Below, piece after piece: positions 1 through 64,000 of a DNA stretch of 64,000 nucleotides (its first letter is position 1; each line of letters opens with the position of its first letter). The DNA comes from Syntrophomonadaceae bacterium (lineage in GTDB: Bacteria; Bacillota; Dethiobacteria; DTU022; UBA8154). A program made the translations under genes and the position numbers. Location of the stretch: the NCBI GenBank assembly GCA_003556225.1, contig PWRN01000063.1:4060-68059 (forward strand). The letters run 5' to 3'. The notes below the pieces were generated by a model that was not told where the DNA came from, ran no database searches, and was given only the letters and a program-made list of their open reading frames with translations.

Positions 1-647
1 ACGGCCAGGGCATCGCTGCCCAGCAGGCTGAAAAAACCCACTTTCAACCCATTATCCAGTTTCAACAGGTGGGTTTCGCGGTACAGGCCCCGCTGAACCA
101 GGGGATGATCGGCAGGCCCCTGGGCGTTGGAGGCGAGTATCACGGTCTGGCTGTGGGCTGCAGGGTAGCCGGCAGCCTGCAGGTAGTCCGCCAGGACGGC
201 AGTCCCATAATCAAATTCATGGTTTCCCAGCGCGACCACGTCATAAGCCAGCTCATGCTTGATGGAGAGTTCGCTGGCCATCCCCCGAAGCGCCAACCAG
301 CTAAAGGCCGTGCCACCGATAAAGTCTCCGGCTGAGAGCAGCAATACCGGTTCACCCTCTGCGCCCTTCTTCGCGCGGAGCTCCTGCAGGGCCGTGCCTA
401 GCCGGGCATATCCCCCGATCGTCGGGTTTTCTTCACCGGGCAAGTAATCCACGGCCGGTGCATGCGGGATCAAGGCGGAATGTTCATCGTTGGTATGCAG
501 GATTGTAAAATAGAGTTCTGCTTTTTCAGGGAGGGAAGCCTCCGCAGCTTGAACACACTCCCCACAGACGATCGCGTAAAAGAAAATGGCTGCCGGGAAA
601 ACACACATCGCGAGGAGGTGCAGAAGGGTTTTGCGAAAAATAACCAT
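1..647 (-). CDS. 5'-nucleotidase / calcineurin-like metallophosphoesterase, N-terminal part only (gene runs off the left edge); N-terminal signal/anchor helix
   Basis: Reverse-strand translation from ATG at 647 (SD GGGGAG about 6 nt upstream) gives MVIFRKTLLHLLAMCVFPAAIFFYA...ILHTNDEHS...GNHEFDYG... with no stop to position 1. HTNDxH and GNHEFD are the UshA/5'-nucleotidase family metal-binding motifs. It is absent from the ORF track because the stop lies outside the window. Confidence 0.7.
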   Translation of the reverse strand, partial: MVIFRKTLLHLLAMCVFPAAIFFYAIVCGECVQAAEASLPEKAELYFTILHTNDEHSALIPHAPAVDYLPGEENPTIGGYARLGTALQELRAKKGAEGEPVLLLSAGDFIGGTAFSWLALRGMASELSIKHELAYDVVALGNHEFDYGTAVLADYLQAAGYPAAHSQTVILASNAQGPADHPLVQRGLYRETHLLKLDNGLKVGFFSLLGSDALA

Positions 648-772
648 GAAAAATCTCCCCTACTGAGTAAAAATAACCGCTGCAAAGTCTTCTTCCGGCA
701 GGGATTGAATCTCCGTAAAAATCATGCGGCGGCTGGCCCCGGGTTTACGCTTTTATGCTTGCGCCGGCGGTT

Positions 773-964
773 CTAGTCAATAATCATGGAGTCACTGCTC
801 TCATCCCAGCTTAACCCCTTGGTCACCATGAACTCCTGGGGCTCCTTGAACATCGAATAAACCGTCAATTTCTTAGCAGCCAGATCCAACTTGTAACTGG
901 AAACATCGCTTGCCAGCTTGTTTTCTTCTTCCACGCTGCCCTTGTAAACCGTCACCATGCACAC
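773..964 (-). CDS. hypothetical small protein (~63 aa; GTG start at 964 or ATG at 958)
   Basis: ORF track 773..964; GGGGAGGTGA Shine-Dalgarno upstream; same strand and between PilZ gene and phosphoesterase gene; no recognisable motif. Confidence 0.4.
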   Translation of the reverse strand: MCMVTVYKGSVEEENKLASDVSSYKLDLAAKKLTVYSMFKEPQEFMVTKGLSWDESSDSMIID

Positions 965-1206
965 CGGTAACTCACCTCCCCGAAAACAAGATAGGAATGC
1001 CTGATGAGCAAACGGGTCCGGGAACCAAGCATTTATTTTCCTGCGCTCATCCGCTCACGGAACGATCGGCTGGAAAAAACCTGCCTGGCTGGATCGCCGC
1101 ATTTAAATATTCTGACAGTAATCCTGCAGATCTTTTCCACGCCCACGACAAAAATCCTGCAAATAAGGGCTCTGTTCACAAGAGTAAAAACGTTTAACGA
1201 CATGAA

Positions 1207-1231
1207 GAAAAAAATCACCCATGGAGGTGAT
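1207..1231 (-). terminator. putative rho-independent terminator downstream of PilZ gene
   Basis: On minus strand ATCACC-tccatg-GGTGAT hairpin followed by TTTTTTT; sits 28 nt after the PilZ stop. Confidence 0.35.
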
Positions 1232-1258
1232 CCGCAGAACCCATAACCCGGAACTGGT

Positions 1259-1825
1259 TTAACCGGCCAACAAGTTCAAGGGCTTATCGAATTCGATCCC
1301 GTAGCTGTAAACTTTTTCTTTCGAACTAACGTGTTCCCGGATCACCCTGCCGCTCACCCCGGTCGTCAAGAGGTCGCCCTTGCCCGTAAAAATATCAAAA
1401 AAGAGCAAGAGGTCGCTAAGCAGGTTCAAAGGTTCCTGGACGGAGAGCAAGGCCCCACCCCGGGAGATATCCATCACCATCCCCGGTCGATATTCCAGCT
1501 CTTCCTCCAGGATCAGGTATTGAGCCTGCAGGCGGGCGGGGATCCGCTGTGACTGCCGGCGCTGCAGGCGGTGAGGTTCACCCATGAACTCCAGAATAAC
1601 GTTTTTTTCCGGATCCAAGTTTAATACCCGGGCATCAATAATATACAGGGCATCTTGCTGCTGCACCATATCCAACTTCAGCCACTCACCACTTTCCAGG
1701 GAGGGGGAACCTTCCAGGGAGAGGGTCAGTCTTTGCCCCTCTACCGCTTTGATGGTACCGGAGAGGTATATTTCCTTTTCCTTGTGCCGCAAGTTAACCC
1801 GCTGTCCAGGCTTTAGCAATAACAT
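1259..1825 (-). CDS. PilZ-domain c-di-GMP-binding protein (YcgR-like N-terminal domain + PilZ)
   Basis: 188 aa; RRQSQRIP (RxxxR) and DISRGGALL (DxSxGG) PilZ signature motifs; ATG with GAGAGGTGA SD. Confidence 0.75.
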   Translation of the reverse strand: MLLLKPGQRVNLRHKEKEIYLSGTIKAVEGQRLTLSLEGSPSLESGEWLKLDMVQQQDALYIIDARVLNLDPEKNVILEFMGEPHRLQRRQSQRIPARLQAQYLILEEELEYRPGMVMDISRGGALLSVQEPLNLLSDLLLFFDIFTGKGDLLTTGVSGRVIREHVSSKEKVYSYGIEFDKPLNLLAG

Positions 1826-1886
1826 CTTTTCACCTCTCTAAACTTCGATCCATGCTTCAGGCAAGCCAGGGCACCTGATAAAGTAA

Positions 1887-1911
1887 AACCGGCCATGCAA
1901 TATGGCCGGTT
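1887..1911. repeat. perfect 10-bp-stem palindrome AACCGGCCAT-gcaat-ATGGCCGGTT
   Basis: seen directly; on the minus strand it is followed by TTTTACTTTAT, so it could act as a terminator/attenuator just upstream of the PilZ gene. Confidence 0.5.
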
Positions 1912-2324
1912 ACGCTACTGGCTCATCCCGGGCTAACAGCGTCCATCTTTTTCCCGGGAATCATCGCTTCCATAATATGTTTTTTGGAGCGTATGTAATT
2001 GTTTGAACTATCAATCACTGTAATTATTATAAAACAATGGCAAAATTTATACAGTACCCCGAATGAGTAAAATTGACATGATACTAAAGTAGTAGGTGCC
2101 CCGTTTTATCGCCACGGCAAGGGGAAGCAAAATAATCATGAAAAATGATGACGCAGTGAAATCCCACCACTGGTTGAGGACAAGCAGAATAAAAAGAGAT
2201 GATTTCTTGAGCAAACATGAAAAACGAGCAATAAATTTTATTTTACAATCAGTTTAATTATCGGCAAATATTTGTTATAATAAAGGTAGGATTTACGACC
2301 TTTCATGCAGCCAGGAGGCAGGAC

Positions 2325-2897
2325 ATGATAAAAAATAAAAGAAAGGGCTTTATTCATATGGGTATCATAGCGGTTGCGCTGACGATCATGATCATTGTCG
2401 GCCTGACCCTGGTGCGGGGCCAGGAGAAAAAGGAGGCAGAACCGATGTACGAACAGGATAAGAAGTGGCACGAAACAGAGGCGGAACTCCGGGAGAGGTT
2501 GACTGAACTGCAGTACCGGGTCACCCGGGAGGACGCCACCGAGCCCCCCTTTCACAACAAGTACTGGGACAACAAGGAAGATGGCATCTACGTGGACATC
2601 ATCTCAGGTGAACCCCTCTTCAGTTCCCGGGATAAATACAACTCCGGCACGGGCTGGCCCAGCTTTACCCGGCCTATCCATGCCGAAAATATCCAGGAAC
2701 AACTGGACCGGCGATACGGCACCACCCGCGTAGAGGTGCGGAGCACAACGGCGGACTCCCACCTGGGGCATGTTTTCAAGGATGGCCCCCCGCCCACCGG
2801 TCTGCGCTATTGCATCAACTCGGCGGCCCTGCGCTTCATCCCCAGGGAGCAGCTCGAGGCGGAAGGATACGGTAGTTACCTCCAATTGTTCGAGTAA
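2325..2897 (+). CDS. msrB: peptide-methionine (R)-S-oxide reductase MsrB with N-terminal membrane anchor
   Basis: GWPSF, HLGHVF, RYCINS motifs; AGGAGG SD 6 nt before ATG 2325; TGn-TATAAT extended -10 about 40 nt upstream; alternative start ATG 2358. Confidence 0.9.
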
Positions 2898-2998
2898 TTT
2901 AGCGCAGCCAGAATTCTATATGGTCTCGTCATCATCTGTTTCCAGTTAATCGAGCTTGGCCCCGCTTAATGCCGGCAGGTGTGCAGCCCGGGGGCCTG

Positions 2999-3058
2999 GA
3001 AAAACGATAAAGAGATGTTACAGCAGGATCAAACTTCCTGCCGTGTCATCTCTTTATC
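2999..3058 (-). terminator. rho-independent terminator of the zinc-ribbon gene (12-bp perfect stem with nested 5-bp stem, then GTTTTTCC on minus strand)
   Basis: GATAAAGAGATG (3006-3017) / CATCTCTTTATC (3047-3058) perfect inverted repeat; T-tract on minus strand. Confidence 0.5.
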
Positions 3059-3163
3059 CAGTTAGCATGACTGGATCTTATGTAGGAATTGACAGCCGGC
3101 CACTTCCCGCGACGGTCCCCGTTATACCCGCGGGACAAACCTTTCATTGCCCCGCAGAAACCC

Positions 3164-3424
3164 TTATTCCCCCCGCTCTTCCTGGAAATATGGATTTGCG
3201 ACTTGCGCCCCACAGTTGGCGCAGTCAATTACCTTTTTTTCCCTGGATTCGTTGGAACTATAAAACTTGCGGCCGCAGGAGGGGCACAGCCATTCACTGA
3301 CCATTCGCGCACATCCTTTCATAGAAAATAAATGCTCTTCCCATGGACGGACTTCTTTTCTGTGATTATAATATAACTCTCTACCGGCGGCATCAGCTTT
3401 TATAGGTAGTCGCTGGTCTACCAA
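3164..3424 (-). CDS. small zinc-ribbon protein (CPSCG...CANCG), 86 aa with TTG start; may start internally at MVSEW
   Basis: Two CxxC pairs; own promoter and terminator; TTG 3424 preceded by GGTGA. Confidence 0.5.
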   Translation of the reverse strand: MVDQRLPIKADAAGRELYYNHRKEVRPWEEHLFSMKGCARMVSEWLCPSCGRKFYSSNESREKKVIDCANCGAQVANPYFQEERGE

Positions 3425-3453
3425 TTTCTCTTTTCACCTAATACCAAAGGGTT

Positions 3454-3481
3454 ATATTAAAAAAGCTTTCCTGGTAATCAA
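3454..3481 (-). promoter_or_regulatory. sigma-A-type promoter (TTGATT-16-TAATAT) for the zinc-ribbon gene
   Basis: hexamers read on minus strand; TSS about 20 nt upstream of TTG start. Confidence 0.4.
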
Positions 3482-3503
3482 GCTTGCTCAGGAATGAAGT
3501 CTT

Positions 3504-3682
3504 TTCCCTGCTTGCCCTCGACTCACTGGATTTGCGCCAAATTTTTTTCGGTGCTCGGGGTTTCTGGCCGCCTCAAAAACTCCCTCGCTGCGCTCGCTCA
3601 AACAGTTTGAGGCGGCTTTGCTGAAACCCCTGCGCGCCTTCTCATCAAGGCAAATCTATGTTCGCCGGGGGCAAGCAGGGAA
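3504..3682. repeat. ~180-nt nested inverted-repeat / structured element (outer 14-bp perfect IR, inner 11-bp perfect IR, additional 7-bp pairing)
   Basis: TTCCCTGCTTGCCC (3504-3517) vs GGGCAAGCAGGGAA (3669-3682); GCCGCCTCAAA (3568-3578) vs TTTGAGGCGGC (3606-3616); GATTTGC (3529-3535) vs GCAAATC (3650-3656); CTCGCT direct repeat in central loop. Confidence 0.6.
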
Positions 3683-3756
3683 GCAGTAGTGATGTCTGAC
3701 TAAAGTTAATAGCCATAAAAGTTTATTTCACTGCCCGGTTGGAATGGGTGCAAACT

Positions 3757-4233
3757 TTACCATCCATGGGTGCCGGGGCCGCCCTTAAAGGGACCGCTGA
3801 TCCAGGAGGTCACCCAACCCCCGTAGAAATCACCTGCCTGGGGGTCAACTTTTTCACCGTCCACGTAGCAGGCATCTACTTTCCCGGCAAAAAACGCCAG
3901 GTGACCGGTGATGGCTTCAAAACCGGGCCGAGGATTCTCGTAGCACCAGGCAAGATCGGGCAAACGCTTTCCGTTGATACTGAGCCCCCAGTACTTGGCT
4001 TCTCCCTTAAACTCGCAGTAGCTTTTATTGCCGGTGGAATAGAGCCTTTCCATGAGGATGTCGGCCTGGGGAATGTAGTATGCCGGCGGGTGGCTGGTTT
4101 CCAGCACCCGCAGGGTTCGGGAGCTTTCCGCCACCCTGAGTCCCTCGTGCTCCACCTGAATGAGGCCGTCAAAGAATTCCACCCTGGGCGGCCGGGGATA
4201 ATCCCAGACCGATTCGGTCGTTCTCTTTTCCAT
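3757..4233 (-). CDS. DUF427 family protein
   Basis: 158 aa; SVWDYPRPP...RVLETSHPPAYYIP..DI......YCEFKGEAKYW pattern typical of DUF427; GGAGGTG SD. Confidence 0.7.
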   Translation of the reverse strand: MEKRTTESVWDYPRPPRVEFFDGLIQVEHEGLRVAESSRTLRVLETSHPPAYYIPQADILMERLYSTGNKSYCEFKGEAKYWGLSINGKRLPDLAWCYENPRPGFEAITGHLAFFAGKVDACYVDGEKVDPQAGDFYGGWVTSWISGPFKGGPGTHGW

Positions 4234-4333
4234 TCCAAAACACCTCCTACTTCTAATGTTGAAAACAACCGCTTAAATTTTTTCCTTAACTTATCGCGAT
4301 TCGCAAAACTTGATGACTTGTTGGCGCGGTCGC

Positions 4334-5014
4334 TCAGCCGCGCCGCCGCATCCTGGAAACCCTACGGGCGATAAAGTAGAGAGGTACGAAGAAGATCGCC
4401 CCGGTGATCAACATGAAGAGCCCCACCAGGTTAAAAAAAGCCGTCAGGGGGCTTTTCCCAAAAAAATCCCTTTTCAGTGCCGGCAGTGTTTTGATCGTAT
4501 GCAGGGTTTCGGCCGGGGTGAATGCCTCACGCTTGCCAACAGCCAGGACGTATCTCCCGGTGTTTTGCGGACTGAAGACCTCAATGCGGTAGCGCCCGGA
4601 AGGCACTGTTCTTTCAAATTCCGGGCCCATGAGGTAGCGGTCGCCGGCAAAAGGTTCGAAAAAAGGTTCCCAGCTGCTGTCCTCTCCGTCCAAAAGAGAT
4701 ATGAGTTCTTCACCCTTCTCGTCCCTCACCCGGCTCACACGGGCGGAGATGTCCGTGTCGATGCCCGGCAGGTCAGGCACCAGCAGGTTAACGTAGAGCA
4801 AAAACTCCCCGGGGGCGCGGATCTCATAGACAGCCGGATTTCCCCGAAGCCGGGCGTAAAAGGCCTGGGAGACTTCCGGGTCCTGCACCTCTACCGTCTG
4901 ATCTCCGGTAACCAGCCGCGGCAGGTGGGCCAGGGCCGTGGGCCCGGCCGCCAGCAGCAGGCAGACCAGCAGCAGCGTTTTAAAGCTTCTGGATTTGCGT
5001 GGTCTTTTTTTCAC
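4334..5014 (-). CDS. hypothetical secreted protein with N-terminal signal peptide and C-terminal transmembrane anchor
   Basis: 226 aa; basic N-terminus + hydrophobic LLLVCLLLAAGPTALA; C-terminal LVGLFMLITGAIFFVPLYFIARR; GTG start with AAGGAGGGTGA SD. Confidence 0.5.
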   Translation of the reverse strand: MKKRPRKSRSFKTLLLVCLLLAAGPTALAHLPRLVTGDQTVEVQDPEVSQAFYARLRGNPAVYEIRAPGEFLLYVNLLVPDLPGIDTDISARVSRVRDEKGEELISLLDGEDSSWEPFFEPFAGDRYLMGPEFERTVPSGRYRIEVFSPQNTGRYVLAVGKREAFTPAETLHTIKTLPALKRDFFGKSPLTAFFNLVGLFMLITGAIFFVPLYFIARRVSRMRRRG

Positions 5015-5311
5015 CGGAAGTCACCCTCCTTGTATGCCCATTCTACTCTTTTTTCCCGAACGGGTAAACTTGATTCTTTTAAAGTATTGATGCATCGTCG
5101 CGCTCGAAATTAACGGTATGAAAAAGTTGCAGCATTTTTGCGCCAATGGCAGGAACGAACCATCCCGGGGCGAAATAGGTTAGCATTGATTTGTTAGACT
5201 AATAAAATTATTCCCACATCGCCAGGCTGTGTCGTTGATGGCCAGGGCAGGCCTCCCCATGTTCTGCATGCAGTCCTGCATTTCCCTGCAGCCCGGAAAG
5301 GTGGTGTTCCC

Positions 5312-6598
5312 ATGCTGCTGCATATCTCGAACAGGCTTTTCTTCTATGCCGCGGGCTACGTCGGTATCGCCCTGTTTACCCAGGTTGTGGCCACCTGGTC
5401 CATGTATTTTTACGCCCCTCCTGATGGGGTGGGGCGCGTGGCTTACGTCCCCATTTCCTTTTTTGGCCTTTTCCTGGGCATCAGCAGGGTTATCGATGCC
5501 TTCACCGATCCGCTGATCGCGAACTGGAGCGATCATTTTCAGAGCCGGTGGGGCCGGCGCATCCCCTTTATCGCCGTGGGCGGGATCCCCCTGTCCGCCT
5601 GCTTTATCCTGCTCTGGATGCCACCGGTGGAAGGATACTCTTCGCTGAACAGCCTCTACCTGTTCCTGGTTGCGGGAGGGTTTTTCCTCTTCATGACCAT
5701 GGTTACCTGCCCCTTCCTGGCCCTGCTGCCGGAGATTGCCTCTCCCCCGGAAAGGATTACCGCTGCTTCCCTGCTGGGCACCGCCTACGTGTCGGGACTC
5801 CTGCTGGGTACCGTGGGTTCCTCCTTGCTGATCAACCGTTACGGCTTCAGCATCATGGGGGTGGTGCTGGGTCTTTTCTGCCTGCTTTCGTTCTATACAC
5901 CCGTTTTTGCCGTGCGGGAAAAAGATCTGCCCGCCAAGACCCATGTGCCGAGACTCCGCTTCAAAGATTCCCTCTTTGATGTTCTGCGCAACGATGCTTT
6001 CCGTCCTTTTATTGTTGGCCAGGTTTTTTTCTGGTTCGCCTTCAACCTCATGTTGATGGGACTGCCTTATATCATCACCATTCGCATGGGTCTCCCCGAA
6101 GAACGCACCGGCTGGGCCCTGGGCCTGGCCCTGATCATCACCCTGGTTTCTTTTCCCCTGCTCTCCTGGCTGGCCCGGAAGGCGGGCAAAAAAAAGGCCT
6201 TTTTGATGGTGATGGCCCTCTCCTGCGTGGTTTTGGCCGCCCTCAGCACCATCGGCTTCTGGCCCGTGCCGCTGGGAAAAACCACCCAGAGCCTGGTGGT
6301 CATCGCCCTTGCAGGCATCCCCCTTGCCGGCCTCTTTCTGCTCCCCAACGCGCTCATTGCCGATATTACCGATTACGATGCTTGGGGTTCCGGTCGGCGC
6401 CGGGAAGCCATGTTTTATGCCCTCTACGGCATGGTGATGAAGTCGAGCATCGGCCTTTCTTCTTTATTCCTGGGTCAACTGCTTCATCACCTGGGGTATC
6501 ACCATGATGATCCCCTGGGGGTCTACCTGATCGCACCACTGGCCGTCGTGTCGATTTTATTGGGACTGCTCTTTTTCCGGAAATACCCCCTGGAATGA
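5312..6598 (+). CDS. MFS transporter, glycoside-pentoside-hexuronide (GPH):cation symporter family
   Basis: 428 aa, ~12 TM; DAFTDPLIANWSD....RWGRRIPFI matches GPH D..R.GRR motif; GGAAAGGTGGTG SD. Confidence 0.75.
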   Translation: MLLHISNRLFFYAAGYVGIALFTQVVATWSMYFYAPPDGVGRVAYVPISFFGLFLGISRVIDAFTDPLIANWSDHFQSRWGRRIPFIAVGGIPLSACFILLWMPPVEGYSSLNSLYLFLVAGGFFLFMTMVTCPFLALLPEIASPPERITAASLLGTAYVSGLLLGTVGSSLLINRYGFSIMGVVLGLFCLLSFYTPVFAVREKDLPAKTHVPRLRFKDSLFDVLRNDAFRPFIVGQVFFWFAFNLMLMGLPYIITIRMGLPEERTGWALGLALIITLVSFPLLSWLARKAGKKKAFLMVMALSCVVLAALSTIGFWPVPLGKTTQSLVVIALAGIPLAGLFLLPNALIADITDYDAWGSGRRREAMFYALYGMVMKSSIGLSSLFLGQLLHHLGYHHDDPLGVYLIAPLAVVSILLGLLFFRKYPLE

Positions 6599-6758
6599 CC
6601 TCCACCAGGCACCGGTAGCCCCCAAAATACAAGAATTTAATCGGTGCTTCTGCAGAAAGGATTTCTTTTCAACTGTAGAGAATTAAATAAGGCAAAGAGT
6701 TGAATAAGAAAGAATCTGCCTCGCTGATCATTAAAGCAGCAGGAAAGGAGGGGCACAC

Positions 6759-6833
6759 TTGTCCAAACACCTGGGTGCGCTGGTTTTTATACTGGTCTCC
6801 CTGGCGCTGCTGCTTGTAGCCACGGGCTGCTGA
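6759..6833 (+). CDS. candidate small ORF, 24 aa hydrophobic peptide (MSKHLGALVFILVSLALLLVATGC)
   Basis: TTG start 5 nt after GGAAAGGAGGGG; followed by hairpins and an intrinsic terminator; not in ORF track (<60 aa). Confidence 0.3.
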   Translation: MSKHLGALVFILVSLALLLVATGC

Positions 6834-6896
6834 ACCCTGATTTAACGGGCTTCGCCGTTGGCGAAAGCATCAGCTTCAACAGTTCAGTTTCATCCA

Positions 6897-6922
6897 ACCC
6901 GCCCCGGCGGGTTTTATTTTTG
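6897..6922 (+). terminator. rho-independent terminator (CCCGC-cccg-GCGGG + TTTTATTTTT)
   Basis: GC stem then T-rich run on plus strand, downstream of the candidate sORF. Confidence 0.5.
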
Positions 6923-6955
6923 CTGCAATAAACAGAGTAATGCAAATATTCACAA

Positions 6956-6984
6956 TTGACATCTCTTCTTTTTTTTATTATGCT
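6956..6984 (+). promoter_or_regulatory. sigma-A-type promoter (TTGACA-17-TATGCT) for the SnoaL-like gene
   Basis: perfect -35, 17-nt T-rich spacer, 4/6 -10; ~45 nt upstream of GTG 7032. Confidence 0.45.
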
Positions 6985-7031
6985 GGTTATTGAGGATATT
7001 TTCCGAAAACCGGACAGAAGGAGGTAGAGAA

Positions 7032-7472
7032 GTGTCCGAAACGAAAAGAGCCGAGCTGATGCGGGAATTTGTGGAATCTTTCGCAGCGCAAGATATCGAG
7101 AAATCGGTATCGCTCTGCACCGAAGATGTTGTATGGGAAACGCCGATGGGAATCTTTAAAGGAAAAGAAGAGGTCAAACGCTACCTGAAGTGGAACGCCG
7201 AACGCAACAAAGAGGTGAAGATTGCAGAAGCAGGGGTCGGAATCCTGGTGCAAGGAGACAAAGCTTCTTTCGAGCACCAGATCACCGGGTTAATCGACGG
7301 TGAAAAAGTGTCGTTTTTGGCCATGTGTACTTACGAATTCAGCGAAGATCAGATCAAGACCATGAGAACGGTATTCGACAGGTTGGCCCTCGCCGAGCAA
7401 GCATCCAACAAATGGCTGCCGAAAAAGCTCGTCAACACGATCGTCAGCCAGATGCATAAAGGGTTGGACTAG
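7032..7472 (+). CDS. SnoaL-like / NTF2-fold (ketosteroid-isomerase-like) protein
   Basis: GTG 7032 with GAAGGAGGT SD (track start TTG 6990 has no SD); ~146 aa; fold assignment by weak resemblance only. Confidence 0.5.
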   Translation: MSETKRAELMREFVESFAAQDIEKSVSLCTEDVVWETPMGIFKGKEEVKRYLKWNAERNKEVKIAEAGVGILVQGDKASFEHQITGLIDGEKVSFLAMCTYEFSEDQIKTMRTVFDRLALAEQASNKWLPKKLVNTIVSQMHKGLD

Positions 7473-7542
7473 CCGGCTCCTTACGAAGACAATAACGTTT
7501 AGTTGCCCGGTTTTTACAAAACATACTTAAGCAAGACAGAAG

Positions 7543-7582
7543 AAAAAGGGCCTTCGGCAAAAAACATCGAAGACCCTTTTTC
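7543..7582. terminator. bidirectional intrinsic terminator between SnoaL-like gene (+) and tRNA operon (-)
   Basis: AAAAAGGGCCTTCG ... CGAAGACCCTTTTT near-perfect IR flanked by A-run upstream and T-run downstream. Confidence 0.55.
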
Positions 7583-7592
7583 GTTATCATGG

Positions 7593-7668
7593 TGGTGGGC
7601 GGAGCCGGGCTCGAACCGACGACCCCCTGCTTGTAAGGCAGGTGCTCTCCCAGCTGAGCTATCCACCC
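7593..7668 (-). tRNA. tRNA-Val (anticodon TAC), CCA encoded
   Basis: manual cloverleaf: GGGTGGA acceptor, GCTC/GAGC D-stem, CCTGC-CTTACAA-GCAGG anticodon arm, GTCGG-TTCGAGC-CCGGC T-arm. Confidence 0.9.
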
Positions 7669-7672
7669 GTAT

Positions 7673-7748
7673 TGGTGACCCCTAGGGGATTCGAACCCCT
7701 GCTGCCAGCTTGAAAGGCTGGTGTCCTAACCGATTAGACGAAGGGGCC
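7673..7748 (-). tRNA. tRNA-Glu (anticodon TTC), CCA encoded
   Basis: manual cloverleaf: GGCCCCT acceptor, CCAGC-CTTTCAA-GCTGG anticodon arm, GGGGT-TCGAATC-CCCTA T-arm. Confidence 0.9.
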
Positions 7749-7772
7749 AGATGTTTGGCCTGTCTGTCCGTT

Positions 7773-7848
7773 TGGTGGGCCCACTAGGACTCGAACCTAG
7801 AACCAACCGGTTATGAGCCGGTAGCTCTGCCAATTGAGCTATGGGCCC
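7773..7848 (-). tRNA. tRNA-Met (anticodon CAT), elongator type (or tRNA-Ile2 lysidine); not initiator (no 3 GC pairs in anticodon stem)
   Basis: GGGCCCA acceptor, ACCGG-CTCATAA-CCGGT anticodon arm, CTAGG-TTCGAGT-CCTAG T-arm, CCA encoded. Confidence 0.85.
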
Positions 7849-7856
7849 AGATAAAA

Positions 7857-7931
7857 TGGCTCCCCAGGCAGGATTCGAACCTGCAACCTACCGGTTAACA
7901 GCCGGTCGCTCTACCGTTGAGCTACTGAGGA
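7857..7931 (-). tRNA. tRNA-Asn (anticodon GTT), CCA encoded
   Basis: TCCTCAGTAGCTCAACGGTAGAGC 5' half typical of bacterial tRNA-Asn; ACCGG-CTGTTAA-CCGGT anticodon arm. Confidence 0.9.
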
Positions 7932-7946
7932 AGATATAACGGACAA

Positions 7947-7960
7947 ATTATATTATAAAG
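7947..7960 (-). promoter_or_regulatory. possible -10 region (TTTATAATATAAT on minus strand) of the tRNA operon promoter
   Basis: TATAAT ~20 nt upstream of tRNA-Asn 5' end; no clear -35 (overlaps sigA terminator). Confidence 0.25.
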
Positions 7961-8002
7961 GATAAGGCGAGCGGCGTCAAGTATTTCAAGCGCCCTCGCC
8001 TT
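7958..8002 (-). terminator. intrinsic terminator downstream of sigA
   Basis: AAGGCGAGCGGCG ... CGCCCTCGCCTT 12-bp stem, followed on minus strand by ATCCTTTATAAT. Confidence 0.5.
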
Positions 8003-8040
8003 ATATATTTTGTGATGTTTTTGTGATGTTCTGGGAGCGT

Positions 8041-9136
<1,096 letters not shown>

Positions 9137-9144
<8 letters not shown>

Positions 9145-10957
9145 CAAAATCCTCTCCTTCCCCAGGGCGTTTAAGCTCATCCTCCCACTTTCGAAGGTCA
9201 CGAATTCTTCTCAGCATCTCACTGGTTTTTTCCCGGTTGGTTTCATTTTTCAGCAATCGTATGAGCCTGTCCCGTTCTTCGGACCAGCGCAGGGATTTGA
9301 TTTTGCGGATGCAATCACGGACCGTTTTTTCCGTATGCCAATGATCACCCTGCAGTTCGGGAAGAGCCAGCTGCATAATAATGCTCTGCATGTCAGGCTC
9401 TGAAAAACAGCCAAGAAGCGCGGCAGGGGCGATTTCTTGCCCTTCCCGGACCCGGTTGACCATGGCTACGGCAACTTCACGGTACGGTCCCTGGGAGAAA
9501 TCATCCGGCCCGAGGCGCTCAAAGGCAGTAGCGGCATAAGTCGGTTCCCGCATCAGGCAGGCAAGCAGCTCCTTCTCCGCTACTTCCCGCGGCGATACCG
9601 AGGGGTTGCTGGAACTGCTCCTCTTGACCTTTTGCCCGGAATCTGCCTTTCTCTGTCCTGCTATTATCTTCTCCAAGTCTCCCCGTAATACCTCTAGGGG
9701 AACGTTGATTTCTTCTGCAATTTTTTTCAAATAGGTTTCTTTTTCCACGGGCTCGGAAAGGGTCGCCAGCACCTTTCGGGCCGACTTCCAGTAGTTCACC
9801 CGCCCTTCCTCTCTTCGTAAATCGTAAATCTTTTTGAGCATAAACAGTCGATATTCCAGCAGCGGCAGTGCTTTTTCCAAGATATTTTCTTGAAAGGCCT
9901 GGCCGCCGAATTGTTGAACATAGTCGGCCGGATCCATGTTTTCAGGAAGCACGGCCACGCGGGCATGGATGCTCTCATTTTTTAAGAGCTCCAGTCCCCT
10001 CAAAGAGGCTTGTTGTCCCCCACTGTCGGCATCAAAAGCCAGGGTGATGGTTTCCAGGCGCCCCCTTAAGAGCGCCACCTGGTTCTCTGTTAGCGAAGTG
10101 CCCAGCGGGGCTACGGCGTGCTCGACCTGGTGCTGGCGCAGGAGGATCACATCCATGTATCCTTCCACGACAAGGGCTTCCTTCAACCGCCTGATGGAAG
10201 GCAAAGCCAGGTTAAGCCCGTAGAGCACGTTTCGCTTGTTGAAGAGAGCCGATTCCGGGGAGTTCAGGTATTTAGGCTCATTATCATCCAGGCTGCGGCC
10301 TCCAAAAGCAATCACCTGTCCCCGGCGATCCTGGATGGGAAAGATGAGCCGATGGCGAAAATAATCGAAATAGTGTCCCGGGGTTTTCTGGCTCAACAGG
10401 CCGGCCTGGAGAGCCAGCTCCAGGTTGTAGCCTTCTTTCTTAAACACGGCAAGGAGATTTTCCCAGCCGTCCGGGGCAAATCCCAACCCGAATTCTTGCA
10501 TGGTCTTCTCTTGCAAGCCCCGGTCTCGCAGATATTTCAGCACTTTTTTGCCCTGTGAGCCTTCCCAAAGGCTGCCCTGGTAGTAAGACATGGCCCGGCG
10601 GTGCATCTGCAGCAAACTTTCCCGGAGCTTTTTTCTTTTGCTTTCCTCGGGCGTTTCCGGGCGATCATCCACCCGCATGCCCGCCTTTTCCGCCAAAAAC
10701 TTGACCGCTTCTGGGAAACTCATCCCTTCCATCTGCATGATGAAGCTGAAGAGATTACCGCCTGTTTGACAGCCGAAGCAGTGAAAAATCTGTTTTTCTG
10801 GCGATACGGTAAACGAAGGGGTCTTCTCGGGATGGAAGGGACAAAGCCCCACAAAATTCCTACCCGTTTTTTTCAGGTCAATATAGGAGGCGATCAACTC
10901 ATAGATATCATAATGCTGGCGCACTCCCTCGATGACATCATCTGAAATGTACGTCAT
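9137..10957 (-). CDS. dnaG: DNA primase DnaG
   Basis: CHC2 zinc finger [11 protein letters not shown]...[16 protein letters not shown] region EGYMDVI; start taken at MTYISDDV (ATG 10957) by homology to primase N-termini. Confidence 0.9.
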
Positions 10958-11348
10958 AGCTCCCACCATACTTTTTTATATGTTCAAACCGGGGTTTTGA
11001 GTAAAAAACCTCATCCCTAAAGAGACGAGGTATGCTACCCAGGCTGGCATCTTTCCTTCTCTTGGAACGGGGTAATGCGTAACTTCAAATAGTACCTCCT
11101 CCCGCTATTCTTTTGCTTGAAAGGAAAGTGACTTCTAGTATTCGATGCCTTTAGAAAGAATCCTGCAAGAAAGCAAAAAATTATCAAACACGTCGAATCA
11201 GCGTTGCAGGCTCAATCCTTTTGCTCCTTTACCCGGGGCCAAGGTGAATGCCCGACCCGCCAAAACGCCTTTACGGCAGCACACCAGGCTGCAGCAATAG
11301 TGCTGCTGTTTCCCTGCCGGGGTCCCGCTAACCGGCGGATAAGGCTGT

Positions 11349-12356
11349 TTACCTGCTGCCGTCTTTCCAGGGCTTGGGAATAAATAGCTCTTCATAGACA
11401 GCGATAATATAGCGATCTGTCATTCCAGCGATGTAATCGCAAACCGCCCGTTCCATGCCGTACTGGAAACTCTGTTTTAAGGCATCGGGGGGGAGAGTTT
11501 CTTCACTCTTGATCAACCGCTGGTAGAGAGTCGTCATTACAAATTTCGCTTTTTGCTCTTCATTTTTGGCCGCAGACCCGATGTAGACACGCTCGAAGAG
11601 GAAGCGCCGTAAGCTGTCCACCACCCGGGCCACGGAATCGCTCATCATGATCACCTGTTTCTCCCAACTGTTTTCAATCAAGTTGCTGATCATGGTGTGC
11701 AGCCTCTGCGATCCGGTTTCCCCCAAACAGGCGATCTCTTCCGTGGGAAGCTGCCCGGGGGTTAAAATCCCGCCCCGCAGCGCATCATCGATGTCATGAT
11801 TAATATAGGCGATGCGGTCGCAAATGCGAACCAGCTGGCCTTCCAGGGTACAAGGCAGATCGCTTCCGGTGTGCTTAAGGATGCCGTCACGCACTTCCCA
11901 GGTCAGGTTTAAGCCCGCTTCTCCTTCCAGTAGATCCACGACCCGCAGGCTTTGCTCGTTGTGCTTAAAGCCGCCTGGAAAGAGTTCATTGAGAATTTCT
12001 TCTCCGGCATGCCCGAAAGGCGTGTGCCCCAGGTCGTGCCCCAGGGCGATAGCTTCCGTCAGGTCCTCATTCAAATGCAATGCCCGGGCCGCCGTGCGGG
12101 CAATCTGGGAAACCTCCAGGGTATGGGTGAGCCGGGTGCGGTAGTGATCCCCTTCCGGCGCGATGAAAACCTGGGTTTTGTGTTTCAACCTGCGAAAGGC
12201 CTTGGAGTGGATAATCCGATCCCGGTCCCGTTGGTAGGCCGTACGAAACTCGCAGGGTGGCTCTTCACGCTCCCTACCCCGGCTCTTGATGTTTAGAGAA
12301 GCGTGAGGACTGAGCATTTCTACTTCCAGTTCTTCCAGCTGACGTCTTCGCCGCAA
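11349..12356 (-). CDS. dgt: dGTPase-like HD-domain phosphohydrolase (dGTP triphosphohydrolase family)
   Basis: HD motif region TRLTHTLEVSQIAR...GHDLGHTPFGHAGE; TTG start with GGGAAGG SD. Confidence 0.8.
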   Translation of the reverse strand: MRRRRQLEELEVEMLSPHASLNIKSRGREREEPPCEFRTAYQRDRDRIIHSKAFRRLKHKTQVFIAPEGDHYRTRLTHTLEVSQIARTAARALHLNEDLTEAIALGHDLGHTPFGHAGEEILNELFPGGFKHNEQSLRVVDLLEGEAGLNLTWEVRDGILKHTGSDLPCTLEGQLVRICDRIAYINHDIDDALRGGILTPGQLPTEEIACLGETGSQRLHTMISNLIENSWEKQVIMMSDSVARVVDSLRRFLFERVYIGSAAKNEEQKAKFVMTTLYQRLIKSEETLPPDALKQSFQYGMERAVCDYIAGMTDRYIIAVYEELFIPKPWKDGSR

Positions 12357-12745
12357 TGGTCTAACCTGCCTTCCCTCTCGGGGTTAAAAACCGCGCACGC
12401 AGTGATGTTGGATGCAGTGCCGCAACAAACAAATACCCTTATTGTTTGCCACCGTTACTATTAAGTTTCCCCTGGGAAGAAGCAATTCCTGCCTCCCAAC
12501 CTGGAAAAATCAAGTTTCGCGGCTGCTTCCTTATCGCTGCAGCAGATTACGGCCTTTGGTCGGTTTCTCCCAGGTCAAGGGTCCTCAAGGAACCTTGCGA
12601 GCCCAAGGGCTTCCTCCGTGTAGATCGAGCTTCCCCCCTGGCTGCCGGTTCCTTTTCGCCACGACTTGTTATTTGCACGCTTTTTTAGTAAAATATGCAT
12701 ACAAGATTTTGATTTTTCTAATGTTACAAAGTGAGGAGCACCACC

Positions 12746-14257
12746 ATGGTTAACCCTGATCAAACCCGGCTCCGAAATGCGAACGAGGAAAGCGCCTTAA
12801 TCAAGGACCTGCCCCTGAAAAAAAGGATTGCAGAGATCATGAGAACCCCACCTGTCATCTGTGGCTACATGGACAGCGTTGGAAAAATTGCCGAGACCAT
12901 GTCGGAAAACGATGTCTCTTCCCTGGTGGTGATGGCTCCAAACGGCGCTCCCCAGGGAATCATCACGGAAAAGGACCTGGTCAAGCGGGTGCTGACCCGG
13001 GATCCCCTGGAAATAAAGGAAATCAAAGCTCATCAAATCATGAGTGAAAATCTCATTGCGGTCGAGCCGAACGATTTTTCTTATCAAGCCCTGCTCCTCA
13101 TGGCCAAGCACAGCATTAAGCATATCGTGGTAACCCGGGAGGGAACCCTGGTAGGGATCGTGACCATGCGCGACCTGATCCGCAGCCGCCAGTCGGGCGC
13201 CCTGAGCATTGTCAACACGATTGAATCCCGGTATAGCATCGAGGACTTGAGCGATGCCGTGGAAGACATTGATCGCATGCTACAGGCACTGATTGCAGAG
13301 CGGGCTTACGCTTCCGAGATCTGCCTGCTCATTACTGAATTCTATGACCGCCTAACCCGGAGAATTATTCTCATGGCGGAAGATGAGATGACAGCAGAGC
13401 ACGGGCCGCCCCCGGTGAAATATAGTTTTATCAACATGGGAAGCAGCGGCCGCCTGGAGCAGTATTCACGGACAGACCAGGATAATGGCATTATCTATGA
13501 AGATGCCCCGGAAGGAGCAGACCCCGAAGAAATCCAGCGCTATTTCCTGGCCCTGGGTGAGAAAATCGTGGATGGGCTGGCATTTTGCGGTTTTGAAAAG
13601 TGCGAAGGCCTGGTCATGGCCAACAACCCGGAGTGGTGCAACTCTTTATCTGCATGGTGCCAACTTAACAAGTGGTGGATCGAGGAATTGCACCCGGAGA
13701 ATATTCGCAAGATGACCATTTTCCTGGACTTTCGGCATATATGCGGCGAGAGTGAACTGACGAATCGATTAAAGGCATTTGTGAGCGAGGCATACCGCAC
13801 CGCAAATACGGCGCTGCTCTTCCTGGCGGAAGATGATCTGCGCCACAAGGCCCCTTTGAATGTCTTCAGGCAGATTGTCACGGAGAAAGGCGGGGAACAT
13901 CACAACCAGGTAAACCTCAAAGGCACGGGCAGCGTACACATCGTGGACTGCATCCGTTTGTTTGCTTTGCAAGACAGCATCCAGGAAACTTCGACCTTTG
14001 GAAGGCTGGAAGCACTAAAAGGAGGAACGGTCTTAAAGAATGATGACATCGAATTCATCGAAGCGGCGCACGAAAACTTGATGATGTTCCGCATCCAGGA
14101 AGCCGCCGAAAAAATGAGCCGCGGGGAACAACCCAACAATTACATCAACCCTTACCTGCTAACCAAAAAAGAACAATCTCTCTTGCGGGAGTCTTTCCTG
14201 GCGGTGAGCCGTTTGCAGCATTTAACCGAAAAACACTTCCTCGTTTACAAGGGCTAA
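12746..14257 (+). CDS. CBS-pair + DUF294 nucleotidyltransferase-domain signalling protein
   Basis: two CBS repeats then GSSGRLEQ...DQD nucleotidyltransferase motif; ATG 12746 preceded by GTGAGGAG (track start GTG 12731 is itself the SD). Confidence 0.7.
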   Translation: MVNPDQTRLRNANEESALIKDLPLKKRIAEIMRTPPVICGYMDSVGKIAETMSENDVSSLVVMAPNGAPQGIITEKDLVKRVLTRDPLEIKEIKAHQIMSENLIAVEPNDFSYQALLLMAKHSIKHIVVTREGTLVGIVTMRDLIRSRQSGALSIVNTIESRYSIEDLSDAVEDIDRMLQALIAERAYASEICLLITEFYDRLTRRIILMAEDEMTAEHGPPPVKYSFINMGSSGRLEQYSRTDQDNGIIYEDAPEGADPEEIQRYFLALGEKIVDGLAFCGFEKCEGLVMANNPEWCNSLSAWCQLNKWWIEELHPENIRKMTIFLDFRHICGESELTNRLKAFVSEAYRTANTALLFLAEDDLRHKAPLNVFRQIVTEKGGEHHNQVNLKGTGSVHIVDCIRLFALQDSIQETSTFGRLEALKGGTVLKNDDIEFIEAAHENLMMFRIQEAAEKMSRGEQPNNYINPYLLTKKEQSLLRESFLAVSRLQHLTEKHFLVYKG

Positions 14258-14286
14258 ATCACAAGGCTTTTCGAAAAGGTATAACC

Positions 14287-14331
14287 CCTGGAGGCAGAAG
14301 ATGTTCACCAGTCCAGGACGGTCTTTTTTTT
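14287..14331 (+). terminator. intrinsic terminator (CCTGGA...TCCAGG stem + 9 T)
   Basis: 6-bp stem, 19-nt loop, TTTTTTTTT; 30 nt after CBS/DUF294 stop. Confidence 0.5.
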
Positions 14332-14433
14332 ATGTACTGCTTGAACTGGACCCAGCATCTATGAGAAAATAAGAAAAGGGTGATGCCCTGAAGCCATGCT
14401 GCAACGAGAAAATTCGCCCGAGGAGGCACCACG

Positions 14434-15657
14434 ATGTCCAACAACTGGAAAAAACCCACTGCCTGCTGTTTGTTGCTGGTCATGCTCCTTGCCGGACTCC
14501 ACGCATTCCTTTTGCCTGCCAGGACTGACGCCCAAGAAGCCGTTTTCACTGATTTAGAAGCTCATGCCGCCGTCTTGCTGGAATACCATTCCGGGGAGGT
14601 TCTCTTTGCACAAAATGCCGAAGAACCGCTTCCACCCGCCAGCCTGACAAAAATCATGACCCTCCTGGTGGCATACGAAGCCCTGGATGAAGGTCGCACC
14701 ACCTGGGATGAGCTGGTGACCATCAGTGAACGATCCTGGGCCACGGGCGGTTCCCAGATGTTCCTGGAAATTGGGCAGCAGGTCCCCATGGGGGAACTGA
14801 TTGCCGGCATTGCCACCATTTCAGCCAACGATGCCTGTGTGGCAATCGCCGAACACCTTTACGGCTCAGAGGAATTGTTTGTCCAGGCGATGAACCGGAC
14901 AGCCCGCGAGCTGGGCCTGGTCCATACACATTTTACAAATGCTTCCGGCCTTCCCCATCCGGAACACTATGCTTCCGCCATGGATCTGGCTCGCCTCGCC
15001 CATCACTTTATCCAAAACTACCCCGAATCCCTGGCGCTGCACGCGCAAAAAGAATTTACCTTCAATGAAATCCTCCAGTACAACCGCAATCCCCTCCTGG
15101 GCAGATACCCGGGGGCCGACGGACTGAAAACAGGTCATACGGAAGCGGCCGGCTATTGCCTGGTGGGCACAGCCGCCCAGCAAGGGATGCGTTTTATTGC
15201 CGTGGTCATGAACGCTCCCAGCAACGCGGCACGGCAAAACGATACAGAGACCATGTTCAACTATGCTTTCCGCACCTATACACTGCACCGCATTTTTGAC
15301 CGAGGTGAACATGTTGACTCCGTTAAAGTAGCCGGGGGACAAGAACGCTACGTGGAAGTTAAAACCGATGGCCCGGTGGAAGTCGTGGTATCGGCTCTTC
15401 GGGAGGACGATGTCCAGTCCCGGATCGAAACCCTGGAGAGCATTCCCGCCAGGGTTGAAATCGGCACACCCGCCGGACACGTCGAAGTCATCCTGGATGA
15501 CAGAATCCTGCAGAGAGTTTCCCTTTCTGCGGCCGATGAAGTCGAGCGGGCCGGAAGAATTTCGCTGTTTTTCCGTGCCCTGGGAGACTTTTTCGCGAAC
15601 CTCTGGTGGGGCTTCACCGACTGGTTGAAAGAGATCATCCCCCTGCCCATGGAATGA
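14434..15657 (+). CDS. D-alanyl-D-alanine carboxypeptidase (PBP5/DacF family), signal peptide
   Basis: SLTK (SxxK), SAND (SxN), KTGHT (KTG) active-site motifs; GAGGAGG SD. Confidence 0.8.
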   Translation: MSNNWKKPTACCLLLVMLLAGLHAFLLPARTDAQEAVFTDLEAHAAVLLEYHSGEVLFAQNAEEPLPPASLTKIMTLLVAYEALDEGRTTWDELVTISERSWATGGSQMFLEIGQQVPMGELIAGIATISANDACVAIAEHLYGSEELFVQAMNRTARELGLVHTHFTNASGLPHPEHYASAMDLARLAHHFIQNYPESLALHAQKEFTFNEILQYNRNPLLGRYPGADGLKTGHTEAAGYCLVGTAAQQGMRFIAVVMNAPSNAARQNDTETMFNYAFRTYTLHRIFDRGEHVDSVKVAGGQERYVEVKTDGPVEVVVSALREDDVQSRIETLESIPARVEIGTPAGHVEVILDDRILQRVSLSAADEVERAGRISLFFRALGDFFANLWWGFTDWLKEIIPLPME

Positions 15658-15687
15658 CCCCAGGACCGGACCAAAGCCCGGAACATT

Positions 15688-15727
15688 AAAAAAACAGCAG
15701 TCCTGCGCCCTGCAGGCTGCTGTTTTT
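15688..15727. terminator. bidirectional terminator between dac gene (+) and ppdK (-)
   Basis: AAAAAAACAGCAG-tcctgcgccctgcagg-CTGCTGTTTTT with internal CCTGC/GCAGG stem. Confidence 0.6.
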
Positions 15728-15764
15728 ACAAGTGAGCAGCTTATGCTATGTATTTAATCCCTCG

Positions 15765-18425
15765 TCACCGCTCCTGTTCACTGCTTATCCCCAAGGCTGC
15801 CTGGGCGGCAGCCAGTCGGGCAATGGGTACCCTGAAAGGCGAACAGCTCACGTAATCCAGGCCGATCTTGTGGCAAAACTCGATGGAGCCGGGGTCTCCC
15901 CCATGTTCACCGCAGATTCCTACTTTTAAAGATGGCTTCTTGCTGCGACCCGCTTGCACCGCCTGGATCATCAGGTCGCCTACTCCCTCGCGATCCAGAA
16001 CGATAAAGGGGTTTTCGGGCAAAATCTTGTTTTGCACATAAAAAGGCAAAAACTTCCCTTCCGCGTCGTCACGGCTATAACCAAACGTTGTCTGGGTTAA
16101 ATCGTTGGTGCCGAAAGAAAAGAAGTCGGCATGGCGGGCGATCTCACCTGCCGTAACGCAGGCGCGCGGCAGCTCGATCATGGTGCCCACGGTAAAATCG
16201 AAGCGCGCCGCCGTTTCTTCCTTCACGCGAGAAGCTTCTTCCAGCACGATTTCCCGCATGATTTCCAGTTCACGAAAGTGCCCGACCAGGGGGATCATAA
16301 TTTCCGGCTTCACGGACAGTTTTTCCTGCTGGAGAGAAACGACTGCCTGGCAGATGGCGCGAACCTGCATGCGATAGATTTCCGGGAAAACTAACCCGAT
16401 GCGGCATCCCCGGTGTCCCAACATGGGATTCTGTTCACTCAAGCTGCGCAGTTTGGTCAATAAACGCTCCTTGGCCTGGAGTTCTTCCCCGCGGTGATCC
16501 CGTTCTCTCAAGCAGGCAACCTGGACCAGGAGTTCTTCCTTGTCAGGCAAAAATTCGTGCAAAGGTGGATCCAAAAGGCGAATGTTGACGGGCAAACCCG
16601 CCATTTCGCGGAAAATAAGCTCAAAGTCTGCCTGCTGGATGGGTAGCAGCCGGTTCAGGGCAGCGGCACGTGCTTCGGCGGTTTCTGCCAGGATCATCTC
16701 CTGCACCAGGGGCATGCGTTCCGTTTCCATGAACATATGCTCCGTACGGCAAAGCCCGATCCCTTCGGCGCCAAACTCCCTGGCCTTGCGTGCATCATTC
16801 AAGGTATCGGCGTTGGCACGAACCTCCAGGGTGCGAACTTCATCGGCCCAGCCAAGCAGCTTTTTGAATTCGGGGCTTAACAAGGGAGGAATCAAGGGAA
16901 CCTCTCCGGCATAAACATAGCCGCTGGTTCCGTCAATGGTAATGACATCACCCTCGTTGATCACCCGATCGTCTATTTTGAAAAAAGCTTCCCGGGGATC
17001 GATCCTTAAGGCATCGCATCCAGTAATACAGGGCTTTCCCATGCCCCGGGCGACGACGGCCGCATGGCTGGTCATCCCCCCGCGGCTGGTCAGGACACCC
17101 TGGGCAGCGACAATGCCGTGGATATCATCGGGAGTTGTTTCCGAGCGGACCAGGATCACCCTTTGCCCTTCCTGCCCTTTTTTCTCAGCCAGGTTGGCAT
17201 CAAAGACAACCTTACCCCAGGCCGCCCCCGGAGAAGCAGGCAGGCCCCTGGCCAAAGGCTCCGGCGTTTGTGCAAGATCAATCCGGCGGTGCAGCAGCTG
17301 CACCAGCTGGGCCGGATCAGTCCGCAGCAGCGCTTCTTCTTTCGAACTTTTTCCTTCACCAACCAGGTCTACGGCAACCTTGATCGCGGCACCGGCCGTG
17401 CGTTTGCCTTTGCGCGTCTGCAGGATATAAAGAACCCCTTTTTCGATGGTGAATTCAATATCCTGCATATCCCCGTAATGCTTTTCCAGGATATCACAGA
17501 GAAGGGTAAACTGGCCGTATACCTGGGGGTTCTGATCCTGGAGGGTAGAGATGGGAAGGGGTGTGCGGCTGCCGGCAACCACGTCCTCCCCCTGGGCATT
17601 GAAGAGAAACTCCCCGTAAAGTTCCTTTTCTCCCGTGGAAGGGTTACGGGTAAAAGCCACCCCCGTTCCGCTGTCTTCTCCCATGTTGCCAAAAACCATG
17701 GACTGGATGGTGACAGCGGTTCCCAGGTCATCGGGAATACGGTTTAGCTTGCGGTAAACAACCGCCCGATCATTGTTCCAGGAAGCAAAGACCGCTTGCA
17801 CGGCCTCGCTCAGCTGCTGGTACGGGTTCTGGGGGAACCCGCCGGGCATCTCCTTCTCCACAATCTCCTGGAATTGTTGCAGGACCTTTTCCCAACCCGC
17901 TTCCGGCAAATCCTGGGTGAGTGCCACTCCATAGGTCTTTTTCACGGTATCCAGGACCCGTTCAAAGTGATATCGCCCGATTTTCAGGACAACATCGCTG
18001 TACATCTGGAGGAAGCGGCGGTAACAGTCCAGGGCAAACCTGCGGTTGCCCGTTTGGCGGGCCAGCCCTTCAACCGTACGATCGTTTAAGCCCAGGTTTA
18101 AGATCGTATCCATCATGCCGGGCATGGAATAGTAAGCACCCGAGCGCACGGAGAGCAGCAGGGGAGCGTCTTCACTGCCAAAAATCTTACCGGTCTGCTG
18201 CTCCAGCTGCGCCAGGGCCTGGAAAATCTCCTGCTTAAGTCCTTCGGTAATTACTTCCCCGTGACGATAGTAATCATTGCATGCTTCCGTGGTAATAATA
18301 AAACCCGGGGGAACCGGTAAACCCATGCGGGTCATCTCAGTCAGGTTAGCACCCTTTCCTCCGAGCAACTTTTTCATGTCCGACTTGCCCTCGGCAAACA
18401 AGTATACCTGTTTACTTTTGCTCAT
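15765..18425 (-). CDS. ppdK: pyruvate, phosphate dikinase
   Basis: 886 aa; N-terminal YLF.EG...MK.LLGGKGANL ATP-grasp, central catalytic His region GGMTSHAAVVARGMG, C-terminal PEP-utilising TIM barrel. Confidence 0.9.
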   Translation of the reverse strand: MSKSKQVYLFAEGKSDMKKLLGGKGANLTEMTRMGLPVPPGFIITTEACNDYYRHGEVITEGLKQEIFQALAQLEQQTGKIFGSEDAPLLLSVRSGAYYSMPGMMDTILNLGLNDRTVEGLARQTGNRRFALDCYRRFLQMYSDVVLKIGRYHFERVLDTVKKTYGVALTQDLPEAGWEKVLQQFQEIVEKEMPGGFPQNPYQQLSEAVQAVFASWNNDRAVVYRKLNRIPDDLGTAVTIQSMVFGNMGEDSGTGVAFTRNPSTGEKELYGEFLFNAQGEDVVAGSRTPLPISTLQDQNPQVYGQFTLLCDILEKHYGDMQDIEFTIEKGVLYILQTRKGKRTAGAAIKVAVDLVGEGKSSKEEALLRTDPAQLVQLLHRRIDLAQTPEPLARGLPASPGAAWGKVVFDANLAEKKGQEGQRVILVRSETTPDDIHGIVAAQGVLTSRGGMTSHAAVVARGMGKPCITGCDALRIDPREAFFKIDDRVINEGDVITIDGTSGYVYAGEVPLIPPLLSPEFKKLLGWADEVRTLEVRANADTLNDARKAREFGAEGIGLCRTEHMFMETERMPLVQEMILAETAEARAAALNRLLPIQQADFELIFREMAGLPVNIRLLDPPLHEFLPDKEELLVQVACLRERDHRGEELQAKERLLTKLRSLSEQNPMLGHRGCRIGLVFPEIYRMQVRAICQAVVSLQQEKLSVKPEIMIPLVGHFRELEIMREIVLEEASRVKEETAARFDFTVGTMIELPRACVTAGEIARHADFFSFGTNDLTQTTFGYSRDDAEGKFLPFYVQNKILPENPFIVLDREGVGDLMIQAVQAGRSKKPSLKVGICGEHGGDPGSIEFCHKIGLDYVSCSPFRVPIARLAAAQAALGISSEQER

Positions 18426-19221
18426 CCTGCCTGGACTCCTTTATCGCGTGTAGTACCTTGCTGGCTACTTCTTCTACTGCCTTGTTGGATACATCGAATA
18501 CAGGGCAACTCAACCTGCGCATGATCCGCCTGGCATATTCCAGCTCTTCCAGGATTCTCTCCATGTTGGCGTAATTTGCCCGGGATTTTAACCCCAGGGT
18601 GTTCAGCCTCTCCATGCGGATCTCTCGCAAGATTTCCGGGTGAATGGTCAGACCGACAACCTGGTTTTCAGGTATCCAGAAAAGCTCCTGGGGAGGCTCC
18701 ACCTCAGGCACCAGGGGAGAGTTGGCCACCTTGAGGTTGCGGTGGGCCAGGTACATGCTCAGGGGCGTCTTGGATGTGCGAGAGACACCCACCAGGACCA
18801 CATCAGCTTGCAAAATGCCTTTCGGATCCTTGCCGTCGTCATGCTTAACGGCAAACTCGATGGCGGCAATCCGTCGAAAATAATCTTCATCCATGCGGCG
18901 TACCAGGCCCGGTTCCAGGCGTGGATCAGCAGGCATGATTTTCGATAAGGCTTCCAGCATCGGTCCCAGAATATCCACGATGGGGATATCATACTTGCTG
19001 GCTTCCTGGAAAATGGCCTGGCGGAGTTCGGGCATAACCAGGGTAAAGGCGATCATGCTTTTATCCCTCGAGGCTTCTTCAACCACCTGCTTGATGCGGT
19101 CGATATTGTTCACAAAGGACTCTTTGCGAATTTTCACATGCCCGGAATTAAACTGACTGGCCACCGCGTTCACAACTAATTCTGCAGTTTCCCCGATCGA
19201 ATCTGAAATAACGTAAACCAT
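18412..19221 (-). CDS. pyruvate,phosphate dikinase regulatory protein (PDRP, DUF299, YqfL family)
   Basis: MVYVISDSIGETAELV N-terminus and P-loop-like GVSRTSKTP; 14-nt overlap with ppdK start; ATG 19221 with GGAAGGA SD (TTG 19242 alternative). Confidence 0.8.
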   Translation of the reverse strand: MVYVISDSIGETAELVVNAVASQFNSGHVKIRKESFVNNIDRIKQVVEEASRDKSMIAFTLVMPELRQAIFQEASKYDIPIVDILGPMLEALSKIMPADPRLEPGLVRRMDEDYFRRIAAIEFAVKHDDGKDPKGILQADVVLVGVSRTSKTPLSMYLAHRNLKVANSPLVPEVEPPQELFWIPENQVVGLTIHPEILREIRMERLNTLGLKSRANYANMERILEELEYARRIMRRLSCPVFDVSNKAVEEVASKVLHAIKESRQDEQK

Positions 19222-19408
19222 GGGTTCTTTTCCTTCCGGCAATGCTCCCGGAGCACCTCCTCACGATGTTCTTCACGTCCCAAGCGTGTTTTGGTTTCAA
19301 GAGAACCTTCTTCTTCACCCCTCTATCCTGCTCCTCCATTCCCAGGAATCACCTTTCATACTTATTCCACCCGAAAAAAGAAAATCCTTTCTTTATTTTT
19401 TTCGGGTT

Positions 19409-21499
19409 TCACGAAGGGAAGACAATTCTCGCTAAATCAGCCAGGTTGAGGTAGAGGTTTTGCAGCTGCACCAACAGGGCCAACCGATTGTTGCGGAGCT
19501 CCTCTTCCTTCGCCATGACCAACACTTCGTCAAAAAAGAAGTCGATTTCTTTCTTTAATTCTGACAGAGCAGAAAGCACGCTCTCCAGGTTGTCTTCTGA
19601 CAGGTCGGCAGCAAGTTGCTCTACCGTTGCGCCGTATTTTTGATAGAGATCCTTTTCAGCAGACTCCCGCAGAAGATCTTCGCGTACCTCTGCCGGGGAA
19701 GCGGCATGGTTGGCCAGGTTGGCGATGCGGATGTACGCTGTCGCGGCATCAGCCAGGCGCTTGTCGGCACGTTTTTGCTGCAGAAAGTCCAGACGCCTTC
19801 CCAGATCGGGCAGGCTGTCAACAGGAGTGTGCAGAACCGCTTCGACCAGGTCGTAATCGAACCCTTTCTCCTGGAAGTGGTGGCGGGCGCGGTGCCAGGT
19901 GAAATCTTTGAGTTCGTGAACCTGTTCTTCCACGTTTATCCCTTCTAGCCTTTCCCGAAACAGGCCCAGGGCGAAACCCATCATTTCCCGGAAAGAAACA
20001 CGGATATCGTGCTCCAGCATAACCTGCAGCAGACCCAACCCTTGCCGTCTCAAGGCGTAAGGATCCTGGGAACCTGAAGGCCGGATCCCGATAGCAAAAC
20101 ATCCTGCCAGGTGGTCTAACTTATCGGCGATAGAAACCAGGGCCCCCGGAAGCGTCTGCGGCAGCTCATCCCCGGCGAAACGAGGGCGGTAGTGTTCCAT
20201 GATCGCCCGGGCAACTTCCGGGCTTTCACCGGATCTCCGGGCGTATTCCTGGCCCATAATGCCCTGGAGCTCGGGGAATTCACCCACCATGTGGGTCACC
20301 AGGTCGGCCTTGGAAAGGAACGCTGCTTGTTGGGCCGCCTTGATTGTTTCCGGCGTGATGGCAGGCAGCCGCTGGGAAAGAAAATCCACCAGGGCCTTCA
20401 TGCGGTTGATTTTCTCGAACACGGTTCCCAGTTCTTCTTGAAAAAGGACAGACTTCAAGGCTTCCACGTAATCGCTTAACGGCGTCTTAAGATCTTCGGT
20501 GTAGAAAAACTCGGCATCGGCAAGCCTGGCCTTGAGTACTTTTTCATTCCCGCTTCGTATGTTTTCCACCGGAGCGCTGCTGTTGTTGGAGATGGCCACG
20601 AAGTACGGGCGGATCGCCCCGGAGGCATCCTGGGTGGGAAAATAGCGCTGGTGGCTCTGCAGGGTGGTTACCAGCACATCCCGGGGAAGTTGGAGAAAGC
20701 TCTCCGGGAAAGAACACAAAACCGCACAGGGGTGTTCTACAAGGTAGGTAACTTCTTCCAGGAGTTCCGGATCCAGGTAAAGTTCCACACCCGCGCTGGC
20801 TGTCGCTTGTTCCGCTTGTTTGCGGATCTCTGCGGATCGGACTGCCGGGTCCAGGAGGACCTGGCTATCCGCCAGGACGTTGCAAAAATGGTCCGGGTTT
20901 TGCACGGCAAAAGGCCCCGGGGCAAGAAAGCGATGCCCTCGCGTCTGCTGACCCGATTCCAACCCGGCGTAAGAAAAGGGCACCATTTCTTCCCCGTAGA
21001 GGCAGAGCAGCCAGCGGATAGGGCGGGCAAAACGGACCTTACTGGCCTCCCAGTACATGGTTTTGGGAAAAGCCAGGCTTTTGATCAGGGCGGGCAGCAG
21101 TGCGTTGAGCACCTTGAGGGTAGGTTCTCCCTTTATTTCCTGTAAGGCAACCAGGTACTCACCCTTGCCCATGGTTTCTATTTCCAGGTCCTCCAGGGGC
21201 ACGCCCAGCTTGGCGGCAAACCCCCGGGCCGCCCGGGTCGGGTTCCCCTGCTCATCAAAAGCCGCTTCCCGGGAAGGACCTTTTTTCTTTTCACGTAAGC
21301 TCTTCTGGTCTGCGGCCAAATCTTCAACCTGCAGTACCAGGCGGCGAGGCGTTCCCATGGTTTTGATCCGGGCATAATCCAGGCGATATTCTGCCAGCAG
21401 CCGGGCCGCCCGTTCCTGCAGCTGGTTTAGGGCGCCAGGCATAAACCGGGCCGGGATCTCTTCGGTACCGATCTCCAGGAGTAAGTCCTTCGTGATCAT
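19409..21499 (-). CDS. glyS: glycyl-tRNA synthetase beta subunit
   Basis: 696 aa; 4-nt overlap with glyQ; characteristic GlyS length and composition. Confidence 0.9.
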
Positions 21500-22389
21500 C
21501 TCTGCACCCCTCCTTGACGCTTGTTGTTCAATAGTGGATAACCGGCTTCTTCACGCTGCTGCAGGTACTGCCGTCCACAGGTTCGCGCCAGTTCCCGGAT
21601 GCGGGCGATATAGCCGGTTCGTTCCGTGACGCTGATTGCGCCGCGGGCGTCCAGCACGTTGAAGACATGAGAGCATTTCAGCACATAGTCATAGCCGGGT
21701 AGCACCAGGGGCTTATCTAACAGCCTTTTGGCTTCCTGCTCATAGAGGTTGAAAAGTTGGAGCAGCATGGATGTATCCGCTGCTTCAAAGCTGTACGTGG
21801 AATGCTCCCGTTCGGCCAGCTGGAACACCTCCCCGTAGCTGATGCCCGGCAACCATTCCAAATCAAAGACGTTATCGCGCTTCTGTATGTACATGGCGAT
21901 GCGCTCCAGGCCATACGTGAGTTCTACGGGAACGACCTCCAGGTCGAAGCCTCCCACCTTCTGGAAATACGTAAACTGGGTAATTTCCATTCCATCCAGC
22001 CAAACCTCCCAGCCCAGGCCCCAGGCGCCCAGCGTCGGAGATTCCCAGTCATCCTCGACAAAGCGAATATCGTGATCCAATGCCTTGATGCCCAGGCTTT
22101 CCAGGCTGCTGAGATAGAGATCCTGGATCTCGGCAGGGGCAGGTTTGAGAATCACCTGGTACTGGTGATGCTGGTACAAGCGATTGGGGTTTTCTCCGTA
22201 ACGACCGTCCCCCGGACGGCGGGACGGTTCAACGTAGGCGACATCCCAGGGTTCCGGGCCCAGGGAGCGCAGAAAGGTGGCGGGGTTCATGGTACCCGCA
22301 CCTTTTTCGACATCATAGGGTTGTCCGATCAGACACCCTCTCCGGGCCCAAAAATCCTGCAGGCGGATCATGAGTTCCTGAAAATTCAA
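21496..22389 (-). CDS. glyQ: glycyl-tRNA synthetase alpha subunit
   Basis: [14 protein letters not shown]...[12 protein letters not shown]...[29 protein letters not shown]; TTG start, AAGGAGGT SD. Confidence 0.9.
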
Positions 22390-22457
22390 TGTTCGTATTA
22401 CCTCCTTGTGATCAGTGCTTGAGACCGGGGTCAGTTTTTGGGGTTCTGGTTTTCATT

Positions 22458-22478
22458 CCCCTGCAGATAGCTGCAGGG
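22458..22478 (-). promoter_or_regulatory. 8-bp GC hairpin (CCCTGCAG-atag-CTGCAGGG) immediately after recO stop, in the 91-nt recO-glyQ spacer
   Basis: seen directly; no following U-tract, so probably not a strong terminator. Confidence 0.3.
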
Positions 22479-22480
22479 GG

Positions 22481-23227
22481 TCAAGTGATCTCTTCCAAAA
22501 AAGCAGCGGATTTTATCGACCCGATATCCGTCCAATACCGGTAAAAGGATTGGACCAGGCGCTTCAATTCCTTGTGCTGTTCCTCATCCACCCGTATACT
22601 CACCAGCCGACTGGGTGTCACCTTGAGCAGGTACTGGGCCAGGGCGCAGGTGCCGCGGGAGAGGGAAAAGGCCTCGGCGTCCCCCTGGCCGCAATCGGTA
22701 CAGAGAATACCTCCAGCCTGGTCGCTCCAACAAACCGCTCCCCGTTGTTTCCCGCAGCCCGCACAATCGTCCAGGTGAGGGCGGTAACCCAACAGATCCA
22801 GCAGTTTTAGCTCGAAATACCTCACCAGCAGCACCGGGCTGCTTCTTCCCGCTTCCAGGTGCTTCCAGGACTCCAACAGCAATTCAAAGATGGCCGGGTT
22901 TGCTTCGTTTTCTTCCACGGCTTTTGTCACCAGTTCGGCTAGATACAGGCCGCAGGCGTAAAGCTTCATCTCCTGTCGAATCGCATGATACTGATGTTCC
23001 TGTGCCGCCTGGGTCACGGTATACATGGACCGGCCGCGGTAGAGCAGGAAATGCCCCCGGGCAAACAGTTCAACCGCTGCAGCCAGCTTGCTCTTCATCT
23101 TCCGCGCACCCGGGGCAACAGCGCTAATTTTCCCCAGCTCCCGGGTATAAAGGGTGAGCAATCGATCTCCTTCTCCCAAGGGCCTGGAATACAGGACCAG
23201 GGCTTCCACTTTTACCTGTCTAGTCAT
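22481..23227 (-). CDS. recO: DNA repair protein RecO
   Basis: 248 aa; N-terminal OB-fold region, CAGCGK...CTDCG zinc-finger pair. Confidence 0.85.
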   Translation of the reverse strand: MTRQVKVEALVLYSRPLGEGDRLLTLYTRELGKISAVAPGARKMKSKLAAAVELFARGHFLLYRGRSMYTVTQAAQEHQYHAIRQEMKLYACGLYLAELVTKAVEENEANPAIFELLLESWKHLEAGRSSPVLLVRYFELKLLDLLGYRPHLDDCAGCGKQRGAVCWSDQAGGILCTDCGQGDAEAFSLSRGTCALAQYLLKVTPSRLVSIRVDEEQHKELKRLVQSFYRYWTDIGSIKSAAFLEEIT

Positions 23228-23265
23228 GATCGGTCCTCCCGGGATGCTTCCGCCTTCCGGCTGGC

Positions 23266-24150
23266 CTATTCATAGCCCAACTGTCGCAATATATTATTTT
23301 TGCGCCGCCAGTCGGCTTTTACTTTCACCCAGAGGTCCAGGTAAACCGCGCTGCCTAACAGCTCCTCCAGTTCAGCGCGCGCCTCTTGCCCGATTGTTTT
23401 CAGCCGCGCGCCTCCTTTGCCGATCATGATTTTTTTCTGTGAATCTTTTTCTACGAGGATTTCAGCGTGAATATCCACCAGTTCCTTATTTTCCCGGGGT
23501 GCAATTTTCGTGACCTCTACCGCGATGGAGTGCGGGATTTCTTCCCGGGTCTGCATGAATATTTTTTCCCGGATTAGCTCGGACACCTGGAAAGGTAAAG
23601 GGCGGTCCGTGATCATTCCTTCCGGGTAGTACATAGGTCCCTCGGGTAAATACCGCAAGATCTCTTCCAGGAGCAATTGGGTATGCTGACCTGTGCGGGC
23701 AGACACCTGGAGGTAGCCCTGGACAGGCAGAAGGCTCACGTACTCCTGCAGCCAGGATGCTGCAAAAGCCTCCGGGGCCACATCAATCTTGTTGATCACC
23801 AGCAGGACAGGGGTTCCCACAGATTTCAAGCGCTGGGCGATAAAGCGGTCCCCGTTCCCGGGGGGTGAGGTAGCCTCAACCACCAGGAGCGCCAGGTCCA
23901 CTTCTTTGAGTGCTCCCAGGGCCGATTGCAGCATGTAATCGCCCAGACGGTGCCGGGGGCGGTGAATCCCCGGAGTATCGATAAAAACAACCTGGAAGTG
24001 TTCCGCCGTCAACACGGCCTGGATGCGGTTACGGGTTGTCTGAGGTTTATCGGATACAATGAGCACTTTCTGCCCCATGAGCACATTAATCAGGGTGGAC
24101 TTGCCCACATTGGGCCGGCCCACAACTGCAACGAACCCGGAGATAAACAT
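23266..24150 (-). CDS. era: GTPase Era
   Basis: GRPNVGKSTL (G1), DTPG (G3), NKID (G4), C-terminal KH domain; extended -10 TGTTATAAT upstream. Confidence 0.9.
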   Translation of the reverse strand: MFISGFVAVVGRPNVGKSTLINVLMGQKVLIVSDKPQTTRNRIQAVLTAEHFQVVFIDTPGIHRPRHRLGDYMLQSALGALKEVDLALLVVEATSPPGNGDRFIAQRLKSVGTPVLLVINKIDVAPEAFAASWLQEYVSLLPVQGYLQVSARTGQHTQLLLEEILRYLPEGPMYYPEGMITDRPLPFQVSELIREKIFMQTREEIPHSIAVEVTKIAPRENKELVDIHAEILVEKDSQKKIMIGKGGARLKTIGQEARAELEELLGSAVYLDLWVKVKADWRRKNNILRQLGYE

Positions 24151-24224
24151 GGGCTTATTTCTCCTTTACTTCTGCTGGCAGATAATTTATTATTATAACA
24201 TATAATCGGCAAGGACGTGTGTTC

Positions 24225-24407
24225 ATGGAAGAAGAAAAAAAACAAGAACTCAAGGCCAGGGGACACAAGGCGCTCATTTTAAATGTTATTTTTTTCGTGG
24301 TTCTCTTCCTGGGCATTTTCATGGTCGCCTATACCAGCCTGGCCATAACGGCGGTGGTGATCACCATTATCTTCGCCGCCTGCTTACTCTATATCTATTA
24401 TTCGTGA
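24225..24407 (+). CDS. candidate small membrane protein (60 aa, two predicted TM helices), antisense-located between cdd and era
   Basis: ATG 24225 preceded by AAGGA; upstream ACATATAAT -10 element; hydrophobic LILNVIFFVVLFLGIFMVAYTSLAITAVVITIIFAACLLYIYY. Confidence 0.35.
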   Translation: MEEEKKQELKARGHKALILNVIFFVVLFLGIFMVAYTSLAITAVVITIIFAACLLYIYYS

Positions 24408-24799
24408 CTCGCTTCCGCCTGGCAGGAGAAGGGCCGGGGGAGAAGTTCGGCCAACCGGTAGAGAATCTCCTCTCCACCTGCAGCAGAAACCAGGATGCGG
24501 CAGTCGGGGGCAAATTCCGCCAGCGCTTGCCGGCAAGCCCCACAAGGAACCGGATCCGGCTTCTTTTCCGACACGATACCCAGGGCAAGAAATCGACGCT
24601 GCCCTGCGGAGACCGCTGCGGCGAGGGCCGCCCTTTCCGCGCAGAGGGTCAAGCTGTAAGAGGCATTTTCCACGTTTACCCCGGTATACACCTTTCCATC
24701 ACCCGCTAAAAGAGCCGCCGCCACCCGATAATCCGAGTAGGGCGCGTAGGCATGCACCAGGGCCCGACGTGCCTCATTTACGAGCTGAGCGTCTTTCAT
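24398..24799 (-). CDS. cdd: cytidine deaminase
   Basis: 133 aa; CAERAA...PCGACRQ zinc-binding CDA motifs. Confidence 0.85.
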   Translation of the reverse strand: MKDAQLVNEARRALVHAYAPYSDYRVAAALLAGDGKVYTGVNVENASYSLTLCAERAALAAAVSAGQRRFLALGIVSEKKPDPVPCGACRQALAEFAPDCRILVSAAGGEEILYRLAELLPRPFSCQAEASHE

Positions 24800-24819
24800 A
24801 AAACCACCCGCCTTTCATC

Positions 24820-25869
24820 TTAGCCCCGATACGGGGGTAAAACCAGGTGATCCTTTTTCTCAATCTCCATACGGAAATTACGGTGGATTTCCAGGGAAAA
24901 GCGCACAATGTCCAGGGCGCTGGAAAGCACTTCCGGGTCCCCCACGGCTTCGATCACGACAGGATTCGCGGGAATTTCCCGCTGGTTTACCCGGATGACA
25001 GGACCGACACAGCGAATGGGCGAAGTGCTCACCAGCCGCTGTCCTCCCACGGATACACCTTTCGCTCCAGCGGCAAAAAGCTCGTTCACAACATCGCGGA
25101 CATCGGAATCGTGGATGATTTCGCTGGCCGCAAAGCCGTCAGGCGCATCATAAAGCTTGATCAGCACCCCTTCCCCGCTCATTTCCGCAAAACCGGAAGC
25201 GATCCGGAGCTCGCGCAGGTTGACCCGCAAGGCGTCGATTTCCTCGTTGAGGGATTGGATATAGTCTAACGGGTTGTAAGGGACAAGCATCCGGCTTCGC
25301 CCGCCCTCAAACTCCAGTTGGAAGAGCTGCTCCTGGACCATGCCGCTGCCCTGGACCAGTTCCATGATCTCGCCTTTGGTGTCTTCGTGCAAAACATCGG
25401 GGTCTACAGTAATGCCCTGGGTGGAAGAAAGATTGATGGTAAACTCCACCCGCCCGGGTTCTGCTTGCAGGCTTGCATCCTGGTTTACCAGGGCGAGGAT
25501 GTTCTCCCGCAGGAGCACATCCCATTCCCGAACAATGGTTTCCTGAACCTGGCGGCCTTGATTAAAGACAACCTGCGCCAGCTCGTCGCCCGTCTTGGCC
25601 ATATCCATTTCGTAGTTTAAGCGGGCCAGGGCCTCTCGCACGGAATTCCGTTCCTGGACACCCAGGTCCTGGGCCAGTCGTTGGCTGTATGCCAGGAGAT
25701 TTTCCGTCATGGCATCTCGAGAAGAAGCAGGTACTGCATCCCCCGACTGGGAATGCCGGTAAATCACGGTAAGGTTGACTATGACCAGGGCCGTGTTGAC
25801 TAATAAGACCATCAAGAGAAGGGTCAGAGCGTTTTTCCCCGTAAGCAACCGCCCGAAGTCGCTTCGCAT
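24820..25869 (-). CDS. DUF881 (YlxW/YlxX-like) domain membrane protein
   Basis: N-terminal TM helix; C-terminal HDSDVRDVVNELFAAGAKGVSVGGQRLVSTSPIRCVGPVIRVN...PVVIEAVGDPEVL matches DUF881 consensus. Confidence 0.55.
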   Translation of the reverse strand: MRSDFGRLLTGKNALTLLLMVLLVNTALVIVNLTVIYRHSQSGDAVPASSRDAMTENLLAYSQRLAQDLGVQERNSVREALARLNYEMDMAKTGDELAQVVFNQGRQVQETIVREWDVLLRENILALVNQDASLQAEPGRVEFTINLSSTQGITVDPDVLHEDTKGEIMELVQGSGMVQEQLFQLEFEGGRSRMLVPYNPLDYIQSLNEEIDALRVNLRELRIASGFAEMSGEGVLIKLYDAPDGFAASEIIHDSDVRDVVNELFAAGAKGVSVGGQRLVSTSPIRCVGPVIRVNQREIPANPVVIEAVGDPEVLSSALDIVRFSLEIHRNFRMEIEKKDHLVLPPYRG

Positions 25870-25929
25870 CTTAGCAGACCTCCTGCAAATTAAATCCTGG
25901 AATCCGCGGGATAAAAATCTCGCTTCCGT

Positions 25930-26295
25930 TTAAAAAAAACGGGCCCGAACCGGGCCGGAAAAAACGACCAGCGCGACCACCAGGGCATATACAGTCGCAA
26001 ATAATACCGCTCCCGCCGCTACATTTTTGGCCACCCGGGCCAGGGGGTGAAATTTCCTGGTTTTCAGGTCAACGGCTGCTTCGATGGCGGTGTTAAACAT
26101 TTCGGCCATAAAAACAAAAAATATCGCGGAAAGAACCGCCAGAAACTCTGCTTTATCCACGTTAAAATAGAAAGAGAACGTAATCGCTGCTGCAGCGGCA
26201 AGGACATGAAGCCCCATGTTGCGTTCACTGCGAAAAGCGAACATTATCCCCGCAAAGGCGTTCAAGAAACTCTGATGCAACCGGCGTTTTTTCAT
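25930..26295 (-). CDS. dgkA: diacylglycerol/undecaprenol kinase DgkA family
   Basis: 121 aa, 3 TM; EMFNTAIEAAVD catalytic motif. Confidence 0.8.
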   Translation of the reverse strand: MKKRRLHQSFLNAFAGIMFAFRSERNMGLHVLAAAAAITFSFYFNVDKAEFLAVLSAIFFVFMAEMFNTAIEAAVDLKTRKFHPLARVAKNVAAGAVLFATVYALVVALVVFSGPVRARFF

Positions 26296-26304
26296 GGGTC
26301 TGCC

Positions 26305-26757
26305 CTATTGTTCAAAGTTAAATTTCTCCAACATAAGGTGCTGCCGCGAAAACATTTCATTTTCTTCTGTCGCAAAACGGTGATCGTAACCCAGCAAATG
26401 CAGTATGCCATGGACAGCCAAAAATGCAATCTCCCTTTCCAGGCTGTGTCCATATTCCCGGGCTTGCTCAGCCGCTCTCTCTACGGAGATCACGACATCG
26501 CCCAGGACATGGTCCTCCTCTTTCCCGGTCATTTCGTCCTGCAGATCAAAGGCCAGCACATCGGTAGCCCGGTCCAATTTCCGGTAGGTACGGTTCAACT
26601 CCCGAATCTGCCCATCATCAACCAGGATAAGACTGATTTCTTCTTCCTGGGATCGACCTTCCTCCTTTAAAAGATGCTCGCCGATCTCCTGCAGCAGCGG
26701 AGATAATGCTGCGGGGATGCGAACCTTGTCCTGGTCGTTATGGATGTTGATGGCCAT
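26305..26757 (-). CDS. ybeY: rRNA maturation endoribonuclease YbeY
   Basis: HGILHLLGYDH zinc-binding motif; start MAINIHNDQD (150 aa) rather than the longer track ORF. Confidence 0.85.
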   Translation of the reverse strand: MAINIHNDQDKVRIPAALSPLLQEIGEHLLKEEGRSQEEEISLILVDDGQIRELNRTYRKLDRATDVLAFDLQDEMTGKEEDHVLGDVVISVERAAEQAREYGHSLEREIAFLAVHGILHLLGYDHRFATEENEMFSRQHLMLEKFNFEQ

Positions 26758-28894
26758 TGTTCGCCTTCCCCCTTTCCAGGTCTGCCCGCAGTTCTTTTTC
26801 CGGGTACTCGATGCGGTTGTGAAAAAGACCCGTAAGAATATGAACAAAGGTGTCACCGATGATATCCAAATCCCGCAACGTTAAGGGTGTATCATCAAAC
26901 TGGCCGTCGTTAAGCTTTTCTTTGATAATGCGTCGAACCATTCCTTCCACTCTGCCGGCCACGGGTCGGGAGAGAGAGCGTACCGCGGCTTCCACCGCAT
27001 CCGCCAGGAGGATCAGGGCCGCCTCTTTGCTCTGGGGTAGAGGACCTTCATAACGGAACTCTTCTTCGGAAAGATTAATATCCCGATTATTTTCCATGGC
27101 CTGGCGGTAGAAAAAGGAGATCATCCCCGTCCCGTGGTGCTGCTGAATGATCTCAATGATGGGCAGGGGCAAGTTCTCCTCCCGGGCCATTTCCACACCG
27201 TCTTTCACGTGAGAACGGATAATCAGCGCGCTTAAATTAGGGGAAATCTTTTTGTGCGGATTATCCCCGGTAAACTGGTTCTCGATAAAAAAATACGGGC
27301 GGCGTATTTTTCCGATATCATGGTAAAAGGCGGCGACCCGTGATAACAGGGGGTCAGCCCCGATGGCTTCTGCGCCGGCTTCAGCCAGGTTGCCCACAAG
27401 AACGCTGTGGTGGTAGGTTCCCGGGGTTTCCATGAGCAGCTTGCGCAGTAAGGGCCTTCCGGGATCGGAGAGCTCCAGCAGGGTCACGGCGGTAGTTAAG
27501 CCAAAAGCATTTTCCAGGTAAGATAAAAGGCCGATGGCCAGCACGGCCGAAAAGAGTCCGCTGCCCAGGCCGGCCAGGAGACTGATGCTGAATTCACGGA
27601 GGAATTCATACTCCAGGTGAAAGCCCCTGGTTAGCAAAACCACCGCAATGATGGAGATAACGTTGACCCCCGCCACAAGGAAGCCGGCCCGGGTCAGGTC
27701 CGAACGGCGCTGCAGGTGGAACACGCTGTAGATGGCCACCAGCCCGCCCAGGATGGACACGACCAGGTAGCCGAATTGCCAGTCAACGGTAAAGCCGAGG
27801 AAGAGCGCCAGTACCAGGTTAAAGAAAATCGCCAGGCGGGCATCCAGCAATACCGCGATCAAGATACCGCCCATGGCTACGGGCATCAAGTAGCCGGAAA
27901 AGTACTGCGCCGCCAATCCCAGCACCAGGGTTACCACCAGGATCAGGCTCAAGAGGGAGAGATGGATGACATTTTGAAAAATATCCGGGTTAAAGAAGAA
28001 AATGTACAGGGCCACAACCGTGAAGATGACCAGCAAGATCAGAAACAGGCCGACATATCCCCCGAAATGAACCCGGGGACCCAGTAAGCCCAGGGCCTCC
28101 AGCTGGGCAATATGTCGTTCCGTGACCACTTCCCCTTCCTGGATGATCAGGGAATTCCGGAGAATCAACACCGGCTCAACTCCTAGACGGGCCGCTTCCC
28201 GGTTGGCCTGCGTTGCTTCTTCGTTGTAGATCATGTTGGGTTCCAGCAGGGGGGTGAGCAGCTTTTCCATGCCCTGGCGGACCTCCGGGCTAAAAGGTAT
28301 CAGGTTAACTTCCTGCAGCATCTGCCGCGTGGACGTCTGCACCCCGCCTTCTTTTATCCCCTGGGTCATAATCTCTTCATAAATGGTTTCCGCCCGCTGC
28401 TGTAGATCGCTCAAGGATTCCCTGCTCATGGAAAGGATAGCCCGCAGGGAGTCCTGGGGGATCTCAAGATCCAGGGACTCTGCCAGGCGCTCTGTCCGCA
28501 TGGACAGTTCATCCCGATCCGTCTCGTTCTCCGCGGGGCTGAGCTGCATTTCTCGAACCCGGTTCACCTCTTGAAAAAACAAGGCGATCTGCTCCCGACC
28601 TTCTGCCAGGACAGAGGGATCATAATCGAAGACCTCGGGTACGGCTTCGGCGGCCTGCTGGCGCAGCTCGCTGGTCGTGTAAGGATCGACCACTTCCCGG
28701 TTGGCCCGGATAGTTTGAGGGCTGGGGCGGCCCAGTTCCACGGAAATCCCCATGGGCACGGTGGAGAAAAGCAGGAAGAGGTAAAGAAATACAAAGAGCC
28801 CCAGGGCCAGGAACAGGCGCTGCCCCTTTTTACTCTGGGCCATAAAAAAAGGCTGATTAAAGACCGATTTAATTTTATTCCAAACCATCACCAT
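26738..28894 (-). CDS. pgpH: 7TM-receptor with intracellular HD hydrolase (PgpH/YqfF family, c-di-AMP phosphodiesterase)
   Basis: 718 aa; extracellular N-domain, 7 TM block, HD domain HHSVLVGNLAE...AAFYHDIGK. Confidence 0.8.
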   Translation of the reverse strand: MVMVWNKIKSVFNQPFFMAQSKKGQRLFLALGLFVFLYLFLLFSTVPMGISVELGRPSPQTIRANREVVDPYTTSELRQQAAEAVPEVFDYDPSVLAEGREQIALFFQEVNRVREMQLSPAENETDRDELSMRTERLAESLDLEIPQDSLRAILSMSRESLSDLQQRAETIYEEIMTQGIKEGGVQTSTRQMLQEVNLIPFSPEVRQGMEKLLTPLLEPNMIYNEEATQANREAARLGVEPVLILRNSLIIQEGEVVTERHIAQLEALGLLGPRVHFGGYVGLFLILLVIFTVVALYIFFFNPDIFQNVIHLSLLSLILVVTLVLGLAAQYFSGYLMPVAMGGILIAVLLDARLAIFFNLVLALFLGFTVDWQFGYLVVSILGGLVAIYSVFHLQRRSDLTRAGFLVAGVNVISIIAVVLLTRGFHLEYEFLREFSISLLAGLGSGLFSAVLAIGLLSYLENAFGLTTAVTLLELSDPGRPLLRKLLMETPGTYHHSVLVGNLAEAGAEAIGADPLLSRVAAFYHDIGKIRRPYFFIENQFTGDNPHKKISPNLSALIIRSHVKDGVEMAREENLPLPIIEIIQQHHGTGMISFFYRQAMENNRDINLSEEEFRYEGPLPQSKEAALILLADAVEAAVRSLSRPVAGRVEGMVRRIIKEKLNDGQFDDTPLTLRDLDIIGDTFVHILTGLFHNRIEYPEKELRADLERGKANNGHQHP

Positions 28895-29877
28895 TACTCC
28901 TGTTTATCATTTTCCCGGGCTCCCTGGTTTTCATAGGCCTGGATAATTTTTTGGACCAGGTTATGCCGGACAACATCCTGATCGCTGAGATGGATGAAGG
29001 CAATGTCCGGGATCTTTCCCAGGATGTTCATGACTTCAATCAGCCCGGAATATTTGCCCCGGGGAAGATCTACCTGGGTAATATCACCGGTGATTACGGC
29101 CTTGGAGCCAAATCCCATGCGGGTTAGAAACATTTTCATCTGTTCCGAGGTGGTATTTTGGGCTTCATCCAGGATAATAAAAGAGTCATCCAGGGTTCTG
29201 CCCCGCATATAGGCTAAGGGAGCCACCTCGATAATCCCCTTTTCCCTGTTCTTTAAAAACGTTTCCACACCCATGAGGTCATACAAGGCGTCATAGAGAG
29301 GGCGCAGGTAGGGATCGACCTTGTCATGCAAATCGCCGGGGAGAAAGCCCAGGTGTTCACCGGCTTCCACGGCCGGGCGGGTCAGCACCAGGCGCTGCAC
29401 GATCTTGTTTTTCAGGGCGAATACGGCCATGGCCATGGCCAGGTATGTTTTTCCTGTTCCCGCCGGGCCGATACCAAACACGATATCATAACGGCGCAGG
29501 GCTTCCACGTATTTCTTCTGGCCCATGGTTTTCGGCCGGATCTTTTTGCCCCGCTCGGTGATGAGCAGGTGATCGCTGAACAATTTCTGGATTTCCCCGG
29601 TTTTTCCCGTGCGGGCCAGCTTTAAAGCATAGATAAACTCCGCCGTGGTTAAGATATGACCCGCGCGGATCAAGGACAGCAATTCCTGGAACAACTGGTA
29701 GACGTGTTCAACATCTTCTTTTTCTCCCTGCAAAGAAAGCTCGTCGCCCCGGGGGATGATCTTGACGGGAAAACTTTCTTCAATGACCGATAAGTGCTCG
29801 TCGAATTGTCCCAGCAGGGGCAGCACTTCATCCATATTCTTCAGAAAAACCTTGCGCTCTAAATAATCCTGGGGCAA
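28894..29877 (-). CDS. phoH: PhoH-like ATPase (PhoH/YbeZ)
   Basis: Walker A GPAGTGKTYLAMA, Walker B ILDEAQN; TTG start with GGAGG SD. Confidence 0.85.
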   Translation of the reverse strand: MPQDYLERKVFLKNMDEVLPLLGQFDEHLSVIEESFPVKIIPRGDELSLQGEKEDVEHVYQLFQELLSLIRAGHILTTAEFIYALKLARTGKTGEIQKLFSDHLLITERGKKIRPKTMGQKKYVEALRRYDIVFGIGPAGTGKTYLAMAMAVFALKNKIVQRLVLTRPAVEAGEHLGFLPGDLHDKVDPYLRPLYDALYDLMGVETFLKNREKGIIEVAPLAYMRGRTLDDSFIILDEAQNTTSEQMKMFLTRMGFGSKAVITGDITQVDLPRGKYSGLIEVMNILGKIPDIAFIHLSDQDVVRHNLVQKIIQAYENQGARENDKQE

Positions 29878-30156
29878 GATCTAAACCTCCTTCAGGCGTT
29901 CCCCAACAGGGCTTTGGGGGACCGGAATCCACTGCTTGCCGGGCCCCTGTGTCGTTTGCTTGCTGTTTTACGTTTTGTACTTCTGCAATTACGCAGGAAA
30001 TTCCTTTGCCCCGCGAGATTATTCCATTTCTGTGATCAGCCGGACAATCTCTCCAGACAAAAAAAGGAACGCCGTCGATGAATTCCCCTGCCCGGTAAGA
30101 ACGGGGGCTAAAGCCATCGCTTGGACTTCCTCCAGGCCATACATGGGGTGTATGGC

Positions 30157-30699
30157 TTATCTTCTTCCTTTTCTGTGGGGCCTGTAGGCGCGAGGGGCGG
30201 AGAGCACTTCGGACACGACAACTCCCAGGGTGATATCCGGGCTGTTTAGCAGCTTGGCGAGCCCTTGACGCGGATCTGAAACGGATTCTGCCCGGGGCCT
30301 GGTTCGCTTTTTTGCGGTCGGCCTTTTCCCGGGGCGCCCGCGATCATCCCTTGCCTCCAAATCTGGACGAACTTCGCCTTTCCGCCGCCTGTTTTTGTCA
30401 AAGTCTTCTATCTGTTCGGGGCTTTGCCTCCCGGGATACAGGTACGCTGCGGGATCTTCCGCGCCGGTTATGCCCCCAGCCGGCAACCTTCGCTCCCTGG
30501 CCACAGGTTTCGAGATGGGCCTGGCGGTTTCCTGCATGTCCTGCGCAAACCCCTCCTCTTCTGCCCGGGGAAAACGAGAGGCAGCCGGTCGGGGCAATCG
30601 GGTTTCCCCGGTCCTTTTACGCGAACGACCCTGCCCCCCCAAAGCCCTGACCACAGACGAGAGGATCATGAAGAGCACAAATAAAATAATCAATTCCAC
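30157..30699 (-). CDS. hypothetical membrane-anchored, highly basic low-complexity protein in the YqfB position (downstream of floA)
   Basis: N-terminal TM helix then R/P/K-rich disordered sequence; GTG 30699 with AAGGAGTG SD preferred over track start 30711. Confidence 0.45.
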   Translation of the reverse strand: MELIILFVLFMILSSVVRALGGQGRSRKRTGETRLPRPAASRFPRAEEEGFAQDMQETARPISKPVARERRLPAGGITGAEDPAAYLYPGRQSPEQIEDFDKNRRRKGEVRPDLEARDDRGRPGKRPTAKKRTRPRAESVSDPRQGLAKLLNSPDITLGVVVSEVLSAPRAYRPHRKGRR

Positions 30700-30761
30700 G
30701 AGTTTAATCACTCCTTACCCATGCAAGGTTTCACCGCTGCAAACAAGCACAGTTGGGATGC

Positions 30762-31751
30762 TTATTCTTCTTCTTTTGTCTCGTCCGGCTTGCCCAGCTT
30801 GGAAATGGAATCCCTCATCTGGGTATCGGAATCAATGTTTTGCAAATTGTAGTAATCCATCACGCCTAAATTTCCCTCGCGCAGCGCCTGGGCAATGGCC
30901 ATGGGCACCTGGGCTTCTGCTTCCACTACCTTGGCCCGCATCTCCTGGACTGCGGCTTTCATTTCCTGTTCCTTGGCCACAGCCATGGCCCGCCGCTCCT
31001 CGGCCTTGGCCTGGGCAATACGCTTGTCCGCTTCGGCCTGGTCCGTTTGCAGTTGGGCTCCAATATTTTTGCCGACATCCACATCCGCAATATCAATGGA
31101 AAGGATTTCAAATGCTGTGCCTGAATCCAAACCCTTGTTCAAGACCGTATGGGAAATATTATCAGGGTTTTCCAGCACCTGCTTGTGATTCTGGGCCGAA
31201 CCGATGGTGGTCACGATGCCTTCACCGACGCGCGCGATGATCGTTTCCTCACCGGCACCCCCTACCAGGCGGTCTATGTTCGCCCGCACCGTGACCCGGG
31301 CCCGGGCTTTCACCTCAATCCCGTCGCTGGCCACGGCAGCAACCACCGGGGTTTCAATGACCTTGGGATTAACACTCATCTGCACGGCTTTCAAAACATC
31401 ACGTCCCGCCAGGTCAATGGCCGCAGCACGCTCAAATTCCAGGTTAATGTCGGCCCTCTGGGCCGCGATCAAGGCATCTACTACCCGGTCCACATTGCCG
31501 CCAGCCAGGTAATGACCTTCCAGCTTGTTCACATTTAACGCCAAACCCGCCTTGGTCGCCTTGATCAGGGGTTCGACCACCTTGGCGGGAACAACCCGGC
31601 GAAGCCGCATGCCGATCAGGGTAACGATGCCGACCCTAACCCCGGCCGCCAGGGCGGCAATCCACAACCGCAGGGGAATAAAACTGAAAATCACCGAAAA
31701 CACGATAATAATTAATACAACCAGGACCAACAGGGGTAAAAGATTTTCCAC
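30762..31751 (-). CDS. floA: flotillin-like protein FloA (UPF0365/YqfA)
   Basis: 329 aa; N-terminal TM + SPFH-like domain; very high identity pattern to FloA family. Confidence 0.85.
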
Positions 31752-31792
31752 GCAACATTCTCCTTTCCATCGTTAAGAAATCTGTGATCCGC

Positions 31793-33115
31793 TCAAGGGG
31801 AAGGATCCCCTACCTTCCGTACAATGATTCTGTAACCTTCTACGCCCACGACGACTACGGGGGCTTTGGCTTCAATGTATTCTCCCTGGCTGACGACATC
31901 ATACCTTGTTCCCTGTATTTCCACGGTCCCCGACGGTCTTAGGGGTGTGATGGTCTGCCCTTGCTGTCCTACTAATTTCTGGTAATTGGAAGATGAGCTG
32001 TACCCCAGTTCCCTGGTTGCGGCATCAAAAAGGATAAAGCGGCGCAGGGTGCCCCTGCGTTGGAAAACTTTATAGGCGACGAAACCCATCACCCCGGAAA
32101 CCAGGAAGGAAACCAGCAGCATTTGCAGCCCCTGCGCGGCCGAAGCCGCCGTGAGAACAATGGATACGGCAACAGCGATGAGTCCACCTATCCCAAAGAT
32201 CCCGAAACCGGGCATGAATGCTTCTGTGAGCAAAAGAATGATCCCGAAGAGAAACAAAAAAATAGAGGGCCAGCCGGCAACCCCGGCAAAAAAATGTCCC
32301 CCAAAATAAAGGCCGAAACACAGGATGCTGCCGAGGCCGGCAATGCCAAACCCGGCCGTCAATACTTCGATGATTAAAAAGAGAAAGGCCAGGGAGAGAA
32401 CCGCCGAAGCCACGGTGGGTCGAATCAGCCAGCCCGAGAGCTGTTCCCAGCCGGAAGGATTGTTTTCAACCACAGCAGCTCCTTCCAGGCCCAAGGCTTC
32501 CAGGAGGTCTTGCCGGGAGGTGACCGTCCCATCGCTAAACCCCAGCTCTTCTGCCTGCCCGGCTGTCAAAGTCAAAAGTTCCTCCGCGGAGACCAGGGAT
32601 TCAATTTCAATTCCCCGGCGGACCATGGCCGCCGCCAGCCGTGGATCACGGCCCTGCCTTTCGGCAACGCTTTTCATTTCCCCTTCCCAGGCGGAGAGAA
32701 GTTTTTCGTCGATCACTTCCCCACCGCCCAGTATGCGGGGTTCTGCCGCCCCGATGGTAGAACCGGGGGCCATGTAAAACCCCTCGGCGGAAAGGGCCAG
32801 GTAGGCCCCGGCGGACAGGGCCTGCTGTTTCACGTAGGCATAGACGGGAAGCGGTGTTTCATCCATCAAGGTTTTGGCGGACAGGGCCGTGTCGATGAAA
32901 CCGCCGGGCGTATTTAATTCCAGGATAACCGCTTCTGCTCCAGCCGCTTCCGCTTCTCCCACAGCGCGCTCTAAAAAAACAAGCCATCCCGGCTCAATCT
33001 GCCCTTCCACCGGCATCACATGGACCAGCGGAGATCCTGAAAAAGCCCTGGAGGACAGGAACACGGCAAAAATAAAAAACAGCAGCAGGCAGATCCGCCT
33101 GATCAAAATTGCCAC
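31793..33115 (-). CDS. nfeD: NfeD-like membrane-bound ClpP-class serine protease (YqeZ)
   Basis: 440 aa; N-terminal ClpP-like domain (GxSxG region ALSAGAYL), central TM block, C-terminal OB domain. Confidence 0.8.
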   Translation of the reverse strand: MAILIRRICLLLFFIFAVFLSSRAFSGSPLVHVMPVEGQIEPGWLVFLERAVGEAEAAGAEAVILELNTPGGFIDTALSAKTLMDETPLPVYAYVKQQALSAGAYLALSAEGFYMAPGSTIGAAEPRILGGGEVIDEKLLSAWEGEMKSVAERQGRDPRLAAAMVRRGIEIESLVSAEELLTLTAGQAEELGFSDGTVTSRQDLLEALGLEGAAVVENNPSGWEQLSGWLIRPTVASAVLSLAFLFLIIEVLTAGFGIAGLGSILCFGLYFGGHFFAGVAGWPSIFLFLFGIILLLTEAFMPGFGIFGIGGLIAVAVSIVLTAASAAQGLQMLLVSFLVSGVMGFVAYKVFQRRGTLRRFILFDAATRELGYSSSSNYQKLVGQQGQTITPLRPSGTVEIQGTRYDVVSQGEYIEAKAPVVVVGVEGYRIIVRKVGDPSP

Positions 33116-33150
33116 CCCTTTAACGAAGTAAAACTTGGAATTTCCAAGTT

Positions 33151-33594
33151 TTACTCCAGCAGTCCTTCAACGACTTGTTTGACCAGGGCTCCTTCTGCGC
33201 GACCTTTGACCCTGGGCATCATCTCTTTCATGACATTGCCAAATTCTTTTTTTGATGCGGCCCCCAGCTGGTCAATCACACCGCGCGCAATTTCCTCGAT
33301 CTCCTCTGCCGAGAGCTGGGGCGGAAGATAGTGGGTAAGGATGGCTATCTCTTCCTTTAACTCGGCCAGCAGTTCCGGCCGACCGGCTTTTTCGTAGTCG
33401 GCCAGCACCTCTTTTCGTCTTTTTATTTCCCGCTGCAGAACCTCCACTACTTCTTCCTGGTTTAACGGCTCCTTTTTTTTAATTTCCGCGTTTTTTAATT
33501 CGCTGCGCAAATAACGAATTACGCCGAGTCGCAGCTTATCTTTGTCCCGCATGGCGGTTTTTTGATCTTCCACCAACTGTTCAAGCATGCTCAA
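33151..33594 (-). CDS. yqeY: GatB/YqeY domain protein
   Basis: 148-aa family; TTG 33594 start (MSMLEQL, cf. B. subtilis MSLLERL) with GGAGG SD. Confidence 0.75.
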   Translation of the reverse strand: MSMLEQLVEDQKTAMRDKDKLRLGVIRYLRSELKNAEIKKKEPLNQEEVVEVLQREIKRRKEVLADYEKAGRPELLAELKEEIAILTHYLPPQLSAEEIEEIARGVIDQLGAASKKEFGNVMKEMMPRVKGRAEGALVKQVVEGLLE

Positions 33595-33616
33595 ACGCAT
33601 CGCCTCCAAGCAACCC

Positions 33617-33796
33617 TTAAAACTTCCTTTTCTTTTTCCTTGCTGCTTCCGATTTCTTTTTGCGCCGCACACTCGGTTTCTCATAATGCTCCCGCTTGCG
33701 AACCTCGGAGAGAACGCCTGTCTTGGCACATTGTTTTTTAAACCTTTTCAGGGCATTATCGAGGCTTTCGTTTTTACCTACTTTAATTTCCGGCAT
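33617..33796 (-). CDS. rpsU: 30S ribosomal protein S21
   Basis: [59 protein letters not shown]. Confidence 0.9.
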
Positions 33797-34057
33797 CAAT
33801 ATCCCTCCCCTCCACCTAAAACCTGGCACCTACACGTACATCCTATGACCCATATCCTTCATTCTAAGATTCGTAGCAGCAAAAGTGCTGATCTGCATAC
33901 AACCATTCAACACAGTATTATACCGTTTCAAAAAAACACTGTCAATGAAGGGGAAGCAGGGGTCGTCTATCACGTGATGAGGAAGCTTGCCTGTTCTACG
34001 AGACCTAAAACCACTTCACGGTCCAGACATGAAACAAAAATCTCTATCGCTGGCGGA

Positions 34058-34411
34058 TCATCCTTTTCGCACTAAATTATGCCCAAACTGGCGGCCGCCC
34101 AGCAGGTGAAAGTGAATATGGTAGACAACCTGGCCGGCATCGGGGCCGCAATTAGAAATAAGGCGGTACCCCTTGGCTGCGACCTCATGCTGCCTGGCGA
34201 TCTCCTTGACAGCCAACATCAAATGCCCCATCACTTCCAGGTGTTCGGGCTCCACGTCATTCAATGACGGGATATGTAACCGGGGGACAATTAATATATG
34301 TACCGGTGCGACAGGGTTTATATCATTAAAGGCAATGACGTGTTCGTTTTCGTAAACCACCTGGGCGGGAACTTCGCCCGCAATGATTTTACAAAAAATA
34401 CAGTTTTCCAA
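34058..34411 (-). CDS. HIT-family (histidine triad) nucleotide hydrolase
   Basis: ENCIFCKI N-terminus and HIHFHLLGG histidine triad. Confidence 0.8.
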   Translation of the reverse strand: MENCIFCKIIAGEVPAQVVYENEHVIAFNDINPVAPVHILIVPRLHIPSLNDVEPEHLEVMGHLMLAVKEIARQHEVAAKGYRLISNCGPDAGQVVYHIHFHLLGGRQFGHNLVRKG

Positions 34412-34474
34412 GAGAACCGCTCCTTTCTCACAATCTGTCCTTTATTATATCATCATTCATCTTGTTTAGGAATA

Positions 34475-34509
34475 CCAAGCTTTTAAAGATTTAGGCGGTT
34501 TGCTATAAT
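34475..34509 (+). promoter_or_regulatory. extended -10 promoter (TGcTATAAT) for the UPF0342 gene
   Basis: TTTGCTATAAT at 34499-34509; leader contains GGCCC-actgctgcaa-GGGCC hairpin. Confidence 0.35.
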
Positions 34510-34575
34510 GTGAAATAAGTACGGCCCACTGCTGCAAGGGCCGCTATAAACACTCATAGATCAGGAGGCGATCCC

Positions 34576-34941
34576 ATGAACATTTATGACCATGCCCATG
34601 CCCTGGCAAAGGCCATCAAAGCATCACCGGATTACAAAAACTTCCTTAAAGCCAAGGAATACCTGGACGCTGACAGCAGCGCGAAAGAAATGCTCACGGA
34701 TTTCAGGAAACAGCAATTTGAGCTCCAAAAACAGCAAGTCTCCGGCCTGGAAGTTGCCCCGGAGCAAGAAGAGCGGCTAAGCCGGCTCCTGGAAGTGATT
34801 CATCTGAATAAAACGGTTAAAGAATACCTGGAGGCCGAGTATCGTTTTAGTGTGATGCTGGCGGACATTCAGAAGATTATCGGTGGAGCCATGGAAGATC
34901 TGATGGAGATGGATCCGCAGGCTGGACAAGAGGAAGGTTAA
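34576..34941 (+). CDS. UPF0342 family protein (YheA/YmcA/YlbF-like)
   Basis: MNIYDHAHALAKAIKASPDYKNFLKAKEYL...FRKQQFELQKQQ...EYLEAEYRF..ML.DIQKII matches YheA pattern. Confidence 0.65.
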   Translation: MNIYDHAHALAKAIKASPDYKNFLKAKEYLDADSSAKEMLTDFRKQQFELQKQQVSGLEVAPEQEERLSRLLEVIHLNKTVKEYLEAEYRFSVMLADIQKIIGGAMEDLMEMDPQAGQEEG

Positions 34942-35093
34942 GGACAGGGCGGATAAGGGAGATCTTCGCCACCCTGGGTGAAACCATTGATGCTGAGGAG
35001 CGAGCTTACTCGGAAAGCCATTTCTTGTTTCCCCCGGCTCCCCTCTGCAAGAAAAGAGGAGCGCGATTTAACTCAACATGATCGTCAAATCAA

Positions 35094-36464
35094 TTATTTT
35101 TCTTCCCCTACACCAAAATCTCCAACACGACTGCCCAGGAGATACCCCGGGTAAGAAGCCCGGATCTCCGCCTGGTAAAGCTCTCCTCTCCTGGCATCCT
35201 CGCAGGAGAGTTGGACACGCAGGTAATTGGGCGTTAGCCCTTCCCAGGTGATCCGCCTTTCCCGCTGTTCCAGGCCTGCTTCCTTTTGCACAGGGCTTTC
35301 CAGCAGAACAGGCAGGGTCTTGCCCAGGAACCGGTCCTGGTAACAGCGGGAAAGCTCCTCGCCCAAAGCCATCATCTGCCGGCTGCGTTTTTCTTTTTCC
35401 GGGTACGGAACCTGGGGGCTCAGCTGTGCGGCCCGGGTTCCCCGGCGGGGGGAAAACTTAAAGACATGCAGTCGGCTGAACCCGCATTTCTCCACAAATC
35501 GCAGGGTGTTTTGAAAATTGCGCTCATCTTCGCCGGGAAAACCGACAATGACATCCGAACTAATGGCCAAGTCCTGGATTTCATTTTTCAGGTACTGGAC
35601 CAGGTACGAAAACTGCATAGTTCTGTACGGGCGCCCCATGGCTTCCAGGATCTGATCATCGCCGCTTTGTAGCGGGATGTGCAGGTGAGGGCAAAACCGT
35701 CCATCGGATTTCAGCACATCAACCAGCTGCTCTGAGATGTCAGCAGGCTCCAGTGAACTCAAACGTATGCGCATGATCCCGGCCAGCCCTCTTATTTCTT
35801 CCAGGAGATCGGCCAGGGTCCAGGCTGGCTGCAGGTCAACCCCGTAGAGTCCCAGATGTATCCCGGTTAAGACGACCTCCCGGTATCCCGCATTTGCGAT
35901 TTCCTGCAGGTAATGAAGCACGCGCGACGGGGGCAGGCTGCGCAGGGGACCCCGGGCCAGGGGCACAATACAGTAACTGCAGAAACGGTCACACCCATCC
36001 TGGATCTTTAAAAAGGCGCGAGTTCGGCCTTGCTGGGACTGCCAGGGCATTTCTTCAAAGGTCAAGTTCATACTGGAAGGCATGATCTCAGCGGGATAAT
36101 ACTCCCCAGGCTGCTCGCCGGCCAAGGCTTGTTTGACCCGCCCCGGCAGGTTCATCCGGTGTGCCGTTCCCTGGAGAAGATCCACTTCTTTTAGCGCGGC
36201 CAGATCTTCCGGCTGAACCTGGGCATAGCATCCGATCACCGCCACCAGGGCCTGGGGATTTTTTCTTTTCGCACGGCGTATCGCCTGGCGGGATTTGCGA
36301 TCAGCGAGGTGGGTAACCGTGCAGGTGTTAAACACGTAGACATCTGCCCCAAAGTGAAAATCTACGAGCTCAAAACCTTCGCGCCGAAACTGGCCTTTTA
36401 AGGCCTCGGTTTCATAATAGTTCACCTTGCACCCCAAGGTATGAAAAGCCACGGTTGGCCGCAA
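35094..36464 (-). CDS. mtaB: tRNA methylthiotransferase MtaB (radical SAM, YqeV family)
   Basis: N-terminal MTTase domain (HTLGCKVNYYETE), radical-SAM CDRFCSYC, TRAM C-terminus. Confidence 0.85.
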   Translation of the reverse strand: MRPTVAFHTLGCKVNYYETEALKGQFRREGFELVDFHFGADVYVFNTCTVTHLADRKSRQAIRRAKRKNPQALVAVIGCYAQVQPEDLAALKEVDLLQGTAHRMNLPGRVKQALAGEQPGEYYPAEIMPSSMNLTFEEMPWQSQQGRTRAFLKIQDGCDRFCSYCIVPLARGPLRSLPPSRVLHYLQEIANAGYREVVLTGIHLGLYGVDLQPAWTLADLLEEIRGLAGIMRIRLSSLEPADISEQLVDVLKSDGRFCPHLHIPLQSGDDQILEAMGRPYRTMQFSYLVQYLKNEIQDLAISSDVIVGFPGEDERNFQNTLRFVEKCGFSRLHVFKFSPRRGTRAAQLSPQVPYPEKEKRSRQMMALGEELSRCYQDRFLGKTLPVLLESPVQKEAGLEQRERRITWEGLTPNYLRVQLSCEDARRGELYQAEIRASYPGYLLGSRVGDFGVGEEK

Positions 36465-36538
36465 CGAAAACCCTCCTGTACATGTCTAGATGTCCACTTT
36501 TTGCGAAGGCTACAGCAAATCAAACCGTCCTTGTCTTT

Positions 36539-37291
36539 TTAAACCATATCTCCCCAATAACCCATAATCACGGCAAGCGCCGCAACGGGAGCCGTTTCCG
36601 CGCGGAGAATGCGCGGCCCCAGGGTAACCGGGCGAATCGTGGGTATCTCGACCAATTTTTCCATTTCAGCAGGGGAGATGCCACCCTCAGGTCCGGTAAA
36701 AATTGCCAGGGAACCGGGGGGGCGTTCAGATCGTTTGAGGATCGGTCCCAGGGCTGCAGTTTTCTCTTCTTCCCAGGGAACCAGGACCAGCTCCTCGTTC
36801 TTGAGCAGCAACAGCATCTCTTGAAAATGAAGGGGTGATGATACGTCGGGTATCATGCTGCGGCGGCTTTGCGCCGCGGCTGCACGCGCGATATTGCGCC
36901 AGCGCAACGCTTTCTTTTCCCAGCCGTCAGCACTACGCGCGACAACCGTGCGCTCCGTCAGCACGGGGATAACCCGCCTTGCCCCCAGTTCAACACACTG
37001 GCGAACCACGGCATCCAGTTTGTCACCCTTGGTGATGCCCATATAGAGGTGGATGCGGATCGGCGGTTCGGAAGAAACAGCAACGTCTTCCAGCAAAGAT
37101 ATCCTGGCGCTGTCGGGCTGCAGGGTCTCCAAACAGCCATAAACGGCATGGCCCTGGCCGTCAGAAAGTACCAGGGTATCGCCCTTCTTTAAACGCAGTG
37201 CTTTTAAGTGGTTTAAATTCTCCTGGTCCAGGTAGACCGGACTCGATTGCAGCGCAGCGGGGGAAACGTAAAACCAGGAGGTCATGATCAT
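36539..37291 (-). CDS. rsmE: 16S rRNA (uracil1498-N3)-methyltransferase RsmE
   Basis: 250 aa; PUA-like N-domain and SPOUT C-domain (FTGPEGGISPAE). Confidence 0.8.
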   Translation of the reverse strand: MIMTSWFYVSPAALQSSPVYLDQENLNHLKALRLKKGDTLVLSDGQGHAVYGCLETLQPDSARISLLEDVAVSSEPPIRIHLYMGITKGDKLDAVVRQCVELGARRVIPVLTERTVVARSADGWEKKALRWRNIARAAAAQSRRSMIPDVSSPLHFQEMLLLLKNEELVLVPWEEEKTAALGPILKRSERPPGSLAIFTGPEGGISPAEMEKLVEIPTIRPVTLGPRILRAETAPVAALAVIMGYWGDMV

Positions 37292-37328
37292 TCGCCTCCA
37301 TGGTAATAAGATTGCAATTGGTCATGAA

Positions 37329-38483
37329 TCATTTTCCGCCAAAGGTATTTTTCATGCGGTGAAAGAAACCTTGTTCCTCCTGGCCGGTGATCTTGCCGCC
37401 GCCTGCTTGCGAAAATTCTTCTAAGATTTTCTTTTGCCTGGGGCTTAATTTGCGAGGAACCTCGACCTTGACTTTGATCACCAGGTCTCCCTTACCAAAA
37501 CCTCTTAAATTAGGGATCCCTTTGCCTTTCACGGTGAAACGGGTCTCGGGCTGCGTCCCGGGAGGGATCCGCAGGCTGGTCTTCCCGTCAATGGTGGGCA
37601 CTTCCAGTTCATTCCCCAGGGCCGCATCAACAAAACTGATGGGAACCTCGCAAAGCAGGTTGTTCCCCTGGCGTTGGAAAAGCTCGTGGGGAAGCACGTG
37701 AAGGAATACGTACAGGTCCCCGGGAGGTCCCCCCCGGGTTCCCGCTTCCCCTTCACCGGGCACCCGCAGCTTGGAACCGTGGTCGACGCCCGGCGGAATT
37801 TTAATGTCAATGGTTTTCTCCTGCACGGTTTTACCCTCGCCCCGACAGTCCGGGCATTTTTCCTTGATCACGCGGCCTTCGCCCCGGCAGCTTTCACAGG
37901 CACGGATGCTCACGAATCGGCCGTAAGTCGTGTTGCGTACAACCTGCTGCTGCCCCGAACCGTCGCAAGCATTACAGGTTTCCGCCCCGGACCCTTCTTT
38001 CGCCCCGGTGCCATCGCAGCGGGAACAATTTTCCGTGCGGTGTAGTTTAATCTTGGTCGCCTTTCCGTGCACCACATCTTCCAGGGTGATCTCCAGGTCA
38101 TAGCGCAGATCGGAGCCCCGGCGGGGCGCGGAAGAGGAGCGGCGGCGGCTGCCCGTGGAAAAGCCGCCGCCAAAGAATGCATCAAATATATCCTCGACAC
38201 CCGAGGCGAAATCTCCAAAACCTCCAAAGCCTCCACCAGGGCCTCCAAAAGCCTGGAAAGCCTCTTCTTCATGGCCAAAGCGATCGTAGCGTGCTCTCTT
38301 GCTTGGATCACTTAACACGTCATAAGCTTCTTTGATTTCTTTAAATTTCCCTTCCGCGCTTTCATCTTGGGAGTTGGCATCAGGGTGGTATTCCCGGGCC
38401 AGCCGACGATATGCTTTTTTAATTTCTTCCGGACTGGCATTGCGATTTAACCCCAAAACCTCGTAATAATCCCTCTTGGCCAT
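37329..38483 (-). CDS. dnaJ: chaperone DnaJ
   Basis: J domain ([11 protein letters not shown]), G/F region, four CxxCxGxG zinc-finger repeats. Confidence 0.9.
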
Positions 38484-38528
38484 TCTTATCCAACCCCTTT
38501 ATGCCGTTGGCCTGGCACTTCCTGCTCA

Positions 38529-40406
38529 TTACTTCTCCTCTTCATCATCCACCACTTCGTAGTCGGCGTCAACCACATCTTCCTGGCCGCCGGCTTCAGC
38601 TTCTTGACCGGTTTCCTGGGCGCCTGGTTCCCCGTGCATGGAACCGCTGCCGGCTGCCTGCTGCTGTTCCTGCTGCACCTGTTCGTAGATCTTCGACGAT
38701 ACTTCATGCAGTTCGCTGCTCAGCTGGTCCGAGGCCGACTTGATTTTTTGTACGTCGTCTCCTGCAATGGCGTCTTTCAGCTCCTGGATGCGCTTTTCGA
38801 TCTGCTCCTTTTTATCGCTTTCCACTTTATCCCCCAGGTCGCGCAGGGTTTTTTCCGTGGAGTAGACCAGGGAATCGGCCTGGTTGCGCGATTCCGCCAG
38901 TTCTTTGCGCCTGGCATCTTCGTCTGCAAACTTCTTGGCCTCATCAACCATGTTCTCGATTTCATCGCTGCTCAATCCCGAAGTAGCAGTAATGGTGACT
39001 TTTTGTTCCTTGCCCGTCCCCAGGTCCTTGGCAGATACATTCACGATCCCGTTGGCATCGATATCAAAGGATACCTCGATTTGCGGTACACCGCGGGGCG
39101 CCGGCGGAATCCCATCCAGCATAAAACGCCCCAGGGTCTTGTTGTCGGCGGCCATGGGTCGCTCACCCTGCTGGACATGGATTTCCACGCTGGTCTGGCT
39201 ATCGGCCGCCGTGGAAAAGATCTGCTTTTTCGAGGTGGGAATGGTGGTATTCCGTTCAATAATCTTGGTAAATACGCCGCCCAGGGTTTCGATCCCCAGG
39301 GAAAGCGGTGTGACATCCAGGAGCAGAACGTCCTTGACATCTCCGGAGAGCACACCGGCCTGGATGGCCGCGCCCAGGGCGACCACTTCATCCGGGTTCA
39401 CGCCCTTGTGGGGTTCCTTGCCCAGGATGTCCTTGATCACCTTCTGCACCAGGGGCATACGGGTCGATCCGCCTACAAGGATCACTTTATCGATCTCATC
39501 AGTTCCGACTCCTGAATCGGAAATCGCCTGCTTCATGGGATTAACGGTCTTTTCGACCAGGTCGGAAATCAAATCTTCAAGTTTCGCCCGGGTCAAGGTG
39601 ATATCCAGGTGCTTCGGGCCATCAGAGGTTGCCGTGATAAATGGCAAATTCACGTTGGCGGTGGTCACACTGGAAAGCTCGATCTTGGCCTTTTCCGCCG
39701 CATCTTTCAGGCGCTGCAAAGCCATGCGATCTTTGCTTAAATCCACCCCTGTTTCTTTCTTGAACTCGGAGACCAGGTGATCGACGATGCGGTCATCGAA
39801 ATCGTCACCACCCAGGCGGTTATTCCCGCTGGTGGCCTTCACTTCGAATACGCCGTCGCCCAGTTCAAGAATGGAAACATCGAATGTGCCTCCACCCAGG
39901 TCGTAAACCAGGATGGTGTGGTCCTCTCCCTTGTCCAACCCGTAGGCCAGGGAGGCAGCGGTCGGTTCATTAATAATGCGCAGCACTTCCAGGCCGGCGA
40001 TTTTCCCGGCGTCTTTTGTCGCCTGCCTTTGACTGTCGGTAAAATAGGCCGGCACCGTGATCACGGCTTTTTCCACTTTTTCACCCAGGTAGCTCTCCGC
40101 GTCGGTTTTCAGCTTCTGCAGGATCATCGCTGAAATTTCCTGGGGCGTATACTCCTTGCCATCAATATTTTCTTTATAGTTTGTCCCCATTTCCCGCTTA
40201 ATGGAAGTAATGGTGCGGTCAGGGTTTGTGATGGACTGACGTTTGGCCACCTGGCCAACAATTCTTTCCCCTTCTTTGCTGAACGCTACGACGGAAGGTG
40301 TTAAACGGCTGCCTTCCGCATTGGAAATGATTTCTGGCTCTCCACCTTCAAGAACAGCAATGGCCGACATTGTTGTTCCCAGGTCAATCCCTACGACTTT
40401 TGACAT
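38529..40406 (-). CDS. dnaK: chaperone DnaK (Hsp70)
   Basis: [20 protein letters not shown]-like acidic C-terminus. Confidence 0.95.
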
Positions 40407-40408
40407 CG

Positions 40409-41083
40409 TTATGCCTCCTTTTGATTGTTTTGATCAGATGAAACTTTCACCATACTGGCTCTTAACACTTTGTCTTTCATGCGGTACCCTTTTTGCAGCT
40501 CATCCAAGACGGTATTGGGCGGATGTTCGCTGCTTTCTTCAACCATCACGGCTTCATGACAATTGGGGTCAAAGGGCTTGCCTTCACATTTAATGGGCGT
40601 CACACCTTCTTTTTCCAGGATCTCATGGAGCTGCCGGGAAATGAGCTGAATGCCTTCCACGATATTTTCCGGCCTCTCGCCGGAAGCTGAACAGGCCCGC
40701 TCCAGGTTGTCAATGACCGGCAGCAGCCGTTGCACCAGCCGATAATTCGCATGTTGTTCCAGGTCCTCTTTTTCAGCGCGCACCCGTTTGCGGTAGTTAT
40801 CGAAATCCGCCTGCAACCGCATGAGCCTGTTTTTCAGCTCTTCTTTTTCCTGCTCCAGTTGCTGGAGTTTTTGCTGCAAGATTTCACGCGTTTCTTCACC
40901 GGCAGGACCTGCTGCTTCTGCCGCCGGCTGCGGGTCTCCATCGGGTCCCGAGGATTGATGGTCTCCGGAAGCAGCAGGAGAGTTTTTTTGTTCAAATTCG
41001 CTTTCGCGCTGCTGATTACCTTCCGGGTTGTTTGAAAAATATCCTTCATCCTTCCCAGAAAACCTGTAACCTCTTCCTGTCAA
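40409..41083 (-). CDS. grpE: nucleotide exchange factor GrpE
   Basis: coiled-coil then GrpE C-domain; TTG 41083 with GAAGGGAG SD preferred to GTG 41092 (SD adjacent). Confidence 0.85.
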
Positions 41084-41108
41084 GGAATACACTCCCTTCT
41101 CTTCAGTT

Positions 41109-42128
41109 TTATATTTTTTGCAGTTGATTTACAATCTGCTCCAGGATAGCTATGGTCCGGGAGTATTCCATGCGGGTAGGTCCCAGGACCCCGATCGTTC
41201 CCACGACCTCTTTGCCCAGGCAGTACGTAGCAATCACGAGGCTGCACTCCTGCACTTCCTCCAGCATATTCTCCCGGCCGATACGCACGGTAATGCCGTC
41301 GATCCCCGCCACGGGCCGGGCCAACAGGTTGGCCAGAAGTGCGTTTTGCTCAAAGAGGGAGAGGAGAGCTCTGACCTTCTCCAGATCCCCAAATTCAGGC
41401 TGGCTCAAGATATTTGTCGTCCCTCCCAAAAAAACCCGCCTTTCATCCTCGGCCAGGCTTTCCTCTAATAGCGTGAAGGTCTCCTCCAAAAACTTAATAT
41501 GGTGATAAAGATCCCGGCGAAGCTCGCTGATCAACCTGGACGTAAGCTTATCAATCGTCAGACCCTCCAGGCGGCGATTCAGGTAAGAAACGATCCGGTT
41601 CAGCTCTCCCGATGAAAGGGTTTGCGGGTAGTGGATGACTTTATTTTTCACAAAGCCGGTGTCGGCAACCAGCAAAAGCAGCGCCCGCTGGTTATCGAAG
41701 GGCATGATTTGCAGTTTCTTGAAAGCGCTTTTCTTCAACTGCGGCCCGATGACCAGTGAAGTGTAATTGGTCAGCGAAGATAAAAGATTGGTCGTATACT
41801 TGATGATTTCTTCGATTTCCCGGATTTTTTCAAATTCGTATACTTGCTTAATTTTATCCTTTTCACTTTCTTCCAGGTCTGCTGTTTCCATGAGCTCATC
41901 TACGTAGTAGCGGTAACCTTTCTGTGTCGGGATCCGGCCGGCCGAGGTGTGAGGTTGGAGCAGGTAGCCCATTTCTTCCAGGTCTGCCATATCATTGCGG
42001 ATGGTCGCAGGGCTTAAGCCCACCTGGTAGCGCCTGGAAATTGTCCTGGAGCCCACAGGTTGAGCCATCTTGATATAGTCTGTCACCACGGCCTGCAAAA
42101 TATCTTTTTTGCGTGAGCTAAGCCCCAT
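41109..42128 (-). CDS. hrcA: heat-inducible transcription repressor HrcA
   Basis: N-terminal wHTH SRKKDILQAVVTDYI..PVGSR; start MGLSS (ATG 42128) with GGGGGT SD. Confidence 0.9.
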   Translation of the reverse strand: MGLSSRKKDILQAVVTDYIKMAQPVGSRTISRRYQVGLSPATIRNDMADLEEMGYLLQPHTSAGRIPTQKGYRYYVDELMETADLEESEKDKIKQVYEFEKIREIEEIIKYTTNLLSSLTNYTSLVIGPQLKKSAFKKLQIMPFDNQRALLLLVADTGFVKNKVIHYPQTLSSGELNRIVSYLNRRLEGLTIDKLTSRLISELRRDLYHHIKFLEETFTLLEESLAEDERRVFLGGTTNILSQPEFGDLEKVRALLSLFEQNALLANLLARPVAGIDGITVRIGRENMLEEVQECSLVIATYCLGKEVVGTIGVLGPTRMEYSRTIAILEQIVNQLQKI

Positions 42129-42149
42129 GATCGTACCCCCTTGCATGAA

Positions 42150-42176
42150 TTAGCACTCTAACCTCGAGAGTGCTAA
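42150..42176. promoter_or_regulatory. CIRCE operator (TTAGCACTC-N9-GAGTGCTAA), perfect match
   Basis: exact consensus inverted repeat 22-48 nt upstream of hrcA start. Confidence 0.9.
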
Positions 42177-42187
42177 CCGTCCTTCTT

Positions 42188-42217
42188 AAAGATACCATCG
42201 GGCTGATCATTTGTCAA
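42188..42217 (-). promoter_or_regulatory. sigma-A promoter of hrcA-grpE-dnaK-dnaJ operon (TTGACA-17-TATCTT) immediately upstream of CIRCE
   Basis: hexamers read on minus strand. Confidence 0.5.
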
Positions 42218-42267
42218 GTTTCTACTAACATATTTTTGCTTTTTCCTTCCTTCCGCCTCACCGGTCC

Positions 42268-44070
42268 TCACTGCTCCCCGTCCAGCTGCAGTACGGCCAT
42301 AAACGCTTCCTGGGGGATGGTCACCCGCCCCACCAGCTTCATGCGCTTCTTCCCCGCTTTTTGCTTCTCTAAAAGCTTGCGCTTCCGGGTTACATCTCCA
42401 CCGTAGAGGTTTTCCACCACGTTTTTCCTGAGGGCCTTGATGGTCTCCCGGGCAACGGGGCGGCTGCCGATCACGGCCTGGATGGCGATGTCGAACATGT
42501 GGCGCTGGATCACCTCTTTGAGGCGTTGGATTACCTCTCGCCCCCGGTAATAGGCCTTCTCGCGGTGAGCAATAAACGAAAGTGCGTCCACCGGTTCATT
42601 GTTCACGTGAATATCGACCTTGACCAGGTCTGACTCCCGGTATCCCTTGTGCTGGTAATCGAAGGACGCATAACCCCGGGTGCGGGATTTCAGCTGGTCA
42701 TAGAAATCGTAGATAATCTCCCCCAGGGGCAGGGCATAAACCAGCAAAACGCGATCCGTGTTGAGGTACTGCATGTCCCTGTACTCCCCCCGTTTTTGCT
42801 GACAGAGCTCCATCACGGGCCCGATATAGTGTTGGGGCACCATAAAGGTTCCCTCGATAAAGGGTTCCTCTATACGCTCAATGGCGCCAGCAAGAGGAAA
42901 GTTGGCGGGATTTTCGATGTGTTTTTTTTCGCCCTGGCGCGTTACCACCTGGTAAATCACGTTGGGAGCCGTGGTGATTAGTTCCAGGTCGTATTCCCTT
43001 TCCAGCCGCTCTTTGACGATTTCCATGTGCAAAAGGCCCAAAAACCCACAACGGAAACCAAATCCCAGGGCGGAAGAATTTTCCATTTCGAAAAACAAGG
43101 AAGCATCATTAAGCTGAAGCTTTTCCAACCCTTCCCGCAGGTCCACGTAGCGGTCATTGTCCACGGGATAAAGACCACAAAATACCACGGGATTCATGGG
43201 GTGATATCCCGGCAAAGCTGCTTGTGCCGGATTCCGGGTGGACGTGATGGTATCACCCACGCGGGAATCCTGGACGCGCTTGACCCCGGCAACCACGTAA
43301 CCTACCTGGCCGGCGAAAAGGCTTGCTTCAGGTGTCATGGCCGGGCGAAAGACGCCAACCTCCGAGACCTCAAATTGCTTGCCGCTGTGCATCATGCTGA
43401 TTTCCATGCCCCGGGAAACTTGCCCTTCGCGAAGGCGAACGTACGTGATCACACCCCTATACAGGTCGTAATGGGAATCGAAGATCAGGCCCCGCAGCGG
43501 CGCCTGCTCATCTCCCGAGGGTGCGGGGATGCGGTGAATGATCGCTCCCAGCACCTGGTCGATGTTCAATTTTTCCTTGGCGGAAATCATTAAGGCCTCC
43601 CGGCCGTCGATCCCTAACAGGTTTTCCAGGTCAGCCTTGACCTTTTCCGGGTCTGCATTGGGAAGGTCGATCTTGTTGATCACCGGGATGATCTCCAGGT
43701 TGTGCTCCAGGGCCAGGTATACATTGGCCAGGGTTTGGGCTTCGATGCCCTGGGCTGCATCCACCACCAGCAGAGCCCCTTCACAGGCAGCCATGCTCCG
43801 GGAAACCTCGTAGGTAAAGTCCACGTGTCCTGGGGTATCAATCAGGTTCAGCATATAGCGTCGGCCGCCACTTTCGTAAAACAGGCGCACAGCCTGCATC
43901 TTGATCGTGATCCCCCGCTCCCTTTCCAGGTCCATGGAATCCAGGTACTGCTCCTTCATCTCCCGCTGGCTGATGGAATGGGTGCTTTCCAGGATCCGGT
44001 CAGCCAGGGTAGATTTGCCGTGATCGATATGGGCAATGATGGAAAAGTTGCGGATGTCGCTTTGCTTCAA
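42268..44070 (-). CDS. lepA: elongation factor 4 (LepA)
   Basis: 600 aa; [10 protein letters not shown]1, DTPGH G3, NKID G4, LepA C-terminal domain; TTG start with GGAGAGGAG SD. Confidence 0.9.
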
Positions 44071-44139
44071 AAGGAAATCTCCTCTCCAGTTTCAGGGAAA
44101 TAAAGGTTTATGCCCGGGCAAGCTGGATCATTAATAAAA

Positions 44140-44168
44140 ATTATATCACCTGGCCCCAGGAGTGACAA
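44140..44168 (-). promoter_or_regulatory. sigma-A promoter upstream of lepA (TTGTCA-17-TATAAT)
   Basis: hexamers read on minus strand, ~63-nt leader. Confidence 0.5.
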
Positions 44169-44215
44169 GGTAAATGCCCGCCGATCCTTGCTGCGGTTCC
44201 ACGGCGATTTTGCAG

Positions 44216-44262
44216 AAAACAAAAAACCCCTTTCCGCCATACCCCGGCTCAGGAGCCCGGCA
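44216..44262 (-). terminator. possible terminator after the nifU-like gene (imperfect GC stem then GGGGTTTTTTGTTTTC)
   Basis: T-rich run on minus strand after bulged CCGGGCTC/GAGCCGGG stem; weak. Confidence 0.3.
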
Positions 44263-44295
44263 TCAAGGGGATTCATCTCGACGTTTTCCAGCCTG

Positions 44296-44670
44296 TCAGT
44301 TGGAAGCAGCCCTGCTCTTGTAATCCTCTATGGCATTGTGCAGGGCGTCGGCCGCCAGGTTGGAACAATGAAGCTTCGCCGGCGGCAGCCCTTCCAGTTC
44401 ATCGGCAACACGTTGATTGGTTATCGCTTCTGCCTCCTGGAGAGTCTTTCCTTTCACCATCTCCGTGAGCACACTGCTGCTGGCGATGGCCGCGCCGCAG
44501 CCGAAGGTCAAAAACTTGATATCCTCGATCACATCATCTTTGACCTTGATGTAGATCTTCATGATGTCCCCGCATTTCATATTCCCGACTTCTCCGACAC
44601 CGCTGGGGCTGTTCATCTCTCCCACGTTGCGGGGATTTTGAAAGTGATCCATTACTTTTTCATTGTACAT
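44296..44670 (-). CDS. NifU/IscU-type Fe-S cluster scaffold
   Basis: 124 aa; GEVGNMKCGD, FGCGAAIASS, HCSNLAADAL (three conserved Cys). Confidence 0.85.
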   Translation of the reverse strand: MYNEKVMDHFQNPRNVGEMNSPSGVGEVGNMKCGDIMKIYIKVKDDVIEDIKFLTFGCGAAIASSSVLTEMVKGKTLQEAEAITNQRVADELEGLPPAKLHCSNLAADALHNAIEDYKSRAASN

Positions 44671-44718
44671 GGTTTCCCCTCCCCCGACATTTTAGCACTG
44701 GCAGTCCTTTCTCTGCAA

Positions 44719-45897
44719 CTATTTCTTAAAGACTGAAGACATCTTCCTGAGCCTGGTCACGGTTTCCTTGTAAACCTCCACGACGTAATCCACCTGTTCT
44801 TCCGTGTTGCTTTCCCCCAGGCTTAAGCGCAGCGAGCCGTGGGCCGTTTGGTGGTCCAGGCCTATGGCCATGAGGACGTGTGAGGGGTCCAGGGACCCCG
44901 AGGTGCATGCCGAACCGCTGGAAGCGGCAATTCCCTTTATATCCAGGCTTAAGAGCAAAGATTCCCCCTCCACATACAGGGCACTGACATTCACGTTCCC
45001 GGGCAGCCGCTGGGAGGGATGACCGTTAAGCAGAACATCATCTATTTCCAGCAGGCCGTCAATAAGTTTGTCGCGCAGCTTGATGAGCTTTTGTTTTTTC
45101 CCCTCGATATCCGCACAGGCCAGCTCAATAGCCCGACCCAGCCCCACGATTCCCGGAAGGTTCTCGGTTCCCGGCCGCAGCTTCCTTTCCTGGCCGCCGC
45201 CAAAAACCAGTTGTTCCAACCGGGTCTTTTTACGGATATACAAAGCCCCCACTCCCTTGGGGCCATAAAATTTGTGCGCGGAGAGAGAAAGCATATCAAT
45301 GGGTTGATCCTGCAGTTGGAAGTGCATATGCCCGATAGACTGCACGGCATCGGTATGGAAATAAACCTCTTTGTCCCTGCAGATCCGTCCCAGTTCTTCA
45401 ATGGGTTGAATCGTGCCGATCTCGTTATTGGCCGTCATGATGGAAACAAGGATAGTGTCAGCGGTAATCGCTTTTTGGAGATCCTGGGGATCAACCATGC
45501 CGTACTGATCCACGGGCAAAATCGTGACATCAAATCCATTTTTCCCCAGGTGCATGACCGTATCCAGCACGGCGTGATGCTCAATGGCGCTGGTAATAAT
45601 ATGGCGTCCCTTGTTTTCCAGGGCCCTGGCCGCCCCCTGGATGGCCAGGTTATCTGACTCGGTTCCACCCGAGGTAAAGATGATTTCTTCCGGCTGCGCT
45701 CCCAGGGAAGCCGCCACCTTGCGGCGCGCTTCGTCCAGACCCTTCCTGGATTCTCTCCCAAAGGCGTGAATACTGGAAGGGTTGCCAAAATGCCCCTTCA
45801 AGTACGGGAGCATCGCCTCCAGCACTTCTTCTTTCATGGGAGTGGTCGCACCGTGATCCAGGTATATCTTATCCACGGAAATAGCCTCCTTTGACAC
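44719..45897 (-). CDS. cysteine desulfurase (NifS/IscS class, PLP-dependent)
   Basis: 392 aa; PLP lysine region SAHKFYGPKG, catalytic SSGSACTSG loop. Confidence 0.85.
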   Translation of the reverse strand: MSKEAISVDKIYLDHGATTPMKEEVLEAMLPYLKGHFGNPSSIHAFGRESRKGLDEARRKVAASLGAQPEEIIFTSGGTESDNLAIQGAARALENKGRHIITSAIEHHAVLDTVMHLGKNGFDVTILPVDQYGMVDPQDLQKAITADTILVSIMTANNEIGTIQPIEELGRICRDKEVYFHTDAVQSIGHMHFQLQDQPIDMLSLSAHKFYGPKGVGALYIRKKTRLEQLVFGGGQERKLRPGTENLPGIVGLGRAIELACADIEGKKQKLIKLRDKLIDGLLEIDDVLLNGHPSQRLPGNVNVSALYVEGESLLLSLDIKGIAASSGSACTSGSLDPSHVLMAIGLDHQTAHGSLRLSLGESNTEEQVDYVVEVYKETVTRLRKMSSVFKK

Positions 45898-45936
45898 AAT
45901 TTTTCGAGCAAACAGGGAGATACAACTTGCTGCACC

Positions 45937-46335
45937 TTACTCGCCGTATGCGATGGCCTTGGCGATGGCATAAGAGCCATCATGGGACATGGAAACTTCG
46001 ACACCCTTGATGCCGGTGTTTTCTGCCCAGCGGGCGGCCGAACCCCGTAAAACCACGCGGGGTTTCCCTCTATTACCGGGAACAATTTCCATTTCACACC
46101 AGCGGATCACCCCGATACCGCAGCCCAGCGCCTTGGCCACAGCCTCTTTGGCCGCGAAGCGGGCTGCCATGGAAGGCAGTGGATTTCCCTTTTGCATGAT
46201 CATCTCTATTTCCTGTGGGGTAAAAATCTTCTTGAGAAAACGTTCCGGCCTGCGTCGATATACACGAGCGATACGTCTAATCCTGATCAGATCAATGCCT
46301 ACACCTTTGACCAGCAAAAACAGTCTGTGCTTCAT
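45937..46335 (-). CDS. acpS: holo-[acyl-carrier-protein] synthase (4'-phosphopantetheinyl transferase AcpS)
   Basis: GIDLIRI, RFAAKEAVAKALGCGIG, GKP, SMSHD motifs; start MKHRLF (ATG 46335) with GGGAG SD. Confidence 0.75.
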   Translation of the reverse strand: MKHRLFLLVKGVGIDLIRIRRIARVYRRRPERFLKKIFTPQEIEMIMQKGNPLPSMAARFAAKEAVAKALGCGIGVIRWCEMEIVPGNRGKPRVVLRGSAARWAENTGIKGVEVSMSHDGSYAIAKAIAYGE

Positions 46336-46412
46336 CGCTTTCTCCCTTCCACAGCAGAAAATTGTCTCGGTGGTTGAAGTTTTTGATAAGCTGCGGCGCT
46401 TCGGTGAAAAGA

Positions 46413-46440
46413 TTATAACTGACCTCGGAAAATAATGCAA
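46413..46440 (-). promoter_or_regulatory. near-consensus sigma-A promoter (TTGCAT-17-TATAAT) for acpS
   Basis: hexamers read on minus strand ~70 nt upstream of acpS start. Confidence 0.5.
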
Positions 46441-46653
46441 TGCTTTCAGAAAAATGAGGCATGCAGAGAATGAGGCAAGAAAATAAGCAGCCCGCTGCTG
46501 CAAACTGAAAGATAAATCCCCCGCCACGTGAAGCACAGGTAAACCGGGGCACCGGTAAAGTGATTTGGTTTAACCTTCAGGCATGTCATGATCAGGCAGC
46601 CCGCGCTGCAAGCTCGACTTACGCAGTGCCGCCGGGAAAAGTCGCCCGAAAGG

Positions 46654-48747
46654 TTATTCCAGGTTTTCTGTCCCCTTTTTTGCTCTTTCCAGCTCCAGCG
46701 CCAGTTGGTTAAGATTTGTAATGGGCGCCTGGCAGGCATAATCCTGGCAAATATATACAGCGGGCCGGCCGTTGATCGGATCTTTATCCGCCAGGTAGGG
46801 AGAGATGCCATCCAGGACCGCTGCATTCTTCTGGTCGCGCAGCATAAAAACCCGGCGGGGCGAAAAATGCCGGGCCACAGACCGCACCATCTTCATGGTG
46901 TCCGGCTCTTCACGATCCCCGGCAATCACCACCTGCTGCACCGGGCCGATGGCCAGGTCCAGGGCACACAACATGGCCGTAAAGTTGAAAGGGTTTTGTT
47001 GAAGCAGGCTGGAAAAACTGTCCATCAACTGGTGGGCCTTTCTTTCCATGGCGTTGTCCGCCGTATAATGCGCGATCTTGAGCATGTTCACAGCCGCGAC
47101 AGAATTGCCCGAAGGGACGGCGCCGTCAAAGGCCTCCCGGGTCCTGAACGGAAGCTCCGAGTCCGCAGAAGAGGTAAAATACAACCCGCCTTTTTCCGGG
47201 TCCCAAAACAGGTCCAACATTTTCGCGTTTAGGGCGATTGCTTGCCGTAAATATTCCGGGTCATGGACCGTTTCAAAAAGCTCCAGCAACCCTGCTGCCA
47301 GAAAAGCGTAATCTTCTAAAAATCCCGGTATGGCGGCTTCACCTTCCCTGTAACGGTGCAAAAGCGTCCCGTCATCCCGGCGCATTTCTTGGAGGAGAAA
47401 GTCCGCCGCCCGTTGGGCCTGCCGGGCGTAAATCTCGGCCTTGAGCGCCCGGGCACCGGCGGCCAGCGCAGCGATCATCAACCCGTTCCAGGAGACCAGG
47501 ACCTTGTCGTCGAGGGAGGGGCGCTCCCGGACAGCCCGGGCCTGGAGCAGGATCTGGCGGGATTCTTCCAGCAAGAAATGCCACTGGCGAGGTTGGATGT
47601 TGTGCCGGGCAGTAAATTCGTCTTCCGGCAGGGGCACGTGAAGCACGTTGGTCCCGTTTTCAAAGTTTCCCTGCTCCGTCACACCGAAATAGGACGCCAT
47701 TAATGCACCCCTCTCCGCTCCCAGCAGGTCCAGTATTTCCTGGCGGGTCCAGACGTAGTACTTGCCTTCCACGCCTTCGCTTTCAGCGTTTTCCGCGGAA
47801 TAGAATCCTCCTTCCGGCGCTTCCAGCTCTCCCAGCACGTAGGTGAAAACCTTATGGGCGGTCTCCTCGAAACTCTTGGTTCCCGTGGCCAGGTATGCTT
47901 CTACGTATGCCCGGGAGAGCAGGGCCTGGTCATAGAGCATTTTTTCAAAATGGGGAACGAGCCACTTTTCGTCCACGGAATAACGATGGAAACCATAACC
48001 CAGGTGATCCATGATGCCGCCGCGCTGGATCTGCTCCAAACTGTGACGAACCATCCTCAAGGCCTCCTGGTCTCCGCTGCGATCCCACCAGCGGAGCAAA
48101 AAAGAAAATACGTGGGGCATGGGAAACTTGGGCGCTCCACCCAATCCCCCGTGTTCCTCGTCATACTTTCCTTTCAGCTCTGCGGCCGCTTTTTGCAATG
48201 TGCCCGTCACCAGGGTTCCCGGCTGTATTTCTCCACCCCGTTCCCATCCTTGCAAGGCCTGGAGCATTTCCATCCCCTGCTTTTCCAGCTGTTCCCGGTC
48301 CTGCAGCCAGATCTGGGAAACCTTATCCAGGATTTCCATTAGCCCCGGGATGTTGTATTTGCGCTCCTTGGGGAAATACGTGCCGGCAAAGAAAGGAACC
48401 TTTTCCGGGGTCATGATCACGGTCAGGGGCCATCCACCCTGTCCTGTCAGGGCCTGGCAAACCTTCATGTAGAGGGCATCCACATCGGGGCGCTCTTCCC
48501 GGTCAACCTTGACCGCAACGAAATCGCGGTTCAGCCGGGCCGCAACCTCCGCATCCTCAAAAGATTCCCTGGCCATGTTATGACACCAGTGACAGGTACT
48601 GTAACCTACACTGAGGAAAACCGGCTTGTCTTCCTTTTTTGCCTTCTCAAAGGCCTCCTGACCCCAGGGGTACCAGTCCACCGGGTTATAGGCGTGCTGC
48701 AAAAGGTATGGACTCTTCTCCTCCAGGAGCCTGTTGGGTTGACCCAT
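46654..48747 (-). CDS. DUF255 thioredoxin-domain protein with C-terminal (alpha/alpha)6 barrel (YyaL-like)
   Basis: 697 aa; N-terminal WYPWGQEAF...[17 protein letters not shown] thioredoxin-like CxxC. Confidence 0.8.
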
Positions 48748-48994
48748 GGGTTTAATAAAGCATCACATCCTTCTATATATTTAAGATATTTAAGGACTTT
48801 GCCTTATTTTCATATTCTACCACAATTGCAGGAAGAAAAAAAAACCCTTTTCACGGTTCTCTTGTACGTTGAGCACACGCAAACGGTTTCAGCAGGGAAA
48901 AATTTTGTTTTTTTCAGATAATTTGCAGGGTATTGAGGGCAGTTTGTCGAATATATTTGGTTAGGGTAAGTATAAGAAACTCGAGGTGAGTGTG

Positions 48995-49246
48995 ATGGTG
49001 ACGAAAAGCATTCTCCAGGAGTTGGATCTTGGCAAAACATATACGGGTGAGCAGTTAAAACAGTTTATCGCTTACAACCGGGTCGGTTCCATCATCTTCT
49101 GCAAAGACACCCGGATCTGCAGCGTTGACCCCGAGGCTATTTTTGTCGTCGAGGAAATCCTCGAAGGTTACATCAATAAACGTCGGAATGATTATAAAAA
49201 CCATTACGATGCCAGGCAAAAAATTTACATCGTCTGCGAAAAATGA
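48995..49246 (+). CDS. hypothetical small protein (~83 aa), convergent with and overlapping 3' end of the GH13-GH77 gene
   Basis: ATG 48995 with GAGGTGA SD 5 nt upstream; no recognisable motif. Confidence 0.35.
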   Translation: MVTKSILQELDLGKTYTGEQLKQFIAYNRVGSIIFCKDTRICSVDPEAIFVVEEILEGYINKRRNDYKNHYDARQKIYIVCEK

Positions 49247-52200
49247 TGCCGGCAGTACTGCCGGGTCAGGCCCAGCAACCTCTCTTGCGGAAGCCGATCC
49301 ATCTGTGCCGGTAATAGCCGCCAACCCCAGTTACCCCGGGCTGTGCCCGGGGTATTCATGTGGGCCTCACTTCCCAGCCCCAGCAAATCCTGCATGGGAA
49401 TAATCACCCGCTGCGCATCGCTGCCCATGGCCAGTTCAATATAATACCAGTTGATTTCCTCTTCCGCTGTCCCGGAGGGTCCCGCGCGGCCAGCGGCTTC
49501 AGCGATCTGCTGGTACCAGCCGAGCATGGTATCGTTGTCATGGGTTCCCGTGTAAAGGACCGTGTTTTTTTGGTAGAGGGGCAGGGAAAGCTTTTCTCCC
49601 GGGCTGCCCTCCAGCATAAACTGCATGACCATCATGCCCGGAAATCCTAACCTCACTTTCAAATCCTCTACCTCGGGCGTAATATGGCCCAAGTCTTCGG
49701 CAATCACGTCCAGGGGACCCAGTTCAGCCATGACCTGGCGGAAAAAGGGCTCCCCGGGTCCCTTGACCCACTGCCCGTTGACCGCCGATTCTTCACCCGC
49801 GGCCACTTCCCAAAAGGCTTCGAAGCCGCGAAAATGATCGATACGCATGAGATCCACCAGGCGGTTCAGCAGGGCAAAACGATCCTTCCACCAGCGGTAG
49901 CCATTCGCTTCCATTTCACCCCAGCGGTAGAGGGGGTTCCCCCACAGCTGCCCGTCTTCGCTGAAGTAATCCGGGGGCACGCCGGCGACCCTGGACGGGT
50001 TTCCTTTTTTGTCCAGGGCGAAGAGATCACGCCGGCTCCACACGTCGCTGCTGTCATGAGCCACGAAGATGGGCAGGTCGCCCACGATCCGGATCCCTTT
50101 TTCCCGGGCGTATTCTTTGAGGGCAAACCACTGCTGGAAAAAGATGTACTGCAGGAAGTGGTGGAAGGTCACTTCTTCTTGCAGTTTCTGCCGGTAGCGT
50201 TGCATGGCCGGGGGTTTCCGGAATGCTGCGGCCTTTTCCCACTGGTTCCAGGGTAACCCCTGGAAGTGATCCTTGAGGGCCATGAACAAAGCATAGTCCT
50301 CCAACCAGTGCCAATTTTCTCGGCAGAAGTTGTGGAAATCTTTTTTGTTGATTCCGCCAAGGGCAGTAAACCGGGTAAACGCCCGGCGCCAGAGCCCGGC
50401 TTTGTAGGTTTCAACTCTTGAAAAGTCTACCCTGTCATCCAGGAAAAGCGGCGGGTTTTCCAGGTCCTGCCGGGTCAGGAGTTGATCCCGAACCAGGGCC
50501 TCCGGGTCAATGAGCAGGGGATTGCCGGCAAAGGCCGAAAAACACTGGTAGGGAGAAAAACCCAAACCCGGAGGATTCAAGGGCAGGATCTGCCATAATC
50601 CCTGGCCGCTTGCCTGCAGAAAATCGATAAAGGCCCGGGCTTCACGGCCCAGCCCGCCGATGCCGTAGGCTGAGGGCAGCGAGGTAGGATGGAGCAAGAC
50701 CCCGCTTTCCCGCACCTCCTGGTGGTTTGATCCCCAGCGGTCCTTGAGCAACATGCGCCCTTCCAGGGGGTTGAGCGTCAATTCCAGACAGCCATCGCTT
50801 AGGGCTACTGCCTGGTAATCATTCAGCACATCTACAGCCGATTCCTCAAACCACCGGGACAGGTCCAGGGAAAGGTCTGCACTATTTTCCCAGCTGCGGT
50901 TAAATAAGAGCACTGCCGCGTTATTCTTTTTCACCTGATCAAACAGATCGGAACCGCCTTCGATCACCCGCAGGAACCCGTAGATATCTCCCCCGGCGTA
51001 TAAAATCTGCCAGCTGCCGGTTTGTAAAACGTCATAGTGATTGCGCAGGGCAATGACCGTTTTGAACCATTCCAGCAGCTCCCGGTTTTCCCTGCCCCAG
51101 GGATACGCCCTGCGGTTATCGGGATCTTCTCCCCCTTCCAGGCCGGCTTCGTCTCCGTAGTAGATGCAGGGAACCCCGGGGAAAGAGGCCTGCCACAGGG
51201 AAAACAAGCGCAGGCGCTCCGTGGCGATGCGTTCACTTTCTGGAGCAGCAAGAGTTTCCGGCAGGTTTTTGCCCAGTTCCGTCAGGATCCGGGGCACGTC
51301 ATGGCTGCCCGTCAGGTTCAGGGCGCTGTAAAAATGTTGACGGGGGTAATTTTCGTACAGGCTCATCAGGGACATGTGGGTGGCCCAGGGACTTGCTTCT
51401 TCCAGCAAATAGTTCAACAAAATGCGGCGGAGAGGATAGTTCGTGGTGGAGTCCAGCTCTTCTCCCAGCAGGTATTCTCGCCTTTCGCCATAGCTGACCT
51501 TGTTGGAAGCGTCTTCCCAGACCTCGCCGATGAGGACAGCATCCGGGTCCTGTTCTTTCGTGACGCGACGAAAATTTTTCACAAATTCTCCGGGCAGTTC
51601 GTCCACCACATCCAGCCGCCACCCCCGGGCGCCTTTCTTCTGCCAGTGCCGCAGCACACTGTCAGGGGCGAAAATGATAAAGTCCTGGTACGAGGACTCC
51701 AGTTCATTGACATTGGGCATGGTCTCGATCCCCCACCAGGACTCGTACTTGTGGGGGTAGTCGGTAAAACGATACCACGGAAAATAGGGGGAATCCGGGG
51801 ATTGGTACGCCCCCAGGGATGGATAGTTCCCTTCCCGGTTAAAATAGATGCTGTCGCTGCCCGTATGGCTGAAGACCCCGTCCAGGATCACGTGGAGGCC
51901 CATCTGCCGGGCTTCGGCGCACAGGGTTTCAAAGAGCTCCCCGGTCCCGTACATGGAATCGACGGTGTGGTAATCGGCGGTATCATACTTGTGATTGCTG
52001 GGGGCTTCAAAAATCGGATTTAAATAGATGGCGCGCACGCCCAGTGTTTTGAGATAGGAGAGCTTTTGCCTGAGGCCTTCCAGGTTCCCCCCGAAAAAGT
52101 CCCACCGCACGACTTTACCCGTTGCCATGTCCCGGATATAAACAGGATCATTTTCCCAGTATGCGTGGAGCAGGCTGTTTTTCTTGGGGTGGAGCACCTT

Positions 52201-52680
52201 TTCTCCGAAGCCGTTATAAAAGCGGTCGACGAAAACCTGGTAGACAACGGCCTCCCGGATCCAGTCAGGGGTCGCCAGCCCGGGGGCGTGCACCGTCACC
52301 TGGAACCCCGGAGGCACGTGGTCGGTCAGGCGCCCCGGCCCGCCCTTTTGATTCGGGTTGTTGCCGTAATAGTAAACCCCATCGGCGCGCTCAATCCGAA
52401 AGTAGTACCACAACAGGCCGGGGTTTTCCGGGGCCACCAGTTCCACCCGGAACAGGCCCTCTCGTGGGGTAGAGGGCGCATCGTCGGGCAACATGGGAAT
52501 CTGCTCGCTGATCTCCTGCCCCGCATGTTCAAAGGTCTTGTACAGGAAAACGGATTGAACTGCCGGATCCCGGGAGTTCAATTCCGTTTCGATCTTGAGA
52601 TGGATTTTTGTGCCGCAGGGAACCGCACCGAATGGATCACGGTAAAACCGGTCATGGGAGTTGTGGTAAGCCCACATCAT
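49225..52680 (-). CDS. fused GH13 alpha-amylase-family hydrolase (neopullulanase/cyclomaltodextrinase-like) + GH77 4-alpha-glucanotransferase (MalQ/amylomaltase-like), 1151 aa
   Basis: N-half: GH13 regions LDGVFSHTG, GWRLDVVDEL, IGEVWED, LTGSHDVPR; C-half: GVLLHPTSLPSAYGIGGLG...SPYQCFSAFAGNPLLID typical of GH77. Confidence 0.8.
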   Translation of the reverse strand: MMWAYHNSHDRFYRDPFGAVPCGTKIHLKIETELNSRDPAVQSVFLYKTFEHAGQEISEQIPMLPDDAPSTPREGLFRVELVAPENPGLLWYYFRIERADGVYYYGNNPNQKGGPGRLTDHVPPGFQVTVHAPGLATPDWIREAVVYQVFVDRFYNGFGEKVLHPKKNSLLHAYWENDPVYIRDMATGKVVRWDFFGGNLEGLRQKLSYLKTLGVRAIYLNPIFEAPSNHKYDTADYHTVDSMYGTGELFETLCAEARQMGLHVILDGVFSHTGSDSIYFNREGNYPSLGAYQSPDSPYFPWYRFTDYPHKYESWWGIETMPNVNELESSYQDFIIFAPDSVLRHWQKKGARGWRLDVVDELPGEFVKNFRRVTKEQDPDAVLIGEVWEDASNKVSYGERREYLLGEELDSTTNYPLRRILLNYLLEEASPWATHMSLMSLYENYPRQHFYSALNLTGSHDVPRILTELGKNLPETLAAPESERIATERLRLFSLWQASFPGVPCIYYGDEAGLEGGEDPDNRRAYPWGRENRELLEWFKTVIALRNHYDVLQTGSWQILYAGGDIYGFLRVIEGGSDLFDQVKKNNAAVLLFNRSWENSADLSLDLSRWFEESAVDVLNDYQAVALSDGCLELTLNPLEGRMLLKDRWGSNHQEVRESGVLLHPTSLPSAYGIGGLGREARAFIDFLQASGQGLWQILPLNPPGLGFSPYQCFSAFAGNPLLIDPEALVRDQLLTRQDLENPPLFLDDRVDFSRVETYKAGLWRRAFTRFTALGGINKKDFHNFCRENWHWLEDYALFMALKDHFQGLPWNQWEKAAAFRKPPAMQRYRQKLQEEVTFHHFLQYIFFQQWFALKEYAREKGIRIVGDLPIFVAHDSSDVWSRRDLFALDKKGNPSRVAGVPPDYFSEDGQLWGNPLYRWGEMEANGYRWWKDRFALLNRLVDLMRIDHFRGFEAFWEVAAGEESAVNGQWVKGPGEPFFRQVMAELGPLDVIAEDLGHITPEVEDLKVRLGFPGMMVMQFMLEGSPGEKLSLPLYQKNTVLYTGTHDNDTMLGWYQQIAEAAGRAGPSGTAEEEINWYYIELAMGSDAQRVIIPMQDLLGLGSEAHMNTPGTARGNWGWRLLPAQMDRLPQERLLGLTRQYCRHHFSQTM

Positions 52681-52745
52681 CTCATCGCTCCTGGAAGTGT
52701 TCGTGCACTGCTTTTTGGAGATGCAAATCCTGCCTCCCTGCCCTG

Positions 52746-55175
52746 CTAGCTGATAACCAGGGGCTCAATCTCCCAGATCCCCGAGGCATACTGGGAGATT
52801 GTCCGGTCGCTGGAAAATTTCCCGGAGTGGGCAATGTTCACGGTCGTCATCTCGCACCATCGGCTGCGGTCGCTGTAGGCCTGGCTCGCTTCTTCCTGGG
52901 CCTCCACGTAAGAGGCGAAATCCTTCAAAATAAAATACTCGTCATTATGTGCCAGGAGACAATCATGGATCGTCTTAAAATCTCCCCGGGAATTTCCAGG
53001 GAATCCCGCAGTCAACTGGTCCATCAACACTTTTACCCGGGGGTCTTTTTCATAGATATCATAAGAGCGATAGCCCCCGTGCAGGTAATAGCTCATCACC
53101 TCGCTGGAAGAAAGGCCAAAAACGAACATGTTTTCACTCTCGACTTCGTCAAAAATCTCAATATTGGCCCCGTCCATGGTGCCGATGGTCACGGCGCCGT
53201 TCATCATAAATTTCATATTTCCGGTGCCTGAGGCTTCCTTGCTGGCGGTGGATATCTGTTCGCTGAGATCCGCTGCGGGAACAATTAATTCGGCCAGGGA
53301 AACCCGGTAGTTTTCCAGGAAGACCACTTTGATCAATTGGTTTACCTGCGGGTCGGAATTGACCTGTTCCGCCAGGGAAGTAATCAACTTGATCGTGCGT
53401 TTGGCCTGGTGATAGCCGGGAGCTGCTTTTCCGCTGAAAATAAAGGTCCGGGGGGGAAAATTCATGTCCGGATTTTCCTTGAGGCGGTTATAGAGATGCA
53501 TGATATGCAGGACATTTAAAACCTGGCGTTTATAGGCGTGAATACGCTTGACCTGGATATCAAAAATGGATTCAACATCCACAGTGATCCCGTTGTGTTC
53601 CTTGATGTAGCGGGCCAATTTTTCCTTGTTGGCCTGTTTGACCCGGAAGAGCTTTTCCTGGAAGGAGACATCGCGGGAGTAGCGCTCCAGCGCAATCAGG
53701 TCCTCAGGGTGCCGGGTCCATCCTTGCCCGATTACATCGGTGAGCAGTTCTGCCAGCAGGGGGTTGGCCTTGAGCAGCCACCTGCGGTGGGTGATCCCGT
53801 TGGTCTTGTTATTAAATTTTTGAGGGAAATACTGGTAGAACAGGTTCATCTCGCGCTTTTTGAGAATCTTGGTGTGGATCTTGGCCACGCCGTTCACGCT
53901 GTGACTGCCCACGATCGCCAAGTGGGACATCTTCACCCGCCCGTCAGCGACAATAGCCATTTTGTGGATGCGGTCCCAATCACCGGGATATTGCTTCCAA
54001 AGTTCGCGGCAAAACTGTTCGTTCAGCTCCACCACGATCATATGAATCCGCGGCAAGAGTTCTTTAAAAATATCCTCCGGCCAGGTTTCCAGCGCTTCCG
54101 CCAGGGTCGTGTGGTTGGTATAAGAGATGGCCTGGGTGGTAATCTTAAACGCTTTTTCCCAGCTAAACCCTTCCACGTCCATGAGGATGCGCATCAGTTC
54201 TGGTACAGCCAGGGCCGGGTGGGTATCGTTGATATGAAAAGCAATTTTATTGTGCAAGTCATGCAGGGAGCTTTTGCGCCGCTTGTAAGCCCGAATAATA
54301 CTCTGCAGCCCGGCGGAAACCAGGAAGTACTCCTGTTTGAGGCGGAGCACCCTGCCTTCAAAATTGGTGTCGTCGGGATAAAGAAACTGGGAAATGGATT
54401 CGATAGAATATTTATATTCCAGGGCTTTCTGCTGGCTCTCGATACCCGAGGTTAAAAACGCATCACAGGTCGGATCCGGCTCTGCGCTCCAGAGGCGGAG
54501 CGTATTAACCGTTTTATTCAGATAGCCGGTAACAGGGATGTCATACGGAACCGCCAGGACCGGCTCGTAGTTTTCGTGGTGAAAGACCAACTTCTTGCCG
54601 GTGTCTTCCACGCGAACGGTCCCTCCAAACCTCACCTCCACGGCCTTATCGAACTTGCGGAATTCCCAGACATTGCCTTCGCGCAGCCAGTATTCCGGCA
54701 GTTCCACCTGGTGTCCTTCCACGATTTTTTGCTCGAAGAGGCCGTACTTGTAGCGGATCCCGCAGCCATGTCCAGGCAAACTGAGAGAAGCCAGGGAATC
54801 CAGGAAGCAAGCGGCCAATCGACCCAGACCCCCGTTCCCCAATCCGGCATCGGGCTCTTCGGAGATCAACGCTTCCAGGTCCACCCCCAGCTCAGCAAGC
54901 CCTTCTTTACAGATATCCCGGATGCCCAGGTTGATCAGGTTGTTGTCCAGCAGGCGCCCCAGCAGAAACTCCATGGAAAAATAGTAAGCCTGTTTTTCCC
55001 CTGATTCCCGGTATCGATTATTGGTGGCAATCCAGTTGCGGGTAAGCTGGTCCCGGATCATGTTGCCCAGGGTGATGTATTCGTCTGCAGCGGTGGATTC
55101 GCTGACGCTTTTCCCGTGAATGGTTTCCAATCTTTCAATAAAGGCCGCTTTAAAATGTTCTTTGTCCGAAAACAT
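52746..55175 (-). CDS. glgP: alpha-glucan (glycogen/maltodextrin) phosphorylase
   Basis: 809 aa; PLP site EASGTGNMKFMMNGA. Confidence 0.9.
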   Translation of the reverse strand: MFSDKEHFKAAFIERLETIHGKSVSESTAADEYITLGNMIRDQLTRNWIATNNRYRESGEKQAYYFSMEFLLGRLLDNNLINLGIRDICKEGLAELGVDLEALISEEPDAGLGNGGLGRLAACFLDSLASLSLPGHGCGIRYKYGLFEQKIVEGHQVELPEYWLREGNVWEFRKFDKAVEVRFGGTVRVEDTGKKLVFHHENYEPVLAVPYDIPVTGYLNKTVNTLRLWSAEPDPTCDAFLTSGIESQQKALEYKYSIESISQFLYPDDTNFEGRVLRLKQEYFLVSAGLQSIIRAYKRRKSSLHDLHNKIAFHINDTHPALAVPELMRILMDVEGFSWEKAFKITTQAISYTNHTTLAEALETWPEDIFKELLPRIHMIVVELNEQFCRELWKQYPGDWDRIHKMAIVADGRVKMSHLAIVGSHSVNGVAKIHTKILKKREMNLFYQYFPQKFNNKTNGITHRRWLLKANPLLAELLTDVIGQGWTRHPEDLIALERYSRDVSFQEKLFRVKQANKEKLARYIKEHNGITVDVESIFDIQVKRIHAYKRQVLNVLHIMHLYNRLKENPDMNFPPRTFIFSGKAAPGYHQAKRTIKLITSLAEQVNSDPQVNQLIKVVFLENYRVSLAELIVPAADLSEQISTASKEASGTGNMKFMMNGAVTIGTMDGANIEIFDEVESENMFVFGLSSSEVMSYYLHGGYRSYDIYEKDPRVKVLMDQLTAGFPGNSRGDFKTIHDCLLAHNDEYFILKDFASYVEAQEEASQAYSDRSRWCEMTTVNIAHSGKFSSDRTISQYASGIWEIEPLVIS

Positions 55176-55189
55176 CGGCTTTCCCCTTC

Positions 55190-56620
55190 CTATGCTTCAA
55201 GTAACGCCCGGTAAACCTGGATGTACTCGCGCGCAGAGCGCTGCCAGCTGAAATCTTTCTGCCGGGCATTTTTCACAATCACCGGCCAAATCGCGGCGTC
55301 GCGGTAGAATGCCAGGGCTCGTTTAACGGTGTGGAGCATATCGTGAGCGTTGAAATTTTTAAAGCTAAACCCGTTTCCTGTGCCGGTAAACTCGTTGTAG
55401 GGCTGGACGGAGTCTTTTAGACCCCCCGTTTCTCTTACCAGGGGCACGGCGCCGTAGCGCATGGCGATCATCTGGCTGATCCCGCAGGGCTCAAAGCGGG
55501 AAGGCATGAAAAAGATATCCGCGCCGGCATAAATTTTCCGCGCCAGGGAATCATCAAAGTCCAGGGTAACGGAGAGCCGCTCCGGGTAGCGCTGAGCGAA
55601 TTCTTGCAGGCGGTCGGCATAGGAAGGCTCCCCGGTCCCCAGGAAAACCAGCTGCAGGTTGAGGGCCAGCAACTCTTCCAGGACGTGCATCACCAGGTCC
55701 AATCCTTTTTGCTCCACCAGCCGACCGATGAAAGCAAAAAGGGGAATGGTTTTATCCTGGGGCAAACCCAAAAGCTCCTGCAGCTTCAGCTTGTTTTCGC
55801 TTTTCTTATCCAGTTCATCTTTGTAGTTCACAAAAAGATGGGGGTCTGTTTGAGGGTTATAGACCTCGTAATCAATGCCGTTGATCATCCCTTTCAGCCG
55901 GTCACTTCTTTTCTGCAGCAAACCTTCCAGGCGTTTGCCGTAATAGGGTGTCTTGATTTCCTCTGCGTAGGTTGGGCTCACCGTAGTTAAAAAATCAGAA
56001 AAAGCCAGCCCGCCTTTCAGATAGCTGCCCTGCCCGTAAAATTCCAGGCCATCCAGGGTAAAGTGCTCTGGCCCCAGTTCCAGCAGTTCTTCCAGAAGGT
56101 CCCGTGGGAAAATCCCCTGGTAATGCAAATTGTGGACCGTGAAAACCGTGCGGATACCTCGAAAAAACCGGTCGGCGCCGTACTGGGTTTTTAAAAAGAC
56201 GCTGACCAGGCCTGCCTGCCAGTCATGAGCGTGGATGACCTGGGGTTGAAAGTGCAGGCAGGGTAGGCTTTCCAGGGCAGCCCGGGAAAAAAAGGCGAAC
56301 CGCTCGGCATCATCGTTGTATCCATAGAGCTTATCCCTCTTGAAATAGTATTCGTTATCCACGAAATAAAACGGAATGCCCGCATGTTCAGCCTCCAGGA
56401 TGCCACAATACTGAAAGCGCCAGCCCAGGGAGACGGTCAGGCGTTTACGCAGTTTCATTTTCGAGCGGAGTTGGAAGGGAATGGTTCCATATTTGGGCAT
56501 CACAACCCGGGCATCTACCCCTTGTTTTCTGAGCTCAAGGGGCAGCGAGCCGATCACGTCGGCCAACCCACCGGTTTTCGCAAAAGGGACCCCTTCAGAA
56601 GCAACCAACAGGACGTTCAT
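55190..56620 (-). CDS. glgA: glycogen synthase (ADP-glucose type)
   Basis: start MNVLLVASEGVPFAKTGGLADV (KTGGL motif) with GAGGAGG SD; track ORF extends 44 codons further upstream without SD. Confidence 0.9.
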   Translation of the reverse strand: MNVLLVASEGVPFAKTGGLADVIGSLPLELRKQGVDARVVMPKYGTIPFQLRSKMKLRKRLTVSLGWRFQYCGILEAEHAGIPFYFVDNEYYFKRDKLYGYNDDAERFAFFSRAALESLPCLHFQPQVIHAHDWQAGLVSVFLKTQYGADRFFRGIRTVFTVHNLHYQGIFPRDLLEELLELGPEHFTLDGLEFYGQGSYLKGGLAFSDFLTTVSPTYAEEIKTPYYGKRLEGLLQKRSDRLKGMINGIDYEVYNPQTDPHLFVNYKDELDKKSENKLKLQELLGLPQDKTIPLFAFIGRLVEQKGLDLVMHVLEELLALNLQLVFLGTGEPSYADRLQEFAQRYPERLSVTLDFDDSLARKIYAGADIFFMPSRFEPCGISQMIAMRYGAVPLVRETGGLKDSVQPYNEFTGTGNGFSFKNFNAHDMLHTVKRALAFYRDAAIWPVIVKNARQKDFSWQRSAREYIQVYRALLEA

Positions 56621-56639
56621 CACAAATCCTCCTCGCCCG

Positions 56640-57755
56640 TTAAACGGTTTTTCTTTTTTCAAGCACCACAGGCTTTCTTTCCTCCCCACGAAAAGTCTTG
56701 TGGGCGGAGACGTAAGCTTCCTTGTCCAGGATCGCGTACTCCACCCGGGCATTTTCCCCGATTACGCTCCGCTGCAATACAATACTGTCTTTGACATGGG
56801 CTCCCTTATGCACGCGCACACCTCGAAAGAGAACGCTGTTTTCCACGCGCCCCTCGATGATGCAGCCGTTGGCCAGGATGGAATTCTGTACAACGGCGTT
56901 TTCCGTGTACCGGGTCGGCGGTTCATCTTTCACCTTGGTATAAATTAACCCCGGCTGGAAAAACAGTTCACCCCAGATCGAGGGCTGTAAGAGATCCATA
57001 TTGCGCCGGTAAAAAAGACCGATGGAATGGATCATGGAAAGGAAACCCTCTGCCGGAAATGCGCACACCTTCAGGTTCTGTAAATTCCCGATGATGCCGT
57101 CTCCCAGCAGGTGGAATTTGCCTGCTTCGGTGCACTGCTGGATCAAATCCAGCAGCAGGGCTTTCCTCATAACATAAATGCAGAGGGCGGCTTTTTCACC
57201 CCGGGCGGGGTTGGAAGCCGTGATGATTTCTTGGACGCGTTCGCCCTCCCCGGTAATGATCTTTCCGCAGCCAGCAAAATCCGGCTCAGGGTGTTCTACT
57301 TCTTTATAGAGAATAGTGATATCCGCATCAGATTCCCGATGAAAGGACACAGCCGGGGCAAAGTCCAGGTTACACACCAGGTTGCTCCCGGAAATCACCA
57401 CGTATTCCTGCCGGCAGCGATGAAAATAATCCAGGTGCTGGTTAAAGCTCTGCAGGGCACCTTGAAATTCGGAAGAGTGATAATGGGTCTGGGGTGGCAG
57501 GATGAATAAACCGTCTTGCTTGCGGTTTAAATCCCACGACTTCCCTGTTTCCAGGTGATCCATGAGAGAACGGTACTTTCGGACCGTGAAAACAGAAACA
57601 TTAAAAATGCCTGTGTTAACCATGCTGGAAAGAATGAAATCAATCAGGCGGTAGCGGCCGCCAAAGGGAACGGAAGCCACGCAGCGGTCTTTGGTTAAGG
57701 GCTGAAGTGCCTCGTCATCGTCATTCACGTAAATTACGCCCATCACGTCTTTCAT
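56640..57755 (-). CDS. glgD: glucose-1-phosphate adenylyltransferase GlgD subunit
   Basis: 371 aa; [17 protein letters not shown] nucleotidyltransferase fold plus left-handed beta-helix C-terminus; lacks some GlgC catalytic residues as GlgD does. Confidence 0.8.
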
Positions 57756-58948
57756 TTCTTTTCCCCCCTGAGGCCCATCATTTCACCGTTTAACGTGCTC
57801 TCCACGACAGAATTATCGGGGAAGATGGAGTTTTCCCGCACCACGATCAGTTCCTTGCCCGGGCTGGACGTATAACAACCGTTTCCGATGATCACGTTTT
57901 CACCAATGATCGCCCGCTCCAGCAGCACGTCGGTTCCGATGGTCGTCCCTGACATGATGATGGAATCCCGCAAAACACTGCCCTTTCCCACCTGCACCCC
58001 GGGGAAGAGAATGGAATGTTCCACCTGGCCAAAGACCATGCATCCCTCGTTGATCAAAGATCGTTTAACCCGGGCAGCGGGGTCAATATAATGGGGAGGC
58101 TGGTTGGGGTTGACCGTATAAATGGGCCAGGTTAGATCATTCAGATCCAAATCGGGTTGGTCCTGCAGCAGGTCCATGTTGGCCTCCCAAAAGCTCTCCA
58201 GGGTGCCCACGTCCTTCCAGTACCCCCGGAAGAGGTAGGCGAACATGCGGCAGTCGGCCTGGAGCATCTGGGGAATGACATTTTTTCCAAAGTCATTACT
58301 GGAAGCGGGATTGGCCTGGTCCACGCGCAGGTGGTCTTGCAAGATTTCCCGGTCAAAAATATAGATCCCCATGGAAGCCAGGTTATTCCGTGGTTTTTCA
58401 GGTTTCTCTTCAAACTCCACGATGCGACCGTCCTGCGCCGTGTTCATAATACCAAAGCGGCTGGCTTCCGCCCAGGGCACCTCGATGACGGCTATGGTCA
58501 CATCCGCCTGCTTCTCCTGGTGGTATTTCAACATGCGAGAGTAATCCATTTTATAAATATGGTCCCCGGAAATGACCAGGACGTAGCGAGGATCATAACG
58601 TTCAATGAAATATAAATTTTGAAAAATGGCATCGGCCGTTCCCTTGTACCATTCCCCGCCTTTCTGATCAACAAAAGGAGACAAAACGGTAACGCCCCCG
58701 TCTTTCCGATCCAGGTCCCAGGGAATCCCGATCCCGATGTGGGAGTTTAAGATCAGGGGTTGGTACTGGGTCAACACTCCCACGGTGAGGATGCCCGAGT
58801 TTGTACAGTTGCTTAACGTGAAGTCGATCACACGGTATTTACCACCAAAAGGGACAGCCGGCTTGGCTAACTCCCGGGTTAACATACCCAGTCTTCGGCC
58901 CTCACCCCCGGCCAGGAGCATGGCCACGCAGTCTCTTGCCCTGATCAC
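57752..58948 (-). CDS. glgC: glucose-1-phosphate adenylyltransferase
   Basis: [40 protein letters not shown]; GTG 58948 start with GGAGGG SD; 4-nt overlap with glgD. Confidence 0.9.
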
Positions 58949-58977
58949 GATGATCCCTCCTCGCTCACTTCTTCCGG

Positions 58978-60876
58978 TTACTCCCGGCTTAAGACGATGA
59001 CCGCCAGGGGAGGAACGACGAGCTGCAAACTCCAATCTTGATTATGCCAGCGGACTTGCTCCGCTGCCAGGACTTCTGGATTCCTCTGCCCCGAACCACC
59101 GAACTTTTCCGCGTCACTGTTGAAAATTTCCCGGTATTTCCCCGGGCCGGGAACCCCGACACGGTAGTCCTGGTGCACGGCCGGGGTAAAGTTGCAGAGC
59201 ACCACCCGGCAGTCCCTTTCCTGGCGGCCCTTGCGCAAGAAAGTGATGATGCTCTGGCTGTAGTCGTGGGGATCGATCCACTGGAATCCGGCAGCATGGT
59301 GATCCAGTTCCCAAAAAGGTTTTTCCTCCCGGTAAAATGCATGCAGCTCCCGGGCGAAGCACTGCAGCCGCCCATGCAGCTCATATTCCAGCAGGTTCCA
59401 ATCCAGTTGGCTTTCGTAGTCCCACTCGGCAAGCTGGCCTAACTCCCCCCCCATGAAAACAAGTTTTTTCCCGGGATGGGTCATCATGTAGGCGAACAGC
59501 AGGCGCAGGTTGGCAAATTTTTGCCAGTAATCCCCCGGCATCTTATCCAGCAAGGATTTTTTGCAGTGCACAACCTCATCGTGGGAGAGGGGGAGGACAA
59601 AGTTCTCTGAAAAGGCATACCAAAAAGAAAACGTTAACAGGTTATGGTGCCATTTCCGGTGCACCGGATCGATCTCCATGTATTGGAGCATATCGTTCAT
59701 CCAACCCATGTTCCATTTAAAATTGAATCCCAGGCCTCCCAGGTAGGTCGGAGCGGTCACCTGCGGCCACTGGGTAGACTCTTCGGCGATCATGAGAGCA
59801 TCCGGGTAATGGCGGAAAACCTGTTCATTCAGCTTTTTGATAAACGATACCGCCTCCAGGTTTTCCCGACCGCCGAAGCGATTGGGTGTCCATTGACCCG
59901 CTTCCCGTCCGAAGTCCAGGTAAAGCATGCTGGCGACAGCATCAACCCGCAGACCATCGATGTGGTAAACATCCATCCAAAAAAGCGCGTTGGAAATCAG
60001 GAAGCTCTGCACTTCAGGTTTGCCCAGGTCGAAGGTTTGTGTGTCCCACTGGGCACTTTCAGCCCTTTGACCGTCGGCGGGTTCAAATAGTGGTGACCCG
60101 TCGAAATACCTTAACCCATGAGCATCTTTACAGAAATGCCCCGGCACCCAGTCCATGATCACGCCAAGGCCTTCGCGGTGGCAGTGGTCTACAAAATACA
60201 TGAAATCTTCGGGTTTTCCGTAACGGCTGGTGACCGCATAGTAACCCGTTGCCTGGTATCCCCAGGAGCCGTCATAAGGGTGTTCCGCCAGGGGCAGCAG
60301 TTCCAGGTGGGTGTATCCCATGTCAACAGCGTAGTCGACCAGTTCATGGGCTAACTCCCGGTAAGTCAAAAAGTCCCCGGAATGCTTTCTTCTCCAGGAA
60401 CCCAGGTGTACTTCGTAAATCAGCATCGGCTGGTCATAGGGACTGGAAGACGCTCGTTTTGCCATCCAGGCCTGGTCTCCCCACTGGTATGCTTTCAGGG
60501 AGGCAATGCGCGATGCTGAAGCGGGCCTCACTTCTGCTTCAAAGGCAAAAGGATCTGCTTTTTGTAAGATATCTCCGGCGGCTGTAACAATCTCATATTT
60601 ATAGGCATGTCCCAGCTGTGCCGCGGGAACAAAAAGAGACCAGATACCCGTTTTTTTTTCCTTCTCCATGAGATGTCCCCCGCCCTGCCAGCCGTTAAAA
60701 TCGCCGACTACCCTTACTTCACGAGCAGCGGGCGCCCACACCGAAAAACGCACCCCGGCCAAATCATCCTCCACGCGGAGATGGGCTCCGAGAACCTTGT
60801 AGCTCTGGAACAAAGTGCCTTCATGAAATAAATACAAATTGTAATCGTCCGGGGCAGCAGACTCCATGATGAACAA
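58978..60876 (-). CDS. glgB: 1,4-alpha-glucan branching enzyme
   Basis: 632 aa; CBM48 N-domain, GH13 catalytic regions [23 protein letters not shown]. Confidence 0.9.
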
Positions 60877-61088
60877 TCCCTATGTCAAAGTTTTTTATCA
60901 CAATTATGGTAAAAAAAGACGGTTCTCCGCCGCGCAAAGATAACACAGAACAGTGTTACCTGCTCTATTTTAAATATTCTGGATAGAGACATCTAATCCT
61001 GCAGCGCGAAAAAATAATCAATGTCCGGATGGTGACCGGCATGGTGACCTGGTCGGCAGCACTGAGGGATTGGGTGGGTACCTAGTTA

Positions 61089-61135
61089 TATAAAAGCCCG
61101 GGCCATAACCCTGCCTGGGAAATCACCCCCAGGCA
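61089..61135 (-). terminator. possible terminator of the ADH-AOR-MoaD operon (TGCCTGGG...CCCAGGCA hairpin, GCCCGGGC palindrome, TTTTAT)
   Basis: seen on minus strand ~60 nt after MoaD-like stop; T-tract short. Confidence 0.35.
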
Positions 61136-61192
61136 AAATTACGGGCTGAAAGAACCCCGGAGAGGCGGCCAATTCCAGGGCGAATCTCTGCA

Positions 61193-61435
61193 CTAACCCC
61201 CGGATACCGGGGGCAAAACGGCCACCTGGTCTCCATCCTTCAAGAGCAGGTCCTTGCCGGCAATTCTGTTGTTTACGACCAGCGTGCATTCTTCGCCGGA
61301 AGGAATTCCCAGGGCAGCAAGTAAATCATTTGTCGTGTGGTTTTCTTGCAGGGATAACGGGCCCTGCCCGTTATCCATAGCGGGCGTTGCGTACTTCCGC
61401 AAGTTCAAGTACAGTTTTACCTGGACAGTTTTCAT
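61193..61435 (-). CDS. MoaD/ThiS-family ubiquitin-like sulfur-carrier protein (C-terminal Gly-Gly)
   Basis: 80 aa ending ...DGDQVAVLPPVSGG; beta-grasp-like composition; 99 nt downstream of AOR. Confidence 0.65.
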   Translation of the reverse strand: MKTVQVKLYLNLRKYATPAMDNGQGPLSLQENHTTNDLLAALGIPSGEECTLVVNNRIAGKDLLLKDGDQVAVLPPVSGG

Positions 61436-61534
61436 GGTGTAGGCTCACTTCCGATTGGAGCGGTTTTCCTCCTTCCTGGATTTTAAATCACATTCCCGAG
61501 ACGATCCAGGCAGCGTTCGGTGTCCACTGTGGCC

Positions 61535-63388
61535 TTACCGGCTGGGGAGACCCAATTGCTCCAGTCGTTCTGCCGTGGGGATGCCTTCCGGGGACCAGCC
61601 CCGCAGCCGGTAGTACTCCCAGAGCATTTTACCGAGGTGAGGCAGGCTACCTCCCGCGGCCCCCTCTACCCGATCGTGAGCGAAGAGGCGGGGCGGAAGC
61701 ATATCATCCTTTCTGCTGATCCCCAACCCGGTGTTGATCAACCTTTTCAGATTAAAGATGCGCTCACCCGCCGTCAACAATTCTTGGGCGTCCATCGTCC
61801 AGCCGGTGCAAGCCTTGACCCAATCGCTCACCTCCGCCGGGGTAACGTGGCCCCGGATCAAAAACTTACATAGCCCCAGGGCGTTAAAGGTACCCATGTA
61901 ATCCTGCATGGTCTTGGCCAACAACGGCTTCCCCTGATACCCGTGGGGTTCGTATTCAGGTTCCAATCCCATTAGTTCCGGGGGAAATGCCCGGTTTTCA
62001 CTGAAGTACGTGAGCCCTTCCAGGTGACAGGCGCCGCGATTTCCGGTCGCGTAAACCAGGGCCATACTGGTAAAAGCCCGGGGATCATGGAAAGCGTATT
62101 CCAGCCCCTTGGTCTCCACGGCGAATTCCGCTGCCGGAGGACCAAAGTGGGCAACCGCCCGGCGAACACCCCGGGAGAGTATTTCTCCGATTCCTTCCCG
62201 GTTTCCGATCTGTTCGACAAGTGATAAAATGGCCTCGCCGTTACCCCAGTTCAGCTCAAGGCCTGCTGCATCCTCTGCCTTGAGCAGCCCATGTTCATAG
62301 AGTTCCATGGCCAATGCAATCACCGAGGCCGTTGACATGGTGTCCAGCCCCAACCGGTTGCAGAGATCATTGGCTGCAACTATGGTATGGAGATCGTCAT
62401 TGAGGAGGCACGCACCAAAACCGGCAGCCGTCTCGTATTCGGGTCCGTGGGCTTCCGTTCCGGCATGAGGCCCTTTTGTGACCTGCACCTCTTTTCCACA
62501 GCGGATGGGACAGCGGTAGCAGGCGTAGTGGCCCACGCCGGCGCTTTCCATGATGGCCTGCCCGGATGTCCGGGCCGCCCCTTCCGTCCAGGAACCCCCT
62601 GTCCAGTTGCGGATGGGAAGGTCGCCCAATTTTTCCACCACCGGCACTCCACCAGCCGTGCCGTAATCGGTTAATCCCCTGGTCTTCTCGCGAATGCGGG
62701 GCACGGCCTCCCGGCGCGCCCGGTCAAGGGCGTCCGGGTCGTAAGGTTTAGGTGTTTTCTTCCCTTTAGATACCGCAATGGCTTTTAATCTCTTGGAGCC
62801 CATCACGGCGCCCATGCCTCCACGACCGGCAGCCCGGGCATCATGGCCGTCAATGATAATTCCTGCAATGAGAACCTGTTTTTCACCGGCAGGGCCAATG
62901 GCTGCAGCTCTTAGATTTTCGTCCTCCACCTCTTCCCGAATGGCCTCCTGTGTGGCATAGACATCCTTTCCCCAGAGATGGCCGGCCTCCCGAAGCTCCA
63001 CTTTGTCTTCACGGAGATAAAGGTAGACCGGCTCGGCGGAACACCCGGTGATAATCATGCCATCATATCCACAGCTTCGTAATGCCGAGGGCCAGCGCCC
63101 TCCCACGGTTGACTCCGACCAGATGCCCGTGGCCGGAGAACGGCCGCAGAAAGAAGCTTTACAAGCAGTGGGAACATTAACCCCGGTGAGCAGTCCGGTC
63201 ATAACAAACAGGGGGGCTTCGGGATCCAGGGGGCTGAGCTGCATTTTCCCGGTGTCGTAAAACCATTTTGCAGCCACGCCGCTCCCGCCTAAAAATGCCC
63301 GGTAGTCTGCTTCGGGAATGGTAATTTCCCGGGCCTTACCGGCAGTAAGATCGATATCGAGCAATTTCCCCCGCAAGGAAAACGTCAT
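61535..63388 (-). CDS. tungsten-containing aldehyde:ferredoxin oxidoreductase (AOR family)
   Basis: 617 aa; AOR N-domain (LLDIDLTAGK...FLGGSGVAAKWF), 4Fe-4S Cys ligands and pterin-binding regions. Confidence 0.85.
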   Translation of the reverse strand: MTFSLRGKLLDIDLTAGKAREITIPEADYRAFLGGSGVAAKWFYDTGKMQLSPLDPEAPLFVMTGLLTGVNVPTACKASFCGRSPATGIWSESTVGGRWPSALRSCGYDGMIITGCSAEPVYLYLREDKVELREAGHLWGKDVYATQEAIREEVEDENLRAAAIGPAGEKQVLIAGIIIDGHDARAAGRGGMGAVMGSKRLKAIAVSKGKKTPKPYDPDALDRARREAVPRIREKTRGLTDYGTAGGVPVVEKLGDLPIRNWTGGSWTEGAARTSGQAIMESAGVGHYACYRCPIRCGKEVQVTKGPHAGTEAHGPEYETAAGFGACLLNDDLHTIVAANDLCNRLGLDTMSTASVIALAMELYEHGLLKAEDAAGLELNWGNGEAILSLVEQIGNREGIGEILSRGVRRAVAHFGPPAAEFAVETKGLEYAFHDPRAFTSMALVYATGNRGACHLEGLTYFSENRAFPPELMGLEPEYEPHGYQGKPLLAKTMQDYMGTFNALGLCKFLIRGHVTPAEVSDWVKACTGWTMDAQELLTAGERIFNLKRLINTGLGISRKDDMLPPRLFAHDRVEGAAGGSLPHLGKMLWEYYRLRGWSPEGIPTAERLEQLGLPSR

Positions 63389-63426
63389 TTTCTACACCTC
63401 TATTCCATCATTTTTGCTTTTTACGT

Positions 63427-64000
63427 CTAGTAGGCATCTGCATAAAGCTGGATGATTTCTTCTTCGGTGGCAACCCGGGGATTATTTCCCGGGCTGCCGC
63501 TGGCGATGGCATCGCGGGCCATTTTTGCTGCCATCTTGTCCAGTTCGGCCCGGTCTACCCCGGCATTTTTTAACCCCCGCATGTTGAAATCGCTGCACAG
63601 TCGCTCCAGGAATGTTACGGCTCTTTCCGCGGCCTCCAGGCGAGAGAGCCCCTGGACCGGTTCACCCATGGCTTCTGCCAGGTGAGCAAAACGCTCGACG
63701 GCACCGGGCAGCGTAAAACGGCAGACTGCGGGAAGCAAGACGGCATTGGAAATTCCATGGGGCACATTAAAGCAGGCGCCGATGGGACGTGACATGCCAT
63801 GGACCAGGGCCACAGAAGAATTGCTGAAGGCCAACCCGGCCAGAGTTGCGGCATGCATGGTGTAATAACGGGCCTCCTGGTCCGAACCGTTACACCAGGC
63901 CCGGCGCAAGTAACGGCTCAGCAGCCTTACCGCTTCCAGGGCCAGGATATCGGTCATGGGCTGTGCTTTTACAGATATATACGCTTCAACAGCGTGGGTT
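63427..64000 (-). CDS. iron-containing alcohol dehydrogenase, C-terminal part (gene continues beyond right edge)
   Basis: HGMSRPIG...PHGISNAVLLP Fe-ADH motifs; reading frame stays open upstream of the listed Met to position 64000. Confidence 0.8.
   Translation of the reverse strand, partial: THAVEAYISVKAQPMTDILALEAVRLLSRYLRRAWCNGSDQEARYYTMHAATLAGLAFSNSSVALVHGMSRPIGACFNVPHGISNAVLLPAVCRFTLPGAVERFAHLAEAMGEPVQGLSRLEAAERAVTFLERLCSDFNMRGLKNAGVDRAELDKMAAKMARDAIASGSPGNNPRVATEEEIIQLYADAY

Follow-up and report, generated by a model that had tools for sequence, protein, structure and literature searches.

The hairpin that lies between a DUF427 gene and a zinc-ribbon gene in the window, the 64,000-nt stretch of Syntrophomonadaceae DNA analysed here, is best read as an ordinary kind of small mobile element and not as a gene-specific RNA regulator. 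We put the probability at roughly 0.8 that it is a copy of a MITE-like repeat, small, non-autonomous, mobile and palindromic over nearly all of its ~255 nt. The repeat family is found in uncultured haloalkaliphilic, Dethiobacter-related Syntrophomonadaceae of soda-lake sediments. It is dispersed in multiple copies, arrived by insertion, ends in imperfect terminal inverted repeats (TIRs), has no coding capacity and decays by palindrome-centred loss. The element is not a REP sequence, given its size, nor a terminator, nor a member of an Rfam family, and it is not demonstrably an inverton.

Results

The conserved core is a single long hairpin

All of the pairings that the first-pass annotation had described at positions 3504–3682 were recovered. 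The inverted-repeat search returned outer arms at 3504–3520 and 3666–3682 that are complementary over 17 nt at 94%, 14 of them perfect, in agreement with the earlier description of a 14-bp perfect inverted repeat extendable to 17 bp with one G-U. The same search found the perfect pairings of 7 nt (3529–3535 / 3650–3656) and 11 nt (3567–3577 / 3606–3616), and the CTCGCT direct repeat could be seen in the sequence of the apical loop (3578–3605). A perfect 8-nt pair beyond those already described, GGGGTTTC / GAAACCCC, is present at 3557–3564 / 3623–3630. These pairings are all nested, and each strand forms one long imperfect hairpin. When both strands were folded, as the annotation had proposed, the core reached −88.9 kcal/mol on the plus strand (z = −6.0) and −91.1 kcal/mol on the minus strand (z = −7.2), far beyond shuffled sequence (0/200 shuffles as good in either case). 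Since every pairing is present and no shuffle matches the fold of either strand, the hairpin is real and not a product of chance.

The repeat unit extends beyond the core

The size of ~180 nt first given to the element holds for this conserved core but not for the whole unit, since outer arms of ~35 nt on each side bring it to ~255 nt. Between copies aligned with wide flanks, similarity extends ~35 nt past 3504 and 3682 and then stops abruptly. The whole unit, TGG...CCA, occupies 3467–3721 on the minus strand, which is the forward direction of the family. Its termini were set by alignment of 11 copies, and an nhmmer profile built from the repeat copies matched 3469–3720 (E = 1e-84).

In the family direction, the minus-strand unit begins with the left outer arm at 3683–3721 (TGGCTATTAAC...), an imperfect terminal inverted repeat and the least conserved part (paralogue identity 0.59; orthologue divergence 5–18%). 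The core at 3504–3682 follows, delimited by inverted repeats and folds and bounded by the 14–17-bp inverted repeat TTCCCTGCTTGCCC / GGGCAAGCAGGGAA, and the unit closes with the right outer arm at 3467–3503 (...CCTGAGCAAGCTTGATTACCA), which was defined from copy alignments and diverges by 2–6% between orthologues. The 130-nt centre of the core (GATTTGCC...GCAAATCC) has a paralogue identity of 0.89. At its tip, the asymmetric apical loop (3578–3605, minus strand) carries GCGAG/CTCGCT repeats and is near-invariant over the copies (alignment A5, columns 154–184). A large internal loop or "bubble", with one side at 3536–3556 and the other at 3631–3649 (minus strand; alignment A5, columns 111–121 and 211–225), is by contrast the most variable part of the core, and its two sides split the copies into subfamily A (window copy, L013, L021 and L022) and subfamily B (L011, L014, L016 and L020).

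The ends of the copies read TGGYNATSAAGYTT...CAGG and its complement, so that the repeat ends constitute imperfect TIRs; the terminus consensus is TGGYNATSAAG... / ...CTTSATNRCCA, and 70–80% of outer-arm cells are paired in a pair count across copies. A short family variant is present at 7078–7250 of L021, in which a left-end-like segment, CCTGGAGAGCTCAAGTGCCCAGG...TTCCCTGCTTG...GGATTTG, is followed ~110 nt on by a second, directly repeated end-like segment, CCTGGTGAGCTCACGTGCCCGGGG.

The sole open reading frame of at least 40 aa within the unit is a 46-aa TTG ORF on the plus strand. No ORF conserved across copies was seen on reading alignment A5, and neither the frame nor the start of the 46-aa ORF is kept. 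A small peptide or type I toxin was considered because short ORFs start in some of the arms; it was rejected because their starts and frames are not kept across the copies in A5.

The arrangement of one copy bears on whether the 14–17-bp inverted repeats might be recombinase sites that flip the ~145-nt segment between them, as in an inverton. The L013 core is inverted with respect to its outer arms, the switch lying inside the 12–14-bp inverted repeat, which indicates that a single inversion of the centre took place. Yet the L013 arrangement is fixed in the sister lineage L034, and a single orientation is seen in all window-locus assemblies (L001–L004, L024 and L025) and in L020 and L023. The segment is moreover itself palindromic, so that a flip changes little, no recombinase gene lies beside any copy, and template switching at the palindrome accounts for one event. 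We therefore regard an inverton as very improbable.

The element belongs to a dispersed repeat family

To count copies, one genome per GTDB species was scanned with the pattern CCCTGCTTGCC-N138-168-GGCAAGCAGGG. Ten loci were returned, six of them on six separate contigs of the MAG Syntrophomonadaceae CSSed11_70, and these six copies align with the window element over its entire length. The four others, which belong to unrelated phyla (Solirubrobacteraceae, Desulfovibrio, Isosphaeraceae and an actinomycete), have only the search pattern in common with it and were discarded as chance matches. Three further soda-lake loci came from JGI metagenome contigs scanned with a core pattern. The genome-wide search for the arms that had been proposed at the outset thus revealed a repeat family, represented in MAGs and metagenome contigs of related soda-lake Syntrophomonadaceae by eight independent loci, full or near-full, and by decayed fragments. 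The nhmmer profile scores the copies at E = 1e-63 to 1e-95 and detects the fragments too. Searches of viral, plasmid and phage collections gave no match, save one chance match in a GC-rich coding region.

Within the 64-kb window, no second full copy of the arm sequences (14-mer and 11-mer) was found, only chance-level near-matches to them. The profile detected two remnants on the plus strand. One is a decayed fragment upstream of msrB, at 2139–2231, which corresponds to the right half of a second copy (E = 0.07; E = 0.004 at the orthologous place in L024) and is ~73% identical to the right half of L011 by hand count from the alignment. The other, at 44086–44148, lies upstream of lepA (42268–44070, minus strand; assigned via Pfam) and represents the solo right end (~45 nt) of a third copy, with E = 9e-5 to 4e-4 and ~82% identity to the right arm of L014, again by hand count.

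The exact DUF427 protein is encoded on metagenome contigs from soda-lake sediments of the Kulunda steppe (the longest being 461 kb), with gene order conserved throughout, and the element is essentially identical among those strains. Such MAGs have been described as abundant, uncultured and Dethiobacter-related (Vavourakis et al. 2018, PMC6146748). Several short Logan contigs stop exactly at the palindrome centre, including all of the DUF427-bearing ones (L005, L007, L008 and L009), which is the assembler behaviour expected at a hairpin repeat.

Copies adjoin unrelated genes

In the window, the element is flanked by, and does not overlap, the DUF427 gene (3757–4233, minus strand; Pfam PF04248, E = 4e-31) and the zinc-ribbon gene (3164–3304, minus strand; 46 aa as called). 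It begins ~35 nt past the DUF427 stop codon, and the zinc-ribbon gene follows ~160 nt downstream of it. The latter is defined by gene calls in L001–L004 and L025, with an ATG at 3304 preceded by AAAGGA; it had no match in a Pfam search, and in L024 the protein is 52 aa long. An 86-aa TTG ORF (3164–3424, minus strand) had formerly been taken as the zinc-ribbon gene, and the gene callers give a shorter protein. The non-coding spacer therefore measures ~450 nt and not 330 nt. Just upstream of the zinc-ribbon start, the stretch 3326–3400 is the most divergent part of the locus, with 17–18 differences per 50 nt between sister lineages, and it adjoins an unusually conserved tract at 3400–3700.

Apart from the DUF427 and zinc-ribbon pair, the genes beside the copies encode an OYE flavin oxidoreductase, an M23 peptidase and WalR, ComM, an FtsX-type permease and an HlyD adaptor, an OTCase and a nitroreductase, a PHP-domain protein and a hydrolase. 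Some copies follow a stop codon, others occupy the promoter region between divergent genes, and one (FtsX–HlyD) separates two cistrons of an operon. Since they adjoin unrelated housekeeping genes in such varied positions, a gene-specific cis-regulator or operator is ruled out.

Relatives show empty sites and palindrome-centred decay

Two loci could be followed into relatives of increasing distance. The FtsX–HlyD spacer measures 316 nt in L016, where it holds the full element; 151 nt in L029–L031 (HlyD 90% identical), where the outer arms alone are left; and 40–41 nt in L032 and L033 (HlyD 68% identical), where no trace of the element is seen. In the M23–WalR spacer, the element is present in L013 and in its 92% relative L034, and is absent in L035 (87%, collinear on both sides) and in L036–L038. 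Because the more distant relatives show empty sites at both loci, the repeat came by insertion. Together with the copy number and the unrelated neighbours, these empty sites support the REP/MITE-like repeat family that had been among the original candidates.

Comparison between loci indicates that the insertions happened at different times. In the L035/L027 lineage, both contigs of which come from sample SRR20069370, the M23 copy is absent and the DUF427 copy is present. The DUF427 copy is also found in lineages whose DUF427 proteins are 91% and 82% identical. The window copy is thus old and, being common to lineages with DUF427 only 82–91% identical, is now probably immobile.

Several copies have been eroded. 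The L027 copy, of the 82% lineage, lacks its central 78 nt, and its left arm shows uncompensated drift. In the alignments, a GC...GC repeat marks the loss of the core in L029–L031 and a CGAGG repeat that of the right half in L029, and part of the left arm is missing from L022. Copies decay via microhomology deletions centred on the palindrome, and centre-directed deletions of this kind are typical of long DNA palindromes.

Probable flanking duplications and a proposed route of mobilisation

MITEs are defined by TIRs round a core, flanking target duplications and the lack of a transposase gene; most are shorter than 200 bp, with lengths up to ~400 bp, and they fold into long stem-loops (Delihas 2011, PMC3184786). 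The repeat agrees with this description in its size, its lack of a transposase gene, its copy number, its TIRs, its stem-loop and its insertion polymorphism. It is an odd MITE in that its centre is best conserved (0.89) and its terminal arms are worst conserved (0.59–0.65).

Compared in direct orientation, the two flanks of one copy are more alike than flanks taken from different copies. Agreement is best for an 8-bp register beginning 2 nt outside TGG/CCA, with 39/64 matches, a level reached by 21/5000 mismatched pairings, although AT-rich flanks may inflate this statistic. Individual copies differ in what they retain: L021 has a perfect 8/8 duplication, GTTTTTTT, on both sides; L013 has AATGAA on each side, and the empty L035 site has one related copy; L016 is possibly flanked by TAAGA. 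The signal is degenerate, with a register that varies between copies; no single exact duplication common to all copies was found, by eye or by statistics. A target duplication of ~8 bp is likely on the evidence of these flanks. A further identity of 14 nt, AAACGAGAGAATAA, was noted between the right flank of L011 (~700–715) and the left flank of L016 (~3940–3953), where it forms the end of the FtsX ORF; by our own rough estimate (~3e-4), it is unlikely to be due to chance.

We propose that a DDE-type transposase supplied in trans would have recognised the TGG...CCA ends and moved the repeat, producing a target duplication of ~8 bp in AT-rich intergenic DNA. In ~260 kb of relevant genomes inspected, we found neither an autonomous element with matching ends nor a solo end adjoining a transposase gene.

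A route other than a DDE transposase would be movement as single-stranded DNA by an HUH enzyme (RAYT or TnpA), the element then being of REP/BIME type or derived from IS200/IS605. That the entire element is a hairpin, that its centre is more conserved than its ends and that its target duplication is not clean would all fit such an origin. HUH transposition, however, is not known to yield a flanking direct repeat, and the flanks carry a direct-repeat signal; the ends, in addition, are inverted repeats. The unit of ~255 nt also contrasts with REPs, which are 20–40 nt long (PMC3733652). Finally, no RAYT or TnpA gene was noticed in the copy loci examined. Taken together, an HUH origin appears improbable, and the MITE-like repeat moved by a DDE-type transposase remains the preferred reading.

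RNA, promoter and terminator readings of the hairpin

A structured sRNA and a riboregulator had been among the original candidates, and several observations speak against either as the primary explanation. When the whole window was searched with Rfam 15 (including 6S RNA, riboswitches and sRNAs), nothing reached the gathering threshold in the element region, and at E <= 10 over 3300–3800 only two chance-level matches of 14–15 bits appeared; the comparison with covariance models therefore matched the element to no family at either level. Eight copies, scanned on either strand for the sigma-70 consensus, yielded no promoter whose position was consistent between copies. The two strands differ little in how well they fold, covariation is weak (see below), and the centre has been deleted in sister lineages.

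The right arm of the window copy offers TTGATT-N16-TAATAT facing the zinc-ribbon gene, which matches at 8/12 positions and lies below the scan threshold. It appears to be a weak promoter-like match and not a feature of the family; the right end of the element would in this way put a −35-like TTGATT upstream of the zinc-ribbon gene.

Integron attC sites, retron msd, 6S RNA and IS110 bridge RNA were also considered and rejected. There is no array, no adjacent reverse transcriptase or recombinase gene and no Rfam match to 6S RNA, and the internal loops, compared by eye with the flanks, did not match them consistently.

No terminator-like site was called at the element. A T6 run lies ~10 nt past its right end, but this is ~50 nt from the base of the stable stem, and most copies are without it; the outer arms of the window copy, in addition, pair poorly. 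The original judgement that the structure is too elaborate for a simple terminator was borne out by this distance, by the lack of a called site and by the multi-copy nature of the element. The position directly past the DUF427 stop codon, together with the T6 run, could still suggest a fortuitous palindrome confined to a single locus or the remnant of an intrinsic terminator. The census, with multiple copies in unrelated contexts, refutes this, as do fold z-scores of −6 to −7 and the distance and scarcity of the T-run, leaving it a negligible probability.

Transcription continuing past the end of DUF427 would leave the mRNA with a 3′ hairpin of high stability (~−90 kcal/mol) that lacks an adjacent U-tract. 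Such a hairpin would act as an exonuclease barrier or a processing site, not as a terminator; REP, ERIC and Correia elements (PMC3184786) provide the analogy for this predicted effect on mRNA decay or processing.

The core diverges slowly between orthologous loci

Among seven independent copies, mean pairwise identity is 0.59–0.65 in the outer arms, 0.89 in the 130-nt centre, 0.66 in the short segments inside the 12-bp inverted repeats and 0.31–0.37 in the flanking DNA. The way in which copies were found accounts for part of the conservation at the 12-bp inverted repeats, but not for that of the remaining centre. Between orthologous loci, the core differs at 3/179 positions (window against L024 or L025) and 3/176 positions (L020 against L023), or 1.7%. 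Third codon positions of the flanking genes diverge by 12–23% (14.7% in the Fisher comparison) and other spacers by 8–28%, and the difference between core and third positions holds for paired columns (Fisher p = 3e-11) as well as unpaired ones (p = 2e-4). Intact cores thus diverge 5–10 times more slowly than third codon positions. Gene conversion between paralogues was rejected as the cause, since paralogues differ by 11% and orthologues by 1.7%, and locus-specific variants are kept.

Slow divergence of this kind is unlike that of a purely selfish, decaying insert, and some copies may have been co-opted as RNA or DNA structures. The core hairpin could, accordingly, be a functional module that is maintained by the host and spread by riding on the mobile repeat, a view compatible with a MITE origin. 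It might act as a structured RNA, serving a downstream gene in the same orientation as a stabiliser, a processing site or a 5′-UTR element, or it might work at the DNA level, as a structure or a site of protein binding. Besides the low core divergence, a hand count from alignment A9 gives ~9% divergence between L013 and L034 in the element against ~25% in the upstream spacer, and in alignment A8 a truncated half copy has drifted by ~9%, also by hand count. The apical loop stays near-invariant while the internal-loop sequences vary, and the core is co-oriented with the genes at all three of the three loci that lie between co-directional genes.

Other observations weigh against such a module. 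In sliding windows, the tract of low divergence also spans 65–150 nt of the downstream flank, so that the constraint may be regional, acting on the sequence upstream of the next gene and not on the element. The core has been deleted in sister lineages with no obvious harm, and neither an Rfam match nor a promoter or terminator signature was found.

RNAalifold predicted 58 pairs with a covariation term of ~0. On a full-length structure derived from L014, 89.9% of cells pair, with many single-sided breaks among paralogues. As to the compensatory changes that had been sought in relatives, pairs with double changes numbered 9 against 5.9 in shuffles, and covariation was weak (score 0.078 against 0.065, a value reached by 2/500 shuffles). 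Transitions that keep a G-U pair among paralogues numbered ~11 on the forward strand and ~6 on the reverse, and this strand bias was not significant. The forward strand folds better than the reverse in 10/11 copies, a point in favour of a functional RNA; this advantage is not independent evidence, since it derives largely from shared ancestral G-U pairs. On balance, we consider a host-maintained module unlikely. It is still less likely that the 180-nt core is a functional RNA or DNA hairpin under purifying selection at many intergenic sites, seeded by the mobile repeat and given locus-specific properties by its variable internal loop.

Discussion

Relation to known repeat families

Like the bacterial MITEs, among them Correia/NEMIS of Neisseria, RUP of S. 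pneumoniae, Nezha, Chunjie and bcr1, the element is small, non-coding, intergenic and present in multiple copies, and it shares with them TIRs, a flanking direct-repeat signal, insertion polymorphism and a long stem-loop (PMC3184786). It differs from them in that no sequence similarity was found in the plasmid, phage, viral and Rfam libraries searched, in that its centre and not its TIRs is best conserved, and in its host, an uncultured soda-lake member of the Syntrophomonadaceae.

ERIC sequences have a conserved central inverted repeat, and their copies are old and for the most part immobile, with stronger conservation than the sequence around them. The element shares with them a conserved palindromic centre and copies of considerable age. 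The ERIC/IRU sequences of Enterobacteriaceae are also imperfect palindromes, but at ~127 bp they are half the length of the element, occur in a different phylum and have no sequence in common with it. They occupy intergenic, co-transcribed positions, and an effect of theirs on mRNA decay is reported by Delihas 2011 (PMC3184786).

REP/BIME sequences are extragenic palindromic repeats at the 3′ ends of genes and between operon cistrons, as the FtsX–HlyD copy is, and their likely protection of mRNA 3′ ends is similar to the effect predicted for the element. REPs are 20–40 nt long, carry a GTAG/CGTC head and occur in association with RAYT genes (PMC3733652), whereas the element is ~255 nt long, with TIRs and a target-duplication signal.

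Other features of the window and of related contigs

A c-di-GMP-II riboswitch (RF03169; 46.5 bits against a gathering score of 40) was detected at 1895–1980 on the minus strand, directly upstream of a PilZ-domain ORF (1259–1825, minus strand). Judged from this arrangement, a c-di-GMP-sensing RNA may control a c-di-GMP-binding PilZ protein. A cluster of four tRNA genes lies at 7596–7931 on the minus strand.

On the L013 contig, the spacer upstream of walR/walK (~3770–3900) is strongly conserved, and the same block occurs in L035, L036 and L038. It contains TGTAAT-N5-TGTAAT, which we take to be a WalR-box-like direct repeat, followed by TTGACC...TATACA and then by a GC hairpin with T8. The spacer may represent an autoregulated leader or give rise to a small transcript.

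Implications

Recognition of the palindromic element adds an uncharacterised repeat family to an abundant uncultured lineage of soda lakes, and it keeps the hairpin from being annotated as a riboregulator acting on the DUF427 or zinc-ribbon gene. A recurrent breakpoint in short-read assemblies of these soda-lake genomes is explained as well. Since its insertions and deletions can be ordered on a tree, the family is useful as a marker of strains and lineages. If the slow divergence of the core holds, the family would provide a tractable case of mobile palindromes that have been co-opted as mRNA or DNA structures.

Follow-up and report, generated by a model that had tools for sequence, protein, structure and literature searches.

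Organization of the glg locus

The window, that is, the whole 64-kb stretch of DNA analysed here, carries on its minus strand the genes glgB-glgC-glgD-glgA-glgP, followed by a 1151-aa fusion ORF:

60868..61192, minus strand: 5' intergenic region upstream of glgB, presumed promoter/leader
58978..60867, minus strand: glgB (NCBIfam NF003811, 962.8 bits, cut-off 741)
57752..58948, minus strand: glgC, glucose-1-phosphate adenylyltransferase catalytic subunit, 398 aa (NF003670, 606.3 bits, cut-off 470)
56640..57755, minus strand: glgD, regulatory subunit of ADP-glucose pyrophosphorylase, 371 aa (TIGR02092 glgD, 413.5 bits, cut-off 236.6)
55190..56620, minus strand: glgA, glycogen synthase, 476 aa (NF001898, 677.7 bits, cut-off 603)
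52746..55175, minus strand: glgP, glycogen phosphorylase, 809 aa (TIGR02093, 1119.9 bits; Pfam Phosphorylase, 1044.7 bits)
49225..52680, minus strand: fusion gene, 1151 aa plus stop (NCBIfam NF011083, 1405.1 bits against a cut-off of 1322, residues 2–1144)

The glgB gene starts with the ATG at 60867, with a TTG also present at 60876; its product (629 aa in the JGI annotation) contains the Pfam domains CBM_48, Alpha-amylase and Alpha-amylase_C. The GTG start of glgC at 58948 was chosen by the GAGGAGG ribosome-binding site 5' of it and by the model alignment, and the JGI annotation likewise gives 398 aa. The glgA start was set to the ATG at 56620, residue 45 of the ORF, where the NF001898 alignment begins. 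The end of glgC and the beginning of glgD share the sequence ATGA (a 4-nt overlap) and the remaining spacers measure 29, 19, 14 and 65 nt, which bears out the single operon proposed on these grounds in the first-pass annotation. In addition, no hairpin with a T-run was found in the 65-nt spacer between glgP and the fusion gene. We infer that the glg genes and the fusion are co-transcribed as one operon. Approximately 325 nt separate the stop of a ThiS-like ORF (61193) from the glgB start; no Rfam match was found in 60868..61192 and no convincing sigma-70 consensus 5' of glgB, and a promoter is presumed to lie in this interval.

A tblastn search of the 64-kb window with both halves of the fusion and GlgB revealed no further GH13 or GH77 gene, in agreement with the earlier statement that neither a separate GlgX nor a free-standing MalQ is encoded in the window. 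Of the remaining ORFs in the window, the ten largest are housekeeping genes, and no glycoside hydrolase was found in the 10 kb past the window on the AFOR side.

An intact fusion of GH13 and GH77 modules

The fusion ORF runs without interruption from 52680 to 49225, and its product was divided as follows:

52276..52680, minus strand: residues 1–135, N-terminal all-beta domain (AF2 model)
51091..52275, minus strand: residues 136–530, GH13 catalytic barrel with domain B (Pfam PF00128, residues 148–528, 177 bits)
Residues 267–272, minus strand: GH13 region I, DGVFSH, with H272
51610–51612, minus strand: codon of the nucleophile D357 in GH13 region II, GWRLDVVDE (alignment)
51523–51525, minus strand: codon of E386 in GH13 region III, GEVWED (alignment)
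51298–51300, minus strand: codon of D461 in GH13 region IV, GSHDVPR (alignment)
GH13 region V: MPNVN
50746..51090, minus strand: residues 531–645, GH13 C-terminal beta-sandwich domain (AF2 model)
50710..50745, minus strand: residues 646–657, short inter-module linker (DRWGSNHQEVRE), in poorly conserved alignment columns
49228..50709, minus strand: residues 658–1151, GH77 4-alpha-glucanotransferase (amylomaltase) module (PF02446)
49837–49839, minus strand: codon of GH77 D948, invariant
49696–49698, minus strand: codon of GH77 E995, invariant
49537–49539, minus strand: codon of GH77 D1048, invariant

No N-terminal hydrophobic signal sequence was found, and the protein is therefore presumed to be cytoplasmic. 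In the AF2 model, residues 1–135 fold into roughly 8 beta strands, and most pLDDT values there lie at 84–94. Searched alone, they gave no Pfam or PDB sequence match and no CBM48; Foldseek alignments of the protein to TVAI, TVAII, neopullulanase and MalZ span ~680 columns and thus include this domain. The beta strands at 556–645 have a pLDDT of about 90, and residues 531–645 show weak Malt_amylase_C similarity in the fusion and its homologues. The Pfam domain Glyco_hydro_77 covers residues 663–1126 (575.6 bits, profile positions 1–463 of 465). In a 24-sequence alignment of homologues 50–68% identical to the fusion, D357, E386, D461, H272, R355 and H460 of GH13 and D948, E995 and D1048 of GH77 are invariant, and the positions of GH13 regions I–V are invariant or nearly so. 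The Pfam domains and these residues confirm an intact protein with two complete modules, as first described, and the loss of GH13 catalytic residues that had been named as a possible refutation did not occur, D357, E386 and D461 all being retained.

The chance that a sequencing or assembly error joined two neighbouring genes is negligible. The two modules are separate, slightly overlapping genes in Desulforamulus aeronauticus (L043), where the break falls at the linker position 646–657. However, nine sequences of 1151 aa, taken from JGI, ENA, NCBI and Logan assemblies, fall into the 90%-identity cluster of the fusion, and on a 461-kb ENA contig, which bears an identical aldehyde oxidoreductase, glgP is again followed by a gene for a 1151-residue GH13+GH77 protein; together these copies refute a frameshift or assembly artefact. 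Moreover, full-length fused homologues make up more than 120 clusters, and the fused form was found in 74 of the 80 genome loci.

The GH13 half resembles neopullulanases and MalZ

The GH13 half scored ~220–320 bits with neopullulanase, maltogenic amylase and MalZ, and resembles this type rather than an isoamylase-type debrancher. Its closest relatives were ThMA, TVAI, TVAII, neopullulanase and MalZ both by sequence (1e-60 to 1e-67) and in Foldseek (TMt 0.65–0.68), consistent with the neopullulanase/cyclomaltodextrinase-like character assigned to it at first. The neopullulanase-type region II WRLDVxDE is kept, with E361 aligned to ThMA E332 and W388 to ThMA W359. After NF011083, the best curated models were MalZ (320 bits) and cyclomaltodextrinase (293 bits), both far under their cut-offs (568 and 540), and the GH13 half was rejected as an orthologue of either. 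Neither CBM48 nor GlgX signatures were found in it; the label GlgX is thus not supported by its neopullulanase/MalZ-like sequence. Homology therefore does not predict α-1,6 debranching of polymeric limit dextrin.

The neopullulanase subfamily (ThMA, TVAII, neopullulanase and cyclomaltodextrinase, with TVAI and MalZ in GH13_21) provides the closest solved structures, N- and C-domains included, and shares with the GH13 half the catalytic triad, region II WRLDVxxE with a Glu at ThMA E332, and an intracellular location, which is presumed for the fusion. Identity is just ~25–28%, however, and the fusion differs in having Ser instead of the usual Asn in region I (DGVFSH), MPNVN instead of MPKLN in region V, no CBM34 Pfam match in its N-domain, and a tie to glg operons, usually with a fused GH77. 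Neopullulanase-type enzymes can cut both α-1,4 and α-1,6 bonds and usually prefer small substrates. The GH77 half matched Thermus amylomaltases at 1e-139 to 1e-140, with 46% identity and a TM-score of 0.90.

A catalogued family at the end of glg operons

Judged by sequence, the fusion is an ordinary member of a known, already catalogued family, NCBIfam NF011083 (PRK14510.1-2, 'bifunctional glycogen debranching protein GlgX/4-alpha-glucanotransferase'), with members in, for example, Sporomusa, Pelosinus, Propionispora, Natranaerobius, Selenomonas and Collinsella. It shares with them the GH13+GH77 architecture, a length of ~1120–1200 aa and the position at the glg operon end, although identity to the aligned homologues is just 50–68% and the fusion sequence gives no support to the GlgX implied by the family name. 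In a one-genome-per-species collection, relatives occurred at 597 places, in Negativicutes, Clostridia, Coriobacteriia such as Collinsella, and one Flexilinea. The family is widespread, and the glycogen operons of hundreds of anaerobes finish with such a gene. The remark that such fusions are not the textbook arrangement is correct as regards textbooks; among genomes, however, the fusion is common, and it passes the cut-off of a catalogued family. No biochemical paper on any NF011083 member was found in the literature, and the chemistry of the family has apparently never been measured.

Sufficient upstream sequence was present at 67 loci, and at 66 of these a same-strand glg operon ended in the fusion or in its GH13 module, a position conserved across phyla. 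No GlgX- or pullulanase-like gene was found within ±10 kb at these loci. The remaining glg genes varied in order, and in most surveyed operons the gene lies directly 3' of glgA. The GH13 clade stands alone at the operon end, with no adjacent GH77, at five loci (L065, L067, L069, L080 and L081), is split from an adjoining GH77 gene in D. aeronauticus, and is fused to GlgA in some Oscillospiraceae (P0251; a 54-member cluster). These arrangements indicate that the clade is tied specifically to glycogen genes. Moreover, 96 of the 150 nearest representatives are of stand-alone length (560–730 aa).

The view that the fusion stands in place of glgX is not well supported. In E. coli, the operon does not end in glgX, which has glgB and glgC as its neighbours, and the standard core operon of Firmicutes is glgBCDAP and lacks glgX, as described for Lactobacillus (PMC4282360, PMC4243779).

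Proposed role and alternatives

The fusion is a presumably cytoplasmic enzyme with two active sites, encoded last in the glgB-C-D-A-P operon, and its most likely role is that of a catabolic partner of GlgP which trims or debranches the limit dextrins, a reading to which we give about even weight. Chains shorter than about five glucoses are not usable by GlgP. GlgP would cut the outer glycogen chains back to short stubs; the GH13 module would then hydrolyse the limit dextrins with these stubs as well as small oligosaccharides, some of them perhaps branched, and the tethered GH77 would disproportionate the released G2–G4 into glucose and chains long enough for GlgP. In effect, a single chain would carry out what GlgX and MalQ do in E. 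coli, with a GH13 module of another lineage. The GH13 half may cleave α-1,6 bonds; the substrate range and channelling between the two sites are likewise what we infer. Against this reading, Shim et al. are said to have found in 2009 that a separate pullulanase does the debranching in B. subtilis. Two precedents come from L. acidophilus: the GH13 'amy' of glgBCDAP-amy is regarded as the debrancher (PMC4282360, PMC4243779), and a GH13_20 maltogenic amylase is paired with a disproportionating transferase (bioRxiv 10.1101/2020.03.17.996314). On the other hand, the delta-amy strain still makes glycogen, and no degradation phenotype appears in the portions of the reports available (PMC4282360, PMC4243779).

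A role equivalent to MalZ plus MalQ, confined to maltodextrin salvage, would match the sequence data equally well: GH13 would cut only α-1,4 bonds of short linear maltodextrins or cyclodextrins, GH77 would disproportionate the products, and an unlinked GlgX/pullulanase-type enzyme would debranch. We regard it as rather unlikely, if the most serious competitor. MalZ and cyclomaltodextrinase are the best curated models after NF011083, MalZ structures are among the closest, and the GH13_20 amylase and transferase of L. acidophilus act as a pair on linear malto-oligosaccharides (bioRxiv 10.1101/2020.03.17.996314). The visible genome, 64 kb plus 10 kb, is also a small part of the whole, leaving room for an unlinked debrancher. 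On the other hand, the model scores are well under the cut-offs, so this is no orthologue; the clade goes with glg operons instead of mal/mdx transport loci (66 of 67), none of the 67 loci has a linked debrancher, and some Oscillospiraceae fuse the module to GlgA.

Indirect debranching as in the eukaryotic glycogen debranching enzyme (GDE), in which GH77 would move the maltotriosyl of a four-glucose stub and GH13 would remove the α-1,6 glucose, is a two-step mechanism that we consider improbable. Two intact active sites on one chain with a very short linker and a gene adjoining glgP in a glg operon suit it; neopullulanase-family enzymes can hydrolyse α-1,6 bonds in small branched sugars. Archaeal TreX has both activities (PMC11046441). 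Against it, no GH133 or GDE-type domain was detected by Pfam, and the five loci with GH13 at the operon end without adjacent GH77, together with the stand-alone lengths, indicate that the hydrolase does not strictly need the transferase. Furthermore, type-I amylomaltases are not known to act on stubs that adjoin a branch point. The suggested analogy to eukaryotic debranching therefore stands for the two active sites on one chain, but not for the domains, the GH133 glucosidase and GDE-type transferase being absent.

Far less probable still is editing during synthesis, in which chains would be trimmed or redistributed as glycogen is built, like isoamylase and D-enzyme in starch. The gene is presumably co-transcribed with biosynthetic genes and directly follows glgA in most surveyed operons, the GlgA–GH13 fusion forms a 54-member cluster, and E. 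coli MalQ contributes to glycogen formation from maltose (PMC10395257). However, genes for synthesis and for breakdown generally occur together in bacterial glg operons, this one includes glgP, and the data contain no specific pointer to synthesis.

Comparison with known systems

The fusion and E. coli GlgX plus MalQ probably share a net job, handling GlgP leftovers and recycling short maltodextrins, and the fusion shares GH77 chemistry with MalQ. In contrast, GlgX (GH13_11) has a CBM48 and an isoamylase-type barrel, neither of which is present in the GH13 half, and MalQ is of the long N-terminally extended type, whereas the GH77 half is of the short Thermus/plant DPE1 type (in the curated-model search, NF008274 scored only 92.6 bits). 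The malQ gene of E. coli sits in the mal regulon.

The eukaryotic enzyme (AGL/Gdb1) likewise combines two alpha-glucan active sites on one polypeptide with a phosphorylase partner. GDE consists of a GH13_25-type transferase and a GH133 (alpha/alpha)6 glucosidase, whereas the fusion combines a GH77 transferase with a GH13 hydrolase, and neither GH133 nor hDGE domains were detected in it by Pfam; any likeness would be convergent.

In L. acidophilus glgBCDAP-amy-pgm, the GH13 'amy' (LBA0686) lies directly 3' of glgP and is assumed to be the debrancher (PMC4282360, PMC4243779). This arrangement matches the GH13-only variants L065, L067 and L069, a likeness by gene position; unlike the fusion, LBA0686 has no GH77 module. 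Finally, Neisseria MalQ-GlgB and TreS-Mak illustrate that neighbouring alpha-glucan enzymes have repeatedly been fused in bacteria (PMC11046441), in those cases with other partners and at other pathway steps than in the fusion described here.

Organization of the glg operon

Genes were assigned from the ORF listing and family searches, and start sites were set from ribosome-binding sites, model-alignment starts and JGI gene calls.

Genes of the glg operon, in order of transcription
60867..58978, minus strand, glgB
58948..57752, minus strand, glgC
57755..56640, minus strand, glgD
56620..55190, minus strand, glgA
55175..52746, minus strand, glgP
52680..49225, minus strand, fusion ORF, 1151 aa

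The glgC and glgD genes overlap in the sequence ATGA, and the remaining spacers measure 29, 19, 14 and 65 nt. The 65-nt spacer between glgP and the fusion contains a ribosome-binding site and no hairpin plus T-run, indicating that the glg genes and the fusion are likely co-transcribed. Terminator-like matches found in the search of the operon did not exceed the shuffled expectation (23 vs. 18.3 ± 5.0), and Rfam detected no regulatory RNA in the operon. With its genes on the same strand, a GlgC/GlgD paralogue pair and tight spacing, the operon conforms to the Firmicute-type glgBCDAP arrangement, which the relevant passages of PMC4243779 define as the core operon. The first-pass annotation had pointed to the missing glgX, with the fusion in its place; since glgBCDAP without glgX is the normal core operon in Firmicutes, its absence here is no anomaly.

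About 325 nt of intergenic DNA lie 5' of glgB, and beyond them a ThiS-like ORF is followed by an aldehyde:ferredoxin oxidoreductase (AFOR) gene. The former (61193-61435, minus strand) encodes an 80-aa ThiS/MoaD-like (Ub-Mut7C) protein with a Gly-Gly end and sits directly 3' of the AFOR gene (61535-63388, minus strand). On the other side, an 83-aa ORF (48995-49246, plus strand) converges on the fusion gene and shares its final 22 nt; JGI calls this ORF as a gene, and Pfam gave no match to it. No second alpha-glucan enzyme was found in the window by tblastn or by Pfam searches of the ten largest other ORFs. The sole other carbohydrate-related gene noticed in the window belongs to the MFS_2 sugar-transporter family (5312-6598, plus strand). 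The remaining window genes have housekeeping functions (dnaG-rpoD, pyruvate phosphate dikinase, glyS, hrcA-grpE-dnaK, lepA and nifS/nifU).

The fusion is a single gene of a catalogued family

The fusion ORF is unbroken, and assemblies from JGI, ENA, NCBI and Logan contribute nine sequences, each of 1151 aa, to its 90%-identity cluster. In addition, a 461,685-bp ENA contig (ERZ27301262, k141_2378054) carries an identical AFOR and the same operon, which again ends in a 1151-residue GH13+GH77 gene. The recurrence of the same length across separate assemblies and on this contig, together with hundreds of fused homologues, rules out the frameshift or assembly artefact that could have undone the first-pass annotation, and its claim of one continuous gene is upheld.

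The protein scored 1405.1 bits against NF011083, [quoted passage not shown], exceeding the equivalog cut-off of 1322. The match runs end to end (residues 2-1144 aligned to positions 4-1184 of the 1186-position model), and the fusion has the architecture of this model, GH13 followed by GH77 in one ORF. Full-length fused homologues (1118-1206 aa) with 50% identity or more make up at least 120 clusters among the protein-search matches, and NCBI already applies an NF011083-type name to many of them, in Sporomusa, Pelosinus, Propionispora, Natranaerobius, Dendrosporobacter and various MAGs. Moreover, when a collection holding a single genome for each species was scanned with two of the family's GH13 motifs, tblastn confirmed relatives at 597 or more sites. 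The best 80 of these at least 597 loci belong to Negativicutes, Desulfitobacteriaceae, Peptococcaceae, Syntrophomonadaceae, Oscillospiraceae, Coriobacteriia (many Collinsella, Atopobium) and one Flexilinea. The top-ranking genome relative, with 56% identity, comes from a MAG of Syntrophomonadaceae. The fusion has a catalogue entry and a name, occurs widely, and is matched by near-identical sequences of 1151 aa in public assemblies. Full-text literature searches found no paper characterising a GH13-GH77 fusion, and the searched passages of a recent, comprehensive review on the alpha-glucan enzymes of prokaryotes (PMC11046441) do not mention it. The fusion is thus an ordinary member of a known, biochemically uncharacterised family.

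Both modules retain their catalytic residues

Catalytic positions were checked against the translation and against alignments to Thermus maltogenic amylase (ThMA) and Thermus amylomaltase. The GH77 half is a complete amylomaltase module: PF02446 covers residues 663-1126 with 575.6 bits and profile positions 1-463 of 465, and the scores against NF011080 (663.1 bits, cut-off 477) and TIGR00217 malQ (360.1 bits, cut-off 205.65) are both above threshold. It is an amylomaltase of the short Thermus/plant-DPE1 type (E ~1e-140, 46% identity; TM-score 0.90 to Thermus amylomaltase). In an alignment of the fusion with 23 homologues (50-68% identity), the nucleophile D948 (RIDHFRGF), the acid/base E995 (AEDLG) and D1048 (THDND) are invariant.

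In the GH13 half, PF00128 (Alpha-amylase) spans residues 148-528, and the conserved regions I-IV are present and align to those of ThMA. D357, E386, D461, H272, R355 and H460 are invariant in the same alignment; the first three are the GH13 catalytic residues, whose retention had been proposed from the sequence and is borne out here. Region I reads DGVFSH, with a Ser (S271, codon 51868-51870) where GH13 enzymes normally have Asn, and this Ser is invariant in 24 homologues. Region II, GWRLDVVDE, is of the neopullulanase type, and its Glu aligns to E332 of ThMA. Region V reads MPNVN (51715-51729; consensus LPNVN, with P322 and N323 invariant) and not MPKLN, the region V signature of the neopullulanase subfamily, GH13_20/21 (PMC9781549).

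The nearest enzymes by sequence, ThMA, neopullulanase, TVAII and cyclomaltodextrinase on the one hand and TVAI and MalZ on the other, are roughly equidistant (1e-60 to 1e-67). Foldseek gave TM-scores of ~0.65-0.68 over ~680 columns, N- and C-domains included, to the group of ThMA, TVAI, TVAII, neopullulanase and MalZ. The full-length AF2 model (pLDDT 80.7, pTM 0.79) predicts an all-beta N-domain ahead of the barrel, the position of CBM34 in GH13_20 enzymes, and a C-terminal beta domain. Searched alone, the N-domain had no Pfam match and only chance-level PDB sequence matches, and the structure search found no solved chain spanning both halves. The fusion has no N-terminal signal sequence, and a cytoplasmic location is therefore presumed.

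The GH13 half is not a GlgX

The NCBI name implies identity with GlgX, an isoamylase-type debranching enzyme of GH13_11, which was rejected on three grounds. CBM48 (PF02922) gave no match to the N-terminal 150 or 650 residues even at E<=10; GlgB of the same operon matches it at 5e-21. The GlgX models TIGR02100 and NF002983 are absent among the 25 NCBIfam matches listed, all of at least 27 bits. Furthermore, no GlgX, TreX or isoamylase chain occurs among the best 60 PDB sequence matches or the best 50 Foldseek matches, and no type-I pullulanase is found among the closest structures. NF011082 (PRK14510.1-1, 1410 positions) matched only the GH77 part and scored 64.7 bits, where its cut-off is 2511. 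The GH13 half is no orthologue of MalZ or of the cyclomaltodextrinase AglB either, because its scores are about half of the cut-offs (317.6-320 bits against 568 for the MalZ model NF008051).

Judged by sequence, the name "GlgX", carried by this family in hundreds of species, is unjustified. Since the family's GH13 half is a neopullulanase/MalZ-type module lacking CBM48, pathway reconstructions in which the NF011083 annotation is taken to mean "GlgX present" may be wrong.

The GH13 module is bound to the end of glg operons

All ORFs of the best 80 of the at least 597 loci were compared with the Glg proteins encoded in the window. In 66 of the 67 loci with upstream sequence, a glg operon on the same strand closes with the fusion or its GH13 module. 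A Peptococcaceae MAG locus (L017, WRII01000012.1) is the sole one of the 80 with 10 kb of upstream sequence where no glg gene precedes the fusion. The gene order B-P-C-D-A-fusion occurs in 34 of these best 80 loci and C-D-P-B-A-fusion in nine; the order of the window, B-C-D-A-P-fusion, is shared by Sporomusa sp. KB1, there after an extra glgC-like ORF, and a truncated Syntrophomonadaceae contig retains A-P-fusion. Within 10 kb on either side of these 80 loci, no second CBM48/GH13 gene was found, and the single extra GH13 gene, at locus L023, is oligo-1,6-glucosidase-like.

The two modules also occur apart. In Desulforamulus aeronauticus DSM 10349 (L043:9968-13433), GH13 and GH77 are separate, slightly overlapping genes ending a glgB-C-D-A operon, and the GH77 gene begins MIFNRKSGILLHPTSLP, exactly at the linker position of the fusion; downstream lies a glgP-like gene of only remote similarity (63 bits). 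In five of the best 80 loci (L065, L067, L069, L080 and L081), the operon closes with a GH13 module by itself, and GH77 is absent downstream. At L065 and L067, the next gene resembles a DNA methyltransferase, and the ~0.25-1.2 kb separating glgD from glgP yielded no GlgA.

Among the nearest 150 representatives of the GH13 half, taken from 50%-identity clusters, 34 are at least 1000 aa long and 96 have stand-alone length (560-730 aa). With the N-terminal half of NF011083, stand-alone members reach 560-825 bits vs. ~260-320 with MalZ/cyclomaltodextrinase, and on these sequence scores the GH13 half belongs to a GH13 clade of its own that is bound to glycogen operons. The stand-alone form is called simply "glycoside hydrolase family 13 protein" by NCBI, whereas JGI uses [quoted passage not shown]. 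The clade is also fused to GlgA: P0251, with its 54-member Oscillospiraceae MAG cluster, is a 1108-aa protein with glycogen synthase at residues 23-493 and the same GH13 clade at ~554-1068, which NCBI names only "glycogen/starch synthase". Longer architectures carry the clade internally or C-terminally (P0266, 1796 aa; P0274, 1499 aa; P0151, 1326 aa; P0265; P0270; P0258).

The strict operon-end position and the repeated fusion to neighbours, with GH77 downstream and GlgA upstream, make the glg-bound GH13 clade a clear and well-defined candidate to supply the debranching or trimming step that is missing in many anaerobes. For the window itself the fusion means little, being a regular member of an already catalogued family at the end of an ordinary glycogen operon of the Firmicute type.

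Proposed role

Enzymes of the neopullulanase-type lineage can hydrolyse both alpha-1,4 and alpha-1,6 linkages of small glucans, and cyclodextrins and pullulan are among the substrates of the subfamily. An operon closing with a hydrolase of this lineage, joined to a transferase that disproportionates, would suit a finishing role for phosphorylase limit dextrin and malto-oligosaccharides. Short chains would be trimmed or set free by the GH13 module, and the GH77 module would convert G2-G4 into glucose and GlgP-competent chains. According to the passages of PMC11046441 on the phosphorylase, GlgP stops at branch points and leaves very short chains unused. We give about an even chance to the fusion being such a finishing enzyme for phosphorylase limit dextrin and malto-oligosaccharides.

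The main rival is a salvage pathway resembling MalZ plus MalQ, in which the GH13 half would have no alpha-1,6 role and the debrancher would be encoded elsewhere. The genomic view, which spans the 64-kb window and about 10 kb beyond it, leaves room for such a gene, and this explanation is possible, if rather unlikely. The GDE-like indirect mechanism proposed in the first-pass annotation is compatible with two intact sites joined by a short linker but is weakened by the many glg operons in which the GH13 module has no adjacent GH77; we consider it improbable. The GlgA-GH13 fusions would agree with an editing role during glycogen synthesis, which seems very unlikely for the fusion.

Beyond the finishing role of this one enzyme, the glg-bound GH13 clade, usually fused to GH77, might be the main, as yet unrecognised, glycogen debranching system of much of Bacillota and Coriobacteriia, including the abundant gut genera Collinsella, Selenomonas and Megasphaera, which would then have no GlgX- or pullulanase-type debrancher. 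Such a system would couple transfer and then hydrolysis, convergent with the eukaryotic debranching enzyme, and the "GlgX" label would be wrong in both lineage and mechanism. We regard this broader proposal as doubtful.

Comparison with known debranching systems

Lactobacillus acidophilus offers two precedents for the proposed role. A GH13 gene, "amy", follows glgP and is assumed to encode the debrancher in the passages of PMC4282360 and PMC4243779 that treat it, and a disproportionating transferase has been shown to work together with a maltogenic amylase of GH13_20 in this species (bioRxiv 10.1101/2020.03.17.996314).

The first-pass annotation had likened the fusion to the eukaryotic two-activity debranching system. 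The fusion and both catalytic triads were confirmed by Pfam and by the alignment; the eukaryotic likeness did not hold beyond architecture. PF00128 and PF02446 are the sole Pfam domains of the fusion, with neither GH133 nor hDGE-type transferase domains, and homology to eukaryotic GDE was rejected on this basis; one homologue gave a sub-threshold hDGE_amylase match (E 0.0073, 15.9 bits against a cut-off of 27). The resemblance between the fusion and the eukaryotic debranching enzyme (GDE/AGL) is therefore architectural only.
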